From Trichoplax sp. H2 (Eukaryota): a stretch of DNA of 48,800 nt. The notes beneath the pieces were generated by a model. It had not been told where the DNA came from. It saw only the letters and a program-made list of their open reading frames with translations, and ran no database searches. The first letter of the stretch is position 1. Every line of letters starts with the position of its first letter. The position numbers and the translations under genes are program-made. This document shows, piece by piece, positions 1-48,800 of this stretch. The stretch is from NCBI GenBank assembly GCA_003344405.1, contig NOWV01000166.1, positions 124,001 through 172,800 on the forward strand, read 5' to 3'.

Positions 1-93
1 GTAAATATCCCTGGTTCATTTTTACACATTTTCCGAAGTATGTAGCATATTGTTATTCGTACTACCAAGCTAATCAATGACTTTTTTGTGTAG

Positions 94-2826
94 GAAAACG
101 TGAATTGAGTACGGTGATTGGTAATCAATCTTATAATCCTTGTGCTGCGTTAGCAATTACTGCAGGAGAAGAAGAAAGAAGAGGGATGGTGGAAGCCATA
201 TGGGATTGGTTTAAAGGGTAATTTTTTTGTTAATTTTATTCTCGTATTATGTTTCGCCTGTTTAAATGTATCATAATCAAACACTAGCTGGATTTGGGGA
301 TCGGTACCTTTGGAAGATTGTTTATCGACTTTTTTTGAAGAAGATGAATTAAAAGGTTAACAGTGAATCCGATAAAATTAATAGCTTGATATTACGGTGA
401 AGTCATTTTCGGAATAATTTTAACTTATATTATTGATGTATTTGTAGGTGATAATATGTACAATTGCGAAAAATGTAAGAAGTAAGTATTATTGTCTCGA
501 TTCATATTTTTCTTGCCATTTTTGTTGCTACTATCGCCGTAGTACAACACTTGGTTACTAAAATAAATCGTGCATGAAGATGTACTGTTGTAGATTTTCG
601 TTGGTTTCTATTTAAGCGTATTAACTGTACCCATATATTCAAAATATAGATTACGAAACGGCATTAAATATTCGAAGATCACCCACCTGCCAGAAATATT
701 ATGCTTACATCTAAAAAGATTTAAGCATGATTCTTATTCTACGTCTAAAATAAATTGTTCTGTAAACTTTCCATTAACTGGATTGGAAATGAAATCCTTT
801 TTAAATACTGGTATTACGATAACTTTATTAAATTTTTCAAAATTAATAAATATTTCAACTTTAAGTCTCATTAGTTTTAATAAAATCATTTTCTTTGTAG
901 GCCATAAAAATCAGTCAACCACTTACGATTTAGTTGCCATAATCTCTCATCATGGAGCGGCCGGAGGTATGTAATGTGCATTTATTTTTTGATAACACTG
1001 TAGATAATTAACGACGAGAATCATAGTTATTATATAGATTTTGCTGTGCTGAGATATTAATATAGCATTATGTTACAGGAGGGCATTACGTTTGCTATGC
1101 TTTAAATTGTATTAACCATCGGTGGTATGAATATGACGATATAAATGTTACTGAAGGTAAGACTTTTCCGATATTTTATGTTTTAGTTCGAGTATCCAAT
1201 TATATTCGATGATAGGTCTTGAATTTAAATTTCCTACTTTTCTTTAATAGTTGCCGATGAATTTGTCTTAAGTGTGGAAGCGTATGTTCTATTCTATCGG
1301 TAAATATATTAATTTAATTGCTTAACCGCTCAGCTATGATAATTCCTTTAAGAATTACGGTATATCAACATTTCTTGTTTCATTCTTTGCTATCACGAAA
1401 GTAAATCGTCGACACCAATGCTCCAGAAAGATAGATCTAAGATTGCTGCACGTAATCGTTTGCAAGAGGTATTTCTACAATCCAGATCAATGTGATAGTA
1501 TTTACTTATAATTATCTGTAATACATACGCTTTAATGTTAAATTAGTCGAGCACCGATTTCGTATACATCTCGAAGCAATGGTATCAGGTGTTTTTATCT
1601 TGTTCAGAGCCAGGTTAGTTTGACGAATAATTGTATACAATTTGTTACCGCAAGCCCATCATGCATTAATGATTTTTTTAATACTTGAAATACTTAGGTC
1701 CTATTACGAATACAGATCTACTGTGTCCGCATGGAGGTAAGTACGAATTTTTATTGAAAATTTCGTTATTAGTTTTTATTTCATGCAGTGTTAAAATTTA
1801 CTTTTTTTACTTCTTGATAGCTGCTTATTGTGCGAACCCTAAATTTGATGTCAACGATTTTGCGGTAAAGGTGCCCTTGCTGGTTTGGAATGAACTCCGT
1901 AATAAGTATGAAGCATAAAATTAACTGCATTAACTTTACAATTGCATCTAATGCATTGATTTCTAAGCATTTTGCTCTACTTAAAAGCTCGATTGAATAA
2001 ATAAGAAATCTGCAAACTTATAAAGTGTATAAATTACAATTATTGTTAGATATGGGGGTGGTCCTAAGATACAAGCGTCGATGGTTGAAACTTGTCAAAA
2101 GTGTCAGGTTAGGATTATCACTATTGCTAAATAACGAATTGTAAATGAAAAATTCGCAATAAGGATATAGTGCACACTTAATATTGATACCCTGTACAGC
2201 ATTTGGTGTTGTGATAGTTTGTTTATACCGCTTCTTATATTAAATTATGTAGGAAATATATCAAACAAGAGAGGAAAAACGAAAAAAAGAAAATGAATAC
2301 TTTATGAAAGTATGAATTAGTTTAAATGATACTTTATCTACTGTTTGATAACCTTGTTAATGATGTTTAGTTAAAGGCTGCAAGTGAAAGGGATACTGCT
2401 AGGGAAGTTTCATATTGCATTAGTTATCAGTGGTTCCGTAAATGGCAAGGGTTTGTCAGATGTGAAACTTTAGGTAATTACTAAACGTCTACCGTATTGA
2501 AAGATTAACAAATAGAATGAACGTTGTAGCTGCACTTTAAAATGTACGTTTTATTTATATGGAAATTCCTAATGTTTTTCACAGAGCCTCCAGGTCCTAT
2601 ATCCAACGAAACTATAGTCACTTTAACGAGTGATGGCAAGATACAATTGCGTACTGGTATAAACATATTTTAATTATTTTAGGCTATTCTTTTACTCTCA
2701 CTAGAATATCATCTAACTGTTATTTTACTTCAAGGTGCTGATTACGGTTATGTTTCTAAAGAAGCATGGCTTTATCTTTACGGTATATATGGAGGAGGAC
2801 CGGAAATTCCTCAGGATTGTGTATAA
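94..2826 (+). CDS. USP20/33: Ubiquitin carboxyl-terminal hydrolase USP20/USP33 orthologue; 3' part (USP domain end plus two DUSP domains), 5' end outside window
   Basis: Spliced exons translate to [95 protein letters not shown] (His box), VEAYVLFYR, then DUSP motifs [16 protein letters not shown] and EPPGPISNE; ends [21 protein letters not shown] with TAA at 2824-2826. Confidence 0.93.
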
Positions 2827-3285
2827 CATATAAATAAATTAATACCGCTTAATTTGTTCATCGAATTGTAACATATGTAAAGTCTGCAGGGTGTTGGTTT
2901 TTTACATCCTGTTATTTAGCAAAATTTGATCAATTTAGTTACATTGCTATTGAGTCAACAAGAAGCGACCAATAGTACGGTATTGATATATTTTATTTAC
3001 TAAATGCTATAGAAAGCAATGATCGAAAATGCTTTTGTTATAAAAGGCAATCATTAATATTATACGTAATGAAGAAATGATACATATAAAATATATATAT
3101 GAAAGAGTGCGCCGTATATGTATACGGCTTATGTATATGCAATATGAATAAAGCAAAATCTTATGGCTGTTTCTGTTGCCTTAAAAGAGAACAAATAGGA
3201 CTGCACGTGATTTATAGGTTTTTACACATATATTAACCATTATTACTACAATCGCGTTGAATCTTAATGCTGTACACTCAAAAAA

Positions 3286-5741
3286 TTATTCACGTAATTT
3301 AGATTTTACTTCCTTTATTAGTTGATCCAATTTTTCTCTTAGATTGTTGGAAGCGGTCGATTCAACTGGAAGCTACAAAGTAATCATATTTAACACATCA
3401 ATAAAATCGAAGTGTCGCATTAACAGAACTTTGAGTTGTTTAACTACGAAATACCTCTCTAGTCTCCACAAATGATCTACCTAAGAAAGAGCATCGACTA
3501 AAATATTTGCATTTGTATTCAAGCTTGGTTGGGACTTGATTGTAGAGCCATTGCTAAATTGCATGCAATACACGTATAAAGCACCATACCGTTAGTATAA
3601 TAGATTCCGTTGGACCAATTTTAAAAATGCAAAACACCACGTATATTCCGTGATCACAGCTACAATTAGTTTCTTATTGGTAGGTACTTACCAATGCTGT
3701 ACAACCATTTGCAGCAGTGATGTTCAGATTGGATACGCACATTCTCAACTACAAATAGAGAATTTAAGATAAGTGATATCCGCTTGACTCTTGTGTGTAA
3801 GCACTTTTACAATCTTCCATTTTAGCCTTCGTTATTATTTTTTTGACAAAATAACATGAAAATTTGACTTACAAGAGCGATAATAGGATAGAGCAGATAC
3901 CAAGAGTTGGGGGACATAATTCCATACGTTAAATTCGTCATTACCAGTCCAGGGCAAGTTACGTGAGAATAGATACCCTACATACGTTGTAATGAGTGGT
4001 TGAAAGATTTATGTACATGTTGTGATAATCCTGTAGTAATATCATCTATAGTTTTTTATACTAGAAACTAAATCGCTTAATTAACCAATATAATACTTTA
4101 TCATATGCACGGTCAACTAACCTTAGAATTCAATTTCTCATTTAGACTAACGTTTAATAAATCGATAGCATGCTTCGATGAACCATATGGGTCTTTCCTA
4201 TTCAATTATGAACATATTATCGTTAACTGCAAGGACTAAGAATCTACTGCGTAAAAATTACCTTTTACAGTCTATAATTTAAAGTATGAGAAAAAGCTAA
4301 TCAATTTACCTTACCCGTTTACGTGTTGCATATTATCTAGTGAAAACGAAGCGCGATTTGCAGCACTGGAAGAAGTCCATACAATATGAGTCATTTTGTT
4401 GCTAGCTGCTAAGTAGTCTTCTAACTCACTAATCTGCAACAACAAATTGAAATTGCTGTTTTAATTTTGTCATCATGACAATAAATCGATTCTTGAAGCT
4501 AATATGATGATGTCAAAAAATTAGTGTAAAATTGCTGTAATATGTTATTAACCAGTAAATAATGGCCAAACAAATTGGTTGCGAAGACAGATTGCAGGCC
4601 ATCGTTTGTAACGCTATCATTCTGGATAATGAGGCCTTCGCCAGTTGTAAACATGTTAATGAAGGAGCTAGAAAGAGATCAATAAATGAGGGATTAGAAT
4701 ATTTAAGTGAAAGCAATATGATCATGTTTAGATTAGACTGTCAAGTGTTAGCTGCGCATACGATTACAAACCTGAAGGACCTGAAACCGCTTACGAAATG
4801 GGACCAATCAAACTGTGTTATAGGCATAATGCCAGCATTTAGAAATAGGTGATTTAAGTAACTGTATCTAAAGGAAAGGAATGAGTGAAAACCCTTCAAT
4901 TAGAATAATCATTCAATAGATTATACGCGTATACTGTGTTCGTATCAATCAATCGAGTTTGTACAGACCATCCACTGCAGAAAATACCGCATAGTGTAAT
5001 CGGCTCATGTTATATACCTGTATATTGCCAGTATGATAATTTCTAATAAAGTTATCTATACAGTACTACAGTACATCACGAGGTAAAGTGTGCTCAGACC
5101 CAGATTAGGTACGTATTTATGAAAGATAAATGATGTCAGTCTGCCTTACTTAGATTCTGGCGGAGTATTCACTAGTTATTGCTTTCCTACCTTCTTTTAA
5201 TCTCTTCGGCTACAGCTATCACAGATTTCGCATCGCTTGTATCTAAAGTTAAAATATCAACTTTTGCTGTGCTGCATAGTGACATTAGCATTTCTTTCGT
5301 TGCATTGGCTTTCTTTATATTTCTACAAGCTAAGCAAATGGTGATTCTGTCCTGAAATTCGCTGACTAATTGTCGCGCAAGTTCTTGACCGATTCCGCTA
5401 GATTTAAAAGTCATCGATAAAGTGAGTGAGGAGACGGATTAGAGGTAGACTGAAGTGAGTTTCGTATTACTGTTTATTGCACTATACTTATTCAGGCAAA
5501 TACACTTGACATATTCATGCAGTGGTCTATAATACTGAAGATATTATCACTTTTGGAAGCATTGCATCAGAAAGCAGCTAAATAATGTTGGCGTAGCATG
5601 CAAAGAATAATGTACTCGTATAACAGGAGGCCTGGGTAAGGTAATCATGATGGAATGTAGGAATTGTTGTTCTATTCTATAATAACTTTACACTTACGCA
5701 GTAGCACCGGTTATTAAGACGATATCTCCTTCATGATTCAT
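3286..5741 (-). CDS. HSD17B7: 3-keto-steroid reductase / 17-beta-hydroxysteroid dehydrogenase 7 (SDR family), multi-exon
   Basis: ATG at 5741: [25 protein letters not shown] (TGxxxGxG), [41 protein letters not shown], catalytic PYGSSK (YxxxK, ~4170-4190), [14 protein letters not shown]; stop at 3286-3288. Confidence 0.9.
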
Positions 5742-7619
5742 GGTGGGTTAGCTAGGAATATTTCTCTGGATAATCCTCAGTTTTTGAGGAGGTCAGCAGT
5801 CAGCACTTACTCAGAAACTCCGAAGCTTGCTTTCTTTTGTACACCCAGTTACAGAACATCTGAACATGATATGGTATCATCGCACTGCCGTCCATCTGTC
5901 CGCAGCTTAACTAATTACTGTAATTAATTCCTGACGATAATTATAGAATTAATTAAGCTATGGACAGATGGACTAACGTAATACAGTACAGTGGGCGGTC
6001 ACTGAAGGTTGCACCTCCCCCATTTTCTTATTAGAAGTCTCTGCTACAGTCAGCGACTCCTCCACCAAAAAGTTAAATTAAGTAATATTGAAATCTATTC
6101 TATTTTACTAATTTCTACTGGATAGCAGTTATATAAGGTTCTAAATGTTTTTAAATTAGTAGAAGTAATTGAGAAAAATAGACTCTGGAGATCCGTTAGT
6201 CTATACTGTATGTGATATCAGTACCAAAGATCTGGTGTTGTGTTTTAACTGTAGTGTCCATTTACAGGCTTGCTTACAAGTAGCAAGTCCAGCACAGTAT
6301 GTAGCTTGATCATGCAAATTATCGTAGTGAGTTTATAAATGTATTGATTTTCCTTTATTTTTTAAGAACATTTATGTCATCAAGCTATACTTTGCTTTCT
6401 TTTAATAAACAGAGGTATAAAACAGCACTGGTACGCGTCTGATGTCCATTGTACAGTACTGTATGTTGCTGGTTTATTCTGCAAGGCAAATTAGGGCTTA
6501 CTGTTCACGATTTCTTGAGGAGTTTTTCAAATTGTCAATGCTTATGATAATACGGATAGAAATGTCAATAATTTGTTCGTGTTTTATCTCCTTCTTTTTC
6601 TCTGTCCGGGCTGTAGTCAAGAAGACTACAATATCAAGTGAAGAATCAACCAATTTCCAGTTCTAGAGAGTCGATATAGCGTAGTTGCCGTAGTTTGAAT
6701 CTCACGCTATACGGTAATAATTCACTATCATCCATCTCGTCAAGATATTGGATTTATAGAAGACAATCCCTCGACTTTACTCCTCTATCACACCCCAATT
6801 CTCCTTGCCATGGCGGAGAGCCATGGCATTCAAGCTCCAATTTGATTCACTGCATCGTAGATACGGAAGCAAAGAAATTTTCAATCAATCAACTCATCCA
6901 TAAAAGTAAATCATCCATCTTCCAGTTAATGCAGTTGGCCATCAAGAAATGATATACTGTACTACCAAATTGAGCTAGACTTACGTCTACTCTATTTCCA
7001 TCCTCATTGTCCATGGCTATCCATTGATTCATACAATTGTTATTTCTATCAATTATATCTATCATTTCTTCATACAATTGTTATTTTTATCAATCATATC
7101 TAGTCTTGATTAACCCATCGATTGTTTGAAAGAGTCAGTCATCAATTGCTGACTGACACGTCAGCAATCATCCAGTGGTGACAACAATAGTAGTGACAAC
7201 GTGAAATACTGACGGTACAAGGTGCGAACGTGACCCGGCATACAATGCAGTCGACAGTCAGGGAAGTTTGAGTTTGTTCCCTAGAGTGAACGTTGGGGCT
7301 GATGTGGACGATGGCAATCGATTTGTCTTGCCAATTGCATTGTGACGATTATCTCATACAGTAATTAGTATGCAACAATCAGTCACTTCAACGTTACTAC
7401 CCTACCGCTTGACCTAGAGTACAGTCCATTAATTAAGCCAATACTATATATACAGTATAATATATAGTGACTCAACGCTTGACCAAGTTAACCAATCGTC
7501 TCCATCGCTCAAAGCAGGTTGTCGGATCATCAAGAGTTCACATTATTATTATTAAATTGCAAGTTGGAAGTACCTTGTGATTGGAAACATTCCAAAGTAG
7601 TACAAGTGGAATATAAAGA

Positions 7620-9449
7620 ATGGAATATCGATCAAGTATCAAGAGATTAGTTGTACTTTTCTGCTTTGTATGTTTGATTGCATACGGAAATGGCGACAAC
7701 GAGCATGAAAAGATTAAGGTTAAAACCCACCACGATGAACCGGAAGAGAAGCATTACTTAAAAGATGGACAACATAATCCTGATTATGATGCAGAAATGT
7801 TTCTTGGTCGTGATCGTGCTACATTGTTTAAAGAATTACCAGAAAAAGAAGTTCAAGAACGATTGCGATCGCTCTTGCATCAAGTAGATACCGATCACGA
7901 TAAAATTATTAGTGAAAGAGAAATGGAACAATGGTTAAGAAAGATTGATAATGATCGATTGGCGAATGATGCCAAAGTAGTCTTTGAAGAGATGGATGAT
8001 GATAAGAGTAAATCGATCGATTTTAAAGAAATATCCAAGCATACTTTTGGTGATACCGTCGATGAAGATATTGCTAAAAGTGAAGAATTCAGTAAATATG
8101 TTGATAGGGAAAGGAGAAAATTTGCCTTAGCTGACATTGATAATAGTGAAAGTCTATCCTTTGATGAATTTGTTACATACCAACATCCTGAACGACATCA
8201 GCATTTATCAGACGTTAGTACGGATAAAAATAATCATTCCAATCTTAATGTAGGCTAACAATTTGCTAAAGATGCAAGAACTTGTCTTAGTAGGAGTGTC
8301 GTAATGATGAATTATTTTTCACTCCTATTTGTCACGTTGTACTCAATTGGTTTAAAATGCCTCTTGAAAAGACAATAGATATGTACTACTGTAAATAGTA
8401 GCATTGCGTACAATACATACACTATAGTGCAGTGAATGATAGTATATTAGTAGAATTTAAAACTATAACTATGCCAAAGCATGGATATAGACATTGCCAT
8501 GGATTGTAAAAATGAGAAAAGTCTCTGTTGAATGGTCACAGATCTACAGTAGCTAATTACGGATGACAAGTAACGCCATCCTAGAACGAAAAGTCTCTGT
8601 TGAATGGTCATACATCTACAGTAGCTAATTACGGATAACAAGTAACGCCATCCTAGAACAGTACATCCTGAGTAGAAATGAAACGCTTTGAGGACGATAC
8701 ACAAATTTTATACCTACTGTATTTATTATATCTGAATTAGTTTTCTATTACTAAAATTGCTCTCTCAATTGAACACAGGTGGTTGTCACCGATGTTCTTA
8801 ACGAGATAGATAAAAACAATGACGGCTATGTGGAATTCTCCGAAATGATTGGTAAGCACTATATTACTTTCGGAATGAAAATAAATATTAGTATTGAAAC
8901 TATTAAAATCAATAGGCGTATAATATTGGATGTTTTTGTATATAGATATAGATATACCGTACAATATATTAAACACTAGAAATGTCTTACGCTGTACTAT
9001 AGATATTTTGCCAATATCGTATCATAATGCTGTTGATACAGCATTCAATTTTCCTTTGTAAATCAAGAAGTCTACTGCAGTAGTATTATGTAAAGTTCTT
9101 AACTCAGAGTTGTTTCCTTGATAGTCATGATTACTATTATAATTATTCTATATCAGGTGATAGTGGCAATTCTGATGGTAAAGAAGATGACTGGATTAAG
9201 AATGAGAAAAAAGAGTTTGCTAAATATGATAAAGATGGTGATCAAAAATTGAGTACATCTGAATTAAAGGAATGGGTGATACCAGATAGGAAATATATTG
9301 ATGAAGAAGTTCAGCATCTATTAGAAGGAGCTGACACTGATCATGATGGTAGACTGACTATACGGGAAGCTTTAGCTCATCAAAACCTTTTAGCTGGTAG
9401 TAAATTAACTGATTATGGCAACTTGAATATTCTTCGCGAAGAGCTGTAA
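7620..9449 (+). CDS. CREC-family multi-EF-hand ER calcium-binding protein (calumenin/reticulocalbin-like); exons 7620-8213, 8779-8851, 9157-9449
   Basis: Hydrophobic signal peptide, HNPDYDAEMFLG, six EF-hand loops (DTDHDKIISERE, DDDKSKSIDFKE, DIDNSESLSFDE, DKNNDGYVEFSE, DKDGDQKLSTSE, DTDHDGRLTIRE), C-terminal GSKLTDYG and KDEL-like REEL. Confidence 0.9.
8516..8659. repeat. Tandem duplication, 2 x 72 bp, in intron 1 of the CREC gene
   Basis: gaaaagtctctgttgaatggtca...aagtaacgccatcctagaac occurs twice head-to-tail with few mismatches. Confidence 0.9.
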
Positions 9450-10218
9450 ATCAGTTCCTCCCGCGTTACAAGCGATATTTTCATACTAAGTAAGAAAATG
9501 AATAATTGTCGCAATGTCATGTTTTCTAGTATTTTCTTATTGTCCTTTTATCATATGTATATTATGGTAGAATAATAATTTTCGGTATGACAGATCTGAC
9601 TTGTGATATCAATCATTGCAGGTGTAGATGTTATTTCTTGCGCTCTATTAAATCGCCCTGCTATAAACATTATCTACTATATAATACGTATGTTTCAGAC
9701 TTTAAGTTAACGTTTTCGCTGGTACGTAGAGTCGCAGATATCAACTGCATTAATTAGGGATCATCGAGCGAGAGTGCCTTACTATCGTGCCATTTAGAGT
9801 AATTTCTTATCTATTTTTGATATCATTTATTAACTGCAATTTTTTGCCGATATTTTCAAACGCTTAAACTATTTTCAAATTTGATTAATTCATTAATCAA
9901 TCAATATTAAAAGATTCGGCTATTTTAGGATCCGTTAGATCGTTATTTAAATTGAATTGACAAAAATAAAGTATGTCATTAACGTAATGTAACGTTTATT
10001 TGTCTTTTCAGTAGTTTCGAGTTGGTTTAAAATATTACAAGTATAAAGGTACACAAAAAATAGAAAAGGCGTCTAGTGATGTACTACGCAATTGCATAAC
10101 GTTGAGTGCGTACGGCTGCAAAGTATAGCATTGATATTTTTCCAAGATAATGAAAACACTTCCATGAATAATTCTTACGTAGACAGCATTGTCAGGTCTA
10201 TTTAACGGAACGAAAAAT

Positions 10219-10480
10219 GCCGTCAGTTGTTTGGTTGGCGTTACAATAATAAATGAAATGTGATCATTCTGTCATATAAAATAGAGCAATGAAAGTGACT
10301 TAGATGTTAATTAAAGTCTTCATTAATCTATGACAATTCTGCATTACAAAATACCGTCAGTTGTTTGGTTGGCGTTACAGTAATAAATGAATCATTCTGC
10401 CATATAAAATAGAGCAATGAAAGTGACTTAGATGTTAATTAAAGTCTTCGTTAATCTATGACAATTCTGTATTACAAAAT
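10219..10480. repeat. Tandem duplication, 2 x ~130 bp, downstream of FPGS
   Basis: ccgtcagttgtttggttggcgttaca...ctatgacaattctg(c/t)attacaaaat starts at ~10219 and ~10354. Confidence 0.88.
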
Positions 10481-10702
10481 GAAAAAAGATAAAAAAATGT
10501 ACTCGTAGATCTATAATACAATGCGATTCGTAATTAAGTGACAGTAATAATAGAAACATGATACCACAGAACAGTGCATTTTCGCCTACTACATCGTATT
10601 TGTATTGGTGGGTATGCACGTAACAACCCTAGTCTAAGACAGCATTTGCTAAATGGTGTAATTAAAGACATGTGCTACATTGTATCCATCATAATTTTAC
10701 TG

Positions 10703-13700
10703 TTAGAACTGTGTAGTCTGTAATACTTGTAAAACATCACCAACTAAATGTAGGCTACCTGTAACCAAAATCTGCAGATGAATATATTTTTTTTCCTTCT
10801 CGATAGTCTTATCATTCATATAGTTAAGAGATTTAGCTTTATGAATAGCTTTAATAACAGATATAGCTTCATTAACTGATCCACAAATACGACTGTTTGT
10901 TGGATTAGACAATCCATTTAATTCCATCCAAGCAGATAAGTTTTCATTGCATCGCTGCATTGCTGCATTAGTAGTTTCGTTACGATTAACTGTATCTAAT
11001 AAGTATATTATACATTCGCATTAAAATGCTATCGGTACAATTAGAAATTTATGCGATTCACAATTACAGCTACAATCATGTACCTGGCGACGAATGGTTT
11101 TCTTTCAAAATATTGGGTGAAAATATCGCATAATCGATATTTGTGTTCTAGAACATCAATTTTTAATGATTTAATGAAAACTACTTCCAGGATAGGATAA
11201 TAGGCGAAATTAAAATAGATAGGTTGCCTAAACATTAAAAACACTTACGATAATTGGTTTTAACAAAGTTTTGCTATCGCGATTGCCACTCAAATTAAAG
11301 ATTAATATACGGGCCACAGAACCTCTATAATATTAAAAGAACAGCGTTAGCAATCTAAAATGTTATTACTTACTTAAGCAATCAAAATGAAGTTATAACA
11401 GTATCGTAATACCGAATATTCGTGGCTTCAATAGTGGATTTGTTGTGAAACCACTCAACTGCAGTCTATTTTACAATTAAAGAAGAACAAATCAGTGAAA
11501 AATTAATCATGATTTATAAAACTACTGCTACTAAACATTTCCAATAGAAAGCGATAAAATTCAAGCTTTGAATAATAGAATTACTACAAAACTAATCATG
11601 ATTTATAAAACTACTGCTACTAAACATTTCCAATAGAAAGCGATAAAATTCAAGCTTTGAATAATAGCATTACTATAAAACTAATCATGATTTATAAAAA
11701 CTACTGCTAATAAATATTTCCAATAGAAGGCGATAAAATTCAAACTTTGAATAATAGAATTACTACAAAACTAACCCTATTATCAAATAAATGTAATTAT
11801 AACTCTGCTATATATATTCATCTATTACAGGTAAACCCTTGCCTGGATGCTATTTCGTGTATGAGCACCATCAAAATAGAATGTAGCACCGTCGTATTTC
11901 ATCATTTGATATCTACCATTCCAAACGCAACTTTGTAATCCTACCGGTAGTAAAAATTTTAATTTCCAATAACGCTGAACGTTTTCTAAAGAGATTTTAC
12001 TGACCTGCTTTAAAATTTTCACTTAGTGGAAATGTACTTGCAGTTGGTAATCCTTTGCCGGTTTGCAATTGCTGATCACCTAATATCGAGATAATGACAA
12101 CCTAAATTTAGTATACTTGACTAGCTACATACATGCATACATAACACTACATTAACCTACAAGCACGTAGATTAAGTTGAAATAAGATATAAATAGATTA
12201 GGATTAATATCTCACCATTATGAGTCTTTGATTGTTTAGCATTTTTTTCTAGCCACGTATTTGCTAGTTGTATCGCTAATGATGCATTCCACTTTTGTAC
12301 TTCACCGTCAATTCCAAGTTCTGTAGTACATGTGATCATATGATAGATATTGTTAAGATTCAATTGACATAAATTAATACTTGATTCAATCTTCTATAAA
12401 TCATACTTACTTGGCTCTGTACCCGGGTAGCTAGATAAAGGTGGCACGATTTGCAGTGCTGCCTAAAAGTTGTGTGAAGAATAGAGGCCGATATTATTTT
12501 CATTTTATTACCTCATACATACCGATTGGCTATACAGAAATAAATATATAGTATAAGCGTTAAAAGACAACCATAGAAAATGAAATCTGTAATTGATTTC
12601 TTTCTATGCAATGTATTTACCTTTACTTTGTTCGATTGCTCTTGTAATACAGTAATTGCTGAATCCACCTGAGGAGCAGTAAAAGCAGATGTACCCGGCT
12701 ATCGAATTAAAAGTTAAAATTTATAAACATTTCATGACATGCCGCGCTAGTTATGCACCTGAATACGTACTTATTTCAGGGTTAAATGGTTATTTCATAT
12801 TTGATAGGATATATATTCGTACATATGATTCAAATTTACATCAGGTTCACCGGCAATAGTCAATTTTATACGTTTACCTTCATTATTCCAGCTTTATGCC
12901 AAGCAATTTCTTCAATAGTTTTCCCTAATATAGCAGTATGATCTAATCCAAGCGATGATATACCACATGCTACTGGATTTCTGCCATGGAGATAATTCAT
13001 AGAGTTGATAAAGTAAAGAATTAAATCTGCACGCGCTTCGATTTTAATAAAATTATCACAATTGCATACAATACAATTTTTGTATACCTTATCGCATTAG
13101 TACAGTCATATGTACCACCAATACCCACTTCAATGATGGAGACATCAACCTTTATTTATTTATAACCATTTAAAATGAAAAGTTCATATTTCCCATTCAT
13201 ACGATTTCATGCATTAACTATGCTAGCTTATGCTTACCTTTTCACAGAAAAAGATATAAAATGCTAGTACAGTTAAGAATTTGAAATAACTTGGCATATA
13301 GTTATCATCTGCCTCCTAGTTGAAACATCATTCAGACGAATCTTATTAGATTGATTTCGGATATATATGTTTACATGTTGGCGCTCTATTATCAGCTTAC
13401 TTTTGATTTTTCAAGCCGATCGTAAACAGTCCAGAAGTAGGAAGTGAAGACCTCTTTCGAAAGAGGTACTCCATTTATCCTAATCCGCTCGCGCACTTCG
13501 ATTAGGTGTGGTGAGCTATAAAATGATAACTATCGTTAAGCTACGATTTCATTAGAAAACAATACATAAATTATTCATCTGATTTTAATAATTCACCTGT
13601 AGAATCCGGTTTTGTATCCATGAGCACGAAGTATACTTTCAGTAAAAGCACAAGTTGAACCCTGATAAAAATTTACCGCATTGACTTAATTCAGGTAACT

Positions 13701-14247
13701 CATGCTTTACTTTTTCACAAGATAAAAAAAGACATACCTTTCCTTTGGTGCCACTAACATGAATTATAGACAACGAATCTAAATCGTCCACCTACAGAAA
13801 TATGGTGTATTGATTAAGTGTTAAAATCATTGGTTCACTACATATTCTGATCAACGTATGGGATTGATTGTTATATCATTAAACATACCGATAGACCAAT
13901 TCGGTTTAAACAAGTTATTGTTCGATGAACGTTAACCTCCTTTTCGCTACCACTATTAGAGATGATCTTCAAAGTCATAGCATTACTTTGGAGATTGTTA
14001 AGGGCATCGACGGTAGACTATGAAATACAATTACAACGTGAATATGTCAAGTTAGTATGCATCATAACGTTCTTTACGTCATCATCCAAAGATTGAGGGT
14101 TTAAAAAGCTATAGGAGGAATATCATATCCTCTGATAAATCTATAACTTGTTTAATATTAAAGACAAAACTGAAGTACTGTACATTCAGATTGCATTCGA
14201 TATCATTTACTCAACCTATCATTCAATACTCTATGACACATGCTCAT
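10703..14247 (-). CDS. FPGS: Folylpolyglutamate synthase, multi-exon
   Basis: Exons give [31 protein letters not shown] (P-loop), [88 protein letters not shown]; stop at 10703. The start (two tiny exons, ATG 14247) is less certain. Confidence 0.92.
11498..11775. repeat. Intronic tandem repeat, 3 x ~90 bp, in FPGS
   Basis: aaaactaatcatgatttataaaactactgctactaaacatttccaatagaaagcgataaaattcaagctttgaataatagaattactac repeated three times. Confidence 0.92.
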
Positions 14248-14394
14248 GCTTGCTTGGCGACTTGTCTATGGAGAGGTTGCTTAATGACTAACTGTACAGT
14301 ACGTGTTTGGTCCAGGTTTTAGTTTGTGGTTTGTAATTCCCATCCACTATAATGCTACTTTAGATTATGAGCTAAGAAGTGTATTCGATGTGTT

Positions 14395-14940
14395 TGGAAA
14401 TCAACTCCTGTACAGTGTTGCATGCTGAAACTCATTAGAGCAGAATGTATCCAAGAAATTGACACGTCGAAGTTAGAAAAAATTGAGCTGATCGCTTTAA
14501 CTGTGCGACATAAGTTAACCCACCTATGATCATCTGGAAATCCACTACGGTACAGTATTGCATGCCGAAACTCATTAGAGCCGAATGCATCCATGAAATT
14601 GACATGTCGAAGTTGGAAAAAATTGAGCTGATCGCTTTAACTGTGCGACATAAGTTAACGTATGATCATCTGGAAATCCACTACGGTACCAGTATTGCAT
14701 GCCGAAACTCATTAGAGCCGAATGCATCCATGAAATTGACATGTCGAAGTTAGAAAAAATTGAGCTGATTACTTCAACTGTGCGACGTAAGTTACCCTCT
14801 GATCATCTGGAAATCCACTACGGTACAATATTGCATGGTGAAATTCATTGGAGCAGAATGCATCCATGAAATTGAGAGGTCGAAGTTAGAAAAAATTGAG
14901 CTGGTCGTTTATACTGTATGAAGTAAGTAAGTTAAACTCT
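14395..14940. repeat. Tandem array A, ~4 x 135-140 bp, with internal inverted repeats
   Basis: Unit ggaaatccactacggtacagtattgcatgccgaaactcattagagccgaatgcatccatgaaattgacatgtcgaagttagaaaaaattgagctgatcgctttaactgtgcgacataagttaac; outer copies are more diverged. Confidence 0.92.
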
Positions 14941-15914
14941 GATAGATCAATGTACGTTATATCGTAAGTCGATGTGATTTCAGCTTCGATCTATACAAGC
15001 TTTGCATGTCCGCATTATACGTACAGTTACTGCACACAGTGATGACTATGGCGATGATTTTTGAGTTCTGCAGGAGTACATTACGTTCTGCTACTTCTCA
15101 CTGAACAACCATCAAATCTGGCATACCGTTGAAAGAAAATGAATGTGCACCGAAGTAGTAAAGAACTGGCCCGTGGCCGTAGCACATTGTTAGCAGATTG
15201 ATGGCAGTTTAAGTTATCGGGAATATTATATATTGCAATAACAGTTTTATGACAACAAGAGTCGAATATCATTTCCATTCTAGTCAATGAGCTTGAATTT
15301 CATCAATGACAGCATCCATTTCATCAGGCAATATCACTGCTCAACATACAGTATACTGTATAACTGTAATGACTTGCAGTATTTCTACGCCACTACTAGA
15401 TCAAATGACCTTTGCGATCATTCTAATTAGCTATCTACATCGTATCTATTATATAATGATCTTGTTTTATCGCTAAGTTTACCTTATAGTCTACCATCGT
15501 TGTAGCAATTGCCCTTGCTACAGTCCGATTGAACACAATCCTACAGCAAGAGACAACTTTTAGAATCATTAAATCCTGTCAATGTCAATAATAAGTTGTA
15601 AATATCCTTTCGACGTCTCTTTCACACCAGTTGCAATCGATGGATCTTGCTGTTAATGTAGAGAGATACAGTTAGTTCAACAGTTATAAGTGAGAATACA
15701 ACGCTTGCACTGCAACCTCAAGCAGATCGATAGACCAACCAGTACGAAGATTCCCTGGTGATGATAGGATGTTTACAGTCTGTGCATGTGCAGTATTCAC
15801 AAGTGCAAAAGCACTAACTGGTTCTAGACTTCTAAATGGCGAATTGTAGGTGTGGTTATCATGTTATTACAGTACCAGGGACCACTGGCAACAAAGCAAA
15901 AAATCCCCCCCCCC

Positions 15915-16215
15915 TTTTCCGTAGCAATTTCCCTACCTAATTAAAACCTTTTCCTTTCTGACAGTACTGCACTTATTGGAGGAAAAGGTTTTCCGTAGCA
16001 ATTTCCCTAGCTAACTAAAGCCTTTTCCTTTCTGACAGTACTGCACTTATTGGGGGAAAAGGTTTTCTGTAGCAATTTCCCTACCTAATTAAAACCTTTT
16101 CCTTTCTGACAGCACTGCACTTATTGGGGGAAAAGGTTTTCTGTAGCAATTTCCCTAGCTAACTAAAGCCTTTTCCTTTCTGACAGTACTGCACTTATTG
16201 GAGGAAAAGGTTTTC
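15915..16215. repeat. Tandem array B, 4 x 74 bp, each unit with a long hairpin
   Basis: gtagcaatttccc starts at 15921, 15995, 16069, 16143; each unit has aaa(a/g)ccttttcct ... (a/g)ggaaaaggtttt; preceded by an A-run and C-run. Confidence 0.95.
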
Positions 16216-16914
16216 TCCTCTTTATTCGAGGTCAAAATTTTTTGGACGTTTACTGTCGATGTACCTGTACACAATCTGGTTGGCTTGGTACTACACTGCG
16301 TGGTTACAGTATGCTTTCCAATAGCGCAAAGTATTATTTTACAAGTTGCTAAAATGGAATAATAATTTTAGGCAAAATTGTAATCCATATGCTCACATGA
16401 TTATGCAATATACGATATAGACTCAAAAGCATGTATATATATTGTCATATACATTATACAGTAGAGTTCACCTTGTTGAAAGCTTTGTGCGCCTTCATGC
16501 AGTACTTACAATATTGTATAGAATCATAATCATAATAATTACCATGACAAGATTGGAGAACAGTAGATGAATTAATTCTACACAACGGAACTAAAAATAA
16601 GGAGGGTCCTTTGTTAATTGTTACTCAAAAAAATGCTGATTTTGTGCTGTTGTGAATGAGTCCAGGCAGTGCAACCTATACTTCTCGCGCCGCATTAAAA
16701 TGCCCACTAGAATCTACAGTGTAATCAAGATTTGTAGGGTGAATGAATGAATGTAAGGGGAATTGAATGTGGTGTTCAAGATCGTTTAAACAGGTGCAAG
16801 CACAAGTACGCCAAGAGCCAGTATGATATACTCGTACAGTAAATGGTTTTCACCTCACGACGCCTCGTAAATGTGCAGATGGAATCTAGTATTCAAGTAG
16901 TGCCTCACAACGAG

Positions 16915-18030
16915 AATAGGATGCATCCAACGCTATTTCGTTGGTTGCATTCTCGTCAATAACGATAGGCTTGAATTTACTTCATTAATAACTGGTTGCA
17001 TTGCTACATGTAAACCTGCAAAATACGAAATGTTTACCAATGTACACTGTACAGGTACAACTCTACTCTACAGAAAGCTACCGTTGTGCAGATACCCATA
17101 TAAGCATGGCTTCTTCTATACTCAGTACGTACGCTTATGTCGGTATGTAAATCAGAACAGTAAGCATAGGATGCATCCAACGCTCTTTCGTTTAATGCAT
17201 TCTTGTCATTAACTATAAGCTCCAATTACTTCATTACTGGTTGCATTGCAACTTGTAAACCTGCAAAGTACGAAATATTTAACTCTGCTTGAAAAAGTAG
17301 TGTGTGCACATATAACATACTTTAGGCATGTAAATCAGAGCAACGAGCTTAGGATGCATCTAATACTTTCATTTGATGCATTCTTGTCAATAATCGATGA
17401 TAGGCTCGAATTACTGCATTAATAAACTGGTAGCATTGCTGCACGTAAACCTGCAAAATACGAAATGTTTAACTCTGCTCGAAAAAGTAGTGTGTGCATA
17501 TATAACATACTGTAGGCATGTAAATCAGAGCAACGAGCTTAGGACGCACCTAATACTATTTCCTTGGATGCATTCTTGTCAATCATCCTAAGCTCGAATT
17601 ACTTCATTAATAACTAGTAGCGTTGCTACATGTAAACTTGCAAAATACGAAATGTTTAACTCTGCTCAAAAAAGTAGTTCGTGCATATATAATACACCGT
17701 AGGCATGTAAATCAGAGCAACGAGCTTAGGATGCATCTAATACTATTTCCTTGGATGCATTCTTGTCCATCATCCTAGGCTCGAATTACTTCATTAATGA
17801 CTGGTAGCATTGCTACATGTAAACCTGCAAAATACGAAATGTTTAACTCTGCTCGAAAAAGTAGTGTGTGCATATATAACATGCTGTAGGCATGTAAATC
17901 AGAGCAATGAACTTACGATGCATCCAACACTCTTCCCTTTGATGCATTCTTATAGGCTCCATTACTTTATTAATAACTGATTGCATTGCTACTTGTAACT
18001 TGTAAACTTATAAAATACAAAATGTTCACC
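16915..18030. repeat. Tandem array C, ~6 x ~188 bp
   Basis: ggatgcatc...tgcattct / gtagcattgctacatgtaaacctgcaaaatacgaaatgtttaac / ggcatgtaaatcagagcaacgagc recurs near 16919, 17168, 17352, 17542, 17729, 17917. Confidence 0.92.
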
Positions 18031-18233
18031 AATGTAGTGCCACATTTTACAGTACTTTACACAAAAGTGCAGTGTTTTGTCATCGAGATACAGTAAGATG
18101 GAAAAAAGTAGTCTGTACACTATATACTGTAGTACTGTACATCTTGCGCTTTGAAGAATGGTATCCATTTTGACTGTAAGAGTGAAAAATTGTCCTCTAA
18201 TTAAGCAATTTACGCTGAATATTGAAGACACAA

Positions 18234-18751
18234 ATTTAAGATATCGATGTTGACATGGCTGGGCCTACTGTACAATGTAAAGTTAGCTAGGCCATGTCCT
18301 ATAGTACAATTCGGGCGAGTTTCAGGATTTCAGAATGTCGTTGTGCAAATCAGGGCAACGAGCCAATTGGACCGGATAGCCAGCGGTCTGTAGGCTTATT
18401 TAAGACACGATTTAAGATATCGAAATTGACATGGCTGGGCCTAATGTACAATGTAAAGTTGGCTAAGGCATGTCCTATAGTACAATTCGGGCGGGTTTCA
18501 GGATTTCAGGATGTCGTTATGCAAATCAGGGCAACGAGCCAATTGGACCGGATAGCCAGCGGTCTGTAGGCTTATTTAAGACACGATTTAAGATATCGAA
18601 ATTGACATGGCTGGGCCTAATGTACAATGTAAAGTTGGCTAAGGCATGTCCTATAATACAATTCGGGCGGGTTTCAGGATTTCAGGATGTCGTTATGCAA
18701 ATCAGGGCAACGAGCCCAATTGGACCGGATAGCCAGCGGTCTGTAGGCTTA
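18234..18751. repeat. Tandem array D, 3 x 176 bp, immediately upstream of RAD50
   Basis: Near-identical units atttaagatatcgaaattgacatggctgggcc...ggatagccagcggtctgtaggctta; the ORF track repeats with a 176-bp offset (18294 vs 18470). Confidence 0.95.
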
Positions 18752-18906
18752 CTGTACTTTAATTAGTTAATTAGACGAATTTAATTGTTATTATGTAATA
18801 CTGTCAACACTTCTAGTATACGTACATTACAGCAACAGTCATGGTCTATACTGTACTGTACTGTACAGAATAGGCTAAACACTGCTTGCACACATTCAAG
18901 CTCGAG

Positions 18907-18915
18907 CGCCATTTT
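18907..18915 (+). promoter_or_regulatory. YY1-like motif (CGCCATTTT) near the RAD50 5' end
   Basis: Matches CGCCATNTT, ~210 bp before the ATG; the same motif lies before CDK9 and at 48689. Confidence 0.35.
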
Positions 18916-19123
18916 GCACTGCAAGCACAGTAAATGTTGTAGGTAAATTCCAGAAATTGTGACGTTTACTGCTTGTATTGGTTTCAATAGAAACTTGCTC
19001 AACTGCAACAGTTACTCTCCCAACCAGCAGGCGAAGAAATTATTACCAAGTGGGCTGGAAATAGTTTAGCAATCTGCTGGAAATTAAGTCGATTCTACGG
19101 AAGAAATCAAATGCAACCAAGCC

Positions 19124-22100
19124 ATGTCGTCGATCGATAGAATGCTGATCGTGGGCATACGTAGTTTTAGCCCGCAAAGTCAACAAGGTGGTGTTATCGA
19201 GTTTGGCAAACCACTAACTGTTATTACCGGTCATAATGGTGCTGGCAAAACGGTAATTGAAGGATAGTATTCCTTTCTACTGTATTGTGCAGTGATAGCA
19301 ATTCTAAACATAGTTATTACCGCTTGTTTCTGGACACGATATACTTACTGTATACCAGCAAAGTCATGAGCTTCTCAGTTCGATATCGATGGGCAGTTTG
19401 TCTCTTTCAACAGATGATACCGATCTCCAATAGTTGTTACACTCTGTAAAATGACACAGTTTGTTTGCAATAGAATTACATTGAATTGAAAAAAAATGAA
19501 ATTTAAATGTTGCTCGACGCTCAACTGCGCCTATCATCATGCGTTACATTGAATAATAGCACTGGGCAGTGTGCATATTCATTATTCAGCTTCTCTACCA
19601 ATCCTTTCATTAATGAAGCTAATTAAAGTATATGCAGTAAGGTTAATTATCGCTGCATTCTGTATCTAACGCTGTTATGCTAACATTTCTTTTTTAGACA
19701 ATCATTGAATGTCTGAAATATGCAACCTGTGGTTATACACCTCCAAATACTAAAAATGGAGCATTTATTAACGATCCAAAGGTATGGCTAAAACAAAATC
19801 TCGGCTTAAAACAGTTCTTTTATTGCGTTCATTGCAATGAAAGTTTAAAATCATCTTCGAATGCATCATTTTTAATTCGATGAAGCTGCTCTAAGTGTCT
19901 CTTCTGATCAGAGCAAAAACATCTCTAATATAGAACTGTAGTTCAGTGTATGCTATTGTACACTACAATACGAAGCCCTGCACGTTATTATTCTAATCTT
20001 AGCGAATATTTATGCCACACTACAGTATCGAGGATAAGTGTACTTGACATTAACGCCACTTTCTACTTACTCACTATATACAAGCTCTTGCTGTAAAGTA
20101 TGATGTTGCTTCCAAATCTAGGCCATTAAATTAGAAACTTATATTACGGCACATATAAGTAGCGCAAATGTAACAATAAATAGATACGCCTCTATAATAA
20201 ATTAATTGATAAAAGTCATTATGCATCTACCTTCGATCGATTGTCTTAGCAGTTGATATTTCGTATAAGCAGATAATTTATGCGACATAATATTTGTCAG
20301 GTTGCTGGCGAAAGAGAAGTTAAAGCTCAAATCAAGTTGAAATTTCATGATGTTAGTGGCAAAAGTACTGTTTGTGTACGCTCTTTGGTAGCGACGCAAA
20401 AGGTAAACAACTTTAAATATAGATAAATGATTAATTGCTCTAAAGTAATAGAAAGTTTTATAATAGATTGATCAGTTATTAATCAATGACTAGCGTGACT
20501 AATTGTATTGAAACGGTCACAATTTGCTGTATATCTTACCATTGATTTCCGCCAACTTGAAGGGACGGAGTGATAGAGTAGAAGTGAAAACATTGGAAGG
20601 AACGATTAGTCGTACGGAACATGGAGAGGTAAAAAGTGATCTAATGTAGTGGTAAGATGGTATCATTATAAGGCACAAATTATATTAACCTTCGAATGTG
20701 ACTAATTCATTACAAAATTTAGAGAAGCAGTATTAGCTCAAAATGTGCTGAAATGGACCGAGAGGTATCTAATGGATATTTAAGTTTATTTTAAATTTCA
20801 ATGGCAGTATTCTGATATACGTATTATACGTGTTTACAATGTTATATATTAAAACGATAAGGTTAAAATCAAGCCTATTTCTTACAATTAGGTACCTTTT
20901 CATTAGCAATGTATATTGTTGTTCATGACTATATTGTAATACTCATGCATATAGATGACTACGCTATTGGGAGTTTCGAAGCCAGTGCTCAATCACGTTA
21001 TATTTTGCCATCAAGAAGATTCGACCTGGTTAGTTATTTATTTGGAAGTAATTTAAACAGATGACTTATTCCCTAACATGTCTTGTTATGAGCATTATAT
21101 TGTTTTTCTTATTTTATTATCGATGGCTAACATCAGGCAAAAATGTTTATTTTACGAGTACATAACTGGAATCGGATCTCATGTTAATCTAGGCCTTTGC
21201 AAGAAGGAAAAGCACTTAAAACAAAATTTGACGATATCTTCGCGTCGACTAGGTTGATTTGAATTATTAAGCACGATTACTTACATAATTAAGAATACTA
21301 ATTAACTCGTAAGCTCCACCATGTCTAATCTGTTACAATTCTATTCGAAAAGGTATATTAAGGCTTTGGATGCTATAAAGAAATGTAGCAAGGAACAAGT
21401 ACGACTCTGTTAACCTTTACTTGAGTAAGATACGTCTAGTATAACCTGCTATTATCTTGCAGAACCAATACGTGAAAGAATTTAATACTGAATTAACCTA
21501 CCTACAAGAAAACAAGAAAAAATCTCAAGAAGTAAAAGAATCTTATTTATTATTTAATGGAATAATGTAGATTCCGTAAATAAATGGAATAACATCGTAA
21601 TATTTTAAGATAAAAAATTGAAATATTTTCGCTTTACGACAGATTAAAGAAGAATTAGAAAGTACGCAAATGCAGTTGAGGGTTTTGGAAGATAATCTAC
21701 GAAAGATTGTAGTAGAGCTTAAACCGCTGCAGGTAGAGAATATGAGCAGTATTATTAGATAAGTTACATTCAGATTATTATATTTAATTGAATGCTAATA
21801 AAGAGTGTAAAATATTACTATTTTTTAATTATCTACAGGAGGATGTTTATTCATTGGAAGACAAGTTACGCAATTATCAAAAAATCGAAAATAACATCGG
21901 TATTATAAGATAGTATTTTTACTGAATATTTGTAGTTTTAAATATTCTAAATTCTAATCTCGAATTTAGAATCATATAACGCAGTCAAAAAGCAGATACT
22001 AAAGAATCAGGAAAATTTAAGAAGTAAAGTTAGGAAATTAATGCCTGGTAAGCTTGAATATCAAATAAATATATTATTATAAAATGAATAAATATCAAGA

Positions 22101-25100
22101 TATTAATTACTTGACCGTTCTACATTCGGAGAACATTTAAAGATGTAATAATAAATAAGCTATCGTCTTATTAAATCACAATTATCGCTAATTACAACCA
22201 GAGAGCTTAAACGAATTGAATGGTCGCCTGATTGAATTTGATAGAACAGTTGCAAACGCCGAAGCAGAATTAAAACATGTAAAAATTTAAAAATTGGAGT
22301 TCATTTCATTTCATGCAAGAATAGCAAAAACCGCCGTATTTTCATTATTTATAGCAATATTTTAATAATTATTTGATTGTCTGATAGTTAGAAAAACAAC
22401 TTCAGAACAAATCCGAGCAAAGTAATCGAGAAAATCAAAATTATCAATCAATGTACAGAGAATATTGTAATGCGATACAAGCGTCAAAGGTGTGTCCCTA
22501 TTGCAATATCAACATCTTGTACGATATAGCTCCTTTATGAATTAATTAAAAGACTGCAACTGCCTAAAATGTGGCACTTACGTTAATTTCTTAGACTAAC
22601 AAACAAACTCTTGAAGAATTGGATAATATCATCTTAAAAGTTGCAAGATCGTATAATTTTGCGGGTATCGTATCTTAGAATGTGATAGATGTTGTCCAAT
22701 AATTTTAACGTCCTTATAGACATTATTGTATCTGTAGCTCAGTCTAATTAGATGTCTGCTGTCTAAACAGATTTTGGTCAAGCCCCCTTTTCAGTTGATC
22801 AGGTGAAGAGATTTATGGAATGTATGAAACAAAAGTACCGTGCTGTTATGAAAGACGAGGAAAGTGTGAAGGTTTGTGTTGTCTTAATGTAATTAATGTT
22901 TATGTAGCCTATTACAAGTACTTGCACTCCATTACATTAGCGGTGAGTCTTCGGTATAATTATATAACTATTAATTGGCATTATTAGAATGATTACAATA
23001 AAAAACTCACTGATATCCAAGTAAAGATCACCGAGCAAGAAAAAATGCAGATAAAATTTCAGGAGGCCGAATTGTTACATAAAGCTTCACAGGTATTTTA
23101 ATTTTCACAGAAAAATGTCTATCAAAGGAAGTCTACTATAGTTTGTTGCATATGTATTATAAGTTGTTATGATAATTAGGTATAGCCGTATAGGTGATGA
23201 TCACTCACTATATTTTTTCTATAATTTCAGGAAGAATGTAAACGGAAAATGACGAAGATAGACAAGGAACTAAATAATATAAGCTTTGCAACATCTGAAT
23301 TAGGCAACATTGAGAAGGAACTAAGGCGATATGTTCGTAGCTAATTTTCTGAGCAAAATTGTAAAAGAAGCAAAGTCCTAAATTACTTTTTTATATTTTC
23401 GGGTACGAAAATTCTTAGGAGCGAGAACTGGATGATGCTAGATCCGAAGAAACAGTCAATGATTTAGAACAAGATATTGGTAAATTGAAAAAGGAAAAGA
23501 CTACGCTTAATGATAAGCTTATGGAACTCAGGTGATCTTGCTATTCAGTAATATTATGAGTACTTAAGTCACCTTGCAGTAAATTAATCGCCTAGAGACT
23601 ATTTCTTATAGAAATGAAATGGTGAATTTGCAACGATTTACAAGCCAGCAAGCTAAAATAGAGCACTTAAATAAAGATAAAAATACCAAAGAAAGGGCTA
23701 TCCAGCAATTGTTAGTTATGACTTCCTAAACCGTGAATTTCGATGGTTATAATTATTTTATATGATAGTTACTTACAAAACTTTTCCTTACTTAAAGGAA
23801 GTTACTATATGCGGATGATCTAAATGCAATCTTTGGCTGTATACCGGAACTAGTAACAACAAAGCTTTCGGATTATATTCGGTAAAGTTAGTCACTAGTA
23901 AATTATTAATTGTATGCTTTAAGTTGTTCTTCAAGCAACTACGTATTTCATATTGTTTATTTCGTCAAAATAACACGATTAAGGGGGAAAGAAGTGGAAT
24001 TTGAAACCTTATCACCCAAAATGAAGAAAGCTCAACAAAACTTATCCTCAACAGAAACTTTCCTTGCGATTGAACAGTACGTTGCTAGAGTTAGCATTCC
24101 ATTAATCATGTATTTGTCAAGCTTATTGAAAATTGTTTTTATAGAGATAAGCTAGAAAGAAAACAGAGGACCTTAACGGGTATTTATAGAAAATATTTGA
24201 ATCTACGCGTATTCTGCAATATTTTCAAATATGTTAGTTATTGCTATGTGATGATAAATCCTTTGAGATTTAAAAAATATGCGTAACTAATCCGTGCTAT
24301 TAGAATTACAAGAAAAAGTCTTCGAAATCTGTGGTAACCAAGATTTTGACTTACAACTTGAGAGGCTGCAATCAAGCTTGGAAAAATTGCGAATGTAAGA
24401 TAGCTCCTAAATATTTTGTTACGTCCGATTCAAGTAGAAGTCAACTTTGACCTCTTTCTAACTACAGAGAAGTTGGTGCAATTAATGCGTCCCAGCATTT
24501 TTTTCAAAAGTATATCATGAAACTAGAAGAGCAAGATTCACCTTGTCCCCTTTGTCATAGACGATTTGGTAGCCGGAGTGAGAACGCAAGTTTAGTAAAA
24601 GAGGTAATCCAAAATATTTCAGTTTCAGTACGAGTCATCATTGTCCGTAAGACTAACGTTATCTCGATGAATACAAAATATTGAATACCTTTATTTTTTT
24701 ACTGTCTCTTGCTACGTTATCCCTTTATGAGTGTACTCTTCTATTTTAAGATACGCACAAAAGTCGAAAGTATACCTTCTAGGCTATCACAGCATAGAGA
24801 GAAAATTGAACTCCAGCAGAGTAAATATGAAGACTTCTTGCAGTTAAAGCCAGTTAGGAATCAGGTTTGTTGACGATCTTGATGTACTGTATTGACTTAT
24901 ATTAAAAGGTTACGCTAAGTAATGTATTGTATGAATGATTTAGATAACTGCCCTTGAAGATGAATTACCTGTCATAAGGGCAAAAATTAACGATTACCAA
25001 GGAGAACTTCAAAAAGAGAAAAAAAATTTTGATGATGTAGGAGATATTATCGTTTCGACATGCCTTTTATGAAACAATTAGCTAACAATTAAACGTTTTT

Positions 25101-28100
25101 GTATTTAAAGATTAAAGAAATCAAGTGCCTATTAGATAACGAGCTAGCGGTTGCTAGAAAAATTGCGCCACAAATGGAAACAATGAATGTGTATGAAAAG
25201 GAACTGAAAGACTTAGAAAGAGAAATTGTTTTGCAGACAACTCAATTAAATGTGAAAGGTGATTGTTAACTTTTTATATTGCTCTCAGTACGAGTGACAA
25301 GTTTATTTGATTTTGCAGCTCACAGGATTTCATATTTCTCCTTCAGGTACAGGTAATACTAAACGAAATCTGCAAACTGTTCACAGAGAGCACGAAGAGT
25401 TGCAGTCGAAATGGTGCTGAAACATTTCAGTATAGTTACAATGTCTTTATAATTTTACTAATACTCGTAATCTTTCTAACTGGTAAAAATTATTATGATA
25501 GTGATGCTTTATCAAGAACAATTGATCGAAAGAGTCAATTAATGCTTCAGCAGCAAAAACATATATCAGATCTGGAAAGAATAGCTAATGACCTGAAGGC
25601 ACAAATGGTACAAATTCCTTGAACTTGGCTTAGTGATATTATGGAAGATATTTAAATCTTTATTGAATGATTATTTTTATGTTTTTATCTAGTTTCAATG
25701 CCAAGTTAAATTGCAAGGTGTTAACCGTCTGCAAGATGAAAAGACTAAATTAGCTGTGGAGATATCTGACTTTGAACGTAAAATTATGGTAACACTACAT
25801 TTTCTTGATTCTCATGCACTATATCAATGTAAGTAAGATTACTAATAAATTGCTAATTTGCGGTACTAGGAAGCAAAAAGCCAGATCAAGCCAATAGCGG
25901 TTAGAAAGGAGCAGTGTTTGGTTTAGTGATAAGGCCAAACCTCATGTTTATTTTTAAAATTCGTACAGAATAGCTTAGCAAAACTCAAGAAAGAGAAGTG
26001 GGATCTAGAAAATCAATGTGAAGAAGCAAGAGAATCATTTCGTGATAAGGTTAAGCAGCAATTTTTACACCTGCACAATTTAACACATTTGTTTGAAATC
26101 ACCACTTTGCAATCATATATTGCCTAAGCATTAAGTTGTTAATGTACTGTTTAAAGTGCTATCATAAAATAACGTTCTAAAACATGCTAAGATTAGGCTA
26201 ACATTTATACTTTTTTTATTATCCTTTCAGCTGAGTGAAGTTAAAGAATTGGGCGACAAAGCGATATCATTAAATCGAGAAGTTAAAAAGTAATTCTTGT
26301 TAAACTTTGACGAATTTGTAGTTCTTGGAGGTAATTAAGTATTTGAAGCTGATTTCGTTATGTACTTTCATATATATTGTGTAGATATAAAGATAGTGGC
26401 TATGAAGCCAAAGTAGTCGAAGGTGAAGGGGAGATGCAAAGAATGAAAGAAATTCTAGATGACCTTGCTGCTACTCGCGAAAGACTATCTCGCAAGATCC
26501 AAGAAAGTGGGAGCTTTATCACTTCTCAAAAGGTATGCATTTATATTTATTTATCACAGAATCAAACTTCGCATTAAACTAGCGGTGATAACGGTAAAAT
26601 GAAATGGCTGAAAATTATTTATACCGTTAAATGCTTGTTCTTATAAATGATCTAATTTGATTGAGTAGTTAGAGAAACGATGTCTTGAAGACAACATTCA
26701 GATCCGCCGTAACGAAAAGGATATTGAAACGTATGAACTGAAGATTATCGAACTTAATCAAGAATTAAAAGGAGAAAATGTACCATCTATAAGAAGGTTT
26801 GAAGTTATTTCCTAATATACGAATGTCTACTAACTTTAATATGATTTGATATTTATTCTGTTTATCGTTCCTTTTGTAGTAATTTACAGAAAATAAAATC
26901 TAGAGAAGCAGAATTATTAAAGGAGGTATTTAAAGCGCTTATACGAATTTCTGATTGATTCTGTCATTAAAAATCGGAATTCTATACTACTTCAAAAGCG
27001 ATCGAGAATTGATGGCCTAATGGCAGGATTAAGAGAGAAAATTAATAGCTCTCAGCGAAATTTGAAATCTCCAATGTTTGCGAATGCCGAAAAGGATTTT
27101 TTTCATAAGCAAATCGATATTACGGTATTAAATTAAGCGAAGAGTTGGCTACTCTTATTAGGATTAGTGTAACATAAAATTTTTTCGTCTTTGTATAGAC
27201 TACTGAAATGGTTATCAAAGATTTAAGTCAATATCACAAAGCTCTAGATCGGTACGTAGTAAGATAATAAATAAGAACATTTAGAAAGCTTCGATTATGT
27301 TTATCAGTACTTTGCATTACTCGGCAAGATCAATTTATTTTGATCAAGTACCTTTTATTGACATGTTCCCATAAATTCTTATTATGAAGAGCAATTATGC
27401 GCTATCATTACTCCAAAATGGTAGAGATAAATAAAATCATTCGAGAACTTTGGATTAACACATATCGAGGAAGTGGTAAGTTTAAAAGTGACTATTTATA
27501 GTTCGAATATATGTAGCAGTTACTAATATTGGAATTTTAGTTCAATTACGAATTAAAATTGTCATCTCTAACTTTTATGAAATATTAGATTTAGGCAGTA
27601 CGCGTTTTAAAATTTATGACTACAATTATTATCATTTTAATAGATATTGACACAATCGAAATACGTTCAGAAGAAGAACAGGATGCAATAGCCGCCGCTG
27701 CTCCACGTTCGAGAAGAAGTTACAACTATAGGGTACGACTGAGGATTACTGTCAATAAATGATCAGCCAATGCTTTAAATTGTACTATTAAAAAATATTG
27801 TTCCCTTGTAATGTTGTGTAACAGCTAGACAATTTATTGTAAATTTCATTTACTGGAGACATACAGTATTTAAATTATACTTGTATATATAGTACACGTA
27901 TAGGATGCTAGTGGCTTATTGCTGCATATTTATATCAAACTTTGCGGTCGATCGTTATATTCAATTGTCACTAAATTATAATTTAGGTTGTTATGCTAAA
28001 AGGTGATATTGCGCTGGATATGCGGGGAAGATGTAGTGCCGGACAAAAGGTAATTAATTACGGCAGATGATGTTGATTTTTACCAAAAAGATTTAAACCT

Positions 28101-28641
28101 TGCAAATTAATGCTATCTAATGTTTCACGTTACTGCTATGATAATCTAGAAATGTAAATAATGTCTTTCAGATCTTGGCTTCACTAATTATAAGACTAGC
28201 CCTGGCGGAAGCTTTCTGCATCAATTGTGGTATTCTAGCCTTAGACGAACCAACCACTAATCTCGATGAAGAAAATATTGAAAGTTTAGCACAGTCTCTA
28301 ATTGAGTACGAATTGCTTGATGTATTTTCTTTTGACTATTCAAATCACCTGTGTTATCACTGAAATATCTGTAAACTTTATTTAATAGTATTTTACACAA
28401 TCGTTCAAAGCAAAGAAATTTTCAGTTAGTCATTATTACACATGATAAACAATTTGCCGTAAGGCTGAGGAGATCTGGATTTACCAGCCATTTCTATCAC
28501 GTTTGGAAAGACTCCACGTAAGGCGAATAACTTTAATTCAGTCCAATTGGGGCCATATTTTTAATATAGTTGATTTATTTCTCCAGTAAAGGAAATTACT
28601 CATCAATAGAGCAAACCGATACGGAAAATATCCCATCGTGA
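19124..28641 (+). CDS. RAD50: DNA repair protein RAD50, about 45 exons
   Basis: [15 protein letters not shown], Walker [41 protein letters not shown], long coiled coil, zinc hook CPLC (~24544-24555), signature [10 protein letters not shown], Walker B/D-loop [12 protein letters not shown]-loop VIITHD; TGA at 28639-28641. Confidence 0.97.
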
Positions 28642-28875
28642 TGGGCAATAAATGCGAATGATGACGAAGATCAGTATTAATTTAAGTACTGTGGAAGTTT
28701 ACTTCTATCTAACTATCAATTTTTTCGATAATGAACAATGGTAACCAACAAAATACAGTAATATTATAAATAGTAGTACAAAGCAATAACTGGATCGTTG
28801 TCTATCTGAATTATAATACACTAGAAATGGATGTAACATCTAATTTGGCATCTAATTTGGATAGCTGTTGCATGT

Positions 28876-31354
28876 TTAGTGGCATTTATCAATTAATGTC
28901 CCCCTTGCTTTTTTGACTTCTTCCTGGAATGCCTAATGATTTCAATTTTAGAGGCACAATAAAAATCAGTAATCGTCAATTAGTTTCATAAATAACAATA
29001 CGGTGGCAATTATAATAGTAAGCGGTACCATTTCAGCAATTCTTTTCCTAGCTGCTTCTTTTCTGTTTAATTGTTGTTCGATGACTTTCGCATTTGCAGA
29101 GTAAGAATTTTCAACTTCCCTCTATCAAATAAACAGTAGCACCGAAAGAAGAAATTAGGGTCATGTTGTAACAGTAGAGGCTTTTATTTATCCGATTACT
29201 TTACCACATTTACCTGCTCAATTTCATCTTCTTCTTCGTCTATGGTCGATACAGTGATAGAACTATATTTTCCCATGTCTCTTGTATATTTTTTCATCAT
29301 AACCTGGAATAACGGTAAAATAAAAACATGAAATTCAAGAAAGTCCGTCTGATCACTTTTCAAATCGGAATAAATTTTAATTCGATGCTTGCAGGAAATA
29401 GTCTACATTCAGATTGGTGGCATGAGGTTATTCAAATGGTATGTAATACATTTCTGTACCTTTTTATTATTGCTACTGTTAACAGTTTGAGGAACACTAG
29501 TCTTGATAGCACCACCACCGCTATCGATGAGGGCACCTTCATTTATATGGAAAGGAAAATATTTCACTGAGTTTGATTGTATACTAGTCGTTCAAATACA
29601 TCAGTACGTAAGTCCATTATCTTAGACGATAACTATCCTACGAGTACGCGTACATAAGTTTAGCCGGTTATAAATCACATCTAAAAGAGATTACAGTCTA
29701 TTCCATAGGATACTTAATCAAGAAGATGAAATTAATGCAGATACAATTTCAAATAATTTGCCTAGTCGGTAGATTAATTATTCATTACCATTGAGAATGA
29801 ATAGGGTAGGACTGTCTTTCTCTGTGTGTTCATAGAATAGGTCAAGATTACACCTATTAATAGTAAATAGACCCATGACTTCAAAGATACGAGTCTATTA
29901 CACAGGATATTGTTATATGTGTAAGGAGAGATTTCTTGCGTTAGTTCTATACAATCGTGATATTATGTTCACCTACTTGATACAACACTTTCTAAACTGT
30001 TGTTCGCCATGGCTATCGGACCTGATGAGTTCAATTGACAAATACTGCAGTTAGATATTTATTCAAGGCTTAGACCATTAAATATCTTTCTGCTCTTCAT
30101 AATCCACTACAGCTCGCGTATGACAGTTTCATCAAGCGCTATAACCTTGATTCAATTCTTAATAACTAATGATACTGGCAGAGTTTACTAGTTTATCCAT
30201 TGTTGGAATCATTTTTTGGTTCTATGACTAACCATCAACTATGATTTTAATGGTCAAGAATGAAAAAGGTGACAGTAGTCATGATAGAATTATTTTACCT
30301 TTTCAGAATGACAACTTTACCATCGTTACAGAACATCTTGCATTCTTGTTTCTTCTTATCGACAACTCGAGCGTGATCGAGTTTTCTTAGCGGTAATTCG
30401 GTTAATTTTTTGTCTTTTCAAAGATAAATAGTATAAGTTTAAAATGTTGAAATCACGTATAGTAGAAAAGCTAATCATGCTGCAGTATTACTTGAAAGAA
30501 GGTAAATAAATCATAATCTATTATCGCAGTAGGAGTAGAATAATACTATTAGTAGCAATCAGTGTATCTTTTGTACAAAGTCATATGCTTTGATGATATG
30601 AGGCATTGTCAAGAGTTTTTGCATCTTACTGGACGATATATTACTGGTCAATCATACAGTACAAATAGTAGGAGCTTTGATGCTAACTTCTTGTACATTT
30701 GTTCATGTTCTCTTTGCAATAATATTGATCCATTAGCATGGCGTCTGATATCGAAATCCAGTAACTGAATTGATTGACGGTGAAACCCCTGTACTACTTA
30801 CTACCTTTCAATTTTAACTTGGCACTGTAAGGGCTAAAATGACCAAGTTAGTCTATTCGTCAGTCCATAAGCAAAAGTAGGGTAAAAATAATGTAACACC
30901 AACGATAGACAATTGACAGTACAGTAAATTAGTCAACTACGAGAATAGCTGTTTGTTTGAACATGTCCTACAAGTTAGACACTGCCTTGAGAATTTAATG
31001 ATGGCGCTTGCCATGTACGGGTATAAGGAGAGTATGTAGTCGATGATAAAATACATCCTACTGTGTTGTAATAGAAGCTTTCAATCCCGCATAGAACATA
31101 TTCAAATGTTAGTAGAATTATGATCAAAAGGTTGACTGAGCACTTGCGTTACTAAGCAATAGTACAGTACAATTGGGCTTTCTCCTTGCTCGACTCCTTC
31201 CACTGCAAATTAGAATTGTACGATGGATACCTATGATTAGCGCCATTTGACCACAGATGCAATAGTAGACGAATAGAGTGGCATTTTTATTGCTATATTC
31301 TTCTTGATCTCTTGTATCTGAGCAAACAATGCTACGAGAGACAACTTTAGGCAT
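28876..31354 (-). CDS. STEEP1: STING ER exit protein 1 (CXorf56/UPF0428 family), 8 exons
   Basis: [20 protein letters not shown]...[89 protein letters not shown]; closely matches the human protein as I know it. Confidence 0.93.
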
Positions 31355-31419
31355 GGCTGTTAACGTTGATGAATTGGAAATCCTTGTCGACTGGCGAAGT
31401 TCTCGCAGGAGCTGTTTTC

Positions 31420-32300
31420 CAGAGTACAGTACTGTACTGTACTGTACAGTGTACAGGATAGGCTGGAAGCTGTTATTTTGGACTTGTCTACCAGAGGACG
31501 ACGGTCGGTTATACACTGTCTAAGGGTCTCTACTGTAGTAAGGGTCTGTATACTACAGTACACTACACTAGTAGTGATACCGTACTCAGTACTGTATTAT
31601 ACGCTACAATGTACTCAATCAGATCCAATGATAGTACTGTACAGTACTGTGATACTCGATCTCATGATCTGGTCCGGTCACTACAGCACCGACTGTACAG
31701 TGTACAGTGTACAGTACGTAGCATGGAGTACTGTACTGTACAGTACTGTATGTAAAATTAAATTAATTAATTAATCCAGGGCTAATACCCGCTCTTGAGC
31801 GGTGTTTGCAGGCACTGCAAAGTAGGACCCAATCTTTTGACTCACTCTCTAAGGGTCTCTACTGTAGTAAGGGTCTGTAGTACAGATTCTGTACTACTGT
31901 ATTATGTCATACACACTAATAGTGATACCGTACTCAGTACTGTATTATACGCTACAATGTACTCAATCAGATCCAATGATAGTACTGTACTGTGATACTC
32001 GATCTCACGCTCTGGTCCGGTCCGGACCAGATTCGGTCACTACAGTACGTAGCATGGAGTACTGTATTCTAAATACTGTACAGTACAGTATGTAAAATTA
32101 AATTACAGAGCTAACACCCGCTCATGTGCGGTGTTAGCAGCCACTCCAAAGTACTGTAGGACCCAATTTTTGGACTATGTACTGTACAGTACACTGTACT
32201 GTATAATTGTAGTATACAGTACTGTGCATTGTATAAAATATATAGTAAATTGTATAAAAACAATATCATGATTGGACGGTACGGTACGGTACTGTAGCGT
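31420..32300. repeat. ACAGT/TACTG microsatellite-rich tract containing a ~330-bp tandem duplication, between divergent STEEP1 and CDK9
   Basis: Dense cagta/tactg pentamers; ctaagggtctctactgtagtaagggtctgta...gtaggacccaat occurs at ~31520-31832 and ~31849-32167. Confidence 0.9.
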
Positions 32301-32649
32301 CAATGCTACCATGCGTCAGCACATCCAAGTACAATCCATGGTGCAGCACACTACAGTACGTACACTACAGACCCTTCTAAGAGTCTCTTATTCAAAAACT
32401 AACCCATGTCCTTGAGTGTCCTTGACGAAGCCAAAAATACAGGATTGGACTAAAGTCCTTGTGGTAGTCCTCCAAAAAATTCATCGTGAGAACGTACCTT
32501 TATAAGGGTCTCTTATTAACGTACAGTACAGTACATTGCCACTTTCACTTTTTTTGACCAGATGCATGTCAGAGACTGCGCCTCTGTCCATACAAAGTAC
32601 TGTGAAAATGAGCGTGACAACCATACGTAGGGTCATCGACTACTAGACG

Positions 32650-32657
32650 TGACGTCA
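32650..32657. promoter_or_regulatory. CRE palindrome TGACGTCA upstream of CDK9
   Basis: Perfect consensus ~245 bp before the CDK9 ATG; function untested, and an 8-mer can occur by chance. Confidence 0.3.
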
Positions 32658-32901
32658 AAGCAAGTCATGGTGCGGTACAGGTCAGGCCTAGGTACAGTAC
32701 TGGATGACAGTGGACGTCCTGATGGGCATCGTCCGTCCGTATGATACGTCCAGTACGATACTCTACAGTGCTCAGTACGCTTAATCATGCGGCGTATACA
32801 GGAGACAGTGGAATAGAATTACACCAGTTGAGCGTCGATTGGCTTCTTTTTCCCATCATTCTGCTTAGTTGATCGTCTTGACGCCATCTTGAGTGTTCCC
32901 G

Positions 32902-35900
32902 ATGAGTAAAGAGCCGTATAATTATCCTTTTATTCACGATGTTGGCAAGTACGAAAAAATTACCAAGATTGGCCACGGAACATTCGGGTAATAGATAAAT
33001 GACACAACCTTGATACTTTCTTACGGTGCTGCTAACACTAATTAAAAGGTTACTTTATACATGAAATGAAAAAAAAAAAAAAATCCACAATAAAAGGATC
33101 TACAGTACAATAAAAATATCAACGATTCGCAGGGGCCTACAAGTCAATATACGCATATTTTCCAGTTGATCTTTTCCATGTATGTGTACCTAAAAATGAT
33201 AACATTTCAACTACCATGCAATCCATTTCTTCACTGCTTGTATGTGCTGCTTACACCTTGTTATGGTAGTTTTGATGACGAAGGTAACCAAAAAAAAAAA
33301 ATGGAGAAAATGTTGATACATTCGTAGGTTAGCAGTAACTGATGGTACTATACGCATCAGTGAGATACATACTCTACTTGTATGCATCTAGGTCTAATAG
33401 AAAATAATCCTAGCTGTAGTGTAGACCACTCTAATTAGAAAGCTCTGCTAATGCATATCAATGCCAAGATTGATTCCACTGTACAATGGACATACGCGTT
33501 GAACCCTACTCTCGGCGATGTCATATTCTATCAAAAGTGTTGAATGCTCGATACTATAACTGTAGTCGACAATGTGCTCGTCTAAAATAACCAAAATCCA
33601 ATGGAAATGGGTGTAGAGACCTTCAATCAGAAGCATTATTCATGGCACTGCTTTAAAACTATACGCTACTTTTGCAAGAAGGCCAAAGTTGTAAAGGAGC
33701 TTGTTAAGCACGGCTTACATGCAAGTACTATCAAGCACAAGCCAATCACTAATAATAACTGATCACGACCGATTGCTGTTTTACCGTTCTGTAGAGCTAA
33801 TATCGACTTCTCCCTTGTACTGCACATTATTCGTACAGTAGATTAGTAAGCTTCAAGCACCATAACCTTTTTAAGCTAGACTGGTAGAAAATAATTCCTT
33901 TTATATACAGGATGAGTATACTGGATTGTGGAATGATATAGTAGTAATGGTTGAAATGATGACTGTAAGACTTGAATAAAGTGAACCTCATGAAACTTTT
34001 AATAAACCTCCTGAGATAATAAAATAGCAATCAATAAAACGCTATACTTTGGCCATAGATGCCCGGTAGCGTACACAATCGAATATTTGTCAATTTATGC
34101 TATATGCTGAGTACTATCTTTCTTGTGCAAGCTCAACACTTCAGTGTATGATAAGAATTGTATACAAGTCGGCTTCTTCAATTCCCATTTGAATCAGAGT
34201 AAACGACCAAGACATGAAACACATAAAACCTTCGAATGTAGTACAGTATATTGCTTCATGGAATAGAGTTGTTGTGTTATATAACTATAGTAGTAAAAGT
34301 GCCGTCGATTTTAGAAATGAACATTTTCGACATTCGCTCTTGGTGTATACAATAGAATATGAATTGATCAGTTTCGCGAAATTGGAAATGATACCTATCA
34401 AATGTTAAAATTTTTGATATAAATGTCAAAGTATGTAAGCTATCGACTTAATAAGAGCTCCAGCTATAGTAATGCTGTACTGGTTTCATATCTTCCGAAA
34501 TAGCGAAGTATTCAAAGCTAGGAATCGCATCAGCAAAGAGTTTGTGGCGCTTAAACGTGTCTTGCTAGGCAATGAAAAAGAAGGGGTAACTGTCTTGATA
34601 GATAAAATTGATTAGTATACATACCATAATTATGAAAGGATAAATTACATGTAAATAGTATATTGGATTGCTTGATAATAATTACGATATGTAAATTTAC
34701 TGGTAATTCAAGCGTACATCATACAAATGATTTATATGCTTATTTCACCATATATTTTTAGTCAATACTGTACGTTCTACTGTGCTATTCATGTCGTAAA
34801 CCATGTGTAACTAGATGAGTACGTATAGTTCTTTGGGTTGTAATCGTAGTCCGCGCTGTAATTAATGTTCAGAGTGTAGAATTGCTTAAATTGTATTCGA
34901 TAGGGATCATCATTTTTCTTTTATAGCCCTACTTGAAAAGTAAATTACTTTAGCAAAGCAATGTTTGCAGTATTATCCATTATCACTGTTCTACTGGATA
35001 TGTAATTACAGTATAGCTATGATTAAAAATACGTAGATACCAGAGTAGTTACTTTACTTACAAATATATGGTGTAGAAATGAAAGAGACTAGGATGTAAT
35101 TACTGTAGCTTTCTATACAGTGGCATATTACGTTAAAAGATTGCAATGATACTATACGTGTATATTTAATGCTTACCTTTTTTCATTGTATCAATATTTC
35201 ATCTGGTAGTTTCCTATCACATCGCTCAGAGAAATTAAAATTTTAAGAGCTCTCAAGCATGACAATATTGTGCGTCTACAGGAAATTTGCCGATCCAAAG
35301 GTTAGTCTAATTTAAAAGATATTGTGTGTGTATAGAAAAATATTATCATAAACTAAGTAACCGTAAAGCGACAAAATTGCTAATCACTGTGAGGTCGTAA
35401 TGATCTATTAAAATCATGATGGAATGATGCAAGGACAAGATTCAACGGAAATTGTATTATTCAGTATTAAATGTAAAGATTTATACAGTGTATGAGTTAC
35501 TTTGACTTAAAATCGAATAATATTCAAATTATTATCGTCACTTCATTAATATTCATATGTCTATATTTAAATTAATTGTATCAAACCTATCTTGCTATTA
35601 TAATGATAGGTACCCCGCAAAGTCGTAAAAGAGGCAGTATCTATCTAGTTTTTGAATTCTGTGCTCATGATCTTGCCGGCCTATTACAAAATCCACAAGT
35701 TAAATTCAACCTCTCGGAAATTAAGCGCATGATGAAACATTTATTAAGTGGATTATTTTATATACATAGCAATAAGGTCTTGCATAGAGATTTGAAGGCG
35801 GCTAATGTTTTAGTAACTCGTGATGGCGTCTTAAAACTAGCCGATTTCGGTTTAGCGCGTGTTTATAGTCGTAAAGAAAAGACTCACTGCTTTACTAATC

Positions 35901-36439
35901 GTGTTGTTACACTATGGTATCGAGCACCGGAGTTACTACTTGGCTGTCGTGATTACGGACCGGCCATTGATATGTGGGCAATTGGTTGTATTATGGCTGA
36001 ATTTTGGACTCGTAGTGCTATCATGCAAGGGAATAGTGAAACTAATCAGTTGACGTTAATCACTCAATTGTGTGGCTCAATTACTCCTGAAGTCTACCCA
36101 GATGTGGATAAATTAGATTTGTTTAAAAAATTTGATTTACCAGCTAGCCAAAAGCGCCGTGTCAAAGAACGTCTATCTCATTATGTCCGTGACCGTCATG
36201 CCTTAGATTTAATTGATCGTTGCTTAACGATCGATCCTGCTAAGCGAATCGATAGTGACTCCGCCTTAAATCATGACTTTTTCTGGTCTGATCCTTTACC
36301 TGCCTCTAAAATTAGCTGTTTAAGCCGCTTGAATGTATCAATGTTCGAATTTCTAATTGATCGCAAAACAACTAATCCACAGCATCGACCGGAGCCGAGT
36401 CAAATGTCTCAACAACCTGGATACGACCGTGTCTTTTAA
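32902..36439 (+). CDS. CDK9: Cyclin-dependent kinase 9; exons 32902-32987, 34504-34585, 35210-35300, 35610-36439
   Basis: KYEKITKIGHGTFG|EVFKAR...VALKRVLLGNEKEG|FPITSLREIKIL, GSIYLVFEFCAHDLAGLL, HRDLKAANVL, LADFGLAR, TNRVVTLWYR, IMQGNSE, RRVKERL, DSDSALNHDFFWSDP, C-terminal YDRVF; these are CDK9-specific segments. Confidence 0.95.
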
Positions 36440-37797
36440 ATGTTGTAGATAAAACCTATGTTAATATAGTGAGAGTAATAGATATTATAACAAAAAAATT
36501 GAGTTCAACTGATTTGCTGTTGCTAAATGTCGTACAGCGGTATCGCATTTATACTAAATTTCTACTAAATTTTGTATCATAGTCACGAAAGGAAAACTAG
36601 CGTCATAACGGTCTCGCTGTATAGTTATTTTATGATTTTTTAAAGAAAATAATTGTTAACGATTACTTCAATAATCCTATTGTATGTATAAAGGATTTCA
36701 AATTTTTTGTTGCCATAATTCCTTTATTTTTGGCAAATTAATATTATTAAGAATGACTAAAATTACGAATTAATAGATCTTCATAGATCTGGCTTCTGCG
36801 AGAACATTGTCATCTTATTTGATAGTAATGTTCGATAGAGGATTGATTGCAACACTTATATCGACAGTACACATACGTACGCGTATTTATAGAGATATGT
36901 ATAAAAGGCGTTTAAAGGATAATATGTATACGGCCTTCATATACTTCATTGGTATTTTGTCTTGATAATAAAACTGGTTCACTATATTGTAGTATTTTGA
37001 CGTGTTTGGATGGTTACTTACTTACTCATTATAATTGCATAATTAGTTTAGTCATGGATTTCACGGTCGATTTACATTATCTGAAGATTAGCTTTACTTC
37101 TGATATATTTATGATGTTAAGACTTTGTTACCAAATACTTTCCATTTCGTCTGTTCATCAGTGTTTTGCACATGCAAATTGATGTGACAGTACTCTTTAC
37201 GGTACCTAAACATATATGTTTGTCTATTCACTCCTGTTACAGTTACAATTTTGGTCAATATACCTTAATTGCTGACTTGATAAGCAAGGAGTTTACGATG
37301 AAAACTAAATTGGATACCATCAATAAAAAGGAAAACTTCCATTGTATCATGTTTGCAATTTTATTACCTGTTGCAGCTTATATTGACATATTGTAGCATT
37401 TCCAAAGAGTCTTATTGTAGTAGCGAAAAGTACTTAAAAAAAATTTTGAATGCACACCTCTTGCTAATATTGCTTTAATAGCTCTATAGAATATGAATTG
37501 AAAGCCTGAAGCAGTAACGTGACATGTTGCCAACGCATGTTTACGGTTACCATTTATCGAATTTTGTACATTATAGCTTTTAAAGCAAATATTGTAGAGT
37601 GTTAAGCGATATCGATCGAAGACTTTGGTGATTTGATAAGATTAACTCAACCCTAACCCCAACCCTAACTTTACGTTTGCCAGCCTTAATTACTAAGAAT
37701 TATAGATATGTAAATTTTGTACTGGATGAGATGTAAATAACAATGAGAATCAATTGGTGTATGAACAATCCAATCAGCTGGACTGTATACTACGATA

Positions 37798-39907
37798 CTA
37801 AACAGCATCCATCAATTCCATCATTTGATTAGTCCCGCAGATTTTTCGTCTGAGGTATGATTCTTCAGTTTCAAGACTGCCATGGACTTGATGCCATTCG
37901 AAATACGGTATCTAATAATGTAGAAATAATACGTGCAGTACAATAAGTCATCATATACTCTTATACGACACAAAAATATCAAGATATCAAACATAATCAA
38001 TGTGTTACCGATATAATTTGCCATCCCAAAGCTTTCAACAAACGATGTTTGAGTAATGTGTCACCTAATGGTCTTCGTGTCTTATATGCAAAATGATGGG
38101 AGCCATCAACCTCCACAGCTACTTTACGTAGTGGATTCCTTTAGTAGCATAATTAAACATTAGCAACACTGGCTTTCTTTGAAACGACTTTATCAGGAAA
38201 ACTAAATCCGTAACAATCTTTTTAAATATATTTGGTCATAAAGTGTAAGTATCATTACCGCTTAGTATCAAGGACAGCAAAGATGTCCTCATTTAGACGG
38301 ATACTATCAAAATCACGCCATAATAGAGCCCGATTTCTGTCATCCAAAACAAACGCCATATCGAGGCTGTACCCACATTCTAAAGATATTTCAGAACCAA
38401 AGTATTGTTTACCACCAAAAATTCTTTCCATAGCCTGCTGAACCTCAATCTCTATCGTCGATGTTATCCGCTGTAAATTGGCCAAAGTTTTAATAATTTG
38501 ATTTCGTAGTGGTAATGGCAAAGAAAACTCGGAAGAGCCATCTCCGTATTCCAGTTTGACTGCTAAGTCTATTTGGCATAACTGCACCTTATCTACACGG
38601 CTTAGTCCGGAATTCGATTGACATTCTAGCGTTTGTAGATGATCATGATTAAAATATATATATATATATGTGTATTGTACATTTATTAATAAAAATACTA
38701 ATTAAGGTGTACGAATATACTATCTTTATAGCTAGCAATTGTGCAATGACTGTATTATATCATACTCTGAGTAAATGAACTTACTTTGTAAGAAGGTTGG
38801 ATCGAATACCTTAGCAAAGAGGGGACGATGATACCGTTGCAAGATCACCATAGACCATGCAATGTTTAATAAAAACTTTGGATTATAGTTATCATATGAC
38901 CGGTTTAATAGATTTTCTATGGCAGAAAAGAATTCTTTACTATTGGACGGTTTAAAATTAACTTTTGCAAAGGAGTATAATACTTGCGCAACATCATATT
39001 GACCATACTGTTGATGATTATTCACAAAGTGCTGGCCAACGGCCTCAAATAACTCGCGATTATAAATGAGGTGTTTAGCAAATGCCCAAGCTATGACTCC
39101 AACAGTATATGGTGACCAATTTGAAAGCTTTAAGATTGAAATTGCTGCTATGTCGAATATTAATTCCATGTTAAAGACTCTACATTTAGTGAGCATCAAT
39201 ACTAGATTACGAATGCTGATATCGTCAAGATGATTAAGATTACGACAGGCATGATCAATCAAGGCTGACAGTAGTGGTTTATGTTTAGTTTTATTTTTAG
39301 CTACGCCATGATAGAGAGGAATTATATCTTGTAGATTAATATCCTTTATATTTCGAGCTAATCTTTGCTCTAATTTATTTAGAAATTGAAATTTACTACC
39401 GCGTTCAGCAAACAATTGAAATAGCTTAGTCATAGTCGATAAATCATCAATACTATCTAATTCTCGTTCAGTTCTTTTGGCTAATGCTTTAGTAAATCTG
39501 CTCCGAATAGGAACATGAGGAGAGGAAGAAATATGCACCAAGTTTAACCAAAGTTGTTTATCCATATTGTGCAATCGACGGCAACATTCATCCTCCACGT
39601 TAATTTGGAACCACTTTCGAAGTGTTAGCGGCTTGAAAGATCTGGATGTCCATGAAGTGGAATGCGTAATAGCCATAATCTTGACTAGTTCTTGATCATT
39701 TAATTCGTGTATATCTTGCTGTGAGTATTGATTTGCATTGCATAACTCCTGTTTGATAGCAGTCGGACTGTTTAATTGATCAACAATACCAAATAAAAAA
39801 TTGCTACATCTGCGATAACTTGATAGGGGTAAATACGTGAAAGTTAAAGTATCTCTGGAGAGTGCTACCATGTTCACCACTTTACGGTAAACTTTATGCA
39901 TAGCCAT
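37798..39907 (-). CDS. FASTKD-like helical-repeat + RAP-domain protein, paralog 1; exons 39907-38785, 38625-38259, ~38138-38009, ~37911-37798
   Basis: Basic N-terminus, 37-aa repeats (WSPYTVGVIAWAFAKH, YGQYDVAQVLYSFAKVNF), LNIAWSMVILQRY, QIDLAVKLE, GYSLD, RAP motif KVAVEVDGSHHF...LGDTLLKHRLLKALGWQIIS|IPYFEW. Confidence 0.88.
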
Positions 39908-41208
39908 TCTTGCCTATAATCGTCTTATTAATCAATTGGAGATCAGGTAGCATTTCATTTTTTTCCTTGATCATTAATTCTCAAGTTGAGTTGGAAATTG
40001 AAAAAATACCATGGTATCATTGTCGAGAATGAATGTTAAGATAAAGCGAGCACTTGGTTGAAGCTAACACCTATTTTGGATTTGCCAAAGTGTATGGAAG
40101 AAGTATGCTATAGCTCAATTGGCTTCCAAATGCGTGTCCTTGTTGCAACAATCTCGCCAATAAATTTAATTTGATTACCGTAGCGTAGTTCGTCCTGGCG
40201 AGGCTAATCTCCACGTCCTTGAATTCTGTTGTGCAATCCGATTGAAATCGATGAGCTTCTAGCTCGACTCTACCAGTACTTGTGAATTTGCAATGATGAT
40301 TACCAGCTGTGTAAGCTGATTATTGACCTCTACTGTGATCTTTCAGTCTTACTTAATGGCTAAATCGAAGGCTAAACTGCTTAATCAACCAATTGCGGCA
40401 ATCAAGTAAACGTGCAATCAGCTATAGCCAGCAATGATCTCGTGAGACTGGACTATTGCCTTGTTCATTGTAGTGGTACCCATACCATCCTTTATAATAC
40501 ACAGTCTACTATAACACCGTCTTTCGTAAGCCTGCAATACCCTGTTGCACGATACTTCTGCATGGTGGCTAGACCACCTGGTACTATATGCTACACTAAG
40601 CTAATTTGAAATGCACAAATCTGACTGCTGTGGCTCGGATCCTTTACAGTTGTCTAATCATATTATTTATTAAGTTAAAGGTTGAGTGGATTGTAGATGC
40701 CGAGCTGCCTCGATAGTTTATCCTTACTCTTAATTCAGGAATAATGTTGTTGCATTAGCCAACAGTAAAGTCCTATGCCCTAGTTGGAGCGAGATAGAAG
40801 CATTTCAAAGTACAGTAGAGAGAGAGGATATTTCTGCTAGCGTTGGTTTTGGTGAGCGATTGTGGAATCGCGATCGCTCGCTTGCAAGCGAGCAAGTTCA
40901 ATTCGTTATTGATGGAGAATTATTTAATGGCTACCAGATAGCGACCTCTTATAGCACCTGTATAACCTTACACTGTGTGACAACTTGTTGCAATTTGAAT
41001 ATAGGGATATCATCACTGCAGAATTCAAGATCCTCAAGTACTTTTATCGAGCAACTTGCTGTGTATCTCCTATCGATCCATTGCTAATTTCAGTTTTGCA
41101 ATCGACTACCAGTAGTTGAAAGTGGCAACAATCATTTTGGCTATCGGATTATTATAGTAAAAATAGTGTGTTGGGCGTGTAAATGTTGCATCACAAACTG
41201 TAATCAAC

Positions 41209-43707
41209 ATGCTGTCTAGTCGTTTACTACTGCTGTTGTTGGCAAGACGAGGAATATCTGCTGTTACAAATACTGCCAAATATAGAAGTACCATTGCAAG
41301 TTATGATAGCACTATGCGCTGCTTAACTAGTGTCAATAAATATGAATTTTTACTAAAGTTTTACCCTCGCACACTTACAACAGATCTATTCCAGGATAGC
41401 CAATTGCACGATGAATTACAACGATTAACAAATTGTGCATCTATTTTACAATTTATTAAACGAAATAAACAATTCTACGATCCTGCTACAATAGTACTAT
41501 CATTCTCCAAACTTCGTCACAACATGGATAACTCCTATTCACTTTATAATCAAAAGGATTTCCAAAATTTATGTCAATTAACTTGTCAGAAATTAACTTT
41601 ATTAAATGACGATGAATTTATTTCTCTATCATCATCCTTAGCAGGTTTTATCAATAAGAATCGATTTATTACCGATAAGAGTGTGATGCGATTATTTATT
41701 GATATCCATACAAATGCGGCCCAACGATATCCATCTTTTAATAACAGCCAACTCTCTCATATGGCATGGTGTCTTATACAGTATTCCACGATACCTAAAT
41801 TAAATAATAAACTCTATTTAAATCAGCTAGCAGCAGCGGTGGAAAAAAGAGTCACAAGCTTTAATAATCCAGTTCATATCGCTAAATTAATGTGGGCATT
41901 ATCAAAAGATCAATTAAACATAGACATTTTTCAACAGTTACAACAACAAGCAATCAATAACATTAATAAATTTAATCCAATCAGTATATCCATGGTATGT
42001 TATTCGCTGGCTTTATTCGGGGATAGATCGGAACAACTGTTGACGGCAATTGAAAATAGAATGCTAGCAATAATTAATTTATTAGATCCACGAAGTATCG
42101 CAAACATTGCTTGGGCTTTCGCAAAGTTAAACTGGTTCAATGATGAAATCTTTGGATTCATTCAAAAACGTACATTAGACAATATTGGCAAGAGAACGTT
42201 ACGACCACAGTCAATTTCTAACATCATTTGGGCCTTTGCAAGCATGAATTATGATGATCAGCAATTATTTACTGCTGGTTGTTTGCATTTCTTACATAAT
42301 CATCAGCATTATAATATAGACGACCTATGTCAGTTAATTTATTCACTGGGGAAGATGAATTTTAAACTGGAATTACCAGCCAGTAAAAAATTCTTCCCAA
42401 TCGTTATTCAACGATTAGAAGATCTGATGAAGCGACAAAATCGCTACACTCCTAAATTTTATAAGCAAGTTATTAGTGCAACTTGGTCACTGATAATAAT
42501 GGAACAATTTCCACCTCGATTAATATCTAAAATTCTCTCCGATCAATTTATAGAAGGTAAAGATATTATAAAATAGGCATTTATCGCTATTGCATATGTC
42601 TGCTATTATGAAATTTTTCAAAAATTGTCGCCATATGTAACTAAATCATTAATGGAATAATACTAGCATGCAGTCCTCTACTTTTATCATAAATCAATAA
42701 TATCATAGGTGATACAGTATACATTACAGTAATAACAATGTTGATGATTTTAAGGTTGATATAATAATATTTAATTGAGTCTACTTCGTTTGCTAGATGC
42801 AACTCCATATATTTCACAAATAGAAGCAACTCAGTTATATCAAATAGATTTAGCCACAATATTAGAATCAGGCGATTCAAGCATCCAATGTTTATCGCCT
42901 GTAAATAAAAGGAAATTTGTTCAAGCGTTTTGTGCCGTTACTACCTCATTGTCGTCATTGGAACAAAATGTTGTGCCTGCCATTCACCAATTTGTAGGTG
43001 GAGATAGATATTACAGGTTACAAGTTGCAACGCCATTTGGATATAGCATCGATATTGAGCTACTATTAGACAAGGATAAAAATCTAATGCCTATCAATGA
43101 GATTCTTCCTGCAGCGACATCAACAGGCGATAACATCGAGATGAAGATAACCAACCTGATAACAAAAGTAGTCACGGAATCCATGTTAGTATATGCGAAT
43201 GATATAAGTATTGTAGATTACTGCATCAGTTTTCGCATTCTTCCGATTCTGCAAAAAGATACTGCAAAAGGAGTCATTGAACTAGTTTCGTTACTGATGT
43301 TATACCGATATTCTTACTTAGATAAACTGTCATTATACTACATCAATAAAAAAGTAACGAATCATTCTCTTATTCTCCTATATATACATTAATACTTGTA
43401 TACTGTATATACGAGTAGGACTCATCTTGACTATGAAAGAATTGCAATTGAAATCGATGGTCCAGTTCATTTTGCGTACAAATCCAATCGATATTTAGGT
43501 CATACCATTATGAAAACTAGACATTTGTCATTATTAGGCTGGCATGTTATAAGGGTGAGTTATAAGTAGTTTGTAATTTTCGATAATCGCATTGACAATT
43601 TAATCTCGAATTTTTTATTATTTCAGGTTCCGTACTATGAATGGAATAAATTAAATGATCTCCCTGAAATTGACCGATATCTGAAAGAGAAGTTATTTCA
43701 GCGGTGA
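41209..43707 (+). CDS. FASTKD-like helical-repeat + RAP-domain protein, paralog 2; exons 41209-42556, 42797-43167, 43419-43554, 43627-43707
   Basis: Presequence-like MLSSRLLLLLLARRGISA, repeats LDPRSIANIAWAFAKL and LRPQSISNIIWAFASM, QIDLATILE, GYSID, RIAIEIDGPVHF...LGHTIMKTRHLSLLGWHVIR|VPYYEW; TGA 43705-43707. Confidence 0.9.
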
Positions 43708-44307
43708 TCAAGAGATCTTATCTTACATGAACATTAATAAGTACGAATACTAATTGGAGATAGAGTTACTTCGATGGACTTCATGTACACTTGGATCGTC
43801 AATTAAATCAATATCTGTATATGCTGGCATACACCGTATGTCGCATTCATTTATAATGTGAATATGGTGTATTAATCATACTTAAGTGTTTATTCCGACA
43901 AAAATAAAACCATTGTTACAAAAATTCAAGATTTTTTAATATTGTCCATCAACTGCATTATACTGTATCTGATTTAATTTATATTGAATAGCATAGGATA
44001 ACAAGTCATAATACGTTTTAATAATTTTTTTTTTCAAATTTAGCATTAGTTTTTAAAAGTGCTAGTAATCAGAGCTCTACATACAAGCCAATAAAATTGC
44101 AATTTTAAGAGAACGTCAGCTCAACATGTTTCGTGACGTCAATCATAAGTATAGTGTAATTATATGTAGCGTAGCATATAGGGAGAACTATGCTCTGCAG
44201 AGTAATAACTAAATTCTGCTCAGAACAAGTTCGATATTTAAATGATGCACAAAGTTGCCTATAATAATCAATTTGTTCTGATTTTAAATAAACAGCAACC
44301 AATATGG

Positions 44308-46506
44308 CTAGTTCTCACGGTTAATGTTCATAGGACCATCGCCAAATATCTTCCGTTTCATATATTGCTTGCGTTCATCATCGGTGTTAAGTTCTTCCCA
44401 ATCAAAGTATGGTACCTACGCAAGTTTATTCATTCGATTTAAAATGGGAAAGGGCAATTAAGAACTATTATAAACATTAAAAATACCTGAACAACGGTCC
44501 AACCTAAAAGTCTCAATTGCCGATGCTTCATTTTAGATTCACCAATTAGTTTTGTTGAATTATGAAGAAAGTGATATGGCCCATCAACTTCAATAGCTAT
44601 CCTTTTGTAGTGGGTTGGCCTACGTAGATGTATAAGAGAAAATATAAACGCTAACATCCTAGCTAATAGGGTATCATTTTGTACAGGTGATATTTACTTA
44701 TTTTTGCTGCGAAGGACATTAACTTTCGGTTCCTGTAAAACGTTGTTCAAATCTGTCATAATTGCAAGATCAACACTATAACCATATGCAGTCTTGAATT
44801 CCTTCCAATAATAGTGCGATCCATCAAATAGGTATTCCAAAGTTCTTTGAACATTATGTTGAAAGACAGATCCTTTTGTAGAAAATTTTTTGAGTGGTTT
44901 CAGAAAGTGGTTTCTATGCGAATGGGATAAACCTTGTAATTGCAGTTCAGGTCTTTCCAGTTTAGCGGCTAAATCAATCTGAAACATTTGCACTTGGATA
45001 GCACCAGTACCAAAACTATGAATCTCTATAAATTACAGAAAAATAGCCACGACCATGATTAAAAAGATAATAGTAAAAAGGGAGCCATGGCGAAGTATTG
45101 CTATAAATATTATTATCTACGCGTACATTAAGGTTAACGATCGTATCCTACTAACCTGAAACAATTTTTTCATTGAACAATGCATTAATTGCTCGATGAG
45201 GAAAGGTATCCAAGATAATTAAAGACCAAATGGATGTAACAATGGGTGGAATAATCATATTAGGGGTAGACTTTATGTAATATTCGATTTTAGATATTAC
45301 TTTTCGTAATAATGCAGGTTCAGGTAAATGATTCCACCTAGCAAATACATATAAAATATCGCCAATAGATTGTATCGAGAATTCATAGAGTGCTCCTTTA
45401 TCGGTCAGGTGAAGTCCAATTGCATCAGCTAAATCTTTATTATAATATCGTAAGCTTGAAAGAGCACGAGCAATCTGGCTAACAGAATAAGTACTCATAT
45501 TATTGATATTTTTAATGACATAGTTTGAAATTTTTTCAAAGAGGTCTTCAACAACTAATGGGCGATAAGTAAACGACCTCATCAAAGACAGTACATGCTC
45601 TTCAGACAAGCCGTCTAAGTCTAGATGAGCGGCACGTTGTCCAAGCATTTCTCGAAGTTCTGGGCAGCGTCGATTTAATCGATGAAAAGCATTGCAAACA
45701 TCGCAGATTTGTTCAATAGAAAGTTCATTGAAGTGGTTGGCTATCCAGCTTTCAAGTTTACCAACAACTGATGATTTAATGCCATAGTGAGCAAAGACAG
45801 TAAAACTACGCATCAACAATTGCACATCCTTTCCTTCATGAATAATAGGTATTAGCATATTTACAAGTTGCTCATTGATCACTTTTAGTTTTAATCTTGA
45901 TCCTATTTTTAATTCAAGAATAACTAATAAATCCAAAATAGTTAAGGATTCAATACGACGCTCTAGCGTCAGTATAATGTGATTTGATAACTGTCCCAAT
46001 TGAGCACTGAGTGTGTCGCCTATAAGAGATTGAATTTTTAGAGCACATTTTAACAATTGCAATAATTCATCTGTATTGAAATGACCAGCCTTTCGTTTCG
46101 CAAAATCACATAATAAATTAAATTTAGGATTATTTGGTAGCGCGGTAACAATTCTCAAACTGGATGTACGGCTTGCATTAGCATAAATTTGATCCAATGA
46201 AGCAATTACATCACTACAACCATATCGATACTGATATTTAAAAAACAGATTTAAAACACTAATGACTGTTTTACATTTCTTGATATCTTCGAAGGGAGCT
46301 AATGAATTTGGTTTGGTATTCGTATCGTTGTTGTCAGCCTCTTTGAGTAAGGTGTTAGCATAATAACGTTGCCATTTCAATAAATGCCCTTGCAATCTTG
46401 GATTGTTATCATAATTATAGATGCTGCTCAAGTTGAAGGTGATTTTAGGTAAGCTATTATATGAATATCTGGCGATGCGCCCAATTATTCGTTGTAACTG
46501 ATTCAT
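44308..46506 (-). CDS. FASTKD-like helical-repeat + RAP-domain protein, paralog 3; exons 46506-45156, 45025-44698, 44619-44487, 44415-44308
   Basis: Arg-rich N-terminus, helical repeats, SIWSLIILDTFP, QIDLAAKLE, GYSVD, RIAIEVDGPYHF...IGESKMKHRQLRLLGWTVVQ|VPYFDW. Confidence 0.9.
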
Positions 46507-47329
46507 ATTTTAATTTGAAACTGGGATTGTACCATTAGATTAATAAGGTGCAAAAGTGGGTACTATCGTCAGGTCAAGTAGAGAATTGCAAAAGGCAACA
46601 ATCACTAATGTTAATGCTTAATCAAGCACAGTACCTTGAGTGTACAAGTGATCCTTGTGATGTGATGGCCATGTTCTTGATGAATCGGTGTTTACCAGTA
46701 TTTGCAGATGAATGATTGATGACTATGATTGGTTAGAGCTTGAATATAGTACCTTCCAATTCAGCCAATGGATTTCAATCAATACAAGAGTATACAGGTT
46801 TTTGGATGATTATTATTTACTTGCCTCTTGCACGCTACCTTTGCCAACTTTCAACTTATAGGCACCATTCACTCACCATTCAATCTAGTCTTGGTCTCCA
46901 CTGTAGCAAAGGCCCAATGAATAGCAAATGGCAATAAACTCGCTTACAGCTACTACCAATATTACGTAACTAAGAGTAATGGTTGCTGTACCTTTGAATC
47001 ATCAATAAATCGACAAGAAAGGATGCTGTTGACTCCGTAGCAAGTGGAGGTCTGGCCAGGTTTGCACTTGTGTCAATTGGATGTCTGCTAGGATGGCAAG
47101 TTTTCCTTGTGCCAACGGCCTAAAACGTATTATTTTACCATTCAAAGAGCTCTTTCCACCTTGAGCTACCTCGGAGAGAGTGTGGCCGCAATAAGCAGAA
47201 CGTCGATTAATGAATTTGGAGCTAAACCAAAAGAAGTTTGGATGTACACTCCATTTGCATGTAAAAGATGAAAGAAGATTGTGGGAATGCAGTGCGGCAA
47301 TTTGTCATCGTCTGCCAGGTCGAGCGGTG

Positions 47330-48600
47330 CGAAACGGTACGGTACAGTATAGTAGTACAAACCGGTCCAGCCTCGATGTCTCCATACAGTAGTACTGTAC
47401 TGGATGTCCCTCATTGAGCATCATCCAGTGCAGTACTGTACTGTACAGTGTACAGACATCGGGCCCGAGATGGACTAAGCGTACCGTATCGTACCGTGCC
47501 GTGGTGACAGTCACTGGTCACTGTCTACAGTGTCTAGTGTCCAGTCTACAGTACAGTATTTTGGAACACGTGTGATTTCAGGCTCTACAGTACAGTACAG
47601 TGTACTGTACAGTAGAAGAAGTTTACAGTATACTGTACAGTACTGTAAACCACAGGACAATGTTTGCAGTGGTTGTACTGTGGCCAGTAGGCCCAGCCAT
47701 AATAACCCCCATTACTTAGATATTCAGCGTAAATAGCTTCAACGATGAACCATCATTCTAATAAGAGTCAACAGTACTACACATGGTCGCGTATTCAATG
47801 AGAATGTGGCATGTGGCTGGACAGTGGTCAGATGTCAGCAACTGCCCAAATAGGGTACAGTACTGTACAGTACTTGTATTGTACAGCGTACTGTACATTG
47901 TACACTGTACACTGTACTGTGAGCAGAAATGAATCATTCAACAAGTGTGTGCTGCCTGCTTTGAGTACTGTATGCCAAGCGTAAATTACAAATTCTGGGG
48001 CGTGATACAGTAAATTGGATATTCCAATTTTGCATCAATTTGTACCAAATAGATGTACCAAATTGATCGCAAATCTACGTGTCGTGCTACTAGTACGACC
48101 AGTAGACTAGGACTACAAGCACCACTAGTAGACTACTTACTAGTACCACCAGTAGAACCACCAGTAGACTACTTACTGTACTGTACTGTACTAGTACAGT
48201 GTACCACCAGTAGACTACAGTAGTACTCCTAGTACCAAGTACTGTAGACTAGTACTACTTGTACAGTACTGTACTGTACTGTACAGTACAGTACCACCAG
48301 TCTACAGTACAGTACTACAGTACTACAGTACAGTATTATACTGTACTGTACGGTTGGCAATTTCAACGCATCTTTTTATCGACTTGGAAATTTGGACAGT
48401 ACACTGTACTGTACGACTACTGTACTCAGTACTGTACAACCAAAGTGATGAAATCGGCAGCTCCGACCCTACAGTACTGTACCGTACCTTACAGTGATAT
48501 GTACTGTAGTCAACGGACTTTCAACTGTAGCTTGGGTCCACAACAGATACACGACATACAGTACAGTACAGTACACTACTGTCTACACTACTGTATGTGA
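47330..48600. repeat. ACAGT/TACTG microsatellite-rich tract with a tagtaccaccagtagactac minisatellite (~48090-48260)
   Basis: Long runs of cagta/ctgta pentamers in both orientations; spurious ORFs rich in YSTV/TVQY. Confidence 0.9.
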
Positions 48601-48800
48601 CATGCCAACTCAACCCTAGTATTGCCACTGTAGCCCCCTTTCGCCGACGGTAAGTAAACCTGCGACTCGCTTGGACTGCGATTGAAATCGCCATCTTGCT
48701 TCCATATTTCATCTTATCTTTCCTGGTTTACAATCAACTAGCGAAAGAACATGGTACGAATTGAACCTGTGAAATGCTTCCATGCTATCAAGTTTGAACC

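Follow-up and report, generated by a model that had tools for sequence, protein, structure and literature searches.

Three genes of the FASTK family lie side by side at positions 37798-46506 of the window (the whole 48,800-nucleotide stretch of Trichoplax sp. H2 DNA analysed here), on strands (-,+,-), and encode proteins of 577 (gene A), 650 (gene B) and 639 (gene C) amino acids. We consider it probable that these nuclear-encoded tandem genes specify mitochondrial RNA-binding proteins which most likely cut RNA. The genes themselves are ordinary, already catalogued members of the family and their existence is not new. Their annotated counterparts are TRIADDRAFT_53221, TRIADDRAFT_53222 and, in Trichoplax sp. 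H2, "FASTKD3, mitochondrial", and three FASTK homologs are attributed to Trichoplax adhaerens in a 2017 review. Our model of gene C agrees letter for letter with the annotated protein P0021, the gene B model shows 99.1% identity with P0001, and for gene A the figure is 98.8% against P0022, along the 497 residues of that record. What is added here is the tandem layout, the sister relation of A and B, the position of all three genes apart from the derived animal clades sampled, the retention of a nuclease motif and the fold match. These change little and their modest value is comparative.

The locus is bounded by the stop codon of gene A (37798-37800) and by the start codon of gene C, which ends at 46506. 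Gene A (minus strand) begins with the ATG at 39907, and its first exon (39907..38785) encodes a presequence-like N-terminus, helical repeats and the FAST_1 domain (E 6.3e-22) and is followed by the donor GTAAGT. Exon 2 (38625..38259), entered by a phase-1 acceptor and left by the phase-2 donor GTAATG, carries FAST_2 (E 3.1e-11), and the nuclease-like domain is encoded here in its first half, with the motif GYSLD (D463). The RAP core (EVDGSHHF, K527, R529 and LGW) lies in exon 3 (38138..38009), and exon 4 (37911..37798) holds the end of RAP (IPYFEW) and the stop codon. Gene B (plus strand) has a first exon of the same content (41209..42556; FAST_1 E 5.9e-16), which is 99% identical to TRIADDRAFT_53222 and ends in a phase-1 donor, GTAAAG. 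It is followed by exon 2 with FAST_2 (E 4.2e-20) and GYSID (D535; 42797..43184), where the model matches P0001 across both flanking junctions, by exon 3 with the RAP core (EIDGPVHF, K611, R613; 43419..43554; RAP E 5.5e-15 for the exon alone) and by exon 4 with VPYYEW and the stop codon (43627..43707). In gene C (minus strand), exon 1 (46506..45156; FAST_1 E 2.9e-14), again with a presequence-like N-terminus and helical repeats, is 100% identical to P0021. Exon 2 (45025..44698) encodes FAST_2 (E 6.7e-21) and GYSVD (D536), exon 3 (44619..44487) the RAP core (EVDGPYHF, K591, R593; RAP E 1.2e-13 on the frame bearing the exon) and exon 4 (44415..44308) VPYFDW and the stop codon.

Each gene thus consists of four exons, all nine introns are of the GT-AG type and their phases are 1, 2 and 0 at homologous places, so that the common exon layout and intron phases of the original prediction are borne out by the spliced models. 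Contigs from RNA libraries carry six of the nine junctions. These are introns 1 (38625/38785, in contigs of X10 and X13) and 3 (37911/38009, X10) of gene A, intron 3 of gene B (43554/43627, X13) and introns 1 (45025/45156, X10, X13 and X14), 2 (44619/44698, X10 and X13) and 3 (44415/44487, X10, X13 and X14) of gene C. For intron 2 of gene A, an 8-letter loose end in the RNA contigs at 38139 fits the junction to 38259, and introns 1 and 2 of gene B lie outside the coverage of the RNA contigs. None of these splice junctions was found in the DNA-like run X1. The junctions in the RNA contigs demonstrate that the three genes are transcribed and spliced.

[quoted passage not shown] Against the curated Pfam cut-offs of 27.4 bits for FAST_1 (PF06743), 26.9 for FAST_2 (PF08368) and 24.2 for RAP (PF08373), the scores of A, B and C are 77.7, 58.6 and 53.1 bits for FAST_1, and 44.1, 72.5 and 75.0 bits for FAST_2. 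RAP reaches 43.6 bits in gene A (exon 3 alone, E 2.9e-11), 74.9 in gene B (E 5e-21) and 80.0 in gene C (E 1.3e-22), the last two for the whole proteins. All of these matches are far above chance expectation. The three proteins are only 27.4% (A/B), 23.2% (A/C) and 23.3% (B/C) identical to one another, a low overall similarity that had been noticed before, and the motifs quoted with it, GYS[LIV]D, E[VI]DGxxHF, K.R.L..LGW and PY[FY][ED]W, are found in all three. The presequence-like character of the N-termini holds by simple counts as well, as the first 30 residues of each protein contain 4-5 basic and 0-1 acidic residues and would form an amphipathic helix. This composition, together with homology, suggests a mitochondrial location for A, B and C.

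A predicted structure for one member, gene C, agrees with this architecture. The AlphaFold2 model (pLDDT 88.3, pTM 0.81) consists of a disordered stretch of low model confidence (residues 1-68), a helical region (71-517) and an alpha/beta domain (523-628). Its top structural match is the crystal structure of human FASTKD4 (TBRG4, 9gek), with a Foldseek E value of 3.7e-11 and, in VIA-align, a Z score of 27.2 and an rmsd of 2.8 A over 297 aligned residues. For gene C, therefore, the model has an N-terminal region of helical repeats and is folded like a family member of solved structure, and the FASTK-kind combination of helical repeats and RAP that had been predicted is supported by this fold together with the Pfam matches. 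FASTKD4 shares the FAST_1-FAST_2-RAP module with the Trichoplax proteins, whose profile matches it at E 5.9e-37. The structures that rank next are those of mitochondrial proteins with RAP and helical repeats from Toxoplasma, Trypanosoma, Tetrahymena and Chlamydomonas.

Similarity to FASTKD4 does not extend to orthology. Phylogeny was based on the best 150 of 7222 matches to a profile for which the Trichoplax proteins and one pig protein were used, a biased set from which some vertebrate subfamilies may be absent. Within it, A, B or C joined a derived animal clade (I-IV, FASTKD4 included) in 0/1000 bootstraps of both trees, so that one-to-one orthology finds no support in any pairing of the three genes with these clades, of which only clade II is securely named (FASTKD4), clade I holds a pig protein and the names of III and IV are only leads from the atlas. 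The outcome named beforehand as speaking against the prediction, in which each gene would pair with a different FASTKD subfamily, was thus not found among the sampled clades. In 946/1000 and 829/1000 bootstrap trees the derived clades form a group that excludes Trichoplax. The ancestral catalytic columns shared by the basal sequences themselves help to keep the basal sequences together.

That exon layout and intron phases are common to the three genes suggests that these arose by an old tandem duplication at the DNA level. In the two separate trees, 755/1000 and 901/1000 bootstraps place A and B as sisters, which supports them as sister paralogs and agrees with a local duplication of old date. 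All three genes form one clade in only 1/1000 and 200/1000 trees, and such a clade is not rejected by the AU test (p 0.111, lnL difference 3.73). The proposed old local expansion is supported for A and B but not for the trio, and gene C may either belong to the expansion that gave A and B or be a paralog of greater age. In the first of the two trees, gene C pairs with the sequence P0040 in 276/1000 bootstraps. Mutual BLAST scores of A, B and C are 179, 154 and 152 bits, against 148 for the best non-placozoan sequence. A more distant placozoan-like source contains a separate ortholog of each of the three genes, and the identities over exon 1 are 60%, 66% and 56%.

The nuclease-like domain retains a complete set of putative catalytic residues (D, ExD, H, K) in all three proteins, namely D463, E506, D508, H512 and K527 in A, D535, E590, D592, H596 and K611 in B, and D536, E570, D572, H576 and K591 in C. 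The set is complete in 8/9 basal sequences, these three among them, but in 0/50 derived animal sequences. In the FASTKD4 clade it is complete in 0/11, E, the second D, H and K being replaced in most; at the site of RIAIE[VI]DGPxHF in the Trichoplax proteins, the clade has RLAFLRWEFPNF, with E, D and H lost and K lost further on. According to the FASTKD4 paper, D523 and N570 of FASTKD4 correspond to D51 and H69 of Vsr, and the FASTKD4-clade sequence P0105 shows the same distance of 47 residues from D to N. By this mapping the Asp of GYSxD and the His of HF in the Trichoplax proteins would sit at the catalytic positions of Vsr. The likeness in RAP fold and in the active-site Asp/His pair comes from the superposition in that paper. 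Vsr differs in that it is a small nuclease of bacteria which acts on DNA mismatches and has no helical repeats.

We propose that in each protein a mitochondrial presequence would be followed by a solenoid of all-helical repeats and by the helical module FAST_1-FAST_2, with RAP, of the Vsr-like PD-(D/E)XK fold, at the C-terminus. By homology with animal FASTK proteins, described as mitochondrial RNA regulators in the 2017 review, each would enter mitochondria and use its helical region, which has diverged strongly, to bind particular transcripts there, presumably with separate targets for each paralog. The complete ancestral catalytic set makes it most likely that all three would cut RNA rather than only hold it, junctions that lack a tRNA as marker being one example of a site. 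In function, the nearest analogue of such proposed cutting is human FASTKD5, which has the same family architecture, acts as an endoribonuclease at non-canonical mitochondrial pre-mRNA junctions and is the only animal FASTK member with demonstrated RNA cleavage; its own cleavage, however, is metal-free and needs D429. A bolder form of the proposal is possible but doubtful: all three would be active, metal-dependent, Vsr-type endoribonucleases in an ancestral competent state, each helical array aimed at a different site of the placozoan mitochondrial transcriptome, which is large and bears introns, and the bilaterian subfamilies would have arisen later and lost the classical active site.

An intact motif alone is no proof of nuclease activity. 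Human FASTKD4 has the same fold and yet is described as a mitochondrial RNA-binding protein without nuclease activity that acts by binding. The Trichoplax proteins might accordingly be non-catalytic adapters that bind and stabilise mitochondrial mRNAs or aid their polyadenylation, like human FASTKD4 and FASTK, with RAP as an RNA-binding surface only. A 2025 review still leaves uncertain which FASTK members are catalytic. We regard adapters as rather unlikely, however, since the FASTKD4 clade has lost the set while the Trichoplax proteins keep all five positions, and since the ExDGxxH part is kept in 19/20 sequences chosen as outgroup. Moreover, retention of the set in three paralogs of only 23-27% identity argues for selection on the site.

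A role in mitoribosome assembly or as rRNA-binding mitoribosomal proteins, with parallels in human FASTKD2 and the RAP proteins of protist mitoribosomes, would accommodate the high-ranking structural matches to RAP/helical-repeat subunits of Toxoplasma, Tetrahymena, Chlamydomonas and Polytomella mitoribosomes, and the assembly of ribosomes is one of the functions that reviews give for FASTK proteins. We find it improbable, as such a match reflects a shared fold and not a ribosomal role, the top match is FASTKD4 and no observation in this analysis connects A, B or C with rRNA. Placozoan mitochondrial DNA is described as large, with a fragmented cox1 and trans-spliced introns (PMC5436844, PMC7813641), and according to the 2017 review Raa1 (FAST_1) and Raa3 (RAP) of Chlamydomonas act in chloroplast trans-splicing, that of psaA. 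A link of the three genes to placozoan mitochondrial introns and cox1 trans-splicing, which had been suggested by these parallels, is nevertheless speculation, and a function as splicing or trans-splicing factors appears very improbable. The analysis also lends no support to the idea that A, B and C act jointly as one system. The FASTK-family literature covered reports no animal FASTK protein in splicing, and three copies are no more than in other animals (two in Drosophila and six in vertebrates by the same review), so copy number does not track the unusual mitochondrial DNA of placozoans.

Because the classical nuclease set is kept in the placozoan copies and lost in every sampled derived animal clade, A, B and C are reasonable candidates in which to look for the ancestral activity, in a field where, by the 2025 review, it is still disputed which members of the FASTK family are genuine nucleases. 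If they are indeed ancestral nucleases, they would offer the simplest system for asking which FASTK proteins cut RNA, and how. Their tandem arrangement and shared intron phases may likewise record how the FASTK family first grew in animals.

Beyond animals, the same order of helical repeats and C-terminal RAP occurs in organellar proteins of protists, such as apicomplexan RAP/HPR proteins, Chlamydomonas OPR-RAP proteins (e.g. Raa3) and trypanosome RESC6. The xIAIExDGPxHF core is shared with Trichoplax in 19 of the 20 outgroup sequences, and RESC6 and Toxoplasma mitoribosomal RAP proteins are among the structural matches. However, the protist proteins are without FAST_2, which scores about 44-75 bits in Trichoplax; the outgroup sequences match only the RAP part of the C-terminal profile, and a branch with support of 100/98 separates them from the FAST_2-bearing ones. 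As a minor observation, weak Pfam echoes of MTES_1575 and DUF559 below the cut-off were seen on exon 3.

The three genes designated A (left-hand, minus strand), B (middle, plus strand) and C (right-hand, minus strand) lie at window positions 37798–46506 in nuclear DNA of the placozoan Trichoplax. All three are canonical FASTK-family genes, the canonical family being defined, in a 2017 review, by the presence of FAST_1 and FAST_2 together with RAP on one polypeptide (PMC5737537). The original prediction of three such genes at this locus was correct, and the genes are already catalogued. Exon 1 of gene B shares 99% identity with the T. adhaerens protein TRIADDRAFT_53222 (P0001 among the proteins of our searches), exon 1 of gene C is 100% identical to the Trichoplax sp. 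H2 protein P0021, named "FAST kinase domain-containing protein 3, mitochondrial" by NCBI, and gene A is TRIADDRAFT_53221 (P0022). Splice sites were derived from the sequence and the three models were assembled by script. The spliced models encode proteins of 577 aa (A), 650 aa (B) and 639 aa (C), each from four exons separated by GT-AG introns, which have phases 1, 2 and 0 at homologous positions. Model C reproduces P0021 exactly. Identity is 99.1% between model B and P0001 over the full length, and 98.8% between model A and P0022 across the 497 residues of the latter. P0022, a T. adhaerens record, is a truncated model which ends with exon 2 and lacks the last two (RAP) exons. The stretch 37798–38138 and an RNA junction at 37911|38009 support the 577-aa gene A protein with RAP.

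Contigs of three RNA libraries (X10, X13 and X14) and of a DNA-like run (X1) were mapped to the locus. The RNA contigs show the exact predicted junctions for six of the nine introns (1 and 3 of A, 3 of B, and 1, 2 and 3 of C), while an 8-letter loose end at 38139 fits intron 2 of A; introns 1 and 2 of B received no coverage from these contigs. X1 spans the entire stretch and contains none of these junctions, as expected of DNA. Therefore, all three genes are transcribed and spliced as modelled. Between A and B, the region 39761–40405 has an RNA contig depth of 14–53 (X10, X13, X14), against 0–9 in the body of gene A. It contains no ATG frame of at least 30 aa, no Rfam family and no tRNA. Either gene A may have a long 5' leader here, or the region may give rise to a non-coding transcript of its own.

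The AlphaFold2 model of C, computed with 61 aligned sequences, has a pLDDT of 88.3 and a pTM of 0.81. It consists of a low-confidence N-terminus (residues 1–68), an all-helical region (71–517) and an alpha/beta domain (523–628). Among solved structures, it is matched best by the FAST1-FAST2-RAP module of human FASTKD4 (9gek), with a Foldseek E of 3.7e-11 and, by VIA-align, a Z of 27.2 and an rmsd of 2.8 Å over 297 residues. This match is followed by mitochondrial RAP or helical-repeat proteins from Toxoplasma, Trypanosoma, Tetrahymena, Chlamydomonas and Polytomella; Vsr is absent among the matches listed in these structural searches, for which the whole protein was the query. The first 30 residues of A, B and C include 4–5 basic and 0–1 acidic ones, and the N-termini also carry an amphipathic helix; both features would fit a presequence.

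Mutual identity among A, B and C is 23–27%. Word-indexed searches were too insensitive: the C-terminal part of B matched only one pig protein and one other, and the exon-1 profile of A and C matched only placozoan proteins. When 1.84 billion representative proteins were searched with a profile, 7222 matched at E <= 0.001. The comparison set consists of the best 150 of these matches to a biased profile, built from the Trichoplax proteins and one pig protein. The whole C-terminal module is covered by 60 rows, and 59 remained once the fragment P0117 had been left out. The first tree (59 rows by 282 columns, LG+C20, careful search) is based on this module only. It splits nine rows from 50 with a support of 95/85, a grouping which the catalytic columns themselves favour. 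The basal nine are A, B, C and six other rows (P0040, P0044, P0134, P0080, P0056 and P0082), and the derived 50 form four well-supported clades. Clade I includes a pig protein, and clade II is FASTKD4, as shown by the match of its member P0094 to 9gek (E 2.9e-102). For clades III and IV, the names from atlas look-ups are leads only, FASTKD3, FASTKD4 and FASTKD2 being near-tied at 0.98 for P0076, and arthropod "FASTKD3-like" and "FASTKD5" near-tied at 0.97 for P0079.

In the bootstraps of the first tree, a Trichoplax gene joins a derived clade in 0/1000 replicates for all 15 pairings. A groups with B in 755/1000 and C with P0040 in 276/1000, and A, B and C form one clade in a single replicate of 1000; the AU test does not reject that clade (p 0.111). 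The second tree contains 55 rows, including 19 taken as outgroup, which match only the RAP part of the C-terminal profile, without FAST_2. It separates 18 outgroup rows and P0134 from the remaining 36 rows with a support of 100/98, the larger side consisting of 35 ingroup rows and the long-branched outgroup row P0140. The four derived clades come together without Trichoplax in 829/1000 replicates, while each Trichoplax gene, or A+B, joins any derived clade in 0/1000. A+B is recovered in 901/1000 and A+B+C in 200/1000. BLAST scores among A, B and C are 179, 154 and 152 bits, and the best non-placozoan row scores 148 bits. We read A and B as tandem duplicates of the placozoan line, and C either as a product of this old expansion or as a paralog that predates it. 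On the same reading, no copy stands in 1:1 orthology with FASTKD4 or with any other derived clade sampled.

A more distant placozoan-like source contains a separate ortholog for each copy, namely P0033 for A (60% identity over exon 1), P0002 for B (66%) and P0023 for C (56%). Therefore, A, B and C predate the split from that source. For both P0002 and P0023, the longest contig listed measures 5889 bases and the source is of the same kind, and so the B–C neighbourhood may be conserved in a distant placozoan. A tblastn search revealed no fourth copy or pseudogene in the window. According to an InterPro count in the 2017 review, Trichoplax adhaerens "presents three FASTK homologs" (PMC5737537). 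Because the T. adhaerens record of gene A lacks RAP, these three may or may not be exactly A, B and C, and the count of three full FASTK proteins may not rest on precisely the records matched here. Our literature search on Trichoplax and FASTK brought up this review alone, and with it no published description of the genes' tandem order, of the introns that they share or of how their nuclease motif is preserved. The genes themselves, as catalogued members of the FASTK family, are already known. Three points of modest specialist interest are added here: the genes arose in tandem, none is a 1:1 ortholog of a derived clade sampled, and their ancestral nuclease set is intact.

Five nuclease positions were tallied in the 59-row alignment: the GYSxD aspartate, the glutamate and aspartate of ExDG, the HF histidine and the MKxR lysine. 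The complete set occurs in eight of the nine basal rows, A, B and C among them, and in none of the 50 derived rows (0/22 in clade I, 0/11 in FASTKD4, 0/11 in clade III and 0/6 in clade IV). The core xIAIExDGPxHF is found in 19 of the 20 rows picked as outgroup; the twentieth, P0058, resembles clade I and was not included in the tree. In the FASTKD4 paper, D523 and N570 of FASTKD4 are equated with the active-site pair D51 and H69 of Vsr, and no nuclease activity is reported for the protein. The 47-residue spacing between D and N was found again in P0105, a row of the FASTKD4 clade. By this correspondence, the Trichoplax Asp and His would stand at the Vsr catalytic positions. Retention of the set in three copies that otherwise share about one-fourth of their residues suggests a working active site. 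This suggestion calls for caution, as FASTKD5, the only animal FASTK protein shown to cut RNA, is reported to need D429 but no metal. Among the rows nearest to A, B and C, P0134, P0040, P0044 and P0080 carry the full nuclease motif with a FAST_2 match absent or below the cut-off, and P0134 also has DUF1601; these rows may stand, as intermediates, between the RAP proteins of protists and the FASTK proteins of animals.

From homology and motif retention, we propose that each of the three proteins would be imported into mitochondria, where its helical-repeat solenoid would bind a particular stretch of mitochondrial RNA and the RAP centre would then cut or trim the bound RNA. Exon 1 is the most diverged part of A, B and C. 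Alternatively, the proteins might act as non-catalytic adapters or as ribosome-assembly factors. They might also be splicing factors, a role put forward in the original prediction; this idea finds no support here beyond the known oddities of placozoan mitochondrial DNA.

The neighbourhood of the three genes consists of ordinary nuclear genes, with open-frame matches at 594–974, 7617–8258, 9084–9449 and 35576–36439 to ubiquitin C-terminal hydrolase (E 6.5e-13), EF-hand proteins (about 1e-9 to 1e-10) and a protein kinase domain (4.3e-48). No Rfam family was found in 36500–48800 and no tRNA in the whole window, and the stretch between A and B lacks tandem or other notable repeats. At 40998–41133, a contig present in all four runs, including X1, leads from 41133 back to 40998 with a single additional letter at the join; a repeat was searched for in this stretch and not found. 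The join may reflect a structural difference between the animals sequenced and the assembly of the window, or may be an artefact of the contigs. Just past gene C, at 47000–47750, the G+C content rises up to 0.45 and frames on both strands repeat short peptide words, for example TVQYS and YSTV, which suggests a short tandem or interspersed repeat.
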